A stretch of DNA of 62,085 nt, the filler included, from Globobulimina sp. (Eukaryota), in NCBI GenBank assembly GCA_003354225.1. It is 22 parts of 22 records of this genome, joined end to end, with 100 filler letters (N's around TTAATTAATTAA, not from the genome) between each part and the next. Parts side by side here need not be neighbours in the genome. Positions count along the whole stretch, not along the records: positions 45,247 to 47,970 come from PIVH01005187.1; 21 more parts are not named here. One strand, given 5' to 3'. A program made the position numbers and the translations under genes. Positions 1 to 62,085 of the stretch are shown piece by piece. How positions within the stretch are numbered: the stretch's first letter is position 1; each line of letters opens with the position of its first letter. The notes below the pieces were generated by a model, which saw only the letters and a program-made list of their open reading frames with translations, was not told the origin of the DNA and did no database searches.

Positions 1-1
1 T

Positions 2-853
2 GTTGTTTTTGATAAACGGTCAAAAAAATTGGTTGCTTTCGCCAGAACACCAATTGGTAAAAACTCATTTGATAAATATTACCAGCAAGCGGCGAAAATG
101 TGTGATATTGATTTTAATGGAGGAATGTATTCGAGCCGTTTTGCGATTGTTTCATTGCTATCCGATGCTGGATTTAGTTTGCCGCAAATTAAAGAGAATT
201 GGACCACGCATTCGACCACAAAAGCACTTGAAGGGTATTTTGATTCCAGTGTGGCGCAACAGACTGAGATGGAGCAACAAGATATGTTTTTTGATTATAT
301 TGATAAAAATAAAAATAATTTTAGAGATAAAAAACGTGCGGCGAATTGCAATGTGAATGAGAGTGCAAATGATAATACAAATAATAGAATTGCGCCCTTC
401 TCGCAATTAGATATGTTGCCAGAATTTGATATGGCGCCTTCCTGTATTTTGCCGTCAATGCCACAACAAACACAAGTGACAATACCTCCACCTGTCCAAC
501 AACAACAATTACCGTTACAGCAAATGCCGATATTACCTCCGATACAACGTCAACAAGCACCGCAAAATGTGTATCATCAGAGTGTTAATTATGGCCCATC
601 CAAAACATATCATCAATCCACAGCAAATGCTAGATTTGCTCCGTATTATTCGCATCAAAATCAAAACTATAATCAAGGATTTCGAGATCAAGATTTTGTT
701 TTTAGTAATCAGAGATTATCACATTATTCGGACTCTGTTCAAAATGAGAATTTACAGAATCAATTCAATCATCAATTACAGCCTGTTCATGGTTGGTCAG
801 TATTGGAGGAAATGAATGAGAGAGAATCAAATTTAAATCATGTGTACCAATAA
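2..853 (+). mobile_element. Crypton/DUF3504-like tyrosine recombinase, C-terminal fragment (5'-truncated at contig edge) with Q/P-rich tail
   Basis: Frame is open from base 2. PIGKNSF...YSSR...AGFS...TTHS...LEGY..S..QQ..M matches the Crypton YR pattern PVGKNTL...HSLR...G...TGHRS...Y..S..QQ..M. Confidence 0.7.
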
Positions 854-1155
854 TAAACTTTGATTTTTATGACTGTTTTTTTGTGTTGTTTTGTATTATT
901 TTGTGTGTGTTACCGCTATTTGTGACTATTTGTATATTATTTTTGCGTTATTTGTGTGTGGGTATGAGTGTTGTGCAAGATCTCACTTTATTTAAATGTC
1001 ACATAATTAAATCCTTTCACATTTCACATTTCAGAAACACAAACTTAGTCAGTCTTTATAGTTTTTTACAATTTTCATCAACAAAACACACTTCTTTTTT
1101 CTTCTCTTTCTTCCCATCATCCTTTCGTACTTCTAGTAAATCAGTAGATTATCAC

Positions 1156-1241
1156 ACAATATTTCCCGCTTTACCGGGAATTAATGACATTATTGAGTCC
1201 CTATTTCTGTCATTAACTTCCGGTAAAGCGGGAAATATTGT
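1156..1241. repeat. Palindrome with 34-bp arms (2 mismatches) and an 18-nt loop
   Basis: ACAATATTTCCCGCTTTACCGGGAATTAATGACA (1156-1189) pairs with 1208-1241. Confidence 0.95.
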
Positions 1242-1295
1242 TTTTAATTCCCTGATAAAAAGTTCATTAATATGATTAATTCCTCGAATGTGAGG

Positions 1296-1430
1296 GAGCT
1301 AATAAATTTTTTATCTGTGTAAGCCGGGAATTAATGCAAATATATTCCGAGATGGAGGGCGAAGCCCGATATCGAGGAATATAAATTTGCATTAATTCCC
1401 GGCTTACACAGATAAAAAATTTATTAGCTC
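1296..1430. repeat. Palindrome with perfect 46-bp arms around a GGGCGAAGCCC mini-hairpin
   Basis: 1296-1341 is the exact reverse complement of 1385-1430. Pairing extends imperfectly to about 1263-1460. Confidence 0.95.
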
Positions 1431-1577
1431 ACGAACATGAGGGTGTTAATGATTAATGAATTTTTTGGTATATTGACATACTTGTTTTGTTTGTGTTGTT
1501 GTTGTGTTTTGTTGGCGCTGTGTTGACATTTTGTTGTTAGTACACTGTTTTCTTCCTTTTAAATTATTATTGTTCGC

Positions 1578-2000
1578 ATGGCACAAGCTAGAGCTCGCCC
1601 ACGTAGGCACCAAGCAAATAAAGCAAATTTAGTCGTAAAGAAAAGCACCGAGGGCAGATGTAAACGTTGGGTTGCTGTATTTGAAGCATTTCTTGCCCGG
1701 CCATGGTCTGCCAATGAAAAAGTAAATCGTGCATTGATTGAGAGATCAAGACGTGAGCCGATGAATATTATTGAGATGATGAAGAATGAGTTTGTATTAT
1801 TTAGTGTTGTTTTAGATGCAGTTATTCGTGTATTTGAAGTTGGAATTACCGCCGCAAGAATTCTTGAGGAAGGGTGGATATTTAACGATATGACAGTATG
1901 TGATGATAAATTAAAACATTTCAAATCTGATGTTATATATGGAAATATTTCGAGTATGTTTAGTTTTTTTTTTGGAAGACGGGGGAAACGTTTTGAATAA
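1578..2000 (+). CDS. Hypothetical protein, possibly a Crypton YR N-terminal region
   Basis: 140-aa ORF. KKSTEGRCKRWVAVFEAFL resembles the Crypton N-terminal NT..xT.WAV..F..W helix. Confidence 0.35.
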   Translation: MAQARARPRRHQANKANLVVKKSTEGRCKRWVAVFEAFLARPWSANEKVNRALIERSRREPMNIIEMMKNEFVLFSVVLDAVIRVFEVGITAARILEEGWIFNDMTVCDDKLKHFKSDVIYGNISSMFSFFFGRRGKRFE

Positions 2001-2730
2001 TCTTAATTTAAAGCGTCACCATAAACAAAAGTGGTGACAATAAATAAAAAACCAGCCGGTAAAGTTTGTGCACAACTGCACAGAACCCGGACAAAAATTG
2101 TATAAAAAGAGTATAAAAAGAAATATTTTAAACACACAATGATTAAAAGCGAATAATTAAGTTAATAAATAAATAAGATTTAAATAGTTATTTCCGAATA
2201 AGAATTTCCAGATTTTTCCGGAATTTTTTTAATAAAAATTTGTCTATATTGTATAATAGAATTATTCATCAAATTCGCACTCCAAATGAATATGAATCCC
2301 CAGTTCCTTAATAAATAAAATCACCTGGTTCTTCAGCTAAACCCTCTTGAATATATGCAGATAATAACCATGTATAATAGGCTTGATAATAACGAACCAT
2401 CCAAGATAAACTTTGTATGATATTGAAACCAATAAGCATCGTCTTATGGAGTGAGTCGGTGTTTAAAAACACCCTAAACTCTGTCCAATCTTTATCAGCA
2501 CCTAGATTGAAAATATGGTAGAAAGAGTTGGCAAAGTGGGATAATAAACAATAGAGTGTGACATGGCATGCTGCCATGTTAAAGTTAAAGCTCATGGATA
2601 TGTTTCATAGATGTTTCGTATGTAAACCGCTATCGTAGTTTAAAAATCCAATCTCGGCTAGAAGTGACTGTAAAAGTGACATGGTCTAACATGTTAAGGT
2701 TCCGAACTTAATTGAGTTGCTGGGTTTTGC

Positions 2731-2830
2731 NNNNNNNNNNNNNNNNNNNNNNNNNNNNNNNNNNNNNNNNNNNNTTAATTAATTAANNNNNNNNNNNNNN
2801 NNNNNNNNNNNNNNNNNNNNNNNNNNNNNN
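2731..2830. other. Artificial contig linker (N44-TTAATTAATTAA-N44), first of 21 in the window
   Basis: The same 100-bp spacer with six-frame stops recurs about every 2.83 kb. Confidence 0.99.
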
Positions 2831-3197
2831 ATTTGGTGGTGTTGGATTTACACCATTCCAACATTTGCAACATAAATTATTTAAAGCTGGATTGTATAAA
2901 AAAATATCACCGCCTCTGTGTATATAGAATATAGATAAAAGTTGGCTATTTTATAAGGATTAACTTGAATATGGTACGGCATTGTTTTTTAAATGCAGCA
3001 ATTGGACAATTGATGTCATTGTCTTGCCTGAGTAATCCAGGGGTTTCTGTTACATTGTAAAACCATAATCCTCTCTCTAACACTTTGCTTGGATTATTTT
3101 CTTCAACAAAATTCCAATTTGCTGACCAAAATGTTGGCCATTCTGGTGCTGTTAATGATGAAACCGTAGTAAATAGCAAAATGAAACTGAGGAACAT
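2831..3197 (-). CDS. Secreted protein, possibly ependymin-related (5' part, with intron)
   Basis: Signal peptide MFLSFILLFTTVSS followed by PEWPTFWSA..GLWFYN..LLRQD. Continues to the contig edge after a probable intron. Confidence 0.4.
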
Positions 3198-3929
3198 GGT
3201 TAAAAAAAATGTAGTAAAAGTGAGTGTGTGTTCCGGAGGCCAGACAGACTCAGAAGAAGGAAACAAAGCTAGGAGTTTCTGAAAAAGAAGGATCCTTCCT
3301 ATATATCCTTCCTATATCTGAAATGCAAGATGTATCTCGATACGTTGATCGGATTTCAACTTTTGGAGTTGATCGCACACCACAATAAATTAGCTCAATA
3401 ATTGTAACTGCAGTGTCAGTGGTGAGGTGTAGCAATTTGCCACACCAGAAAAGTGCACAGTGAGTGCATCTTTTCAAATATTTCAATTATTGTTACCATC
3501 GCAATGAAGAACTTAAAAGCATGTTTTCGAAATTTTATTGTTTAATAAAACAATGTTCTTAAATAATATTTCGAGTACAACTGTGCTATTATGGGATCAA
3601 AGCATTTACATTTGCAACACTGCATATCAAATACCATACAGTTATGTGTCCATTCAAACAGAATAGTTGAATATAATCAATATATAACAATATTCCCATT
3701 GCTAATTGCTTGAGTAATCCGAGTACCATGTATAGAATACAGAAAATCAACATATTACCACCAAACGTTGCTTATAAAATGCTGTGGCAGGTCAGTTTTC
3801 CCATTACATTATATTAATAATCCAACTTCCGAATATCTCAACTGTATGAACTTCCAACCTCTCTCAACATCGATCTCTGACTTAAATGCTTTACTTAAAA
3901 GGTTTTCACAGATAAAAAAAATCACTCAT

Positions 3930-4874
3930 TCACTCTCCGAGATGTTTTTGTGTAAATTCGAAACAAAAGGATGTAAAACTCATTCCAACAGCAACTCTCG
4001 CTGTGCCCCAACCAATCCTCAATCTAAACAACCAACATCTTATCACACCAACAACACCATTCTCTTTCATTCCATCCGCATATAAACTCCTTAACACAAA
4101 CATCATCGTTGGTATTTTTGTCTGATTTTGTTCAGTCGAATATTGTATATTCCTTACAAAGTTAAAAGGTGCTGACAACACTGTTGCTACAAAAGCCGAT
4201 GTCATATCGATCCAAAGGTGTGTCTTATATGACTTTGTATCTTTGCTGTTTCTCCGCGAATGCCTTAAATAAGCAAACGTTGATCCAAATATTATATCTC
4301 TAGTCATTGTGGCATACATTCCTTTCATAAATTGTTGTCTCCCGCCTTTGTTATACATGACATACAATTGCTTGATATAGGACAGATTTTCTTTATTATT
4401 CCATGTTGTATATTTTACTGCGGCCACCGGGTTAAGCAATAATGCATTGATAGCCCCAGCAAATGATCCGGCTGTTATGCTCGATGCAGTCGAACCTGTA
4501 TTGCAAAAGCATATTTTTCTGTAAATTTCATGCATCAAATCATCAAATCATCAAATATATAGCAACCAACCAAGTTTCAGCTTGCTTTCGGAGATGGAGT
4601 ATGCAAATTGTTCGAGTGGGAAATACAATCCATGTGATACGGCTCGCTGGAATAAAGATTGTGTGACACCTTGGAATGGTTGATGGAAATTTAGGACGTT
4701 AAGAAATGAACGCTGATGGATTACGGAGAGATATAATGCTTTGTCCCATGGGTTTAATGCGAAAGCTACAACTAAACCACTACCAAACCCACTGAGTAAT
4801 AATAGTGCAGAATGTTTGACTCCTGAGATGGTGACATTGTCGATAGTTGAAGCGGTTTTCGAAATAGTTGACAT
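3930..4874 (-). CDS. Mitochondrial carrier (SLC25) family protein, two exons
   Basis: Three carrier repeats (NPWDKA, NPVAAVK, APFNFVRN). Intron acceptor at 4496. Confidence 0.85.
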
Positions 4875-4998
4875 TTTTTTTAATATATTAAACTCCGCTC
4901 TTTTGTTCGAGAGCGAGTCGATTCGGAGATCGAGCTGTGAACAGAATCAACAGATTTAAGTTGGATTTGTAATCTTATACAAAATGACAATGTTGTCC

Positions 4999-5560
4999 TT
5001 ATTCGGGTGTTTCAAAATCATTCGCAACAACAAAATCATCACTAGATCGACCCTCTGTATCCTGTACAATTGGATCTGTTGCTACATCTATATTCATTTC
5101 AGAATCACCTCCTTCTGTCGGTGCTGAATACCTATATATCTCATCTTCGCTGTCATATTTAGTACCAGTCGGTGAAATCGTTTCCATTCTCCCCATTGTA
5201 GTTTGATAGTCATTATTCTGTGGTGTTTCTATAGCTATTCCATTTTTGGTGATTGTACCACCAATTTGTGCATCATGTTCCATGACTATTAATTGCACAT
5301 AAAAATCACCATCAATTGGTTTTTTTTTGTGTTTCAGTGTGTGATAATAAATCCCGACGCCACCGCATAACATCAAAATAGATACAGCCATCATCACAAA
5401 AACCACCAACTCACCATTAGCAATTGGTTTATTTCCATTTTTAATTGGTTTATTTCCAATGGTCACGTTCAATCCATGTGTAGTCAACATATCCTCTGCT
5501 GGATTATGCTGTGATTTTACTGGATAATTAGTTGGATTTGATGTAGGTCCTTTTGTTGGA
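4999..5560 (-). CDS. Single-pass membrane protein, C-terminal part with PT-rich stalk
   Basis: P/T-rich segment, one TM helix, then a basic stop-transfer and an acidic tail. Confidence 0.55.
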
Positions 5561-5702
5561 NNNNNNNNNNNNNNNNNNNNNNNNNNNNNNNNNNNNNNNN
5601 NNNNTTAATTAATTAANNNNNNNNNNNNNNNNNNNNNNNNNNNNNNNNNNNNNNNNNNNNTTGTCGATGCGTTTTAAAAAAAATCGACATTTGGCATTTC
5701 CA

Positions 5703-6503
5703 ACCTCCAGTTACCTCCAGTTTTTTTCGAAAATTTAAATGCATGCATATATAGTTAAATGCTACCATAAAAAAATATTGTATGTACCAAATATATTGTA
5801 TGTTTAATATGTTCTATCTAAAGATGTATATTGTTGATTTCTGTATTCCAAATGAAAAGTTGTGATGTTTATCACCTTGTACACAGCTATTAAACATACA
5901 CAACCGAAACACAAACAAAAAATTATAGTTTTTTTTAAATTATGATAAAAAAAAAAATGTGATGATGGGAATTGAACCCAAATCTTCTTTAATTAGATGC
6001 TCTCATTGAGCTATCATCACAATACATTACACGCGTGGGAATGTCCAGGTTGCTGTCTCCACAGTTGTTATGAAACGGCTGTTTTGTCCACTGTGGTTTG
6101 TCCAGTGTCAACGGCTGCTTTGTCCACAGTAGTTATGTTCACAGACCACATCGGTTATGTCCACACTCAACAGTGGTATGTAGCGGTGGTTGTGTCAACG
6201 CTTGCTTTGCCAACGGTGGTTATGTCCACAGTGGTATGACAACGGTGGATTAGTCCATATAAATCTCATCCATATGATGTAAATCTTGTAAATCTCATCC
6301 ATGAAATATCAGCCATACCATCATGAATAATGATAATTTCATTACAAGGAGCTGTGTATGCTCCGTTTTTCCATTAATATCTGGTACCAATTGGTACAAA
6401 TCCACCATAATACTCCTAATGAGAGGTGTATGCTCCGTTTACCGTCGAAGCTGTGCCATGGTGGCAAAAAAGAAAAACGGGAAAACTGGAGGTAACTGGA
6501 GGT
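5703..6503. mobile_element. About 800-bp element bracketed by 22-bp inverted repeats (MITE-like)
   Basis: ACCTCCAGTTACCTCCAGTTTT (5703-5724) and AAAACTGGAGGTAACTGGAGGT (6482-6503). Internal GTCCAC/CAACGG motif repeats at about 6057-6250. Confidence 0.55.
5959..6020 (-). pseudogene. tRNA-like sequence with a collapsed anticodon arm
   Basis: GTGATGA/TCATCAC acceptor stem, TAGCTCAATGAGAGC D-arm (A box) and GGGTTCAATTCCC T-arm (B box). Only 62 nt long. Confidence 0.65.
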
Positions 6504-7019
6504 AGACAATTTTATCATGGGTATCGTATACCAGCTTCCAGACTGTTCTAGAACCTCGTAGCAGTACACAGTTCGTGCAAATATACCCGTTATGATTTTT
6601 TGAAAGTTACAAATATATAGGACCAAGAACGAAGAAGATAGAAAAATGCTCATATTAGTCATCTATACTGACAAATCTCAAAACAAGTTCCATGTGTGCT
6701 TAGTGATTTGATTTGGATCATTTTGCTCAATCATTTTGATATAATAATCAAAGTCGTCCAAAACTAGGTCGACTCCATCAAGTTCACAATGGTCGATGCT
6801 TGATCGTATACTTACTGATCTCGCGTGATAGAAATAGTTGGAGATTGTGTTGTGGTTTTTCTCTCTATCAGGATCTAAAAAATTGCGTTGAATTATTTAA
6901 TTGAAAATGTTATTAAGCAAAAATTAACCGTTGATCGAAATATTAACCGTCTGATGGGTTAATAAATCAAATTCAACAGACTTGTAAATACTAAATGCTT
7001 TAACAGGCACTTTTTAAGA

Positions 7020-8273
7020 TCACAGCAATTTCCATGACTCTTCATATCCATTTATCTGACAGTTTTTGTTTGCAATGACAAATATTGAAATCTCCCAGTT
7101 TTTGTTGTTATAAGAATTCATATTAATATTTGACGATCGCGATAAGTTTTTAAATTCTTCCAATAATGCATTTCCATTAAATGTAGTACTCAAATTATTT
7201 AACATTAAAATAAACATAAAATCCTTGATTTCACTAATTTGTAACCAATGAATTACATTTCCAATATTTGACATAAATGTCATTGCATCAAATTGTTCAT
7301 TTTCTGTAATACGAATATCAATCTTTATTTTCATTTGTTTTCGTTTTCGTTTTTTAGTTTGAAATAATCCTTTTTCAATACCAACCAATATCGATTCAAA
7401 CAATTTACCATCATCTCTAAATTCAATATACTGCAAATATTTACATGTCACCATCAATTTAATTATTGTTTCTTTTGTTTCTTTTGCTGTTAAAAATGAA
7501 TGCAATCCCGATGAAGTCCCCACTGTTGAACATATATATATTTTTTTTAAATTAACTGCTGTTTTCAATATATCATCTATGGATTTGTTAGTTGGTGTAT
7601 ATAATTTCAATTGTTGTAATCTACAAAAATCAATATTGCATAAATTATAATCTGTGTTGTGTGATTGACAAAAACCTAAAAAATCCAACTGATTTCCAAA
7701 TGCATTAAGCAATGATCGTAATGTTTGTCTTTTACATATTAGTTGTAATCCTCTTAAATGTGGCCATATTGTTCTAATTTTATTTGCGTCGATATCAAAT
7801 ATCATAAACCTGAATGAACAATATTGTATGTTTGGAAACTTTGTTAAAAGTGTGTTAAATTTCGCAGAATTAAAAGAATTCCGAGCTGTTCCAAAATGAT
7901 AAAAATTTAATGTTGTTACATTACGGGCATTTATAAAATTTTGTGTCATAAATGCATTAATATCGATGTCCGATTTCGCTGCACCATCTAATTCGATGTT
8001 GTTTACTTCATTCATAACATTAATTTGATTGTTTATTTTTAATTCATTGAACCGATTTAAATCTATTTTCAACGTTTTTAGGAATCGAAATGATTTCAAA
8101 TTAATTGATGAATAATTTTGTATTTCTGTGATCTGTAATTCTTGCATTAAATTTGGTGAATTGCAGCCTAAAAACATGGATCGATTTGATTTACTAAAAT
8201 GAATATAATCATATTGTTGCATAAAGGATGCAGTGACACCAATCACTTGTTTTGGGAGTTGATCTAATTTCAT
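7020..8273 (-). CDS. F-box-like N-terminus with LRR-like body (lineage-expanded family)
   Basis: LDQLP..VIG..ASF F-box-like motif. C-terminal VIANKNCQINGY..W is shared with 56544-57995. Confidence 0.6.
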   Translation of the reverse strand: MKLDQLPKQVIGVTASFMQQYDYIHFSKSNRSMFLGCNSPNLMQELQITEIQNYSSINLKSFRFLKTLKIDLNRFNELKINNQINVMNEVNNIELDGAAKSDIDINAFMTQNFINARNVTTLNFYHFGTARNSFNSAKFNTLLTKFPNIQYCSFRFMIFDIDANKIRTIWPHLRGLQLICKRQTLRSLLNAFGNQLDFLGFCQSHNTDYNLCNIDFCRLQQLKLYTPTNKSIDDILKTAVNLKKIYICSTVGTSSGLHSFLTAKETKETIIKLMVTCKYLQYIEFRDDGKLFESILVGIEKGLFQTKKRKRKQMKIKIDIRITENEQFDAMTFMSNIGNVIHWLQISEIKDFMFILMLNNLSTTFNGNALLEEFKNLSRSSNINMNSYNNKNWEISIFVIANKNCQINGYEESWKLL

Positions 8274-8492
8274 ATTTTGGGTTGTTATGGTGGTTGGTTT
8301 TTTCTTTCTGTTTCTAATAATGTTTGTTAATAAATTGTTTATTGAATTTACTGCGGGCGATTTGATGAAAAATTGAAATAATGCGGCATTNNNNNNNNNN
8401 NNNNNNNNNNNNNNNNNNNNNNNNNNNNNNNNNNTTAATTAATTAANNNNNNNNNNNNNNNNNNNNNNNNNNNNNNNNNNNNNNNNNNNNTA

Positions 8493-8990
8493 CAAGAAGA
8501 GAGAAAGAAACAGAAACAAGAAGAACAACAAAAAGCAAAACAACAGTCCCAATCTCTTTTGAAACATAAAAAGTTTCTTCAACAGCTCGCAGCATTAAAT
8601 CAATCAGATCAACACCAACAAAAACAAGCAAAAGCAAAAAAAACACGTATTGATCAAAGTAATCATGAATTTGTATCAAGTTTAAACAATTCAGTCGTTA
8701 CAATACCAGACGAAGTCATTGATTATCACTTAGAAAAAGCAGGATGTCATTGTCCAGATTTAAGAGTAAAAAGATTGATTGGCATTGCTGCTAAAAAAAT
8801 GATATTTGATATATGTTCAAATGCATTGGCTCACAGAGAGCACCACATTCAGTCATTGCCAACTACCAAACAGAAATCATTCAAAAATAAAAAACAAACA
8901 TTGGAAATCAATCATTTGTTAATGGCGTTAAGGGACAAAGGTGTTAATTTGAGTAAACCTCCATTTTACGTCTCCCATCCAAAGAGATAA
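8493..8990 (+). CDS. TAF10: TFIID subunit TAF10 (5'-truncated)
   Basis: TIPDEVIDYHLEKAG..CPDLRVKRLIGIAAKK and TLE...L..AL...GVN..KPPFY. Confidence 0.9.
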   Translation, partial: QEERKKQKQEEQQKAKQQSQSLLKHKKFLQQLAALNQSDQHQQKQAKAKKTRIDQSNHEFVSSLNNSVVTIPDEVIDYHLEKAGCHCPDLRVKRLIGIAAKKMIFDICSNALAHREHHIQSLPTTKQKSFKNKKQTLEINHLLMALRDKGVNLSKPPFYVSHPKR

Positions 8991-9058
8991 AGTCATAAAA
9001 TGTGATGGAATTAGTGTTTGATCCTTGCGCTGATACATGATTATGAAAAACAACTGTT

Positions 9059-10612
9059 TTAATTATAATACATTTTGGTGATCACTGTGCGATGATCGGA
9101 TGGAAATGTTTGTTCATTTTCAATATTTAATGTTTGATCGCCTGCAATATAAACATCACACACTTGCCATTGCGTCGCGTTTCCATTCCTATACAATATC
9201 CGGTCCGTCACTGTCGGATCCTCAATTCTGTGGTCTTCAAAGTTCGTAAATGTCCGCATTACGTCCACTGTCTCGCCATAGATGTCCTTCCATGAATCAG
9301 TAAAAGGACCAACATCATTTCCTATTGTTTTATTTCTCAAACTGATACATTTTGAATGTAACAATTGCGTCAACAAATCATTATATTTATGGTTATAATT
9401 AACTGTCAATATATCCATTGGATATTCAAAATCCAAATACGTATTAAAATCACCCAAAATAATCTGCAATCGATGTGGATTCTGTTTGTGATATTTATTC
9501 ATTATATCCATAATTTGCAAGATGTTGACGCATTGATCGAATGCAGATAACCCGAAATGTGAATGAAATACATCGATATGTATCGGATTTGCAATGGGAA
9601 TCATAATCGATGCATACAATAAAATGCGTCCTTTTTTCAACATGAATCTCTCAGACTTTTCAATCTCAAATCGGGTGGCAATTACCAAGTATTCCTCATC
9701 ATCATTCTCTTCCAATTTCAATCGACCTTTAATATGATTCCATTTGTGCTCAGATTGAGTTCCAATTCCATGTTTATGACCTTTTTGTAACTCATTTAAT
9801 ATCAACTCATGCTGCAATATATCATTCCCGTTTTCATCTTTAGTCCATCGGATCTCTTGCAATGCGACAATATCCACATGATATGCAGACAAAATGCGCG
9901 CAATTTCAGCCATCCTCTCGTTGATAAATGGGTTTGTGTTCCATGTGTTGTATGTTGCAATTGTAAATGATGGGATATCCATTAATTGTTGGATTGTTTT
10001 TATATGTTTTGGAATATGTTTGTGATTCTTTACAAATGTGTTTAATTTATTAATGTTAACTGAATCTATGTGTTGCTGGATATGTGGATAATAATTTGAT
10101 GACAGAAAATGACACATGTGATAGTCACGGAATTTATGTGGAATCCAATTGAATGTATCTTCGTGCAAACCGTCCTCAATTAATGGCAATGGAATTAATA
10201 GTTTTATGTCGTTCATTGTTTTATATGGTTTTGGTTGTGGTTTATAGTTTGCCTTTTCATCAGGAGCGAGGCGTTCGAGTTGCGCTATTTTGGTGTTGTA
10301 AATTAAATCTTTGATTTGCGCGGATAATCTCTCATTTTTACGCAGTAAATAAGTCAATACCACATTGTATTGTTTTTGTGTGATATGTATGCCATTATTA
10401 CACTTATGTTGTGCGTTATACACTGGTTGGGGCAGTGTGTTGGATACTCCTTGCGATTGATATGTGGGTGACCTGATAAGGTAGAATTCGAATATTATTA
10501 TTTGAATGACACATAATATTATCAATAAAAGCAGACACTGTAAAAAGGATGCAGTGCATAAATGTCTCACTTTGTTTTTAGTAGAAAACATTTTTTTACA
10601 CCAGTTCACCAT
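9059..10612 (-). CDS. Type II membrane endonuclease/exonuclease/phosphatase (EEP) family protein
   Basis: N-terminal TM helix, then ATYNTW, ALQE, SHF, GDFN, DRILY and PSDH motifs. Confidence 0.85.
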   Translation of the reverse strand: MVNWCKKMFSTKNKVRHLCTASFLQCLLLLIILCVIQIIIFEFYLIRSPTYQSQGVSNTLPQPVYNAQHKCNNGIHITQKQYNVVLTYLLRKNERLSAQIKDLIYNTKIAQLERLAPDEKANYKPQPKPYKTMNDIKLLIPLPLIEDGLHEDTFNWIPHKFRDYHMCHFLSSNYYPHIQQHIDSVNINKLNTFVKNHKHIPKHIKTIQQLMDIPSFTIATYNTWNTNPFINERMAEIARILSAYHVDIVALQEIRWTKDENGNDILQHELILNELQKGHKHGIGTQSEHKWNHIKGRLKLEENDDEEYLVIATRFEIEKSERFMLKKGRILLYASIMIPIANPIHIDVFHSHFGLSAFDQCVNILQIMDIMNKYHKQNPHRLQIILGDFNTYLDFEYPMDILTVNYNHKYNDLLTQLLHSKCISLRNKTIGNDVGPFTDSWKDIYGETVDVMRTFTNFEDHRIEDPTVTDRILYRNGNATQWQVCDVYIAGDQTLNIENEQTFPSDHRTVITKMYYN

Positions 10613-11220
10613 GGAAATACGTGATTTGTTGAAACAACAATTAATTGAGGTTCACCATAAAGTGATTGAAGACTTAGAAATGCGATATACAATCTTCAAC
10701 CTGCAATTAATGCAGCAAAAAAAAAATATCTTACTTAGCGTTCAACACCAATTCTATCAACGTATGCAGCTTATTGACAGTTTGTATGCGCCAAAAAACG
10801 AACATGCTTCATTGCTATTATCGCTGTTCGTAGCTAATCAACAAAATACCAATAATACTGGAATAAATTCAATATCTGATACTACAATTCATCAACTCCC
10901 ATTTTCAAGTTTTAATGATAAGAATAATAATAAGAATAATCTGTCAGGAGTGGGTGGTGAAAATTATATGAAAATATCTGCTCATTCATTTGATAATTTA
11001 TCGGTTGAGCCTAAAATATTAAACATAAAAACTGGGATAAATACCCAACAAACCATTGGAAAAAGAAAAGAAAAGAAAAAAAATGATAATTGTAAACCGT
11101 TTGAGTGTCAACATTGCCGCAAAACTCAGACTCAAACATAACCTCAAAAAACATTATGTTACACATGCAAACAAAAGGCCATTTAAATGTAAATAGTGTA
11201 CTCAAAGATGTAAAACCAGC
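10611..11220 (+). pseudogene. C2H2 zinc-finger protein with a frameshift and an in-frame stop
   Basis: FECQHCRKT shifts frame into RLKHNLKKHYVTHANKRPFKCK*C near 11127. TAG lies in the second finger. Confidence 0.7.
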
Positions 11221-13079
11221 NNNNNNNNNNNNNNNNNNNNNNNNNNNNNNNNNNNNNNNNNNNNTTAATTAATTAANNNNNNNNNNNNNNNNNNNNNNNN
11301 NNNNNNNNNNNNNNNNNNNNAATTTAAAAAATTGTGTAATGGAAGCAATGACTTTTGGAAGATTGAAAAAATGTAAAAACAAAGATACTGAGAAGAGATT
11401 AGAAGAGGAAAATCGATTAAGAGAATTAGAAAAAAAACTGGATGATTTTGATTTTTGTAATATGAGTAATGACTTTGAAATGATTGACATTGCTGAAAGT
11501 GAAGAAAATTGCAGTGATCATCCAAGTGATGAGGATGTAGTACAAGACATAAATAGAGATATATTGGATGACAGTGAGGATGGGATGGATGTTGATGAAG
11601 AAGATTTTGTTAGTTTTTGAATGAAAAAAAAATAAGAAAATATACAAGACATTTGTTTTGAATGACATGTGTGTTTCTTATTGTTTTAATAAAATGTTAA
11701 AACTGTTTTTTTTTAATATTTCAAACGCAAAAAATAAACCGCATGCTTCCGAGCTTCTTGCCTCAGGGGTTCTTGCATCCTGTGCTTCTGTTTTTAATGC
11801 CTCACCAGTCCCAACAAAAAAAAAAGGGAACAAATATGATGACTTTTTGGCTCGGGGTACTTGCCTCCGTGTTTCTTGCCTCCGTGCTTCTTGCTTCTGG
11901 GTCTATCGACCCGCAATGCTACTGTGTTGCCCCCTCTATATATGTTTGTATGATATTGCATTATTTTTGTTTGAATGGACAACATTTATCATTACAATCA
12001 ATTTATTGTTTAAAATTTAATTCACATCATTTTAAAATCTTTAGATTTGCATATAAATGCTACATTTTTTTTAACAATGAAATGCAAGGATTGTTTTCTT
12101 AGTTATGAAGTGCCAGAAATAGAACCTTGCAAACAAGCGTACCAATTAATTCTATCATCATCCAATACGTACATTCATATTCTCCTTTTCATAATTATCA
12201 TTTTCCAAATTGTTCCCTTTTAATAGACATTCCATTCAGGCAAATTGTTTCCATATATTCCCGATGGAGGATGCAATGGATACTTTCATCGGTATCATTC
12301 AATCGTTTTGTTGCTGATTCAATACATGATATATCATTGAATCTGTCCACGCCGATGTATGATATTCATATCATTTTAAACAATAAATTGATTGTAATGA
12401 TAAATGTTGTCCATTCAAACAAAAATAATGCAATATCATACAATAAATACCATCCACATTATATCTATAAATATATTACTCCATTTTACCGAGTTTATTA
12501 CCAATAATTTCTCTCTCTTTCACCATATTCCATCACCATAACATATATAAACAAACCTATATAAACAAACAAATATAATAACAAAAATTTAATATATTGC
12601 ATTTTTTTTGTTTTAATCTGTCAAGAAAGTATTTTTATTATATAATATTATATGTTTTTTGTTTTGTTTTTTGATGTATATTGAGAGAGGAGATAGAATT
12701 TCCGCCGGTCTTGATACGGCATAAATTCTATCAATTTCTACATTTCGAAAACACATAAATAGACAATATTAGCAGCTGAAAAGTTAGGGATGTCTACATT
12801 ACCTCAATACGACTCTATCTGATGTATAAAACAGACACACAATGTTGACGAAAGGATGGTTGAAGTGAAAGTGGCTATGCCTAGAATGAACAGTAACCTC
12901 AAATGTGAATAATAAGTATACACAAATAATATAGTATACAATTGTTATATTAAACTGATTGACACAAACAAAAAAAACATGAATATTTAACAAACATAAT
13001 AAAATGTAAAAACAATTATATTATTCCGCCACCATTTATAATGGCCTTCATCAATATCATTTTTATCAAACCACATCAA

Positions 13080-14049
13080 TCATAAATGATGTACATGTGC
13101 CCATATCATATTATCATTGCAATACAGACTGGATATCCTATCCGCTTCCGTCCATTCCTTTTTATTCGCATCATCCATTTCCGGATGCATATCCTCAGCG
13201 AACTCCAGGCATTCAATCTCAGTCTCTTTAATCACAAACAACCAACACGGCAATAACTGCGCCAATAAGCCAATCAGCAAATCTTCTGCTTATAAAACAG
13301 TTTAACTTTATTTTTGGCCGCAAACAAGCATTCGAATAATTGCTGCATCAAAGTGGCGTTATTCTCCTTCGCCTGAATGGACTGCAACACTTCCAATGTT
13401 CCCGCTGTGTTCACCAACAATAAGCGGCAAAAAAAAAACATATAACACTCAATCCGCAAATTACTATTCATATTATTTGCGACGTTCATAGTCTCCAAAA
13501 CATCCACCACCAAATGTTGAAATAATGGCAAATAAAAACTGCGGCGATTGCTGCGGGAATAATTGCACAAAAACACACAAAACCGGTGATTTTACTAAAC
13601 GAGTCGTCCAAACCGGTGATATCCGGCACCACCGCGGTCAGAGTCTGTCCTATATCGCTCGCGTGATGTTGTACGAAGGCGCTGCCTCCCAAAAACAAAT
13701 AAGATTTCAAAATCGCCATTAAAATATCGAAGAAATCGCCATTTGTATTCATTTGCGCGATCCAGTTGGGAGCAAACAATTTATATCCATCTCTCCGTCC
13801 ATACATATCTCATGCGAATGCTACAGCACTTTATGCAATAATTCCAAGCCTTGATCGATTAAACAAATCCGCTGATCGTCGTCAATCGACTCCGGACCGC
13901 TGCAATACGCGACAATAGGTATCAATTTGTCACAGTCTCCGATTTCATACAGCCCACCAAATGCGTGACGCGGCATAAATTCGTCTCTGTGCTGCCACAA
14001 TTGTCCCAGCGCCGACCCATTGACGCAAATATACCATTCACTATCTCGC
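13080..14049 (-). pseudogene. Importin-11-like C-terminal region, degraded
   Basis: CLIDQGLELLHKVL*HS and ILKSYLFLGGSAFVQHH resemble IPO11. Several frame changes and stops. Confidence 0.55.
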
Positions 14050-14399
14050 NNNNNNNNNNNNNNNNNNNNNNNNNNNNNNNNNNNNNNNNNNNNTTAATTA
14101 ATTAANNNNNNNNNNNNNNNNNNNNNNNNNNNNNNNNNNNNNNNNNNNNCAGTTTGAAATTACTGTTTTTTACTGTAAACTCTTTGAATTTACAGTTTTT
14201 TACAGATTATTCAAAATAAAAACATTGAAAGTCAAAATAGAATTGTTAAAGGTTGTGTTTCATCGGGAACCATTAACCTATTTTCCTTCCCAACTATTGA
14301 GCTAATTTTCATTGTGGTGATCGGACTTCAATATGTATTAAGTAAAGTAAAGTAAGGTAAAGTTTTTTTTGAGTTGGTTAATAAATAATAATTACTTGA

Positions 14400-15770
14400 A
14401 TGCAGCGTGTAAATTTAGTAGCATCACCAAAAGAAGTGCAACAAATATTTGATTCTATAAAACAAGAAGCTACAAAAGAATACGCACAAGAAATGGATGA
14501 ACATGATCCATTATCTCGTTTTCGTAACGAATTTAGTATTCCGCCTGCACCAAATTATAGCGATAGGATGGAATCAATATATTTTCATGGATATGGTTTG
14601 GGATTGCAACCAAAACGAACCTTAACCAATCTAGAACAAGCATGTAAGGAATGGGGCAAATTGGGGTCCTTATCATATATGGAAGGCAAAAGACCATTGA
14701 CTTTCTGCGAGAGGAGAGCCACCAAATTAATACAACCAATCATTGGCGCAAACCATTTATCTGAAATCTGTTTAATGAATTCACTTTCTGTCAATACAAA
14801 TCTAATCATGCTCTCCTTTTATAAGCCCAGCAAGCAACGCTACAAAATACTAATTGAAAACGGTTCTTTTTGCAGTGATCAACATGTGATTCAGGGACAG
14901 CTCAAATTGCATAAATTGACCCCGCAACAAGCATTGATTGAATTATATCCACGCAATCCCAGAAAGAATAAATATTATATCTCAAATGATGAGATAATAA
15001 GAACGATCCACAAACATAACACAGCGCTCTCTTTAATATGGCTGGGCTGTACACAATATTTAAGCGGACAGTTATTTGATATCAAACGCATTGTTGCCGT
15101 TGCTCATAAATATGACATCTATGTTGGCTTAGATTTAGCGCACGGAATCGGGAATGTTGCCTTGCATTTAAGCGATTGGAAGGTTGATTGTGCCACATTC
15201 TGTGGCTATAAATATTTGTGCGGCAGCGGTGGAGGTATTGGTGGGATCTTTGTACATGAAATGCATCACAAAAATAAGAATTTGACTAAATTGCAAGGTT
15301 GGTGGGGACAGCAAATGGACGACATTTTAAAATTTGAGCCTGAGTATAAAGCAGCAATCGGAGCCAGATCATGGGCCATATCACAAGCTCCATTGTTCGA
15401 ATGTGTTGCATTGGAATCTGCCCTGGAAATATTTGATGAAGCAAACTTTGTAAATTTAACCATAAAATCGAAGAAATTAACCAAATATTTGGAGCTTTTG
15501 GTGAATAGATACTTGAATGAGAGTGATATCCAAATCATAACTCCTTTAAACGAGAAAGAAAGAGGATGTCAGTTATCGTTAGAAATTAAAAGAAAAAAAG
15601 ACGGCGAGAAATTGAAAAAGTATTTGCGCCAAAAAGGTGTAATTTGTTATGTGTCGAAAGCACAAAATATCGTAAGAGTGGCACCCGTTCCATTGTATAA
15701 TCAATTTATTGAATGTTGGCATTTTGTTCGAATTGTAAAGCAATATTTTGACTCGAAAAGTAAACTGTAA
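14400..15770 (+). CDS. KYNU: Kynureninase-like PLP enzyme with C-terminal PTS1 (SKL)
   Basis: DPLSRFRNEF, LGLQPK, MNSLSVN, DLAHGIGN, YKYL (PLP lysine), GWWG, RGCQLS, RVAPVPLYN. Confidence 0.9.
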   Translation: MQRVNLVASPKEVQQIFDSIKQEATKEYAQEMDEHDPLSRFRNEFSIPPAPNYSDRMESIYFHGYGLGLQPKRTLTNLEQACKEWGKLGSLSYMEGKRPLTFCERRATKLIQPIIGANHLSEICLMNSLSVNTNLIMLSFYKPSKQRYKILIENGSFCSDQHVIQGQLKLHKLTPQQALIELYPRNPRKNKYYISNDEIIRTIHKHNTALSLIWLGCTQYLSGQLFDIKRIVAVAHKYDIYVGLDLAHGIGNVALHLSDWKVDCATFCGYKYLCGSGGGIGGIFVHEMHHKNKNLTKLQGWWGQQMDDILKFEPEYKAAIGARSWAISQAPLFECVALESALEIFDEANFVNLTIKSKKLTKYLELLVNRYLNESDIQIITPLNEKERGCQLSLEIKRKKDGEKLKKYLRQKGVICYVSKAQNIVRVAPVPLYNQFIECWHFVRIVKQYFDSKSKL

Positions 15771-15804
15771 ATATACATATTATTATTATTATAATAAATA
15801 ATTA

Positions 15805-16878
15805 TTACAATTTTGTAGAATTAGCATAGCCCATTAAAGTGGTCGCTTTTCCTTCGCGTACCATGCTCTGTGATGTATTTATCATCATTGCTGTCTCAAT
15901 TTGTTTTGCTCTCCTTTGCGGACAAATTAGTTGCAATCCTTTGAATATATAATATGTCAAAATAACAGAGATTATTAATGTTGATATCGCTGAACAAATG
16001 ATAAATATTACTGAATTGATACTTTTTTTGTTGCTGAACCAAGAGAAACAAATAAAATCCGTATTCCATATCTTTTCATTAACATTCTTGTGGAATAATC
16101 CTTTGTATACCAAACATTCATAAAACTAAACCCATTCATAATAGCATCCAATCGATGATATGCAAACTGTGGGACACATGCTTTATTATCCAAATCTAAA
16201 TCGCATTTCCACTCCGCAATCATAAGTATAACAATACCCGTTTCCGCAATTTCATCTGTGCCCATTACATTATTTGTGGCACTCCGAACAATATCATCTA
16301 TTAAAAAGGAATTATATCCGTGTTTGGTTTTGTTGCCAAAAGTATTTGATACCATCACATTGAATGATGTAAACATTGCATGAATATTTAACAATATAGT
16401 GCCGTTTCCGACATTTATGATCTTTTGTTTGTTGGATTCATTAAGAATTGGACACCATGCCTTTACTGAACATAAATGTGAGGATATATTACATATTCCA
16501 GTGTATGCCGCACCGCTCTGATTAAATGTATATGTATTTGCCGGCGGACAATCCGTATTCGAACTACATTTTATTCCGTATTGTGGTGGATTACAGATCC
16601 ATTGAGTTTGATTTGATGCGGTTACAATTGAGGTGGTAATAAATAATGCATTTGGTTCCAATGGAGGGTAAACAATATCAGCGGTGTCAAAAATAGCTCC
16701 ATTAATCAATCCAACTGTTTTTGTTTTTGAAATGGTGGTATAAATGAATGAAGTGCTTCTTTCTAAATATCCTTTGTTAAGAATAACATCATTGCAAATG
16801 AAATAAAAAGCAACAACTAATATGACAATAAAATGCAATAATTGATGCACAAACTCAAAAAAAAACTCTTTAATATCA
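15805..16878 (-). CDS. P2X receptor-like channel with a frameshift before TM2
   Basis: FDTADIVYPP, Cys-rich head, AWCP, WKCDLD..C.P.F..RLD, R.L.K.YGIRI. TM2 is in another frame after an A7 run near 16025. Confidence 0.8.
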
Positions 16879-16978
16879 NNNNNNNNNNNNNNNNNNNNNN
16901 NNNNNNNNNNNNNNNNNNNNNNTTAATTAATTAANNNNNNNNNNNNNNNNNNNNNNNNNNNNNNNNNNNNNNNNNNNN

Positions 16979-19598
16979 GTCCTTTATGTCCAGATTCGCT
17001 CACTTGAATATCCGCATTCTTTTTAAAAAAATCCTCTTTTGTCACAATACTGATAATAACCCGTTGAATGTGATGGAAATATGAAACAATATACGGCGAA
17101 AAAGGAAATTCAACTTTTAATTTAATCTCTACATTGCTGCAGTTGTTATTATTGGACTGTCGATCGCGACTTAGTTTTGATTTTACGCGAACAATTCCAG
17201 ATTTATGCTGCAATAACAATAGCCATATTTTCCTCATCCATGCGTCATTTTGTCTTTCTTCCCTCTCTAAATCAGCGATAATGCCATGGCCAGTCAATGA
17301 CTGCGAGTAAGTTGGAGAACTTTGCAAAATGGATAATTGGCGCGAGCCCTGTTTAAAACTTATGGGTGGTCGATATAAATCGGATGAGTGATGATTTAAA
17401 ATCGCAATTAAGACCTCCACCAATTCAGATTTCATTTGTTTGCTGATTTGCTTTATTAATAACTGCAGGAATGAGCCGCGTTCGGATATAATATCTTCAT
17501 TCAATTTGTGGTGTTTTACACTTTTTGGGGATAATTGTTTGAGTAAACTTTTGATGGCATGCAGTGGGGAGCCATCATGCGATGAGGATAAGACTTCTTT
17601 AATGCGGACAATAATCGCTCGTTTTAGGTGTTTATCATCGGGATCAGAAAATATTTTTGTTATTCTATCCACTTCTTCTCTCATTTTAGCAGGGAACCGG
17701 ATGTTATTTAATGCCATTTCGAATGTGGAGTCGATGACAGATTCGGTATGTTTGGCAATTCGAGCTTCAAATATCATGGACGAGTATGCATCGTTGATAT
17801 TTAGATCAGTTATTTTGATGTCTGACGGTAAGATTGCATCACAATACGTTTGCTTCCATTCACAATTAAATATTAACGGATATTGCTGCGATTGGATAAA
17901 TTGTGCAGTTTCTGCGTCATTATTTGTGTTGCAATTAATTGCCATCGTTAATCGATTCATGTATACAATTACTAATATTTGCTTGTTTGGTAACATTGTA
18001 CTGGTTGCCACGGATAATTTGCTCCGTTTATTATCCGTTTGATTTATAGAATTCGTTCCGAATTTTGCCATATATTTTGCCTGTTCGATCAAATATTGCA
18101 TATGCAAATTATGTAGAAATTCATCATTATTTTTATTTGTGGTTTGTATGATTAATGTATGATATTCTTTATCCACTAAAAATTCATTAATGGCGCCAAT
18201 GAATTCATTCTCTGACGCAATATTACCGAAATTTATTAAAATTGCTTTTTCTTTTCCTTTACCGTTTGCAGTATTTAATACATTTGATTTATATTCGCAA
18301 TCACTTTCGCTCTCTTCTTCCGTTTCCATTTTGGACTTTGCAAAATTTATTGTATTTGCTCTCAATTTAGCCGAGGTCATCATACTTTTATTTATCATCT
18401 CATACTGATCGATTCTCCGTTTTATATGGAAATATTTGCTGAAATCGGTCACGTGTTGGAAGTGATCATGCGTTGTTACGCGAATTAGCGTTATTCCGTA
18501 TCCATCTTCATTCCCTTTGGCAAAATATGTCATCACATCTTGTATCGATGAAAAGCATTTATCTCTTTTGATTGGTTTTAATTTCTTATGCAATGATAAG
18601 TCTTTGTGAGATATAAAGTGTCTTAAATAACAATTAGATAATAACAAAGCAATGGAATGTTGTATAATTTGTGTGTCGGGATCTAATTCTTTTAATTTTG
18701 ACTCAACTTTTTTCTCTTCCTTCTCCTCCTCACAAAGTACTTCAACGCCACAATTCTGCGGCTGATACAATCCAAATAATAGATTTTCAACATATATCAA
18801 AACAGAAGCAAATGTTAATCGCGGTACAAATCCAGCAAATATCTGCGAATAATTTGCAAAGTCACCGAAAATCTCTTCCAGCTCATTTTCCAATCGCAGC
18901 AATAACTGATCCCAATTCTTTCTGGTTCCACACAAGTTTTTTAATGATAGATATTGTTTTTCCAAACGGTTTAAAAATGCGACGGGAGTATAACTATTGA
19001 CATTATCTGATGTGTGGTGCGCATTTGTTGTGGGGATAACAATGATAAATCTGAAGGACGGATCTATTTGAACTCGAATGGTTTCGTTTCTTATAGAAAT
19101 ATTTGAGAATCTCTTTGAGCCAATTTTCAAATATCTTTGATTTAAAACATCGTACAATGAGTCATATAAATCATCCAAATGCAATAAGACCACAGTATGT
19201 CCCATCAACATGGCATTTTTTATTTTATCTATGTTTTGATGCAAATGCAGCGAGGATTGGCTATCATTTTTAAATTTACTGCCAAATATAACACGAGAAG
19301 TACTATGTTGCAGTATATTCATATCATAGAGGTATTTCCAGCTAACCTCCGTGTCCGTGATCAGCATAACATGCCTCATGTCATAATTTTGTGTTTGCGG
19401 GTTGGACTGCTTCGATTGGGACTGTTCTATGTTGGATCGAATCAAGTTTATTGCAGTCATCTCATCCCATAAAATATTCAAATTTTTCAAATCATCATTA
19501 TCATCTTTTAAATCCAATGTGTTTAATATCATTCCATACTGATATTTATCAAACATTTTCTCTGTTAAACCTCCAAAATTGCGACATATGGCCTCCAT
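16979..19598 (-). CDS. RNF213/mysterin-like AAA+ protein, internal fragment
   Basis: RNFGG, RHVMLIT, IFGSKF..D, MLMGHTVVL..LD.LYDSLYD.LNQ, PVAFLNRLEK. Confidence 0.85.
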
Positions 19599-19806
19599 AC
19601 CAATTTTTTGAAGGAGAAAAGATATCCGGCTTCAGTACAGAGATCATCAGGGGATTATTCAGGCGAATGAAAGTCGAAGTCAAAAGTTTAAATCATTACC
19701 CATGGANNNNNNNNNNNNNNNNNNNNNNNNNNNNNNNNNNNNNNNNNNNNTTAATTAATTAANNNNNNNNNNNNNNNNNNNNNNNNNNNNNNNNNNNNNN
19801 NNNNNN

Positions 19807-20517
19807 AAAAATACCAACACTATCTCCGACAAAAATGCCAAGTGTATATCCAACAAAGATGCCAACAATATCTCCAACAGTGACACCAACAAAGTATGAT
19901 GAAAGAGAAGCAGAAACAGGGATGGAAAGTACGGCTTCTTCAGCACGAATTTATGGTGGTAGTTCGTCAACGACTTCAATGACTACAACGGGCATTATTG
20001 TGGCTGTGTTAATTGCTGGTTGTGTTTTGATTATTTGTTTGTTTGTGTCTACTATACATAAAATATTTGATATATATTTGATATATACGTACATAAAATA
20101 TAATAAATCAGAAAAGAATACGTTTGTTGCTGCTCAGTTATGAATATTAATTTATTGACTTTTCTCCTTTTCAAATTTGCACGGCAAAACACTTTTGTAT
20201 TTATATTTTGAATAACAATAAACAGAAACAATAACAGCAAATATGGAGATGGTTATGGCACGGATGATGATGAAGAGCTGGAGAGCATTATAAATATGGT
20301 TATTGAAGAGCATAATGACGAGGATATTGTTAAAATGGTGAATGAAACGCAAGATGTCGATGTAAATGCCTATGATATAATTAAGAATAGGAATGATACA
20401 GATAATGGATTTAACGATCATAATGAACAGCATTTTGAAGATGAAGATGATGAGGATTTGGTTAAGATTGTGAATGAAACAGATGATGGACTTAACAATC
20501 AAGAGGAAGGTGCATGA
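19807..20517 (+). CDS. Membrane protein C-terminus (PT repeats, TM helix, acidic tail; intron-containing)
   Basis: PTKMP repeats, a TM helix and a repeated IVKMVNET acidic tail. Confidence 0.5.
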
Positions 20518-20815
20518 TTTCGCCCGGATAATCAAACAAATTACTATTCAGTGTTAGTGATTGCCTTCCAAGCCAATGCCCCAAATTGGGGGCCCCAATG
20601 GTGGAATTGTGCCAAATTTGTTGTTAGTAATTGATGTATTTTTTCAGAGTGTTTTTTCTTTTCATAACAGTGCATCAAGTTTGCAGCGTCAGATTTTTAT
20701 TTGACATTATATGGAAGATATATAAGTACATTCTAAAAGCGGTAACTACCAGCAGATGTTAGGCATCATTTTCTAAACACATTATTACAGGCAAGTCTAT
20801 ACTAACATTACTGCA

Positions 20816-22060
20816 ATGTCAACTTTTTGCAGGGATGGTTCGTTAATTTTCGATATTTGTTGGTTAACATTAGAATTTATAGCGTTAATTATGTTGTTAA
20901 CAATTGGAGTAACATCAGTGATACAAATCAGACGAGCAACAAAAACAAAAAGTAACACAACAATCAAACCGATATTTGCATGGTTATTATATGTATCAAT
21001 TTCCATATGTCTTACTAGATCAATATGCAATATTTCACTTTTCTTTGTTTGCAACGTCAACATTATATTTGTCGTGTCATTGACATTATATTCCATGCTT
21101 TTTCTATTGATTCTTGGCATTCTAATTATTAGATTGTATGTTGTGTTCCAGGGATCACAATATGAATTATCGCGGACTAAAACGATAATAATTTTAATAT
21201 TATTCATCATTGTGTGTATATTGTCATGTTTCGATATGATTCTACTGGTTCAACATAATAATAACATGTTACATGTTAATGATATAGTTGCGCTCTTATA
21301 TGTTTTTGCAGTATCTGCAACGTTAACTTTGGTGCTTTATGTATCATTAACAACGTGGTGCGTTCATTTATTTGTGCGAAATTTATTGGATTTATCAAAA
21401 GCACAGCAAGCAACTATGAAAAACGTATTTGATATTACAAAAATTAGAATCACTTCACAACAACAAAAATTGCTGTTTGCTGCATCTCGTTATATGACAC
21501 TGACCTTAGTCGCGTTGATATCTTCAGTTGGCGTTGGTGTGATTGCTCTAATATTTGCGTATCCATTTAACAGTGTACGCAGAGTTAAAATATTTTTTAT
21601 TTTAATGAGTAAAGATTCTGTAGTCAATGTAATCTGCTTGTATTTACAATATTCATTTTCCAAACGTTATTATGACAAATTATGTTGCTGTTTCTCCGCA
21701 TGTTGGACCAAAATACTCATACATCAAACTATGGCGTTTGCCAGAAATAAATATAATATGCGAATGGAGATGATAATACAACAAAAGAATGGAAGTAATT
21801 CTAACGATACAGAGTCACCGGGTCAGCTACAAATGGAATCTTTAACTGTAAGAGAGGGAGAGGAGATTGCGAATCCATATAATATTGATGATAAAATTGA
21901 GTTAAAATGTGAAACACATACTGTGTGGATACAAGCGACTGTTGTTGGTAAGAAAAATAATTTTATTGTTGTCCGTGTAGAGGATCCGGAGGTGAACGCT
22001 GTGAATGAATTTGAAATCCATGTGGTTGATAACAATGATAGAATAAAACATCGTCATTAA
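20816..22060 (+). CDS. 7TM GPCR-like protein with C-terminal Tudor/SH3-like barrel
   Basis: Seven hydrophobic segments, DS.VN..C.YLQY..Y..LC helix 7/8, and C-terminal YNIDDKIE...WIQATVV...IVVR. Confidence 0.65.
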   Translation: MSTFCRDGSLIFDICWLTLEFIALIMLLTIGVTSVIQIRRATKTKSNTTIKPIFAWLLYVSISICLTRSICNISLFFVCNVNIIFVVSLTLYSMLFLLILGILIIRLYVVFQGSQYELSRTKTIIILILFIIVCILSCFDMILLVQHNNNMLHVNDIVALLYVFAVSATLTLVLYVSLTTWCVHLFVRNLLDLSKAQQATMKNVFDITKIRITSQQQKLLFAASRYMTLTLVALISSVGVGVIALIFAYPFNSVRRVKIFFILMSKDSVVNVICLYLQYSFSKRYYDKLCCCFSACWTKILIHQTMAFARNKYNMRMEMIIQQKNGSNSNDTESPGQLQMESLTVREGEEIANPYNIDDKIELKCETHTVWIQATVVGKKNNFIVVRVEDPEVNAVNEFEIHVVDNNDRIKHRH

Positions 22061-22835
22061 TTTTATTAAAAACCCGTACTGTATCCCTGGGGAATTGGTG
22101 GAAGTTTTACCTTTTTATATTTCTAAAACTATCAGAGGTTTCTCCTGGTCCCAGCGATACAGAATTTGTACGAATTGGCTGTACTTAAAAATTCACACAA
22201 ATTTATTATATATAAAATATATACAAAATTGTTCTAAATTTCTATTATATATATATAGTATGAATATATTTATGAAGTTGTCTTGTTTTTGACTGTGAAG
22301 ATACAACTAACTTTTTTGGCTTAACGATATGTTCCAAAAGATAAGTTGTATAGATTTGATTCAATTATCTGAGACGGTTTTCTATAGGTTTGTTATAACT
22401 TTGTCTTGGGTTTGCAAATCCAGAACAAAGTCAGAACAAAGTCAGAACAAATTAATAATTGAACCAAATGTATACATCGTTTAGTTTCAACGAGTGGTTT
22501 TCAACTCTGACTAAATTTGTTACTACTACTTCAGNNNNNNNNNNNNNNNNNNNNNNNNNNNNNNNNNNNNNNNNNNNNTTAATTAATTAANNNNNNNNNN
22601 NNNNNNNNNNNNNNNNNNNNNNNNNNNNNNNNNNATTTTGGTGGCGCAGTGGTGAATATCGGTGGCGCAAACAAAAATTTCATCTCTTTTGCACGAAATT
22701 CTTGCTAAAGTTAGTGAAATATGTTAATGTTCAAAGAAAATAGTAATATTTTCCATGTTTTATAAGAAAAATCAAGCTATTTGTAACAAATTCTTTCTGA
22801 AAGTTGCTGAAACGTAACGTTTTTCCAATATTGTT

Positions 22836-23275
22836 GTAAAATTTAACAAGTTTTTAATCGAATTTTTAATAAAATTGCCAAAATGTGTAGTTTTTGCAGA
22901 GAAAGTTGCATGATTTTGCATGTTTTATGAGAAAAATTATGTTATTTGTGAAGTTTACCAAGTTTTTGATCGATTTTTAAATAAAAACTGTAAAAATATC
23001 TATTTTTGCAGAGAAAGTCGCATGATTTTGCGTGTTTTATGAGAAAAATCATGTTATTTGTGAATTTTACCAAGTTTTTGATCGAATTTAAATAAAAACT
23101 GTAAAAATATCTATTTTTTGCAGAGAAAGTCGCATGATTTTGCGTGTTTTGTGAGAAAAATCGTGTTATTTGTAAATTTTACCTAGTTTTTGATCGAATT
23201 TTAAATAAAAATTGTAAAAATGTGTAGTTTTGCAAGATTTTGTAGGTTTTATGAGAAAAATCATGTTATTTTCAA
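22836..23275. repeat. About 112-bp tandem repeat, roughly 3.5 copies
   Basis: GCAGAGAAAG anchors at 22896, 23008 and 23120. Confidence 0.9.
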
Positions 23276-23737
23276 CAAATCCTTTCCGAAAGTTGATGAA
23301 ACAAAGCATTTTTCAAAGATTATTGTACAATTTACCAAGTTATTGAGAAAAGTGATGATATTTCTAACATAAAGTTTCCAAATTATGTAGTTTTCAAGAA
23401 AGTTAACAGGATTTTATGAGTTTTATGTAAAGAGTGCATTCTTTTTTAAAGTTTTCCAAGTTTTATTGAAAAATTTCTCTTATTTGGAATAAAATCTTGC
23501 TGAAAGTTGATAAAACAGCTGATTCATCAAGTTTATAGGGATAAGAGATCGAGCTTGCCTGTATTTTATGACATTGTAATGCCTCCAAGCTGACTAAAAT
23601 CCAAATACTGCGGTCTGATGGAGAAAGAAGTTCGTTTTTATGTCAAATCCATTATGTCACATTAGATATAGAAATATTATTTTTTGAAATATTATCATTC
23701 TTACAGTTGTATTGGTTGTGTGCGGACGGTTCTTATT

Positions 23738-24139
23738 ATGACTCCTGGATTTTCCTGTTCTGAATGTGGTGAACATTTTACAACTACATCAAATCTCGTA
23801 CGTCATCGTGCTGGCCATGACCCTAACTACTTCATTCTTTGTCAAAATTGTGACTTTGTCAGCAAAAGAAAGGACAGCATGAAACGTCATATGACCAAAT
23901 ATCACCCAACTAGTAATGATATTGTTGAGTTACACGTGCTCAAAACCATTCAACAAACAACTTATGACAACAAAAAACAAACACTGGATGTGCAACAAAC
24001 TGACAAGTTTGATAAAAGACTTCAGCTACCAAACATTTTTCTTTGCTTGGGGTTGGGTCAGAACGTAAGTATACAAAAAGCTGATTTTATCAAATGTTTA
24101 TACAATTCTTTTTGCAGGAAAAAACATATCCGCTCATGA
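23738..24139 (+). CDS. Small protein with two C2H2 zinc fingers
   Basis: FSCSECGEHFTTTSNLVRHRAGH and CQNCDFVSKRKDSMKRHMTKYH. Confidence 0.75.
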   Translation: MTPGFSCSECGEHFTTTSNLVRHRAGHDPNYFILCQNCDFVSKRKDSMKRHMTKYHPTSNDIVELHVLKTIQQTTYDNKKQTLDVQQTDKFDKRLQLPNIFLCLGLGQNVSIQKADFIKCLYNSFCRKKHIRS

Positions 24140-24451
24140 AAACGCTCGAAGTTGCTACTGCTTCAGTTAAACCAAGACGCAAATGGATCACAAGGGGCAG
24201 AACATGTCAAACAAAACACAGGCAAACAAGAGTAAAGATAAAGAAAACGATAAAGCCAAAACAACAGAGGAATGATTAATCGATGGCCGTGAAACGATTT
24301 TATCAATATTATTGCACAGAAAAGGAAAAAAACTAAAAATATGTCATGATTTATATGTAATGTGTAAAAGCAATGTTGTTTGCATATAGATGTATGTAAA
24401 AGAAGTAAAAATTTGTAAATAATAACTGTATAACATTCATTCATCAATACT

Positions 24452-24870
24452 TCGACACAGAGAGTCGATTTAAGACAGAGAGAGTCGATTTACGACACAG
24501 AGTCTCGATTAACGACACAGAGTGTCGATTGGCGACAAAGTGTGTCGATTTGTCGACATAGAGAGTCGATTTACGACATAGATTGTCGATTTGCGACACA
24601 GATTGTCGATTCAAGACACAGATTGTCTATTCAAGACACATAGTGTCGATTTACGACACATAGTGTCGATTTACGACACAGATTGTCGATTTAAGACACA
24701 GAGTGTCGTTTTAAGACACATAGTGTCGATCTACGACATAGATTGTCGATTTAAGACACAGAGTGTCGTTTTAAGACACATAGTGTCGATTTACGACACA
24801 GATTGTCGATTTAAGACACAGAGTGTCGTTTTAAGACACAGATTGTCGATTCAAGACACAGATTGTCGGA
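24452..24870. repeat. 20-21-bp minisatellite, about 20 units, each a mini-palindrome
   Basis: Units of the form (C/A)GACACA-GA(T/G)-TGTCG-ATTTA. Confidence 0.92.
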
Positions 24871-25244
24871 TGACATATACAGGTTCGTCCAACTAGTCAT
24901 AAATGAATGTTGCTTGATAGCAGAGCTGTTGTTAGTTCGATTGTTAACAATGTATGATTCTATTGTAAGGAACAGTTTTCTATTTTCGGTACTCATGGCT
25001 CGGCGATGGCTACAGAGTGATTACTTATTGTGCTACTCACTTTGTATACTATCGCAGACCCCTTGAGCCGATATGCTACATGGAAAAGCTTTGAAAATAT
25101 ATGTAAGTATTGTTTTATCACAAATTATTTCTACTTATTCTATGAATGGGTAAATATGATGACTAGAGTAGGAGTTATACTTTGAGTGAGAGAAGCCACA
25201 CTTTGTAGGGTCCAGTGCCTTCTTGTTGTAAAACATGACTCCCA

Positions 25245-25362
25245 GCTATACTTTAGCGTGCTTCCGTGGCGGGAGTTATACTTTAGCGTGCTCCCGTGGC
25301 GGGAGCTATACTTTAGCGTGCTCCCGTGGCGGGAGCTATACTTTAGCGTGCTCCCGTGGCGG
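25245..25362. repeat. 30-bp tandem repeat (about 4 copies, runs off the contig) with a GC hairpin
   Basis: GCTATACTTTAGCGTGCTCCCGTGGCGGGA units. CTCCCG-TGG-CGGGAG forms a stem. Confidence 0.92.
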
Positions 25363-25462
25363 NNNNNNNNNNNNNNNNNNNNNNNNNNNNNNNNNNNNNN
25401 NNNNNNTTAATTAATTAANNNNNNNNNNNNNNNNNNNNNNNNNNNNNNNNNNNNNNNNNNNN

Positions 25463-25868
25463 TCTCGATCTAACACATTATCATTTCCCATTTAGTTTTA
25501 ACGAAGACAGTAGCAATGACGGTACAGGATTAAATAATTTAGGAAATAGTTGTTACATAAATGCAACTTTGCAAACAGTTGCCAATTCATCTCATTATGT
25601 TGCTCAATTATTACAAACAATTCAAAAATGCAAAGATTCCACCATGAGTCGAAAACAGAGACGTTGTTTCCTGAGAGTGCTTTATTTTTTCCATGCATTA
25701 TCTGCAATTAATGCCAATGAACCAATTATTCTCAATCTACAAACATTACGAGAAATATTACCGAATCCGTTTTTTCGGGTAAAACAAGAGGATGCTCATG
25801 AATTCGTCCTTAAAATGTTTATTTTGCGTAGCAAAAAAAAATTTTCGGAGTTAAATTTCTGTCCTTAA
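25463..25868 (+). pseudogene. USP (peptidase C19) N-terminal fragment
   Basis: GLNNLGNSCYINATLQ Cys box and QEDAHEF. No His box appears before the next gene. Confidence 0.65.
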
Positions 25869-26009
25869 GTGCATCATTTTTCTTCAAAATCTGTCCTTAA
25901 ATATTTGAGTCAACTTATTGCAGCCTTGACAACACGTACCAATAATCCGTTTGAAACAGCCATGTTTTTAGTCAGCAAAACTTTTCATAGGAAAATACAT
26001 CGTTACGTA

Positions 26010-27467
26010 ATGTCTAAATCTAAAAAATGGATACCCATGACATGGAAAGGAAAAGATTCCGTGTTTGTTAATAAAAAAGCATGGAATAGTGAATCAGTGC
26101 TTGTTCCATACAAAGTTATGTTCAAAATTACTTTAATTACCGCCAATAACAAATTAACAATAACGACATTAACACAGTATGATACATCTCAGTCTAAAGT
26201 CTACAAAGGCACTCGATGCAAATTCTCCCCGTCAAAATCTAAAAGCAAAAAAAAATCATCGCGGCACACCAAGGCACCGCATACTGCAATCAATACAAAC
26301 TCATCATTGCCAAAATCACCATCCTCGAGCTCATCCTTCCAAAACAAGCAAAAAATAGAGGATTTCCTAACCATTGCAACAACCTGCAATGCTGGAACCG
26401 CTGCCAGTTTATTACGGAGTGCTGTTAAGTTATCCATGTCAAACAAAACAAAAAACTCTTTATTTTATGATTGATACTGTCGATCAGAACTGGGATGTCC
26501 AAAATGCGATAGAATTCTATTTCAAACATCAAAAGCAAATACATTCGCGAAACAAACACAGTGCGTCACATATCTCGTCCACCACAACCAAAAAACATAC
26601 GAAAAAAGCGGCAAAAGTAAAACAAGCACCAATCAAATATGGCAAAGCAGGAACACGCACTGAAACGCAAAAGAAATTAGTAAAAGAGAAATATGCTGAA
26701 TTATATGCGTCGTTTGGTGACAATGAAATCATTTGTTTCACCGACGGAGCGTGCAAGTATGTAATCAGTCAATCAGTGCTGTTATGTAATACCTTATATC
26801 ATATACTTTGTACAAACAAAGAGGTAATCCAGGCCCAGCAGGCAGTGGTTGTGTGGTGTTATATGGGAAGCGAAATAAAAGCAATTATATACAAAAATCA
26901 TTGGCTTTGGGCATTCAGACCAATAATATCGCGGAATTATATGCGATCGGATTGTCACTACATATTATACAACAACATCCGTCGTCAAATGGATGGATAA
27001 AAACACTAAATAACAATAATAGAAAATTAATTATTCGGATTTTATCGGATTCGCAATATTGTATTGGAGTACTTACTAAGCATTGGAAAATAAATAAAAA
27101 TAAGCAATTAATTGGATGGATTAAAAAAGAGTTGAATTTAGTTTGTGAGAGAGGAGTGTCGGTAACATTTCATTGGGTCGGTGGGCATTCGGGAGTGCAT
27201 TATAACGAAATAGCGGACAGTTTGGCAAATAAAGGCGTTGCCGGCTGTGTCAGACATAAGAAAATTGATGTTACAAAGGCACCGGATTTATTTCGGAAAA
27301 ATACGCCATTGAACAGATCGAATAAAAAACGGAAATTTAAGGAGTTGAATGATAGGAATGATGGGGATACAATGAATTATACACAGCAAATAAAAAAAAG
27401 GAAATTAAATGAAAATACAAATAATAAAATGTCCATAACACCGCCTCAATCACCAACGATATTATGA
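26010..27467 (+). CDS. Ribonuclease H1-type protein with UBA-like domain, two introns (about 26424-26487 and 26757-26821)
   Basis: Splicing gives LLRSA|NWDVQNAIEFYF (UBA-like) and FTDGACK|GNPG, then TNNIAEL, SDSQY and WVGGH..NEIAD (DEDD intact). Confidence 0.85.
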
Positions 27468-27659
27468 TTGAATTTTTGTAGCGAACAAAATGTCTGAAAG
27501 CATGCATTCATTCTGTCGTTGAGTATCGTGTATCTAAATAATTAATTTCATTTGCTTGAGGTAATTAGTGCAACAGTTGTGGTATCTAATAACAAGGAGA
27601 GGGTTATGTACAAACTCATCGTTTAAATTTAGTAGTCTTCAGTTGTTAGAGTGTAAAAA

Positions 27660-28190
27660 ATGGCGACAGAATTAATAGACGATTTACTGAAGCTTTTCCA
27701 AAATGCAGAACTATGTAATTCACTTGAAGATAATGCAGAGATAAAGATGAAAAATCAAACAGCACAGTTTGACTGTGACGCTTACAATCTCTTTAATTTA
27801 GAATGTGTTTCTTTATGCCGTTTAATGAGAGAGCGCAATGTGGAAACTGATGCTACAGATTGTACTCAAATAATATCAGATTTCAAGCGACGAAGAATTT
27901 GAATTTATATTCAAAAAATTTGGTTTTTGTGATATTAAAAAATGTCAAATATTTCGACGAAACTATAGAGATCGAATGAAGGACAGAAAAGTTACTGATC
28001 ATAAAAAAGTAATTGCACAACAAATATTAGATAAAATACATTGTTTTTATTGTCATTGTTTTGATGTTGGGAATAAAATAAATACAAAACATACACAGAA
28101 AATAAATCAAATAATTAATATCGATAATGATGACATTCCATTAATTTCTGTTGATTCAAAAATAAAGGAAATCGCAAATAATATCCGAAA
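27660..28190 (+). CDS. Hypothetical protein (interrupted, 3'-truncated)
   Basis: Consecutive ORFs with CDIKKCQIFRRNYR and LDKIHCFYCH motifs. Confidence 0.4.
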
Positions 28191-28290
28191 NNNNNNNNNN
28201 NNNNNNNNNNNNNNNNNNNNNNNNNNNNNNNNNNTTAATTAATTAANNNNNNNNNNNNNNNNNNNNNNNNNNNNNNNNNNNNNNNNNNNN

Positions 28291-29925
28291 ATTGCGACGA
28301 TGATTATAAATTTGTCGAATCAAACTGTTTTTTTTACTTGATTTTACGCGAATTTCCCATTTATTAGATATACTAAGAAGTTCGGTTAATGTTTTATAAT
28401 TTAATTCTGGTTCACTATAACATTTAGCGATATTATTTTGTATGGCCAGAATTCGATAATTAGTAATTTGTTGAGGCGTAAATGTTTGCTTTCTTTTGAT
28501 TTTTTTGTCTGTTGATTTTTTTGCATTTTTTTGTGTTGATTTAGGTTTAGTGGATGGTTTTAGAGATTGGGACGGTTTTGGAGAGTTGGGATTTTTTGGA
28601 GTGTTAGGAGTTTTTGGATGTTTTGAAGGCGCTCTATGGAACAACATATCAAAATCCTCATCATCATCATCAAATTCTTTTATATCAATTGAATTTTTTG
28701 TTTGTTTTGGAGTTTTTGGTGGTTTGGTATTTTTTTGTGTTGATTTAGGTTTAGTGGGGGGTTTTAAAGATTTGGAGGGTTTTGGAGAGTTAGGTGTTTT
28801 TGGATGTTTTGGTGTTTTTGGTGGTTTGGGACTTTTTTGTGTTGATTTAGGTTTATTGTTAGTGTTGTTTTTGTTGAGTGATGACGTTGAGTTGCCACAG
28901 TGTTTTAACTTCGATTCATAATCAGATATAGCAGCAGAACCTTGTTGATTATTTAATTTTTCTAATAAAAGAACATAACATTCTTTGTAATTTAATTTTG
29001 TTTTTTGTTTAATTACTGCATCATTGCAGTTTACATAACCATTGCTTACTGCTATATCAGTTGAATAATGACCACAATATATTGTTGAGCCATGATGATT
29101 AACAGCAGCTATAACTTTATACGCAGTATATTCATTATTACAATTTAAAACAACAGGTTTTGTACACTCGACAACATTATTTTGTTTCCTGACATGTACT
29201 CGACCTGCAAAGCGTTTTAAATTTATCATTAAATATCTCTCTGATAATTGCGTAAATTGTGTTTTCTTGGTGTCATCATGTTTTGTGTTACAGTGCTGAC
29301 AACGTAATAATGTAACCGGCTCAGGTTTTAAATAATCATCAATTAATTTTTGTAACGATGTGCTTTCCCCGTTAGCAGGTAAAGCCAAATCAAACATAAA
29401 ACGTGGTTCAGTGAACCCAATATGACATTCATTTTTATTTTTACAATTTATCCAGTCGCTTGTGGCAAACGCAAAATTATTTCGTACAAAGCGTTGCATG
29501 TCATCAATTCTTGAATAATTACTGGAGGTAATAGTCAAAGCATCTGGTACGATATTATCATTGTTTAAATCAACGATCATGTTAAAAAAATAACCAATAC
29601 ATGCGTTAGCATCTTGTTCAAGATTAATATCCCATAATGGATCAGGGGTAGTTACATCAGTGGTGGCAACTTTCGATTTTTGGTAATTGACATATTGGAT
29701 GAAATGCCTGGCAGCCTCGTTACATTGCGTGGCTGGAATTGGGTTAGAATTTTGTGCATTTAATTTTTTGATTAAAGTGAATGTTGTAGCTAATACATCA
29801 CTTTCTTTTCTTTCATATTCCTGAAAACAACTTGGCCAAGAAATTACGCTGAAAAGTTGTGCACTACTATTCAGCCAACAAATTGGTTTATTTCGTCGCA
29901 TGCGTCGTCTATGTAGGTGCAACAT
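28291..29925 (-). CDS. Divergent intronless USP (C19) protease with K/P-rich repeats (3'-truncated)
   Basis: ICWLNSSAQ Cys box, EQDA, zinc-ribbon cysteines, INLKRF, HHGS...GHY, CNDA. Confidence 0.8.
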
Positions 29926-29954
29926 CGCTATGTATTATTAAAGTATAAGTTAAC

Positions 29955-30870
29955 AAAATATTGAGTGCAAGGATAAAAAATTCAAAATTTCAAAAATCAA
30001 ACATAAAAACTTGCGAATTTGCGTGAATTGTTTTTGTAACACTTTGTTGGACCCAGAGGTTTTCGACAGAACTTAAAATTTTTTGAGTGCAAGGATAAAA
30101 AATATTGAGTGCAAGGAAAAAATAGAATTTTCCAGAAATTTCTAGAATTTTTATTTTTTCAAAAACTATTTTTTATCATTGCACACAACACAATGCTGTT
30201 ATTACAGTAATGCAACGCACAAGTGTGTTCAGTTGTAGTTTCGTGATGTTTTACATCTTTCTAGTCAGTTGTTAATGGTAACGTAAGTTAATACCTGTCT
30301 ATGCAGTTTGTTGATGGTGGATATAACTGCTTGTAAGATCAAAGAGTCAGTTGTGAAGTTGCAAAGATGACGATTTGGCTTGAAGTGACGAAAGGATGGT
30401 GTTGGATTAAATGTCAGAAAAGTTTCTAATTTTTGAGTGAAAAACTGTTTTTTTTGAGTTAGTAGCTGATGGATTGACAAGTTGTTTGCAAAGAAACTTT
30501 TTCAAAGAAAAGCATAAAAAACTTTGAAGTTATCGAAAACCTCTGGGTCCAAAACAAAATATTTTTGTTGTGAAATGGTGATTTGAGATGAACCAAGTTA
30601 TCATATTTTTTTTGTTTGTTTTTTTGTGCGAATATGCGTAGTTCTTTTTTAATTTTTATCCTTGCACTCAAAATATTTTTGTTGGGAAATGGTGATTTGA
30701 GATGAACCAAGTTATCATATTTTTTTTGTTTGTGTTTTTATGCGAATATGCGTAGTTCTTTTTTAATTTTTATCCTTGCACTCAAAATATTTTTGTTGGG
30801 AAATGGTGATTTGAGATGAACCAAGTTATCAATATATTTTTTATTTTCTGGAAATTTCTGGAAATTTCTT
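29955..30870. repeat. Foldback region including a 114-bp tandem repeat
   Basis: TTGAGTGCAAGGATAAAAA on the left is inverted relative to TTTTTATCCTTGCACTCAA on the right. TTGGACCCAGAGGTTTTCGA (about 30047) is inverted at about 30533. Units start at 30556, 30670 and 30784. Confidence 0.8.
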
Positions 30871-30888
30871 AAAATTTTTGAAATTTTT

Positions 30889-31018
30889 CGTCTCTGAAAT
30901 TCATGTACAAAATCCGTTTCTGAAATTCATGTACAAAATTCGTTTCTGAAAATCATGTACAAAATTCGTTTCTGAAATTTTATGTACAAAATTCGTTTCT
31001 GAAAATCATGTACAAAAT
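30889..31018. repeat. 26-27-bp tandem repeat, about 5 copies
   Basis: CGTTTCTGAAAATCATGTACAAAATT units. Confidence 0.9.
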
Positions 31019-31295
31019 NNNNNNNNNNNNNNNNNNNNNNNNNNNNNNNNNNNNNNNNNNNNTTAATTAATTAANNNNNNNNNNNNNNNNNNNNNNNNNN
31101 NNNNNNNNNNNNNNNNNNTACGATGTTTTGAAGAGTATCAAAAAAGACTGTTAATAATAAAAACATGAACATATAAAAAATGTACGATTGCAAAAATTTG
31201 CAATGACTAATTCAATAAAAATGCAATATATAATATACACAGAATCCGACAATTTTGGACAAACTACAAATTGCTGAATTTCAACAATTATAAAA

Positions 31296-32174
31296 TTACA
31301 AAGAATTTAATTTCCTCCATTTATTAAACTCATCAAAACTAATTTTACCATCCCCATTGTCATCATTTTCAGTGACAAATGATTTTGCTCTGTTGATACA
31401 TCCTTGATTTGTATTAGATTTCATCAATGCGGGTTGATTCGTGACTGCGGCAGAAATCTTTTGTTGGCAAAACAACATTGCGGCCAATTCATCGACTTCC
31501 AGAAAACCACTATCGTCATAGTCGAATATTTGGAAGAATAAAAACAATGAATCCTCATTGGTTGAATCCACCAATGAGGACAATGTCGCCATAAAGTCAT
31601 TGAAATCAATCTCTTTTTCATTATCTAAATCAAATTTACTCCAAATCAGTTCTTGAAGATGTTTATTTATATCAATGTTAAGCCCAAATATTTTTAATGC
31701 CGCTGTTAAACCATCAATATCCATTTTGTCTGAGTTATGGCCTTTTGCATACAATGTAAATATTTCGTATAATCCGGAAAACGATGCCGCTGTCAAGTAA
31801 CATATGAAATTACGTATATATTATAATCTAAAATAATGTATTTATTACTTACAGTTTGGTGATATGATCATTGTTGGTGGAGGTAGTTCATCTGTTTTTG
31901 GTATAGTTGAGGTTTTGGGTATATTTGATGGTTTGGGGTCATCAGTAATCGGTGCTGCAGCAGCTTCTGTTGGTATATCACATGTATTTGGGGCAGGTTT
32001 GGGTTCGTTGCTTTCTGTTTTATGTGGTTTGTTATTATTAACCACTGGATGGCTTACGGGTTTGTAATCTTCCGTTGGTTTTTCTGTTTTGGTTGCGTAT
32101 GATTTCATCGACGATCTTTTATCTTCCGGTGGGGCTGACTCAGGTGAGGGTGGATTGGATTTACAGCAACCCAT
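31296..32174 (-). CDS. N-acylated EF-hand calcium sensor, two exons
   Basis: MGCC start (myristoylation/palmitoylation) and EF loops DLDNEKEIDFND, DYDDSGFLEVDE, DDNGDGKISFDE. GTAAGT donor at 31852. Confidence 0.85.
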
Positions 32175-32265
32175 ATTTCTTATATGTACTTTTAAACTGT
32201 TTGAGTTGTTGAGGTATGTTTTTGATGTGTTTTTGTGAAATAAAAAACTAAGTACAACTGAAACA

Positions 32266-33371
32266 ATGGCACAAGGAAAAGTGTGTGAATTGATTTATAT
32301 TGCTGAAATAGCAGATGTATGGTCAAGTATTGAAGCTTTTGTTGAATATCATCCACCGCAACAAATATGGGATGCTGTCAATAACATTGACGCGCAACCT
32401 ATTCATAAAAAAAAGAGGAAACGAAGAAACATTAAAAAGGTAAAGAGGCCAACAAGTACAGATAAAAGTAATTATGATCGATGGAAACTTACATCCTTAT
32501 CTTTATTAAATAAACAATGGAATGAATTTATTAAAACTAATTTGAAATATTTAAATTGGATGCTATTGGATCCAAGGACTAAATATGAAAATTGTTTGAA
32601 TGTATCTGTTGAAGACGCATTAAAATCGTCCAATTTCACAGGATTAAAATATATCAATTTATGTGAAACACATTTAAGGTATGACCGGATAGTAAACAAT
32701 GGAATTTATCCACATTTCTACGTATTTGATCAATTCTATTTCTATTCCATTATTTAATTCCGTCTACTATGCCTTTATAAGAATAATGCCTCAGATATTA
32801 AAATCATACGCAAATCTAAAATATTTAAATTTGTCTGAAAATGAAATTGGTAATAAATACTGTAGGCAAATGTGGGCATATTTCCTTAGTTTTGAAATTA
32901 ATAAAAACATACAATTACCAAATACAAAATCGTTTGCTCCCCATTTTGATGCTAATATTAATTATTCAATAAAAGCATGCATTGATACTATATACTTTGA
33001 AATATGGCAACATTCCATATAAATTACCAAAACACATTAAATTATTAACAAAATTGAGAGTATTATCAATACGAAATAATCATATTCATAATATTCCAAT
33101 TGAAATTATCAAACCATTGAGGAATTTGAAAGAATTTTATTTTGATTTTAATCCATTGCTGTATTTCCCTGTTTGTTTACCGTCACTTAATATATCAATA
33201 CCACAACGCACACAAAATCAATGGGATTGTAAACATCCCACATTGTCATTCAATAAAGATATGCATCAAATATTTGCATATTTTTTTGATAATGTTATTC
33301 CAAAAAATGACATGCTTGAAAACCCTGAAAAACATCGATTAAAAACTCCTATTAAGGTAGTAAGCGATTAG
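32266..33371 (+). CDS. Leucine-rich repeat protein (spliced)
   Basis: LKYINLCET, LKYLNLSENEI, LRVLSIRNNHI and LKEFYFDFNPL spread across three frames. Confidence 0.65.
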
Positions 33372-33945
33372 ATCAATTGTAGAAATTCGTTCGTTTAAAT
33401 AATTTATGTTTGTACTGTTTTTGTTTGTGTGTTATGTACAACATGGACACAAATTATATTGTACAATCAATGTTTTTTTTACAATTGATTCAATACGCTT
33501 TCTTTAGGCAACACCAAATGGGAAACATTTGAGATTTGTAGATTCGGATTATTATGATAGTGGAGATAGTGAATATAGTGAAGATAGTGAAGATAGCGAA
33601 GATAGCGAAGATAGCGAAGATAGTGAAGATAATGAAACAAGCAAAGCTGCAGAGGAAGGAACGAGATTAAAACATGAAAGTGACGATAAATTAATTGAAT
33701 GTTATTTTGAAAATAGTGATGTTGGATTGATACATATTATGACGGATATTGCGGTGAGATATTTATGGCGGAAGTCAATGGCATGGAATAGATATGGAGG
33801 TTATGAAGGGAGTGATGGATGGAATCAACCAAAAGATAAAAGATANNNNNNNNNNNNNNNNNNNNNNNNNNNNNNNNNNNNNNNNNNNNTTAATTAATTA
33901 ANNNNNNNNNNNNNNNNNNNNNNNNNNNNNNNNNNNNNNNNNNNN

Positions 33946-34980
33946 AGTTGCGGATATTGAATTTTGTACTTGGCCTTCTTGATCAGATGCTGTTGTTTTT
34001 GCTTGTGATGGTGATTGGGATAATGTCACTGATGTGGATTCTGCATTTGTTGGTGGTGATGTTGTTGGTGCTTTTGTGGTTGGTTGCGATGTAGTGGGTG
34101 ATACTGTAGTCGGTTGTGCCGTCGTTTGTAAATCATTGGTTGGAATATTAGTCGGTGATTCGGTTGGTGTAGGTGCATTGGTCGGCAATTTGGTTGGGGA
34201 CATGGACGGTAATTTGACCATATCAGCACATTGATTGATACACTCACAAGTATTGAATTGATTACAGTCTAAAGTTGTTGTTGCTGGACATGATTGAAGT
34301 TCTACACACTCAATGGAACAATCAGCATTTGGTGCATTGCATTGTAAAGTATAATTAGCAGCGCTGTTAGTATGTGTTTGTTTAGTACCACAACTTGCCA
34401 TATCGCCTTCACAAATGGCAGTTGCATCTTTACACACTTCCCTTCCTCGACATTCGTGAAAACATGTTGAGCTGGGAGACGAATCCCATTCAGAGAGTGA
34501 TTCAGATTCAGAAATTGGTAAATATGAATGGATGTCGCCACAAAATAATCCTACATATATACATATTACATATTATGTTATAATTATTCATACTGCAGTG
34601 TATAGGGACAAATACAGACTTGATCGTTTGCACGCATAATCATGAGCACATTCAAAAAATGTAATGGGTGCAGCAGAATAAACCTGTAAATACTGGCATG
34701 AATCCAGATTTAAACATCTTACTTTGCATTCTGTGGCTGCATTTGTGCAATAAATGAATGCATTATTACAATCACCTATATGTATATTAGTTTTACACTA
34801 CCCAATGGAATGAATTACAATATATATATACACTACTAAACCGCATTCAAATAGACATATTTCAGTATCTCTACAAATCATTGTCATTCCATTACAAGCA
34901 CCACAATTGAACACTGTACAATTTGATATGCATAGATGTATTACTGCCACATATATAACTGCCCACAGATAAGTTGCCAT
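33946..34980 (-). CDS. Secreted Cys-rich protein with PT-rich stalk (multi-exon, 3'-truncated)
   Basis: Signal peptide, Cys-rich exons and PTxxPT repeats. Confidence 0.6.
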
Positions 34981-35109
34981 TCTGCAAAGAGTATCAGAGT
35001 AAAGAACAATTGCAATTTTCGAGTTATTTTGTTAGTTTCATTCACAAATTAGCAACAACAAAAAAGATGATATTAAAAGACATGAACAATCGTTATATAT
35101 ATTTTCGCT

Positions 35110-36274
35110 TCACAACATTCCATTACTTTGAATATATTTGGAGACCCATATTTTCATATCGCTGGCAAATGTGTCCTGCGAAAACTTTGCAACATAAACA
35201 TCAAACCGCCCTTCAATTATTTTGCCATAATCATCCTGCACAGAAACCATCTTTGTCGCACCACTCTTCTCCCCAAAGGTCCGTATAATCCATGCCGCCA
35301 AATGTTCCAATGATCCTTTTATTTTCGCAGAATCCACATCCGGTTTAGTACTGCTCCCTGTTTGCATCTTATGCAATTTCACCCGATATATAATCACAGC
35401 CAAAGTCAACAGACTCAACAATTGTTTGGCATCGACCTTACTTGCTTTAAATTTACTAAATAACTGCGTCACCACTTTATCACTCAAACTGGTCTCTAAA
35501 AAATCCATAAAGCCAAAATCCTTGCTTCCATTGCCTGATTGCGGCACTGTTTGCGGTTTAATACATAATAAATATGATTTGGCCCTCGCTCCTTCACTGT
35601 GAATAATCTCTATTTGATCCTGCAATTTATTCAAATTATATCGCTTTGGTTTTGCTTTTTTAGGCTCTTCAGTCTCTTTCTCATCGTCTGTTTTGACCGC
35701 CGGCGAATTGTTTTCCTGTAATTGTGTTAGTAATTTATCAATGTGTTCTTGACCGGATTTATAGTTCTTTTGTAGTAATTGCTGGGAGGCTCTTAATAAT
35801 TTATTTTCTGCTTTTAATTCTTCCATTTCATTGTTATAATTTGTTTGCGCTGTGAATGCGTTCGTTTTTTCATCTTCGAGTGTTGATATTTGTTCCTGTA
35901 ACGTTGATATTTCATTATCGTGTTTGGTTTTGAGCGTTTCACGTTTTTCTATTTCTTCTGACTGTTTTCAGATATATTTGATTCACAAAAGCGCAATGAA
36001 TGAATAAATTGGAAACATACTAATTGTTGAGATAATTCCTGTTGGGTAGCCATGGCGGTGTTATTGGTATTGTTGGATGAATCTAATTCAGATTTGAGCT
36101 ATTCATGGTATATACAGTATGCAAATATCGTTTTTAAATTCTAAAAGCAGTGCACGAAACTTCTTTGTTTTCTTGCTGTACCGCAATGAGTTCTTTTTTT
36201 AATGCACGAAGCTGGCTTCCTAAACGATTTCTTTTCTCTTCATTCTCACTTGAACCAAATAAACAAGCCATCAT
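35110..36274 (-). CDS. Coiled-coil hypothetical protein (multi-exon)
   Basis: Heptad-rich exons followed by a 238-aa terminal ORF. Confidence 0.55.
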
Positions 36275-36772
36275 CACAATATAAGTTGGAAAAATGTTAA
36301 AAACTTTTCTTTCTTTCACTCAAAAACGGTCAACCATCATCTCCGCAATCAAACACACCGTAAACAAAACATGAAAACGATGTTCTCAAGACTCAGAAAC
36401 AGTACACTGTATTATTGCAAATCAACATCTAAGCTATCACTGGTTAAAACAACATATGTACAAATATCTGTATATTGCATGAATATGAACCACTAAAACA
36501 CAACACTTTCGCCAGTTGGGTGCCACTGCCGGCATAACCACATTGGGACTAACATATACAACCTCCGTGCTAGCAGCAACCAACGCCAACTCTCCCAATC
36601 CACCAAATCCACCAAACCCTAAGAAAAAACGCAGAATTATAGAAATGAACGAAGAAGATCAAGACGTGGAAGNNNNNNNNNNNNNNNNNNNNNNNNNNNN
36701 NNNNNNNNNNNNNNNNTTAATTAATTAANNNNNNNNNNNNNNNNNNNNNNNNNNNNNNNNNNNNNNNNNNNN

Positions 36773-38409
36773 AAATTACAATACCAATTTGGCAACAATA
36801 TTGACCAAAGATGATTTAAACTCCGCCATCTTTACCATCCCAATAATTATCGGCCATCCTATGACGAGAGTTTGGATCGGATTAAATGACGTCACTACAG
36901 AAGGAGAATGGGAATGGTCCGATGGTACGCTCTGCCAAATTGACAATACAACGGGAGGTCATGACTGTAGGTTTGTTAATTCATACTATTCCATAACAAA
37001 AACAAAACTATATATATTCTCTACTTTCCACTGTAGTGATTTTTGGTATCTTGGCGAGCCGAACGATTCCGGCGGCAACGAAGATTGTGGAGACTTATGG
37101 TATCACAGCGATGCGTGGGTTATAAATGATGCCATATGTGATAATACCAACAGCTTTTTATGCAACAAACCATTCGAATATACGTATGTTTACAATGGAA
37201 CTTTCCTGAATTGGGCCCAAGCTGAAGCTAATTGCAATAAATATCATGGCGGCATGGCAACGATCCAAACCACTGCAAATTACATATCCGCAATAAATGC
37301 GATACCGTTGGGGGTTAAATCTGTGTGGATCGGGCTTAATGATTTAGAAACAGAAGGTATTTGGGAGTGGAGCAACGGAGATGAATGTACTGCAAATAAC
37401 AATATATCTCATGATTGCTCCGTATTTTGGAAACCTGGCCAACCGAATGGTATTTATATATACTTTTTTATATCTTACCATTGTGGTATTTTTTACAGAT
37501 TGGAACAGTGGAGAGGATTGTGGAGAATTATGGTATTATGATACCACTGGAGATTGGTTATTGAATGATAATGATTGCGTATATGGACTTAGTTCACTGT
37601 GTATTGAATCAAATACAGCTCATCCAACCGTTCAGCCGACGCCGGATATCCAAAATGCGCATTTTGCGCTGTCTTTGACCCAACGTACATGGGCAGAGTC
37701 TTTGGTGTATTGCGAACAGCGTTATTATGGACTTGCTGCAATCTTAAATGAGCTTGAATTGGATGAGGTGGTTTCATTGATGCCGAATAATGTGGAGGTG
37801 ATGAAGCTGCACTATGCATGGATAGGTCTTAATGATTTGAAGCAGGAAGCTGTTTGGGAATGGAGTGATGGCTCGGAATGTGCCATTCGCACTGATAATT
37901 GTACGGATTTATGGGATAACGGAGAGCCGAATAATAAACATGAGAAGGGAGAAAATTGTGGACAGTTGTTGTGGGTCTCAGTGTTGGGCGAATGGAGAAT
38001 TAATGATAAAATGTGTGATTATACGTATGCTGCGCTATGCAGTAAGAATGAAACCACTGCAAATCCTACAACGTATCCGACGTTATCACCAACAGTGAAA
38101 CCAACCAAATTGCCAACATTTATGCCTACGCTGAGACCAAGTGATGTCCCGTCAATGTTGAATAATACGAAGGATGGTAATGTTGGAAATGCTTCGTCCG
38201 GAATGTCTACATTGGACAATACTTTGATAGCTGTAATTGTTATATTGCTTGTGGCTTTAGGAGGGACATGTTATTGTTTAATAAATTTTAAACAAATGCA
38301 TAAAAGTATTGGACAAATGGGTGAATATGTTGGACAAAATGCAAATCAAACTGACGCTCATGAGGTGAGATTGGTTCCTGATGACGAAACAATGGCAAAC
38401 ATAAATTAA
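36773..38409 (+). CDS. Type I membrane protein with at least three C-type lectin domains
   Basis: WIGLND..EG.WEWS three times, EPN/QPN motifs, EDCG, PT stalk and a TM helix. Two short introns. Confidence 0.9.
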
Positions 38410-38635
38410 ATGTCCATATATAATAATTATGTTACTGTATAATTACTATAATAAATAACATTTTCTCAATCTAATATAACAGAATTGGCTCTTTCTTTTT
38501 AATTAAAAACGTAAGATATTGTTATGTGCTATGTGTTGTATATGATGGTTTATGAGTATGCAACATGGTCACAATACCGGTACCCTACGTTTTTAATTAA
38601 TAATATAGGCAAAACATTATATAGTAGGCTACATA

Positions 38636-39498
38636 ATGACACAGTACGGTAGTACACAGCCAAGATATGGTCAACAGGAAACATTATTATCAGCACCACC
38701 CCAATCAAAGCAAACCGTCAAAACCCCAAAGGTTATCGAATCATCATCTGTTCCAATTGTAAACACAATCCATTATTGCAGTAAAATAATAATTTATGTA
38801 TACCTTGTCTTTGGTTTAGCTGCTGTCGCAATCACTATTTTAGAAGTTGCAGATTTCAACAAGGTGTTATTATTTGTTGTTCTTGTCATCGGAACTATGG
38901 TTTTATCATTGGGCGGAGCATTTGGTATGTTACAGTAACTTATGAGCATTTGGTAGATATAATATATTAAAATATAATGTATAATAAAAGGTATATACAA
39001 ATGGGGGACAGTGCAGATGCAAATTGATAGATTTATTGGCGAAAATAGTCGCTATGAATCAGAATTGGTGCAATTAAAAACAGCTAAAACTAAAGTCTCT
39101 GTTCAAGTGTTAGGAATCAAAGATAGTGTAGGAAAATTAAAGAAAAATGTGGATCATTTAAAGGAGAATTTGCATGCTTATGATGCATTAAAACAGGATT
39201 TAGAAGAAATTGCCGGCGATAATGAAGATTTGAATGATATGATAAATAATATCAACGGCATGTATGATGCAATGCGGATGACAGTGATTCAAAATCAAAG
39301 GTCGAGCATATTGGAGATATATTATGATGTTCAATTTAAAGATAAAGATCAAGGTTTATCAAACAGAGAATATAAACGTTTTAAATCAAAATTGGATACA
39401 GAAACAAGGTCAAGATTTGAAAAATATGGCGATTTTGAGCAATTGTCAGGTGTTGATAATGTGATTGATTTGGCTGAATTTCAAGATTTGTTAGAACG
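38636..39498 (+). CDS. Two-TM, coiled-coil, EF-hand-like protein (3'-truncated)
   Basis: Two TM helices, an intron near 38936, a coiled coil and DNVIDLAEF. Confidence 0.6.
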
Positions 39499-39598
39499 NN
39501 NNNNNNNNNNNNNNNNNNNNNNNNNNNNNNNNNNNNNNNNNNTTAATTAATTAANNNNNNNNNNNNNNNNNNNNNNNNNNNNNNNNNNNNNNNNNNNN

Positions 39599-39845
39599 CA
39601 ATTTTTTTTATGTTCTTTTGAAATGTTTTTATTTTTGTTATTTTTTGAATAAGTCCATATCCTCCGTTTCCTTGTTGTCCAAATCTGTTGTCACCAATAG
39701 AATATAATTCCAATATTTTATGTATTATGTAATGGAATGCATGAATGACACTAATAATATCTCTATGGATGTATTGAGACCTGGATTGTCTAACGTATCC
39801 ACTGACTAATAATTGAGACCGTCTTTTTCTGACAGTACAGTTCAT
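39599..39845 (-). CDS. RCC1-repeat family protein, N-terminal fragment
   Basis: LYSIGDNRFGQQGNG RCC1 motif. Confidence 0.65.
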
Positions 39846-40688
39846 TTTTGGTTGGGTTTATACAACGGACAAAAAAGATTTATTTAAGCGTTTTTAATGT
39901 AAACTTAATATAAGTTGTAAATGATCCATAATTATTCAAGGAAGCAAGTTATTTGTTAGTACCATCGTTATCATTGGATTTATGATCAGCATCACTTGCA
40001 TATTCCAATGGTGAGCCAAATCACGATTGGTGTATGAGACTCTGAGGTTTATGGACGTTGCCAAATATATAATTTCTATCAACATGGAAAAATGCAATAA
40101 TTACAAAGAATTTACACCGAATTAACCTCGTTATTTCAAGGATTCACTTATGAGATTGTAAAAAATACAAAAATTGGATTCGCTTTTTGTTTGGTTCACA
40201 TTCATTAAACTCTTTGCAACATTTACGATTTCGAATTCTGTCAGCAAATATTGGAGAATTGTATTTCGTAGAGTTAATACTCAATTGCAGATTTTCGAAA
40301 GGGTGCACCTATTCGGATTCTGAATAATTGTGTTAGTGAAAAAAAAGATAATCCAAATTCCACAATTTTAGTATTCCATCTTTTTTGCAATATCATTACT
40401 TTTTAGAATTATGGAAATTTGCAGTATTTGCTCAAATGGCAGAAAATGCGTTGTATTACGGATTTCGAATTGATTTACCCTTTTTTTTTGAAAGCGTAAT
40501 AATAATAAACAGAAAGCTGATTTGAACAAACAATAAATTTTTCATTACATATTGCCGCGCAAAAAGAATATCAAGAAATAATGGTCAAATGTGAAATCAT
40601 AATGACAATGACAGTTTGTGTGCAAAGAGATATAATTAATAATTCAAACTCATTTCAAAGCTCTTAAAAACTTAAAAATCATTCTTCA

Positions 40689-41507
40689 TCACACACGCTT
40701 TGCTTTCGATTTCTTTTTCTTTTTTGTACTAAGTTTCTTACTCTTTTTCTTTGATACTTTCTCCTTTTTTTTCTTTTTCTTCTTTTTCGTTTGCTGTTTT
40801 TCTACCTCATTTTTAACAGTTTCATCAAAACTATTTGAATTACAAAGCGTCTCTTCATCATTGTCATTGACTGTTGTCTTGTTAGTTTGTAGTGCATTTA
40901 TTTCGTTTCCATCACCAAATAATAGCTCATCCTCATCCTCATTCTCATTAATTATGGATATCTTATTTTTTTTTCGTTTGCTTGGCGATGGTCCCAAATC
41001 TGGCAAAATATGGAAATGTCTCTTGAATGGTTGCCCTATTTTTAAGCTATAATCGACAGCAAATAAATTGACAATATTATGTTGGGAGCAGTCATACTCA
41101 ATAATCTGATATCGGCGCTTATTTATTCGAAATAATGCAATCCTTTCGCCAATTTTAGGGTGTTTTGGTATGGATAATTTGAGATTGTTCATAGTGGATT
41201 CATCAAATCCCGGTGGGAAATGAAATAACCACAATTCTTTATTATTTTCTATATTGTTATCACAAAAATGCTTCAAATGTTCATTATCTCCGACACGAAC
41301 TTTCAAACAATTTGATAAATCCGAGAGGTTTATCGATGATGATTCATATTTATTGTATTTATCATTTGATGAATCTGCATTTACACTTTGATCAAATTTA
41401 ACTCGTTTTTTGTTGTGATTACTTGCATTGTTCCCGTCTGATGATGAATAGTGTTCTATTGCTTCATCATCACTTATTTCTAGTTTTCTTTTACGACCGT
41501 TGGATAT
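40689..41507 (-). CDS. RNA polymerase I subunit RPA34/PAF49-like; ATA where an ATG start is expected
   Basis: ELWLFHFPPGFD motif and Lys-rich tail. The frame stays open upstream through ATA-SNGRKRK at 41507 with no ATG. Confidence 0.55.
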   Translation of the reverse strand: MSNGRKRKLEISDDEAIEHYSSSDGNNASNHNKKRVKFDQSVNADSSNDKYNKYESSSINLSDLSNCLKVRVGDNEHLKHFCDNNIENNKELWLFHFPPGFDESTMNNLKLSIPKHPKIGERIALFRINKRRYQIIEYDCSQHNIVNLFAVDYSLKIGQPFKRHFHILPDLGPSPSKRKKNKISIINENEDEDELLFGDGNEINALQTNKTTVNDNDEETLCNSNSFDETVKNEVEKQQTKKKKKKKKEKVSKKKSKKLSTKKKKKSKAKRV

Positions 41508-41722
41508 GAACGTATTGTCAAAAGTTTTTTTATTCGCTTTAGTTTTTATTTTTTAACTCAAGATTTGTTGAAATTTTTAAACATGGCCACGAAGCACAGA
41601 ACCAACCACGACAGCTGTTCCAACAGTAAATCCAACAGCAGATCCAACTACAAATTGAGTGAAATAAACATCATATTATTAATTAATCAAATTATGAGAG
41701 TTTATACGACATAGCAATCCGC

Positions 41723-42322
41723 ATGGCATTGACGCATAATGTGTTTCAGAAAAACGTTTGTCGGCCTTTGAATATTGCATATTCTGAATATGAGGACTAT
41801 ACACCGCGAACATTGCGCGTCAAAGGATTTGTCGGTAATTGTAGCAGTTCCTACGGTCGATATGGCGTTTACGGCCAATGTCGGACCCAATCGCTGTTGC
41901 AATCAATGACGAGAACTCAATCATATCCGACGTTGAACTTTGAAACAAAATCGGGATATACAAAAACCAGGAAAAAAATAGGTCGCTCCAATAGGTTACA
42001 AATATCGTCGCAGTTGAAAGCACATCGAAAATATCAATCCGAATTGCATTTATCTGCGAAAATAAAAACAAAAACAGTAAACTCAACGGAGTACCAAACA
42101 AATGCAATAAAGCTTGCAATCAAAAAAAGGAAGAAATTGGGAATAAAAGTAAAGAAAAGAAAAAGACCAAAATCCTGCCCTGGATATAACGGAGCGACAC
42201 AAAGATCGGTTGCAATGAAAAAGAAAATTAGAAAACAAATAAAAAATAAAGAACGAGTTTGTGTGACCAATGCCGAAATGAATCCGTTTGTGGATCACAA
42301 TATTTTGTCTCCCAAACAAAAG
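41723..42322 (+). CDS. Basic hypothetical protein (3'-truncated)
   Basis: 200-codon open frame, K/R-rich. Confidence 0.45.
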
Positions 42323-42734
42323 NNNNNNNNNNNNNNNNNNNNNNNNNNNNNNNNNNNNNNNNNNNNTTAATTAATTAANNNNNNNNNNNNNNNNNNNNNN
42401 NNNNNNNNNNNNNNNNNNNNNNAATTGTTGGCGGCAGCCTTTCAATCTGAATGATAATATCCACTCCACTCTAATGGAAATCCCCTCGGTTAATAGTTGT
42501 GATTTTGAGTAGCAACAGGGGTGCCATCATTAGAGGGTTGGAAATTATACTTGCTTGAAAGGTTTTCACAGAACGCATTGTTACTATGTTCAAATATGAA
42601 TCCCAAAATATGCGGTTTTTCACAACTGTGAGGATGCAGCTTCAAAAAAGCCATAATATCTATATTTTAATTTAAACGTTTTTTACTGGTTCAGTGTAGT
42701 CAATAAAAGTTTTCACTTAATTGAATTGACTTGA

Positions 42735-43196
42735 ATGGGTGAATCAATCTCGCAACAATTGGAAGACTCTGACGGTTACAGTATTGAAGAAGAGATACAA
42801 AGAAACATAAAATGTCAAACAATTCGTTTAAAACGTCCGTGCCAACAAAAAACAAAACAGATGGAAACAATCCAAATCCAAATCGAATATACATCGACCA
42901 TTAAACAATTAAAACAGAAAATTGGTTCCAAAGTGGGACTCAACACTGAAGCCTTTAGCCTCTGTATTCCAACAAGTTTAAAAACATTGGACAGAAACGA
43001 ATTAAAATTATCCGATTATGGCATTTCTGCATCAAATGGACAATTACTTGTCGTCAACAGCAAGGACAGAGATGCTCGCAAACGCGCAGTGCCTGTATAC
43101 GTCATCCCGCTTAAAAAGGAATTGCGACCACGTGTACACACGAAACCATTCAGTTATCAGCAATGGATTAATTCGTCCATGGGATATAACACTTAG
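42735..43196 (+). CDS. Ubiquitin-like domain protein
   Basis: TIKQLKQKI...LKLSDYGI ubiquitin-fold signature. Confidence 0.7.
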   Translation: MGESISQQLEDSDGYSIEEEIQRNIKCQTIRLKRPCQQKTKQMETIQIQIEYTSTIKQLKQKIGSKVGLNTEAFSLCIPTSLKTLDRNELKLSDYGISASNGQLLVVNSKDRDARKRAVPVYVIPLKKELRPRVHTKPFSYQQWINSSMGYNT

Positions 43197-43262
43197 CTAA
43201 CACTCACCCTCCATATTTTTAATTATTGTAATGTTATTTGCTTTGTTTTGCACATTTACCTT

Positions 43263-43929
43263 TCACATCGATATTGTATTGGATTGTTTTGGGATAGTGT
43301 TTAAATTAAGTATTAATCGAATTTGATCCAACGTATTTATAGACGGCGACAATCCGCCATGAACACAAAATATTTGATCACTTATAATGGCAGACAATGA
43401 TAAGTAATCAAATATATCTGTACAATATCTCCATACGTTGACGGATCCATATTTTCTCATACATTCCTCGTAAAAACCATAGACTTGCGTTATTTGCCGA
43501 CTTTCGTGATTGCCGCGTATTAATGTAATGCGATCTGGATATCTCACTTTAAGAGCTAACAATAATAAAAAGGTTTCGACCGAATAATATCCGCGATCTA
43601 CAAAATCACCCATAAATAAATAATTTTGCTCTGGGATTTGACCACCGACTTTAAACAATTCCTTTAAATCGTAAAATTGCCCATGGATATCACCACATAT
43701 CTGTACAATACGTAATTAGCTATTTATCAATAAGTAAAGTGATAGAGATATTTGTCTTAACTATTACTGGTGGATCTACTCTCTGTACATTCGATTCTTC
43801 CATTAAAATTTCCATTGCATTTTGACATAGATTTTTTACTTGACCTTCATTGATATAATTACATTTTTGCAACTGTGCAATTTGGTGATCCAAATCATTG
43901 TCGTTTCCTTTGGATTCCGTTTCGGTCAT
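43263..43929 (-). pseudogene. PPP4C: Protein phosphatase 4 catalytic subunit, C-terminally truncated
   Basis: GDIHG, GDFVDRG, RGNHE and PP4-type [21 protein letters not shown]. Homology stops after LDQIR. Confidence 0.75.
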
Positions 43930-44061
43930 GGTCAGAGATAAAGGTTTTCCTGTTTTGATGCTATAAAACTAGTAAACTTACAAAATCTCAATTTACTGCC
44001 GTGGGTCGTGTGTAATGGTAGATCGTGAATGTAATTTTTAAAGTTTTAAACAAACAATGGT

Positions 44062-45146
44062 TTAAACATCTGTTCGAACATGATTTTTATGCAGAAAAGC
44101 TTGTACGGCTTCATCAATTGGCAAATTTTGTTTTTCCTTAAAGTATTGTGACCATTGCGGTTGAGCCAATGTGTTTTGATCAATCCCAAATGCACCATCC
44201 GTATCAATATAATGTTTCTGTAATTGATGAATATGTGCATTTAAATCTTGCCATGAATGGAAATTATTTGTATTGCTCGCATTTTCATCTTGTATCATTT
44301 TAATAATTTGCATGGCGATTTTAACATTTGTTTCAATTTCATTTGGTGCTTTTGCGTAACACGTTGCTTCTAAGTTATTTGTCAACGATTTAATAACTGC
44401 ACTACATTCATCGTCAAGTCTTTCATGCCATGGCATGTCTATTATTTTATCAATCTCTTCGCTTTTTCCTCCGAAGAAATTATCACAAATCTCTTTCCGC
44501 AATGCATGCTCAAATGTTATTATTCCATCCTTCCTATCCTTACTATCCTTGCTCTCACATTCCATTTTTTTATATTTAATGATTGGTTCAATCATTTCAA
44601 TTGCAACATCATTTTTAATTTTACCAACATTTTTGCCAATTTTCTTCCAATAATTCTCGTCTGCTTCTTTCTCAATGTTATACATTCCATCACATTCATG
44701 AATAATCCCTGACAATGTCCGTTGGTCAAAGGAATGCCCAAATAACGATTTCTGCGGATAATTCCCATACATTACATCTTTCCGCAAATACTTGCCATTC
44801 ACATCTGATTCAATATTGTGTTGTTCATCGATGTAACATTTTTTATTTACAAAATATTCATAATTTTTGGGCATTTCTGCAAAATACAATTCATTGTTAT
44901 CGTCACCATCATTTATATCCATATCAAATTCATCATCGACATCCATATCAAAGCCATCGTCATCCATATCATGATTATAATTGTCATGATCAAAATTATA
45001 TGATTTATTGACAAAGCTCTTTTCCAATGGCAATGAAGGTATCTGTCTGGGAAATATGTCACTTTGTAGATATGGTATTATGTCCGCCAATCGGGAGGTA
45101 TTTATTGGTTCGAAATATCCACCAAATTTAGTCCAAAATTTTTGCG
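44062..45146 (-). CDS. Hypothetical protein, C-terminal part
   Basis: Open frame of more than 340 codons with an acidic low-complexity patch. Confidence 0.55.
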
Positions 45147-45248
45147 NNNNNNNNNNNNNNNNNNNNNNNNNNNNNNNNNNNNNNNNNNNNTTAATTAATT
45201 AANNNNNNNNNNNNNNNNNNNNNNNNNNNNNNNNNNNNNNNNNNNNCC

Positions 45249-45276
45249 GTACCACGTACCACGTACCACGTACCAC
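45249..45276. repeat. Four copies of the heptamer GTACCAC at the contig start
   Basis: Read directly from the sequence. Confidence 0.85.
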
Positions 45277-45347
45277 GGAGTACGGATTACTAAAATTTAC
45301 TTTAATTAATCACTGTGTGCAGATAATGCAACACCTTAGAGGTCAAC

Positions 45348-45518
45348 ATGTCAAATAAATTTCAACTGCGGGCTTACTGTTATCTGGATAGAACTCAACC
45401 GCAATATGCATCTTTTGTGGGTACGGTTACCCAGGGCGATTTAATGGTAGAGGGTATGGCCTCGCTATATGTAGAGGTTGCACCGGGGAACGAGGTGTTC
45501 CACATGGTTGATATTGCC
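45348..45518 (+). pseudogene. Bacterial microcompartment shell protein (BMC-T, CcmP/CsoS1D-like), 5' fragment
   Basis: AGAGG RBS, then QLRAYCYLDRTQPQYASFVGT...GMASLYVEVAPG...VDIA. Homology and higher GC end abruptly near 45518. Confidence 0.75.
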
Positions 45519-45685
45519 ATAATTCTATTTCTGATATTGATACTACGTTTATTAATATTACTGAAAAGTCGATAAATTCAGATATTTGGTTACCAGGTAA
45601 TAAAGAAACTTCAATAAACGCGATTCATTCGTTATTACAAAGTATTCAATCTGAGATTAGAATATTATCAAAAGAATATAATTAA
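45518..45685 (+). CDS. 5'-truncated orphan ORF (55 codons) of the phage-like array
   Basis: HNSISDIDTT...ILSKEYN* has no start codon and ends just before promoter module 1. Confidence 0.5.
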   Translation, partial: HNSISDIDTTFINITEKSINSDIWLPGNKETSINAIHSLLQSIQSEIRILSKEYN

Positions 45686-45695
45686 TTAACAATAC

Positions 45696-45793
45696 GTGCC
45701 AATTAAATGTGTATTTATCGTTGAGTACACATTATAATAGGTATCAAGTTAATCAATTAGTTATCCATAACAATAAAGAGAGAAAATATTATG
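45696..45793 (+). promoter_or_regulatory. Promoter/leader module 1
   Basis: AATGTGTA-N12-TACACATT dyad overlapping TATAAT (45733-45738), then an A-rich leader ending GAGAGAAAATATTATG. Confidence 0.8.
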
Positions 45794-46273
45794 TCTATAT
45801 TATCAGTTCGTGCCATTGTTTTATCATCGCTTGTTGACGGTTTGTCTGTTTCTGAAATCGTTGAAAAAATTCGTGAACTACGTCCAGATTCACAGGCTGG
45901 TGTCACTGAAGTTAAGTGGTACATCAGCAAAATGAAAAAAGAAGAATTCTTGGACAAATCTGGTTTGGTGACACCTAAGGGAACTCTATGGGTTTCTAAA
46001 ATTGAGTTTAAGTCGTCAAAAACTCAAAAAACTGCAGAAAGCGGTGTACTTTTGAAAACGGCCATGACCAAGAGTACCAAATCTGCAAAACCAATTCATC
46101 CTCGATTAATTGAATTCAAAAAAGCGATTTGCGAAATGAAAGCGAAAGACTTGACTGTTTACCTTAAAAGTTTATGTAAAGATTTAAACATTCCTTACTA
46201 TAAGAAAATAGACAAAAAAGACGAATTAAAAGCGAATAAACTTGACAGAATTCATGCAGTTTTACTTGGTTAA
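45791..46273 (+). CDS. Phage-like basic protein (HTH-like N-terminus, Rho_N/HeH-like C-terminus)
   Basis: GLSVSEIVEKI..RP......VKWYISKM and LTVYLKSLCKDLNIPYYKK..K.EL. Has its own promoter, RBS and terminator. Confidence 0.7.
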   Translation: MSILSVRAIVLSSLVDGLSVSEIVEKIRELRPDSQAGVTEVKWYISKMKKEEFLDKSGLVTPKGTLWVSKIEFKSSKTQKTAESGVLLKTAMTKSTKSAKPIHPRLIEFKKAICEMKAKDLTVYLKSLCKDLNIPYYKKIDKKDELKANKLDRIHAVLLG

Positions 46274-46316
46274 ACTTAATTAAACTAAATTAAACTTAAC
46301 AAATAACAAATTCTTT

Positions 46317-46350
46317 GGTGTACACGGATAGTTTTGTGTGCACCTTTTTT
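46317..46350 (+). terminator. Rho-independent terminator
   Basis: GGTGTACAC...GTGTGCACC followed by T6. Confidence 0.85.
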
Positions 46351-46599
46351 GTACCTAAAATCCATCGTATAACTGCTAACTGTACTTTTTGGCCCATCAA
46401 TCTGCATATCTTAGGTCATCCTAGGTTAATCCTTAGCTAATATTAATGTCGTACTAATACGTTATGTCAGGTCTAAGACTAAAGTTAGACAGAACTCTTC
46501 TTAAGTATGTTAGAATTGACTTATAGTATTGGTAATTAAAGTACCAATTATGTAATTAAAGCACCAAAATGTAATTAAATTTAATTGCACATTATTGGC

Positions 46600-46682
46600 A
46601 TCTTTTTGTATACTTTATTAATCGGTATGATATAATAGTCTCAAGTTAAATAAATCATAACAACAAAGCGAGAAATATTATG
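46600..46682 (+). promoter_or_regulatory. Promoter/leader module 2 (extended -10)
   Basis: TGA-TATAAT (46628-46636). The 52 bp from TATAAT to ATG are identical to module 3. Confidence 0.8.
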
Positions 46683-47066
46683 TCATATAAACGTATCAGT
46701 TCAGTTAATTTAAAAGACGATGTTAAAGTCAACGATAAAGTAATCTTTGTTCCATATTTTGGTGTAAACTTTATTGAACTTACTGTCACTAAAGTTTTAA
46801 AAACTAAATTTATAACAAGTCATCCATTTGATAGAAGTAAAACTATGGAATGGGACACATGTGGTAATCCTAAAGGTGCAACGTCAACAAGATGTGAACC
46901 ATTTGTTCTTCCAGTTTGTGATGAAAATATCGAATGGAAAAATGTCAAAATACAAGAGGATTTGGAACAACGAAAAATAAAAGATGCAAGAAATCAAGTA
47001 ATGTCTTTTGTAAATTCGTTAAATCCAAAATCACCTTTATGGTTAAAACTTCAAGAAATACTTTAA
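46680..47066 (+). CDS. Phage-like hypothetical protein (SH3/KOW-like N-terminus)
   Basis: 128 aa, VKVNDKVIF...LTVTKV..T pattern, shared leader and RBS. Confidence 0.7.
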   Translation: MSYKRISSVNLKDDVKVNDKVIFVPYFGVNFIELTVTKVLKTKFITSHPFDRSKTMEWDTCGNPKGATSTRCEPFVLPVCDENIEWKNVKIQEDLEQRKIKDARNQVMSFVNSLNPKSPLWLKLQEIL

Positions 47067-47071
47067 ATTTA

Positions 47072-47160
47072 GTGCCAATTAAATGTGTATTTATTGTTGA
47101 GTACACATTATAATAGTCTCAAGTTAAATAAATCATAACAACAAAGCGAGAAATATTATG
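47072..47160 (+). promoter_or_regulatory. Promoter/leader module 3 (hybrid of modules 1 and 2)
   Basis: 44/45 identical to 45696-45740 and 52/52 identical to 46631-46682. Confidence 0.88.
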
Positions 47161-47409
47161 AAAAGAGTAACTCAACTTTCAGTTCATGTTAATGATGAAA
47201 TATCTGATGACATTTTAGCCTTATGTATTGAACACGGTTTCACAAAATTTTATGCAGATTCTGTTTTTAATACTGTTGATTCAATGCCAATTGATATCAC
47301 TGATAAAGATAAAATGAAATCTTTGTCAAAACTTGTATCAGAATTATTCATGTTATGTATTTCGTTTGAATTAAAAGTTTTCAATATTGAACCGCAAATC
47401 TGCCATTAA
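47158..47409 (+). CDS. Phage-like hypothetical protein (83 aa)
   Basis: The shared leader ends exactly at its ATG, and a terminator follows. Confidence 0.7.
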   Translation: MKRVTQLSVHVNDEISDDILALCIEHGFTKFYADSVFNTVDSMPIDITDKDKMKSLSKLVSELFMLCISFELKVFNIEPQICH

Positions 47410-47456
47410 GTTATCCATTTTTTAATTAATTTGATGTAACAAAACTGGCAATTAAT

Positions 47457-47489
47457 AGTGTACGGGCAATGCTGTTCGTGCACTTTTTT
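47457..47489 (+). terminator. Rho-independent terminator
   Basis: AGTGTACGGGCA...TGTTCGTGCACT followed by a T-run. Confidence 0.85.
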
Positions 47490-47744
47490 GTACCTAAAAT
47501 CCGATAAATCTGTCATTCTGCGTTTTTCTCATTGTCCCCAGAGCACTTCCTACGTCTTCCTGTCATGATTCTAAGAACACTTTAAGAGCTAGCGAGTACG
47601 TTATGTCACGTCTAGAGTTAATGTTAGAGAGAGATGACTCTAGGTGTCTTAGAAGCATACAGAGTTTATATCGTTCTATGAGATGTTTTTATATAACTGG
47701 ATTGCTATCTTACGTGAATACCGTTATATGCGGATTTTAAATAT

Positions 47745-47779
47745 AAAAAAGTGCACATCCTGTTGAGAATGTACACTTT
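47745..47779 (-). terminator. Rho-independent terminator of the convergent gene
   Basis: Minus strand reads AAAGTGTACATTC...GGATGTGCAC-T6. Confidence 0.8.
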
Positions 47780-47791
47780 GTTGTTATTATT

Positions 47792-47970
47792 TTATTTTTC
47801 TAAAATACAATCAGTTTTATAAAAAGTTACATTAACAAAAATACCTTTTTCATTTTCTAACGTAATTACTACATTTTCACCTTCAGTAAAATGTGTCACT
47901 GTCACGAATTTGTGTTCTGTAATTTTGCCGAGATGTTGATTGTCCGGGATATTCCTCGCCCGCTGCGGCT
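47792..47970 (-). CDS. Phage-like ORF, 3' part (convergent)
   Basis: ...GKITEHKFVTVTHFTEGENVVITLENEKGIFVNVTFYKTDCILEK* followed by a terminator of the same family. Confidence 0.55.
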
Positions 47971-48070
47971 NNNNNNNNNNNNNNNNNNNNNNNNNNNNNN
48001 NNNNNNNNNNNNNNTTAATTAATTAANNNNNNNNNNNNNNNNNNNNNNNNNNNNNNNNNNNNNNNNNNNN

Positions 48071-49894
48071 CAGAATGTAGCCATCCAAACTCATCAATGG
48101 TTTCCCGCGTTTTATCCGGATCGTACATATAACCCATCATAATATTCCGGCCTCGCATACATATCTCGCCTTCACCTTCTTTATCGCGACCTGGGTCATG
48201 TTTAATACAGGTTTCATAGCCTCGCATGGCTGGACCAACAGTACACAATTTCGAGTAATACGGCAAGGCCATGTTATGTAAACCTGAGGTTTCACTCATA
48301 CCATAAGCTTCAACTAAATGAATGCCAACAGATGCAAAGAATTCTAATGTCTGTTTCTGCACTGGCGCAGCACCGGTGATTGCGGCCTGTAAACGGTCAA
48401 AGCCGAATGCACTGCGTACGACGGGGAATAATTTAGTTTCCGCCAAACCATATCCAATCGGCACGCGTTTATTCCCAGCAACCTCGCGATTGTAATGAGC
48501 TTTCAATGCTGTGGTTTTCATAAAATTTACTAATTTCGCCCTTAATGCGCTGGCTGGGTTATCTTGTGCTTTTTTCTTGATGGCTTCATAAAATTTCTCC
48601 CATACTCGGGGAGGACCAAAGAATATCGTTGGCTGAGCAGCTTGCAATGTAATCTTTAAACTGCCTTTCAAAGCATCCGCGCGTCCAAAATAAACTGTGC
48701 ATGATTCCACCTTTGGATAATGTGCTAATACGGCTAACGGATTATGAATATCACATAGATTTGCTGCAATATGCGCTATTTTAACATTTAACATTAAATG
48801 ATGTGTAACATAACAAAATATGTGTAAAATAACTTAACATAATGGGAGATACGATACAATCGCATGATTTCCTTCTTTTTTTAGATGTTTACTGCTAACC
48901 AATAAATTGTGCGGCACGTTTGTAATGGAATCGTGTGACACCATAACACCTTTGGGTGGCCCGGTTGTGCCCGAGGTATATATCAACATACAACATTGTT
49001 CTGGTTGGATGGCCGCCATTCTTTCAGACATAATCTCATTTAATTCGGCTTGTTTGCCATTTTCATCACTGCCTAACTTCATAAATTGTGCCCAATCAAT
49101 TACTCTGACATTGTGATTCCCGTCGTTTGCATTTTTAACAATATCACCTTCGGCATCACAATCCCAAACGATAATGGTTGACAAAGTGCCTTCTAATTCA
49201 TCTCGAACTTGCAAGAATTTATTTAATTGCTTCTCATTTTCGACGACCACAATTCTGGCTTTGCTGTGCTGTGCAATATATTTACATTGACCTGCATTAT
49301 TCGTGGTGTATATCCCCACCGCGAGTCCGCCTTTTTTATATTATTAATTGTTAATTTCCCGAAAGCCGAAATAATTCGCATTTACGGCCTGACATAGTAC
49401 AAACCTGCATACATAGCACCAATTTCTGAAATGAACCATTGTGGCGAATTGAAGCCAATAATACCAACAGATTCCCAGGGCTGTAAACCCAATTCGATAA
49501 AGGCACGGGCTGCTTGTTTGCATGCTGCTTGATATTGGGATAAGGTCCAGTCTTTCCAGATAAATTCGCCAGCCTCGTTTTTATATTCTTTTTTCATAAT
49601 GATTGAGTCTGCGGCATTTTCAACAGCTTTGTCGAATACTTCAAACACTGTCTGTGGTTTCCATGAACTGGGCCCGGATGCGGAATATTTAATTGGTCGG
49701 ATATCCCACGGATTGGTAACATAATGCACTTCATTTTTTTCATATTGAGCAAAATGCTCTTTGCTTAAACAACTTTCATAGGTATGTTCTTGGCTGAATT
49801 CTCTGCGCGATGCAAAGAAACAATACGCAATGCAGCCAGCAATGATAACACCAACAATTGCTACAGGAACTACCCACGCTAATAAAGCTGACAT
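48071..49894 (-). CDS. Long-chain acyl-CoA synthetase, bubblegum-like, three exons (3'-truncated)
   Basis: GFNSPQW, GIYTTN, IYTSGTTGPPKGVM, SYLPL, PRVWEK, YGMSE, GEICMRGRNIMMGY, GWLHS. Confidence 0.92.
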
Positions 49895-50410
49895 AGTTAA
49901 AGATTGAAAATTTCGCTTTGGGTTTTTACTGATCAGTAAAGTTTTTGAGTGCGATGTGATACGTACATTTTTACTTTCCCTGTATTTTGGATTATATGGA
50001 TTAGTTTTTAGATTATCCTCGCATGTTACTGATAAGAGTGTTCAAAAAGATCCATATTTGATACGCATCACATGATATTTAATTTAATGGATCAAAAATC
50101 AATGGATCAAATATAATTTAATGGATCAAAAATCTATTAATTTTTTTTAAACTATCAGGCCATAATTCGCGATGTAATATTGTGATGTGTTTCTGTTTTA
50201 ATTCATATTTGCTTTCATGTTTATTGTGGGTTATAAACAGAAGCGTTATATTCTATAGTTTGCTTGTATGTTATTTATGGAAACATACATATATAATATT
50301 AATACACAAAAAAAATATAATAAAAGAAGGTAGAAAAAATCTAACATAGGACAATAAACACATACTAACTATTAAAAAAACGTGAATATATGATATTTTT
50401 CATTATGTAG

Positions 50411-50793
50411 TCATCTTCTTAACCATTCACTAAATAACTTACTCCAAATATGATGATCATGTTTTTGTTGCATACTTTTCATTGCACCGTCATACGTTTG
50501 TTGACCAAACCGGTTCGAATCCAAAAATACTTCCATAACAACTTTGATAGCACTTGTTGGAAATTCAGGATGTCCCTGAAATGACAATACTCGATCATTA
50601 ATTGTAAATAACTCAAACTCTGTCCATTTAGATGAAGCTAATGATGTTGCATTGCGAGGTAACGATACAACAGCATCGCGATGAAATTTTAATACAGTGA
50701 GACTTAACCTATTTGCGTATTGATCTTTAAAATATGGAAATATTTTATAAAAATTATCATTTAATGCAATACGTCGTGCACCAATCTCAAAAT
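50411..50793 (-). CDS. Class I glutamine amidotransferase-like protein, C-terminal fragment
   Basis: FHRDAVVSLP and SFQGHPEF, translated by hand (not in the ORF track). Confidence 0.8.
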
Positions 50794-52165
50794 NNNNNNN
50801 NNNNNNNNNNNNNNNNNNNNNNNNNNNNNNNNNNNNNTTAATTAATTAANNNNNNNNNNNNNNNNNNNNNNNNNNNNNNNNNNNNNNNNNNNNTGCAAGT
50901 TGTCACACCGATGAATTCCCTCGTCAAATAGAAGTAGATGAATTATTGGTATCCGATGCTAATGAATTCAAAGCTCGACTTACAAATGAATGTGCGGCAG
51001 CTGACATCAATATCGCCTATGGAGAAGTTAATCATCCTGAAGAGTTGATTACCTTGTCAAAGGGTGATGCTTCAATGCAAATCAGAATCTCTGAAGAGAG
51101 GGACATGGATGATTTATCTGATATAGATGAATTATATTTTGATGAAGATTTATAAAAGTTGATTCGATATATTCATTAGATTCATCATGGGCTAATGTAT
51201 TAAAACACTGTCAGTTTCAACTTGTTGAATTATGTACTCTAGTTACAATTATTATTTAGACTGCGTAGCTATGCAGTCTGCAAGTATCACTGGTACCGGT
51301 ACCATATATGTATAGTTTGAAGTGGTACCATGCATGGTTCTGGTACCATATATGGTACCCCTCCTACCAAGTATGGTACTGGTACAAGGCCGGAGCCAAG
51401 GGGTGCGAGTGGTGCATGAGCACCAATTCAGATATTTCGGGTATTCAATAGAAAATGTTAATAATATTAAAATAAGTTAAGATGTGTATACAGTAGTCTG
51501 ATATAAACTACAGTAAAAGAAGAATGGGAAAAGTACATAGTGCCAAACTTTCCCATTATTTGGGGTGACTAATTTCAGTCATCCCCAGTTAAGGGTTTCC
51601 CCTATCTCAAACGAGAATAAAATAATTATATCTCTGAGGCAGGTCAATCCACAGTGAGACAGTGACAAAATGGGTCAACGATAGCCGACGAAAAATGTCG
51701 AAGGTACATGATTCGGTTTCCAGTAATACAGTACAGACATAAAAGTCATACAGTATGACTTTTACGTGCCAATTTCAACTTTTTAATATAACAACGCGAA
51801 CCTTGAAATATACATAAATGGGCTACTGTAAGTAAACTAACAAATTTTGAGAAAATTTCTGTCAGGTCAAAATTAAGATGTGTCATGTCATGGTAAACTT
51901 GGCACACCCCTATAAAGGTCCAGACGTTTATAGCTTCCTAGTGTCACTAAATGTGCATGCTAGCCATGGTAACGGGCTGAGCTGGGCCTGAAAACTTTCT
52001 GGCGGGCCGGAATGGCGGCCAGTGAACACCTCTATAGTATACTATAGGTACATATTAAGTGATTTTCATGACACAAATCATGCCCATCTTTTCTACGCCT
52101 TTTATCTACTTACTATATTCAGCATTTCATGGACAGCAACTACACACAGTCAACATCAATTGACA

Positions 52166-52617
52166 TACCATATTTCTTCTAATAAACGCCCTGGGCGTTT
52201 ATTTTTTCAACCTATCGCTACAGGGGGCGTTAATTGGAACGTTGGCTACTATTAGAAGGAGGGCGTTTATTTTTTCAACCTTTAATTTCAAACCATGAAA
52301 ATCCATGTATGTGCAAATCTTGACTACATTTCAAGTAGAACTCGGTAGTGAGTCTGTTTTTAATACCTACATACACTACAATTACAATATTTACTGCTCA
52401 ATTTATATTTTTCTGCTTCTAGTCAATGAATTTGTGGGAATATATGCACAGGAGATATCGTTTTCGTGCAATAAATCAAGACAATCGTTTCTTATTATGG
52501 ACCAGGGAGCGTTTATTAGAGGGAGGGCGTTTATTTTTTCAATGAACATCTGGAGGGAGCGTCTATTAGAAGGGGGCTACTATTGGAGGGAGGGCCTTTA
52601 TTAGAAGAAATACGGTA
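52166..52617. mobile_element. pogo/Tigger-type MITE
   Basis: TACCATATTTCTTCTAATAAACGCCCT and AGGGCCTTTATTAGAAGAAATACGGTA (25/27 match, TA ends). Subterminal GGCG(T/C)TTATT repeats. Confidence 0.8.
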
Positions 52618-53716
52618 GTCTGCATAATACCAATAATAGCGGTTGTCACTTGTCATACCAAATGTCTTAAGGACGATCTTTTGAATTTGGCGCCTGACTG
52701 AGCTAAAAACAATAATGATGCAACTGGAAACTGCACTAGATGGAGTACTGTATACAGAATGTGATGTTGTGATGTTCCATATTCCGCACCGCAGACGCAG
52801 ATAACCTAAAAAAAGTAAATCTGCCTGCATTAGTAGTAATTTAGTAAATTCACCATTCTACTCTGGTAAACATAACAGTCATTTTCATTATTGCTACATC
52901 AATATACTTTTTTTGTTTGCAGATTAATTTGTTTATTATCTGTTATCCATGGGAGAAACCATGCCTTCATATTTTCGGTCACTAACACGTGGATTGCCAG
53001 GATTGAAAACTGTAAAATGGTGGGATGTAAGTTTGTTCATAAATGCTGTACCATTTAACATTGCAAGTGTTGTTTTACATTTTTAGAATCTACCCGAGAA
53101 TCGCCGACAATATTATGCCGCTCGACATGCAGTCACCCGACACATGAATCGTAAACAGTTGAATATTCAACCTGTGTTTCTTGAAGACAGAGAGGAGCTG
53201 TACGCGAGAAATGGAGAAACAATAACTTTTGCTGTATGTATTGTTTTGCACATACTGTTCTGCCTTCCCTCCATTGCTCATCATCGCAATTTATATGCTA
53301 CAACATGTGTATTTGTCTCATTGTAGATTCGTCATGCTTTGTATTGTGGCATTTGTGATAAGTTGAAACGAGATAGAGCTACTACGCCAAAGGCTGACTA
53401 CGCTAAAAAGATAAAAATTCAGGAAGAAATTAAAATTCACATGGAAGAAGTGGCCGCAAAAAAGATTGAAGAATTTAGGGTATTTTCACTGTTGTACATA
53501 CTGCATGTATATTGCCTGGCCTGCACGAGTGTACGCACAATAATATGTACACTGCCTGCACCCCGGTCGGGTCGATTTTGGGAAACCGGACAGTCGTGAT
53601 CAAGTGGAATTTTTTANNNNNNNNNNNNNNNNNNNNNNNNNNNNNNNNNNNNNNNNNNNNTTAATTAATTAANNNNNNNNNNNNNNNNNNNNNNNNNNNN
53701 NNNNNNNNNNNNNNNN

Positions 53717-56439
53717 CGCTGCTCAATGGCCTCAATGTCAGCCGACACGTACTTGGATTTGAACGCTTGTTTGCCGTCAAAAAACTGCACCGCCTTCATG
53801 GCATCCTGTCGGGTGGGAAAATCCACAAAAGCATAAGCAAAACCTTTACCTAATTTCAATCGCACAGACGAATGCTTCCATGCACTGTCAGCTGCTTCCA
53901 AATCACTATAAATATCGCTTTCTGTGCACTCCACGTTAAGATTCCCAAAAAAAACAGTAGAGCCGGAATGCGGTGTAAACAGCACCATTTTCTCTTTTTT
54001 AGTGCTCCCATTCACCGTCGTTTCTCGCTCGCGAATGGATAAAAACCTCCATCGCATCAGAAAATCATTAAAATCGCAGCCGACCAGACTCATTTTCATA
54101 CGGCCGTCCAAGTCACATTTGAATTGCTCCACAGTCAATCCGCACGGGTTCTGTTTCAGTATACTTACTACCAATTTATAGGCGGGCTCCGGCGTGAAAA
54201 ATATCATCACATCGTCGCTGCCCAAGCAGTTTAACAGCAATAAACGCTCCATTTTCACGAAATATTTAGGGTTGCCGTCGAATTCCAGCGTCTGCGCAAA
54301 TTTATTTTTATACTCCGCGGCGATGCAACTCATTAACGTCTGCCCTTCGTGTTCGTCGCGAATTAATTGATAGATATTGGTGGTGATACGAGCAAAACTA
54401 TTCATATTGTTATTGTCCAACTTGTTTTTGTCGGTTTTCGCTGTATTCCGTGTATGATAATTATGGTTGTTGTGGTGTGGGGTGTGGTTGTTATTTGTTG
54501 TGTGGTTTTTATGTGCCGAGGCTTGCTCGATTTCGACCCGAATGCCAGTGCCATGCTGCGGGGAGGCCGGCAAATTCAGGTTTTGTTTCATTTGCTTTTG
54601 CTTAATTTGCTGTTGTTGGAGGTATTGCTGTTGCTGCTGTTGCATCATCAGCTGTTGATCGTAGTTATTGTTGTTCGATTCGAATAAACTCAAATGGTTT
54701 TTAATTAAACCAATGGCAGATTGGGCCTGTTTCATCGATTTAAAATCGACGAACGCGTTCAATAAACCATAGTTCGTTTGATTTAATCGAATGCGCAAAT
54801 TGTACCATGACGGATTTATTTGAGTCAACACGTTGCGCACTTTGTTTTCGTTCCATTTCGATGGGTTTAAATTGCCTAAAAACACCGTACAGGAACCCAT
54901 AGGCATCAAACGTACGTATTTATTGTCAACCAATTCCACCACACGCCATCTTTCCAGAAAATCGACGATATTGCAATCAGATAGCGAGGCGATGCTCAAT
55001 TTTTCAGCTAAGCGGAGTGTGAACTGTTCGATTTCCATGCCTTTGTAGACCTGACTGCTGTCGTTGGCGTTTTCCTTTTCAAACAGTTCTTGACTGTGCC
55101 GCAATATGTCAATGACTGTGCGGTGCGACGAGGTCTCGCAATGGAATATCATTATATCCTCATCGGATAAACATTTGATGACTAAAATGCGCGGTAACTG
55201 CACCAAGTATTTTAATAAATTATTGTCGCGGTTCGAGGCTGGTAACATTTCGTGAAATTGCTGTGGATATAACATGGTGAATTGCGATAATTTAATACAA
55301 TTTCCATGTTGCCTGAAAAAAAAAAAAAAATAAATGTACATAGTATGTAAAAAAAAAACCGTGCATATAATATGAAAAAAAAACGTTTCCAAAAAACTTA
55401 ACTGCAATAAATTATAAATTTTCTCAGTTCGCGAATGTTTATTATAATAATTGCTGTTGTTACCATAAGAATGATCGTAGAGCGAATGTCTTCTATTTCT
55501 GTTATTTGTGTTGTGATGCTGCGGAGTCATAGAGCCGTGATGGAGTGCTGCTGAATGGAACTGCGGCGAGCCAGTCATTGCTATATTATTGGCAGAGGCC
55601 GCCGATTTACTGCGTAGTCGGTTTGCTTGCGGCATCGGAGTTTGTGAGCCCATGAGGTTGCAGTACGAATTGGAAGAGGTGGAGGCGTATAACTTGGTGC
55701 TTTGAGCTAAGGGCAAATGGTGTTGGGTGCCTTGGCTTTGCGCCCGATATTGAAAGTGGTGGCTGCTCGACTGATTATTTGGTGTTTGCGGGTATTGATG
55801 GAACTGCGTTGGCTGTCCATGTGTCTATGTATTCAGTTTCAAAGCAAGTTTGTTGTCCATGTGTCCAGATCCAAAACAAAACAAAGTGCAACAAACCAAT
55901 GTACAGTACTTAACTGCGCGATTACTCTGCGTCTGGCTCACATTTTGCGTGTTGGGATACGCGATGTGATTATAATTTGTATTCCTTTGTCTATATTGGT
56001 ATGAATTGGGCGTAGTGGTCACGGATAATGGCACACGATGATGATGCATCCCTTGGTAGAAACTATAGCCATTATTGCTATGTCTGTTTGGTGTCACCGG
56101 AGAGGACACGTCCGCAGCAGCACCGGTCACCGGCGTGGTGGCCGTGGACGAATAGGATATCATATTATGCGCGTTGGGCATTTTGATGCGCGGCGGACTG
56201 GCCATCATATGCGAGGAGGATACGATGGGCGAAGTGAGGGGCGAAGTGCCGATGGAGGCACTGCCCGATTTCTTGTACCGTGTCACCAATGAGCTGATAA
56301 GTGGTGCTTTCATATTTATTTGCAATGGATGCGAACTGCTGCGACTTATATGGGGCGACCGTGTCTTGGTAGTTTCTAATTGCATTTGTTCGTCAATCTC
56401 GGTTAAATCGCTCACAATCTTCTCGTTTGTTTGCTGTTT
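53717..56439 (-). CDS. RNA-binding protein with two RRMs and LOTUS/OST-HTH-like repeats (multi-exon, partial)
   Basis: TVFLGNL/TVFFGNL (RNP2) and NAFVDF/FAYAFVDF (RNP1). Duplicated wHTH-like segments and poly-Q. Confidence 0.75.
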
Positions 56440-56543
56440 NNNNNNNNNNNNNNNNNNNNNNNNNNNNNNNNNNNNNNNNNNNNTTAATTAATTAANNNNN
56501 NNNNNNNNNNNNNNNNNNNNNNNNNNNNNNNNNNNNNNNCAAA

Positions 56544-57995
56544 ATGAATGAAATCATTGCCCAAATCATAACCTCAAGAAAACTGAAATCGCACAGCAAG
56601 GAAAATAAAGAGGAGGAAGACCAAGACCTGGATATCGATATAAATCATGATGAGGAGGAAAAAGAAACGTCAGTAATGACATTAAATGATTTAGCATCAG
56701 ATATTATCCCTGAAATAACTTCTTATTTACAATTCGATGAAAGAATGCAGTTTGAAAGATGCAATAGATTTATTTTTATCGGTTCCAGGTCGTTGAAAGG
56801 TGCAATCCATCCACTTTACAATCATTACTTTGCCAAAATGTTCCAAAATCGTGACAAGCAGCAACCTCTCGCAAGGTTGAAAATATTCAATTCATTGTTG
56901 ATGCATTCCATTACAATCAATATGTTCGAATTTGATAAATATAAATGGAGCCCGTTTGATATATTCAAACATATTCAATTATTGCAATATAATTTTGCTG
57001 ATCCAAAGCAGTTTGAGATAGTATTGAAACATTTAAATGAATGCAGTGATTTATCAAATATTAAAACCCTTCGTTTAATTGCTGACGATGAAGGATTGGG
57101 TTCGGTGATGTTGAAATCACTCAATTTAACGCTTTGCAAGAAATTGAAAGTTGAATATTTTGAATATGTCTATAATTGGAATTGGGAAATGTTTAGAGAT
57201 GCTGCCTCTTTTTACAATGAATGGGTGTCCCATTTGAAAGGTATTGCCATTCATGACCGACAGTGCGGTGCAGGAGTGATGCACTCCATTTATACGTCAA
57301 TGGGGAATGGATTGGAATCGTTGCATCAGGGAATGACAAAAATAACCAATATGATTGGAGGGAAAGTAAATAAATTGAATGAGTTTTGTTTGATGTGGTA
57401 TTTGGTCGAGGAAGAGATTGGAATTTTGCTGAAACAGAACTTAAAATGTTTAAAAAGAATCCATTTTAAAGGTTGTGCATATGATCCGGATGGCGAGCAG
57501 GATATCGATTGTTTGGTCGCGAAAATGCAATCGTTGTTTGATAAAATCATGAAAACAGCAGAATATATAGCTTTTGATATGGAAAATGAATATCCAAAAC
57601 GGTATTTGTTTGAGATTGTAATGAAATGTTTAGAGAGTAGAAATAAACAGAGATTAAAGTTGAGAATAAATTCAATGAAATTGGAGGATAAGGATGATAT
57701 CAAAGATATGATTGGAACATTACAAAAACTGATAAACGGTTTGAATGGTTGTGGTAGGAATTGGATGTTGATTTTGTATGAATTAGAATTAGTCGCTGAG
57801 TTGGATATGAATTATTGGATACAATCAATGGGAAAAGAATATTGTGTCAATTATAAAAGGAAACAATGTGAAAAATATTATATTAAATATTTTTATAATG
57901 TGGTTATCAGTAATAAAGGTTGTGATATCTGTGGATATCATGAAATTTGGCAAATGGAATGTTCAAAATGTAAACAACAGATACTATTTGACTAA
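56544..57995 (+). CDS. F-box-like family protein, paralog of 7020-8273
   Basis: LNDLASDIIPEITSYL...NRFIFIG and VISNKGCDICGY..W. Confidence 0.6.
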   Translation: MNEIIAQIITSRKLKSHSKENKEEEDQDLDIDINHDEEEKETSVMTLNDLASDIIPEITSYLQFDERMQFERCNRFIFIGSRSLKGAIHPLYNHYFAKMFQNRDKQQPLARLKIFNSLLMHSITINMFEFDKYKWSPFDIFKHIQLLQYNFADPKQFEIVLKHLNECSDLSNIKTLRLIADDEGLGSVMLKSLNLTLCKKLKVEYFEYVYNWNWEMFRDAASFYNEWVSHLKGIAIHDRQCGAGVMHSIYTSMGNGLESLHQGMTKITNMIGGKVNKLNEFCLMWYLVEEEIGILLKQNLKCLKRIHFKGCAYDPDGEQDIDCLVAKMQSLFDKIMKTAEYIAFDMENEYPKRYLFEIVMKCLESRNKQRLKLRINSMKLEDKDDIKDMIGTLQKLINGLNGCGRNWMLILYELELVAELDMNYWIQSMGKEYCVNYKRKQCEKYYIKYFYNVVISNKGCDICGYHEIWQMECSKCKQQILFD

Positions 57996-58103
57996 AAATT
58001 TAAATTTATAATCCGCTGAAAGAATTTCATTAAACATTTTCACTTCAACAAACTCATTTTTTCACATTGTTTTGCATTTCGAACAATCTCATTTTTAACC
58101 ACA

Positions 58104-59262
58104 ATGGGTAACGATCACATTATACAGTGCATTGTCATAAACATACACACTATAATACATATTCTGGATATTCCCAATCTGAGTATGATTATTATCGTAA
58201 TTCGTCTGGTCATTGTGGTATTTGCAGAGAGGAAGAAAATCGAGAAAATGAACGTAGAGCACGCGACAGGGCATTGGAGGCTCAACGTAAAAAAGCCGAA
58301 AGATTGGAGGCAGAACAAAGACGACAAAGACTCGAACAAGAAAGAAAACTCCGTGAAGCGAGAGAAGCAGAAAAAAAAAGGCTAATGCTCGAACGACAAA
58401 ATGCTGAAAGAGACCGAGCTGACAAAGTAAAGAAAATGAAAGAAAAATTACAAAACGATTTGGAGGCTGAACGAGAAAGAGTCAGAAAAGCAAAACGTGG
58501 GAAACCGCAACAACCGAAAGAAAACAAAAATGTTTATGATAAATGGATGAATTGAAGCTGGACACATTGCAGATTGTGCAGGACATTGGAAATCGAGTAA
58601 AAATCTGCAGTGCGGCCGGTCAGGACATCATCGACAATGTGGAAAACATCGAGAATGAGTTAAAAAAATCAGTAAAAGACCATTATGATACTATCGAGCC
58701 TGAAATTGAACGATATAAAAAATATGGACAAGAAATGCGTGATATGAATAAAGTGTTTATTGATGAATTTAGCAAAACATTGAACGATAAATATATTCCT
58801 GAAATGAAGGAAGCTGCCACTTCCATTGATGTTAAGTCATTTTGTTCTGTGATTATTTTGTTCTGTGATTATTTTGTTATTTGACTGAACTCTCACAAGT
58901 ATTTATAATTTATTTAGGATCAAATACGAAACAAACAAGAGAATGTACAAAAAATAAAGGACTTGCTTGAATCTGGAGGCACCGCAGATTCCCAAATGGC
59001 GGCATTTCTATCATTACAAAAAAAGGTTTTAAATATATAAAAAAATAAATATAATCGTATAATATACAGATCATTAAATATATACAGTACAACGAAAAGA
59101 AAACGAAATTTGTCAAGAAAATTGAAGGTAAATTAGATGGAATAAACCAAGCAATCGAGACAAGGGAATCTAAGCTGGATGGAATGGGTAAATATTACGA
59201 TGAAATGGTTCGAGATCATGACAAATTCCTAGCATTTGGTATAAAACCGGGTGATAAATATG
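58104..59262 (+). pseudogene. Coiled-coil protein with apparent frameshifts
   Basis: Coding signal changes frame near 58118 and near 58543 with no room for an intron. Confidence 0.45.
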
Positions 59263-59362
59263 NNNNNNNNNNNNNNNNNNNNNNNNNNNNNNNNNNNNNN
59301 NNNNNNTTAATTAATTAANNNNNNNNNNNNNNNNNNNNNNNNNNNNNNNNNNNNNNNNNNNN

Positions 59363-59916
59363 ATTATAATTGCATTTTCATGAAATATGTGATAAGATTT
59401 CAAGTGGATATCGGCATTCAATGTACGTAGAGAAGAATGGCAGAGTTTGGAGTTGCGGCCTTGGCACCGGTGGTGAACTTGGATTGGGAGAAACCACCCA
59501 AAGAGTTTATAAGCCGACAATAATTGCCTCATTAAATAAAATTAAAATAAAAGATATTAAATGCGGTGGTTATCATACTTTAGCGATTGACACAAATAAT
59601 AAGATTTGGTCCTGGGGATATAATAAAATGGGGCAATGTGGTTCTGATGCAAAAAAAGTTGATATTCCAACACGGATTGACGCATTAAAACAGTATAATG
59701 TGAATATCATTCAATGTGGATTTTGGCATTCGTACTGTGGGACAGTTGAAGGAATGCACTTTATGTTTGGTAGCAATAATGTCAGGCAATGCATTACTGC
59801 AAAAGGTGATGACAGAGATGTCCAATCCTGTCATTGAAATACAATATAAACATATGATTATTCAAACTGTAATGTTAGGATTTGATAGTACCATTGTTGT
59901 GTTGAGTGAGAAATGA
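59363..59916 (+). CDS. RCC1-repeat protein C-terminus with a frameshift near 59825
   Basis: SGYRHS, WSCG...GELGLG, CGGYHTL, WSWGYN.MGQCG. Confidence 0.8.
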
Positions 59917-59953
59917 AAGATCGATATTAATTAAAGAAATTAAAAATTTTCTT

Positions 59954-60460
59954 TTACACTTGAACACCATCTTGTTTTCCGTACAATTTTTTGAATAATT
60001 CATGCACATATTGTTTATACGGCATGTCTTGCACTAAAATATCATTTTCCTCATCATACTTATAAACATAACCATTATGATTTGGATCTAAAAATATTCC
60101 AATTGATAATCTATCGCCTTGTTCAACATTCAAAACCCGATGAAGACCTGCTTTGAATTTGCCATTGGTGGTCATATCTAACAGTTTCCCAAAATTTATC
60201 ATAAAATACTTATTCCCATCATTTTCAACATCAATATTGTACCACTTATCACCATATAAAATTTGCAATCCGTTTTTGTCCGCAAATAACAATGTAATAA
60301 ACCCAAAATCGCTATGTTCGTTTAAACCAAACACATTCTGATTATAATCTGTCATTTCTGAATCATAATAATTAAAAGCAATATGTATGCTTGGATTTGG
60401 GCCCATAATTGTTTCAAACTGTTCCCTTGTGAATATATCATCGAACTTATCCCAAATTTC
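59954..60460 (-). CDS. 2OG-Fe(II) dioxygenase (IPNS-like), C-terminal domain
   Basis: HSD, GLQI, HRV and RLS motifs. The N-terminal half is not evident. Confidence 0.8.
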   Translation of the reverse strand, partial: EIWDKFDDIFTREQFETIMGPNPSIHIAFNYYDSEMTDYNQNVFGLNEHSDFGFITLLFADKNGLQILYGDKWYNIDVENDGNKYFMINFGKLLDMTTNGKFKAGLHRVLNVEQGDRLSIGIFLDPNHNGYVYKYDEENDILVQDMPYKQYVHELFKKLYGKQDGVQV

Positions 60461-60658
60461 AAATCATCTCTACTGATGAAATATTGCTTATTATCTTATT
60501 CAATTGAATAATAATCAAATATGAATATGTATGATACTGCTATCTATGCTCACAACCATTACAAACGAAAATATCAATGTTAATATTATACCTTGTGATA
60601 GTTTAGCCTTTGCAGTTTCTTTTTTATTTGTTATTTGCGTTATAAATCCGAAACAAAA

Positions 60659-61477
60659 ATGGTATCAAAACCTACATTAACTGGCTATAAATCCGACAAA
60701 ACAAAGAATAAAAAATATTGCTCTCTTACTGATCACCAAGACAATGAAATACAAATAAAAACAAAAAAAGAGTGGTGCATAAATAAAAAATGTGCATCAA
60801 AACAAAAACTGAAACAAAGACAACACAATAAAAGAGAGAATAAAATGTTACGCCAAAATCATGCCAAATGTATGAAAACATTCCCAAAATTAAAAAGATT
60901 AATACACAAAACCAAAATAAAAGATATTAAAAAAGAAATTAAAGAATCATATGATTCTGAAAAGAAAATTGATATAAAATGTATTTTAAATTATAAAATA
61001 TTGCGTAAATTTAATAAAAATGTAAAGGAAAATTTAAAGATTGTTTACCATGGCACGCGTTGCAGAAACGATAAAAATATCATTGAAAAGGGATTGATTG
61101 TAGGCGGTACAAAAGGTATTGGAATACGTAGTGGCAGCGCCTATGGCCGCGGTGTGTATTGCTCACCATTTATATCGACAGCCAGTGGCTATGAAGATGG
61201 ATCAATGTTTGTTTGCGTTGTGAACAATAAAAGAGTGAATCACTTTGGATCTATTTGGGTCGTTCCCGACGATAAGGATATATTGCCACTGTTTTTAGCA
61301 TCATTTGATAAACAAAGCAGGGAAAGACAAACAAATACGAGTATAATGCAAGTGAATAGGTCTAATAATAAAAGTAATGATGGTTTAAGTCAGCAGATTA
61401 TTAAATTTATGCCTTCATTTAATACATTAAATCAAAAGAATAGAAAAATTAAAAGAAAATGGAATGCATATTACTGA
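60659..61477 (+). CDS. PARP-like ADP-ribosyltransferase, probably mono-ART
   Basis: YHGT, AYGRGVYCS..A.GY, and IWVV with no catalytic Glu. Confidence 0.8.
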   Translation: MVSKPTLTGYKSDKTKNKKYCSLTDHQDNEIQIKTKKEWCINKKCASKQKLKQRQHNKRENKMLRQNHAKCMKTFPKLKRLIHKTKIKDIKKEIKESYDSEKKIDIKCILNYKILRKFNKNVKENLKIVYHGTRCRNDKNIIEKGLIVGGTKGIGIRSGSAYGRGVYCSPFISTASGYEDGSMFVCVVNNKRVNHFGSIWVVPDDKDILPLFLASFDKQSRERQTNTSIMQVNRSNNKSNDGLSQQIIKFMPSFNTLNQKNRKIKRKWNAYY

Positions 61478-61716
61478 GACAAATTAGCTATACCGATCGT
61501 TTAGCGTTTTTCATTTTGATTTATTTTTTTGTGACTAGATCACTTGAGTAAATTAAAGGTTTTCGTCAGTCCAAAAACGTTTTTGATTACTAGTGATTTT
61601 GACGGACCTGTAACTACAGGACGCATTGGAATTTATTCTATGATTTTTATCAACTATTGTCGTCACATAAGTATTGGAAACATTTTTACCCAACTATTTA
61701 CAATCAATAATTAATT

Positions 61717-62085
61717 TCATTCAAAAGTTTTGTCAGCGCGGTTTTCATATCCGACGGTTACTATTTTATCCCAAACAGCAGCGAAATCATCATAAAATTT
61801 CTGATTATCTGCTGCGTAATTTTGTACAATATGATATGTTAATTGTTGAATATCGTATTTACTATTTTCAACATAATTTGGTAACGGACATATTTTTGAA
61901 TCATTATATGAAAAAGGTGTTGTTTGGCAATCTATTCTACCAAAATGCAAAGATATCCGTAACGTATCCATCTCCAATAAGTGTAAATTATCATTTTCTA
62001 ACAAACGTTTCTGTGCATTCATTTTGGATAACAGATAAGAAACAAGTATATGGGATTGGGTGCAATTCGAACAAACAAATGGGTT
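61717..62085 (-). pseudogene. Heme peroxidase (class I-like) C-terminal fragment, apparently internally deleted
   Basis: FGRIDC..LP runs almost directly into YAADNQKFYDDFAAVWDKI. The proximal-His segment is absent. Confidence 0.6.

Follow-up and report, generated by a model that had tools for sequence, protein, structure and literature searches.

Two intergenic spacers on a 2.7-kb contig in the draft assembly of Globobulimina sp. carry related sequences at a fixed distance behind a terminator, and the question this locus raises is what kind of element has been duplicated there. A first-pass annotation, made from the DNA alone, proposed a single-strand recombination site resembling those of integrons, an ssDNA promoter or primer signal, or a non-coding RNA, and we have re-examined both spacers and their setting with these readings in mind.

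A phage-like contig built from repeated cassettes

The window (the whole stretch of DNA analysed, 62,085 nucleotides) comprises 22 of the 48,370 contigs of a 70-Mb draft assembly, each about 2.7 kb and joined through N's by linkers of the form N50-TTAATTAATTAA-N50 that recur every ~2.8 kb. Its contigs are ordered by length, so that those adjacent in the window are not linked, and the neighboring contigs carry eukaryote-type genes. Both copies of the element lie wholly within the single contig at 45247–47970, an orphan of low coverage and prokaryotic build, with three near-identical promoter/leader cassettes, three short ORFs and three intrinsic terminators; an assembly-wide search found its motifs on no other contig. 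We infer from its sequence that it is probably part of the early or hyperplastic region of a co-sequenced lytic phage of a gammaproteobacterium, on the basis of the cassettes, a leader match to motB of T-even phages, and the mostly phage look-alikes of ORF2; a hallmark gene is absent, and T4-type core genes were not found on the 2.7 kb available. The features outside the two copies are as follows.

45247–47970, unstranded: putative phage early or hyperplastic region, 2724 bp, 31.7% GC (PIVH01005187.1, contig C5187)
45697–45790, plus: P1, PeSL-like promoter/leader cassette (putative function), 87% identical to P3 over 61 nt
45791–46273, plus: ORF1, 160-aa member of a small orphan family, winged-helix-like at its N terminus
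46318–46350, plus: T1, intrinsic terminator, 11-bp stem and T6, -13.9 kcal/mol in the sense and -6.2 kcal/mol in the reverse direction
46351–46363, plus: conserved terminator tail (GTACCTAAAATCC), including TAAAAT, a candidate -10 box
46532–46586, unstranded: three degenerate direct repeats of ~19 bp (GTAATTAAA...) between copy 1 and P2, seen in the sequence
46590–46679, plus: P2, promoter/leader cassette, final 52 nt identical to P3 (52/52)
46680–47066, plus: ORF2, 128 aa, without sequence homolog, with language-model look-alikes
47072–47157, plus: P3, promoter/leader cassette similar to the motB early promoter/leader of RB51/RB68
47158–47409, plus: ORF3, 83 aa, no family found
47458–47502, plus: T2, terminator and tail, from an intrinsic-terminator scan and folding
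47731–47776, minus: T3, terminator that faces T2 and has the shared tail, from a motif search and folding
47792–47968, minus: 3′ end of a convergent ORF, an open frame that runs off the contig and stops 16 nt before T3

P1 consists of a dyad overlapping the -35 region, a TATAAT at 45733, an A/C-rich leader, and a GAGA before the ATG; the dyad between the -35 region and the -10 box is shared by P1 and P3 and is lacking in P2. P3 matches the early promoter/leader of motB in the T-even phages RB51 and RB68 (83.6% over 54 nt, E 3e-6). Judged by sequence, P1–P3 have the attributes of PeSLs, namely a repeated sigma-70-like promoter, a stem-loop and a Shine-Dalgarno sequence before orphan ORFs, and the available parts of two reports describe PeSLs as repeated promoter/stem-loop cassettes around orphan ORFs in T4-type phages (PMC2839356, PMC4122927). 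As described there, PeSLs flank orphan ORFs as on this contig, which shares the motB-like leader, but a PeSL ends at the start codon, whereas the element described here lies downstream of terminators and its second copy precedes no gene. Kinship with PeSLs thus explains the context of the element and not its core. We note also one joint of P2 to the P1 leader among the contigs of run X1, which may be an assembly-graph effect; loose ends of that run (46647/46685 and 45853/45889) lead to an extra leader cassette before another ORF and to a short ORF1-like piece, neither of which was found in the assembly.

ORF1 has 14 homologs at E ≤ 0.001, five of them at 1e-10, all members of the family coming from environmental contigs and sharing a conserved EVKWYISKMKKE block; its predicted structure (pLDDT 72.6) gives weak wHTH matches, and a domain and fold comparison returned nothing at E ≤ 0.001. 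The look-alikes of ORF2 are mostly phage proteins, and in one cluster 19% carry PF24203 (Phage_ProQ_C_like), so that a ProQ-C-like relation may be taken as a lead.

The three terminators are of equal length and fold more stably in the sense of the upstream ORF (-13.8 to -15.1 kcal/mol) than in the reverse (-5.5 to -7.4 kcal/mol), and T3 with T2 forms a 26-nt, 88% inverted repeat around copy 2. A promoter and terminator scan found no sigma-70 -35 box upstream of the tail. The T4 middle-promoter motif, which we take to be a box followed by 11–12 bp and TAAAAT, has a spacing that fits the tails at all three terminators, making them candidate middle promoters; a search of the literature gave no support for this reading of terminator tails. 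On the minus strand at 46538–46563, within the direct repeats, there is also a box-13 bp-TAnnnT arrangement pointing into copy 1, which presumably fits the same motif.

Some further observations concern the setting. The contig opens with four GTACCAC repeats, and a 75-codon ORF at this end has a relative in run X3 that differs from it almost solely at third positions; the left end (45247–45575) may be chimeric, as contigs of run X1 part from it at ~45520. Tyrosine-recombinase genes on contigs C5248, C4497 and C1238 (all of assembly G000) show that bacterial DNA is present in the assembly, and tandem arrays with units of 20, 112, 114 and 26 bp lie on other contigs (window positions 24515–24928, 22834–23234 and 30555–31018).

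Geometry and conservation of the two copies

The first-pass annotation had noted that the post-terminator tail is followed at a constant distance by a 36-bp core, and both observations stand: GTACCTAAAATCC begins at 46351 and 47490 and the cores at 46458 and 47597, in each case 107 bp further on, and the cores are ungapped and identical at 29/36 positions; in 500 Markov-resampled shuffles, with all diagonals considered, the best 36-mer reaches at most 26 and on average 20.8. Both copies are covered by Logan contigs of run X1 without a single differing letter, which excludes a late assembly slip, with the proviso that X1 may be the source sample and not an independent one. The complementary stretches quoted for the flanks are likewise present; the description of these flanks as diverged is too simple, because homology continues on the same diagonal on both sides of the core (29/55 over 46403–46457 and 12/22 over 46494–46515), falling to background at 46364–46402 (9/39) and 46516–46590 (21/75). 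The homologous block is therefore 113 bp long, ungapped, and identical at 70/113 positions (62%), considerably wider than the 36-bp core, and each copy has the same layout: a terminator with its tail, 39 nt that are unrelated between the copies but equal in length, 113 nt that are homologous, and then background.

46364–46402, plus: copy 1 variable segment, 39 nt, of which 46381–46397 can pair with E. coli rpsC +1 to +17
46403–46523, plus: copy 1 scaffold, outer helix arms 46422–46437/46508–46523 and inner 46471–46481/46496–46506
46458–46493, plus: copy 1 core, holding the ATG of a 20-codon frame (46464–46526) without Shine-Dalgarno sequence
47503–47541, plus: copy 2 variable segment, 39 nt, pyrimidine-rich, with a complement that reads like a ribosome-binding site and ATG
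47542–47662, plus: copy 2 scaffold, outer helix 47560–47662 and inner helix 47610–47645
47597–47632, plus: copy 2 core, roughly equidistant from the tails of T2 (107 bp) and T3 (about 112 bp)
47603–47740, plus: 45-codon frame, with AGCGAG, the leaders' Shine-Dalgarno hexamer, ahead of its ATG; coding is unsupported

The 113-bp blocks have diverged by 38% (Jukes-Cantor distance 0.53) and contain no indels, which has a probability of 0.002–0.05 under assumed indel:substitution ratios of 1:10–1:20 and points to some constraint on the geometry. Conservation is uneven (p 0.0026 for a 29/36 window over 152 nt), with the excess in the core at p 0.07 only when measured inside the 113-nt homologous part. 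T3 faces copy 2 from the minus strand, placing it in a 227-bp gap between convergent terminators, and copy 2 can therefore not be a 5′ leader; no terminator was found to close copy 1. That no ORF explains the element, as had been proposed, is borne out by stops in all long frames and by mismatches distributed 20/21/15 over the three codon positions, and a shared open frame with third-position bias, as in protein-coding paralogs, was not found; the cores do contain an ATG TCA that opens 20 codons in copy 1 and 45 in copy 2. We conclude that the duplicated element is real, constrained and non-coding, and belongs to no known family.

Folding, and the readings it bears on

A two-helix fold on the plus strand is shared by both copies in the same register, the outer helix pairing 46422–46437 with 46508–46523 and the inner one 46471–46481 with 46496–46506 in copy 1 coordinates; UACGUUAUGUCA is left in a bulge on the 5′ side, and the terminal loop carries GUUAGA-AGA. 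In this arrangement 43/54 cells are paired and 5/27 pairs are changed on both sides, three neighboring positions of the inner helix exchange one Watson-Crick pair for another, and the paired fraction is 28–46% when the arms are slid by 1–3 columns. Shuffles reach 43/54 paired in 6/500 cases and 5/27 double changes in 20/500, counts that are not to be read as probabilities; a shared-register helix score gives p 0.02–0.03 for the best helix and p 0.013 for two helices in 600 column shuffles. The eight G-U cells, as against three A-C cells, lean towards the plus strand. Overall the shared fold stands at p 0.01–0.04, post hoc, as the statistics were chosen after the data had been seen and there are two copies. 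The RNAalifold energy of the two-copy alignment is ordinary (p 0.34), and in a wider-window test 101/1000 shuffles have an inner helix as good. We regard the structural evidence for a shared RNA fold, from folding models, as suggestive and post hoc.

The copies differ in how readily each would adopt this fold by itself. In copy 2 it is the predicted optimum (pair probabilities 0.97–0.99), whereas in copy 1 the optimum is more stable by 4–17 kcal/mol, according to where the sequence is cut. The proposal that the core sits in the loop of a long hairpin holds in part for copy 2, where the outer stem has probability 0.97–0.99 and the core lies partly in the inner stem, and fails for copy 1: folded as 46403–46540 the outer-stem pairs have a probability of 0.0, and the optimum instead joins the core to the 3′ flank (-30.0 as opposed to -17.0 kcal/mol), while with the sequence cut at 46524 the rival folds are level (-16.1 against -15.8 kcal/mol). 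Neither as plus-strand RNA (z -1.85 and -0.19) nor as plus-strand ssDNA (z -1.19 and -1.02) do the two copies fold clearly better than shuffles, and the minus-strand DNA folds give z -0.34 and -0.39. A mutually exclusive small bulged hairpin within the core, with 8 pairs, 16/16 cells paired and one compensatory change, fits all seven core differences; it has a probability of 0.01, and 238/500 shuffles reach its score. That this second hairpin also has a compensatory pair indicates that such patterns arise easily with two sequences.

These data leave an integron-like or other single-strand recombination site as a hardly credible reading. It drew on the dyad GTCTAA-N7-GTTAGAC of copy 1, which comprises a GTTRRRY (at 46484) and a partial dyad spaced by 7 bp, as in attC or attI, and the small hairpin accommodates all seven core differences; copy 2, however, reads GTCTAG-N7-GTTAGAG, so that the dyad is not kept and the GTTRRRY is missing. 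In the available part of one account, attC sites are 57–141 bp in all, with RYYYAAC and GTTRRRY flanking a palindrome (PMC3053210). The sole RYYYAAC-GTTRRRY pair on the contig (46294/46484) spans about 197 bp, exceeding that size, and there is no inverse core within it; GTTAGA lies inside the outer helix and not at the base of a bottom-strand hairpin as in attC; and the DNA folds are ordinary, with the small hairpin at its low probability. A cassette array is absent, there is no recombinase among the ORFs of the 2.7-kb contig, the rest of the phage genome being missing, none of the 12 TIGR02249 matches in the assembly passes the cut-off for an integron integrase, and no joints at the cores occur in the run X1 contigs, which are of low depth. 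Identity of the element with attC or attI is thus largely refuted, and of the three options first put forward a non-coding RNA is the best, with ssDNA folding being ordinary and a recombination site unsupported.

We tentatively favor the view, which is quite possible, that both spacers specify small RNAs of the lytic phage, paralogs of one another in which the scaffold is constant and the 5′ segment varies. Each RNA would be transcribed on the plus strand from just behind an intrinsic terminator, with initiation at a promoter inside the conserved tail or with read-through followed by processing, and would be ~160 nt long, with the fixed-length variable segment at its 5′ end followed by the conserved scaffold. 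The scaffold would consist of the two helices, the inner one capped by the GUUAGA-AGA loop, and, between them, of a conserved block that stays unpaired (UACGUUAUGUCA); the conserved single-stranded parts could bind a protein, leaving the variable part free to pair with a host mRNA. The copies are paralogous, with a fixed geometry, a non-coding pattern of change and modest covariation, and this reading is supported by the ungapped 70/113 identity, the uneven conservation, the lack of codon periodicity, the shared fold, and the position of copy 2 in its gap. Transcription, fold, protein partner and target are in contrast conjectural. It is weakened by there being two copies, by the alifold result, by the fold preference of copy 1 and the weak single-copy z-scores, and by the lack of a -35 box before the tail and of a terminator closing copy 1.

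The main alternatives deny either the function or the RNA. The spacers could be relics of cassette shuffling, in which a promoter-ORF-terminator-spacer module was duplicated and its ORFs exchanged by PeSL-type recombination, with the spacers drifting without function; we consider this somewhat unlikely. The contig is clearly built from duplicated cassettes (P2/P3 52/52, P1/P3 87% over 61 nt, three paralogous terminators), shuffling mediated by PeSLs is seen in T4-type phages in the parts of the reports available (PMC2839356, PMC4122927), and neither the alifold energy nor, within the homologous part, the core excess is significant, but drift does not readily account for 38% divergence without indels, for compensatory changes, or for an unrelated 39-nt segment of equal length sharply bounded between two conserved blocks. 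It is also unlikely that the element is a protein site on double-stranded DNA, an array of YTAR half-sites serving as an origin, topoisomerase or nucleoid-protein site where transcription ends, its length set by helical phase. YTAR words are in excess in both copies (12 against 4.9 expected, p<0.0005, and 8 against 3.8, p 0.006, in 2000 dinucleotide shuffles), six of them at identical positions, copy 2 is centered between convergent terminators, and ORF1 is winged-helix-like. Hairpin arms, however, also yield a YTAR excess, general palindrome content is not significantly raised, and there is no consistent 10.5-bp period among seven indicators in two windows; a 5.2–5.3 period occurs in copy 1 only, and a purine period of 11.1 has p 0.04 and 0.02, uncorrected.

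It is improbable that the copies are small peptide genes whose mRNA would be structured and repressed in translation, with an antisense RNA converging on it, in the manner of type I toxin-antitoxin systems. The most conserved block does straddle the ATG TCA, and 3/4 real starts on the contig are ATG TC; both frames open with M-S-x-L-x-L-x-L-(D/E)-R, in copy 2 an AGCGAG lies 6 nt ahead of the ATG and is masked by pairing in the optimal fold, and the T3 tail points into copy 2. Against this, one frame has 20 codons and the other 45, the fewest changes fall at third positions (9, 10 and 6 over 19 codons), copy 1 has no Shine-Dalgarno sequence, and homology runs 60 nt upstream through stops.

Variable segments, known systems and relatives

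If the spacers do encode small RNAs, the variable segments are candidates for pairing with host transcripts. Positions 46381–46397 of copy 1 are complementary to E. coli rpsC from +1 to +17, through 17 contiguous nucleotides with 15 Watson-Crick and two G-U pairs, both of the latter at third codon positions, and the sole match to this wobble pattern in the 4.64-Mb E. coli chromosome is the rpsC start; E. coli is a stand-in and may not be the true host of the phage. At least 15 Watson-Crick pairs against 65 start regions from a segment of that chromosome are reached by 0.1% of shuffled copy 1 segments and 0.2% of shuffled copy 2 segments in 4000 trials, and by 0.4% of 800 whole-element shuffles of each. 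Scaled to ~4300 genes, a match to some start would be expected at ~7% for the copy 1 segment and up to ~40% for both whole elements, and a match to a start of the ribosomal-protein class is, by our own scaling, a 0.3–1% event. The duplex energy is ordinary (p 0.25), no rpsC or other evident host start was found in the assembly, and in another phylum the pattern occurs in 43/101 genomes compared with 44/101 for a control; as it occurs at the background rate elsewhere, the one notable point is where it falls in E. coli. For copy 2 there are no pattern matches in E. coli or in any of five genomes, and 8/151 in Bacteroidota against 9/151 for the control. Pairing of copy 1 with rpsC is thus a possible lead, drawn from sequence complementarity. 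The larger scheme, in which a modular family of antisense RNAs would combine a protein-binding scaffold with exchangeable fixed-length 5′ guides covering essential host start codons in an RNA-programmed host takeover, with ribosomal protein S3 as the copy 1 target and the ProQ-C-like ORF2 as a possible partner, is quite improbable.

Lytic-phage RNA genes are poorly catalogued, and a paralogous pair that keeps its scaffold while its 5′ segment varies has the build of a guide RNA. Scaffold-plus-guide RNAs such as the IscB omega RNA, the IS110 bridge RNA and CRISPR RNA have a fixed-length variable segment beside a conserved structure; this contig differs in having no nuclease, recombinase, Rfam match or array. 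If the rpsC pairing is true, it would provide a phage route to retune host translation through exchangeable RNA guides; if it is false, the locus still holds a conserved element not previously described, and the collections searched contain no close sequenced relative of this phage lineage. Other phages encode sRNAs that act on host mRNAs, lambda PreS on dnaN being one and VpdS of VP882 also acting in trans (PMC12197685), and these resemble the present case in being small intergenic phage RNAs, here with possible pairing to the transcript of an essential host gene. Those in the available part of that source are single RNAs of 20–90 nt, mostly from temperate phages, and include no paralogous pair that shares a scaffold but has exchanged 5′ segments. 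T4 rnaC and rnaD (species 1 and 2) are likewise a pair, of 120–140-nt phage RNAs of unknown function; they have no sequence similarity to either copy (8 comparisons, p 0.6–0.9), and the contig differs in being without tRNA genes. In the partial literature searched we found no description of a paralogous scaffold/variable RNA pair.

The Rfam covariance models (4227 families) give no match up to E 5 on the contig, ARAGORN no tRNA or tmRNA gene, and searches of IMG/VR, JGI metagenomes, GTDB, phage and plasmid records, and the assembly itself yielded no third copy; exact-pattern scans miss copies with a change inside the pattern. One IMG/VR pattern scan gave two loci, in GC-rich HK97-like head genes and attributable to chance, and the others gave 0, 0, 3 (a gene start) and 9 loci, all chance matches, as were those in seven stretches of JGI metagenomes and the five matches in GTDB genomes. 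One JGI match (L115:1-600) fell by chance in a CRISPR array with a 36-nt repeat, and the 14 matches having the 14-nt gap share 13–21/56 positions. A JGI contig with two copies of the pattern (L110/L111) was set aside as palindromic, frameshift-ridden and GC-rich; it is an inverted self-duplicate with scattered frameshifts, and probably a long read folded back on itself. An nhmmer profile built from the two copies and run over 136 loci gave, beyond this contig, no match with E below 0.02, and BLAST of phage records and plasmids found no match on the core. The covariance model (R1) returns the two true and five weak matches in the window, and on five phage records one match, rejected at E 0.8 across a coding junction. 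Protein-led locus searches gave two weak 29-residue matches in one case and none in the others. Vibrio phage VS-ABTNL-3, which has no copy of the element, does carry a leader like that of the contig and, with long gaps between them, two early ORFs that look paralogous (L146:1745-3611).
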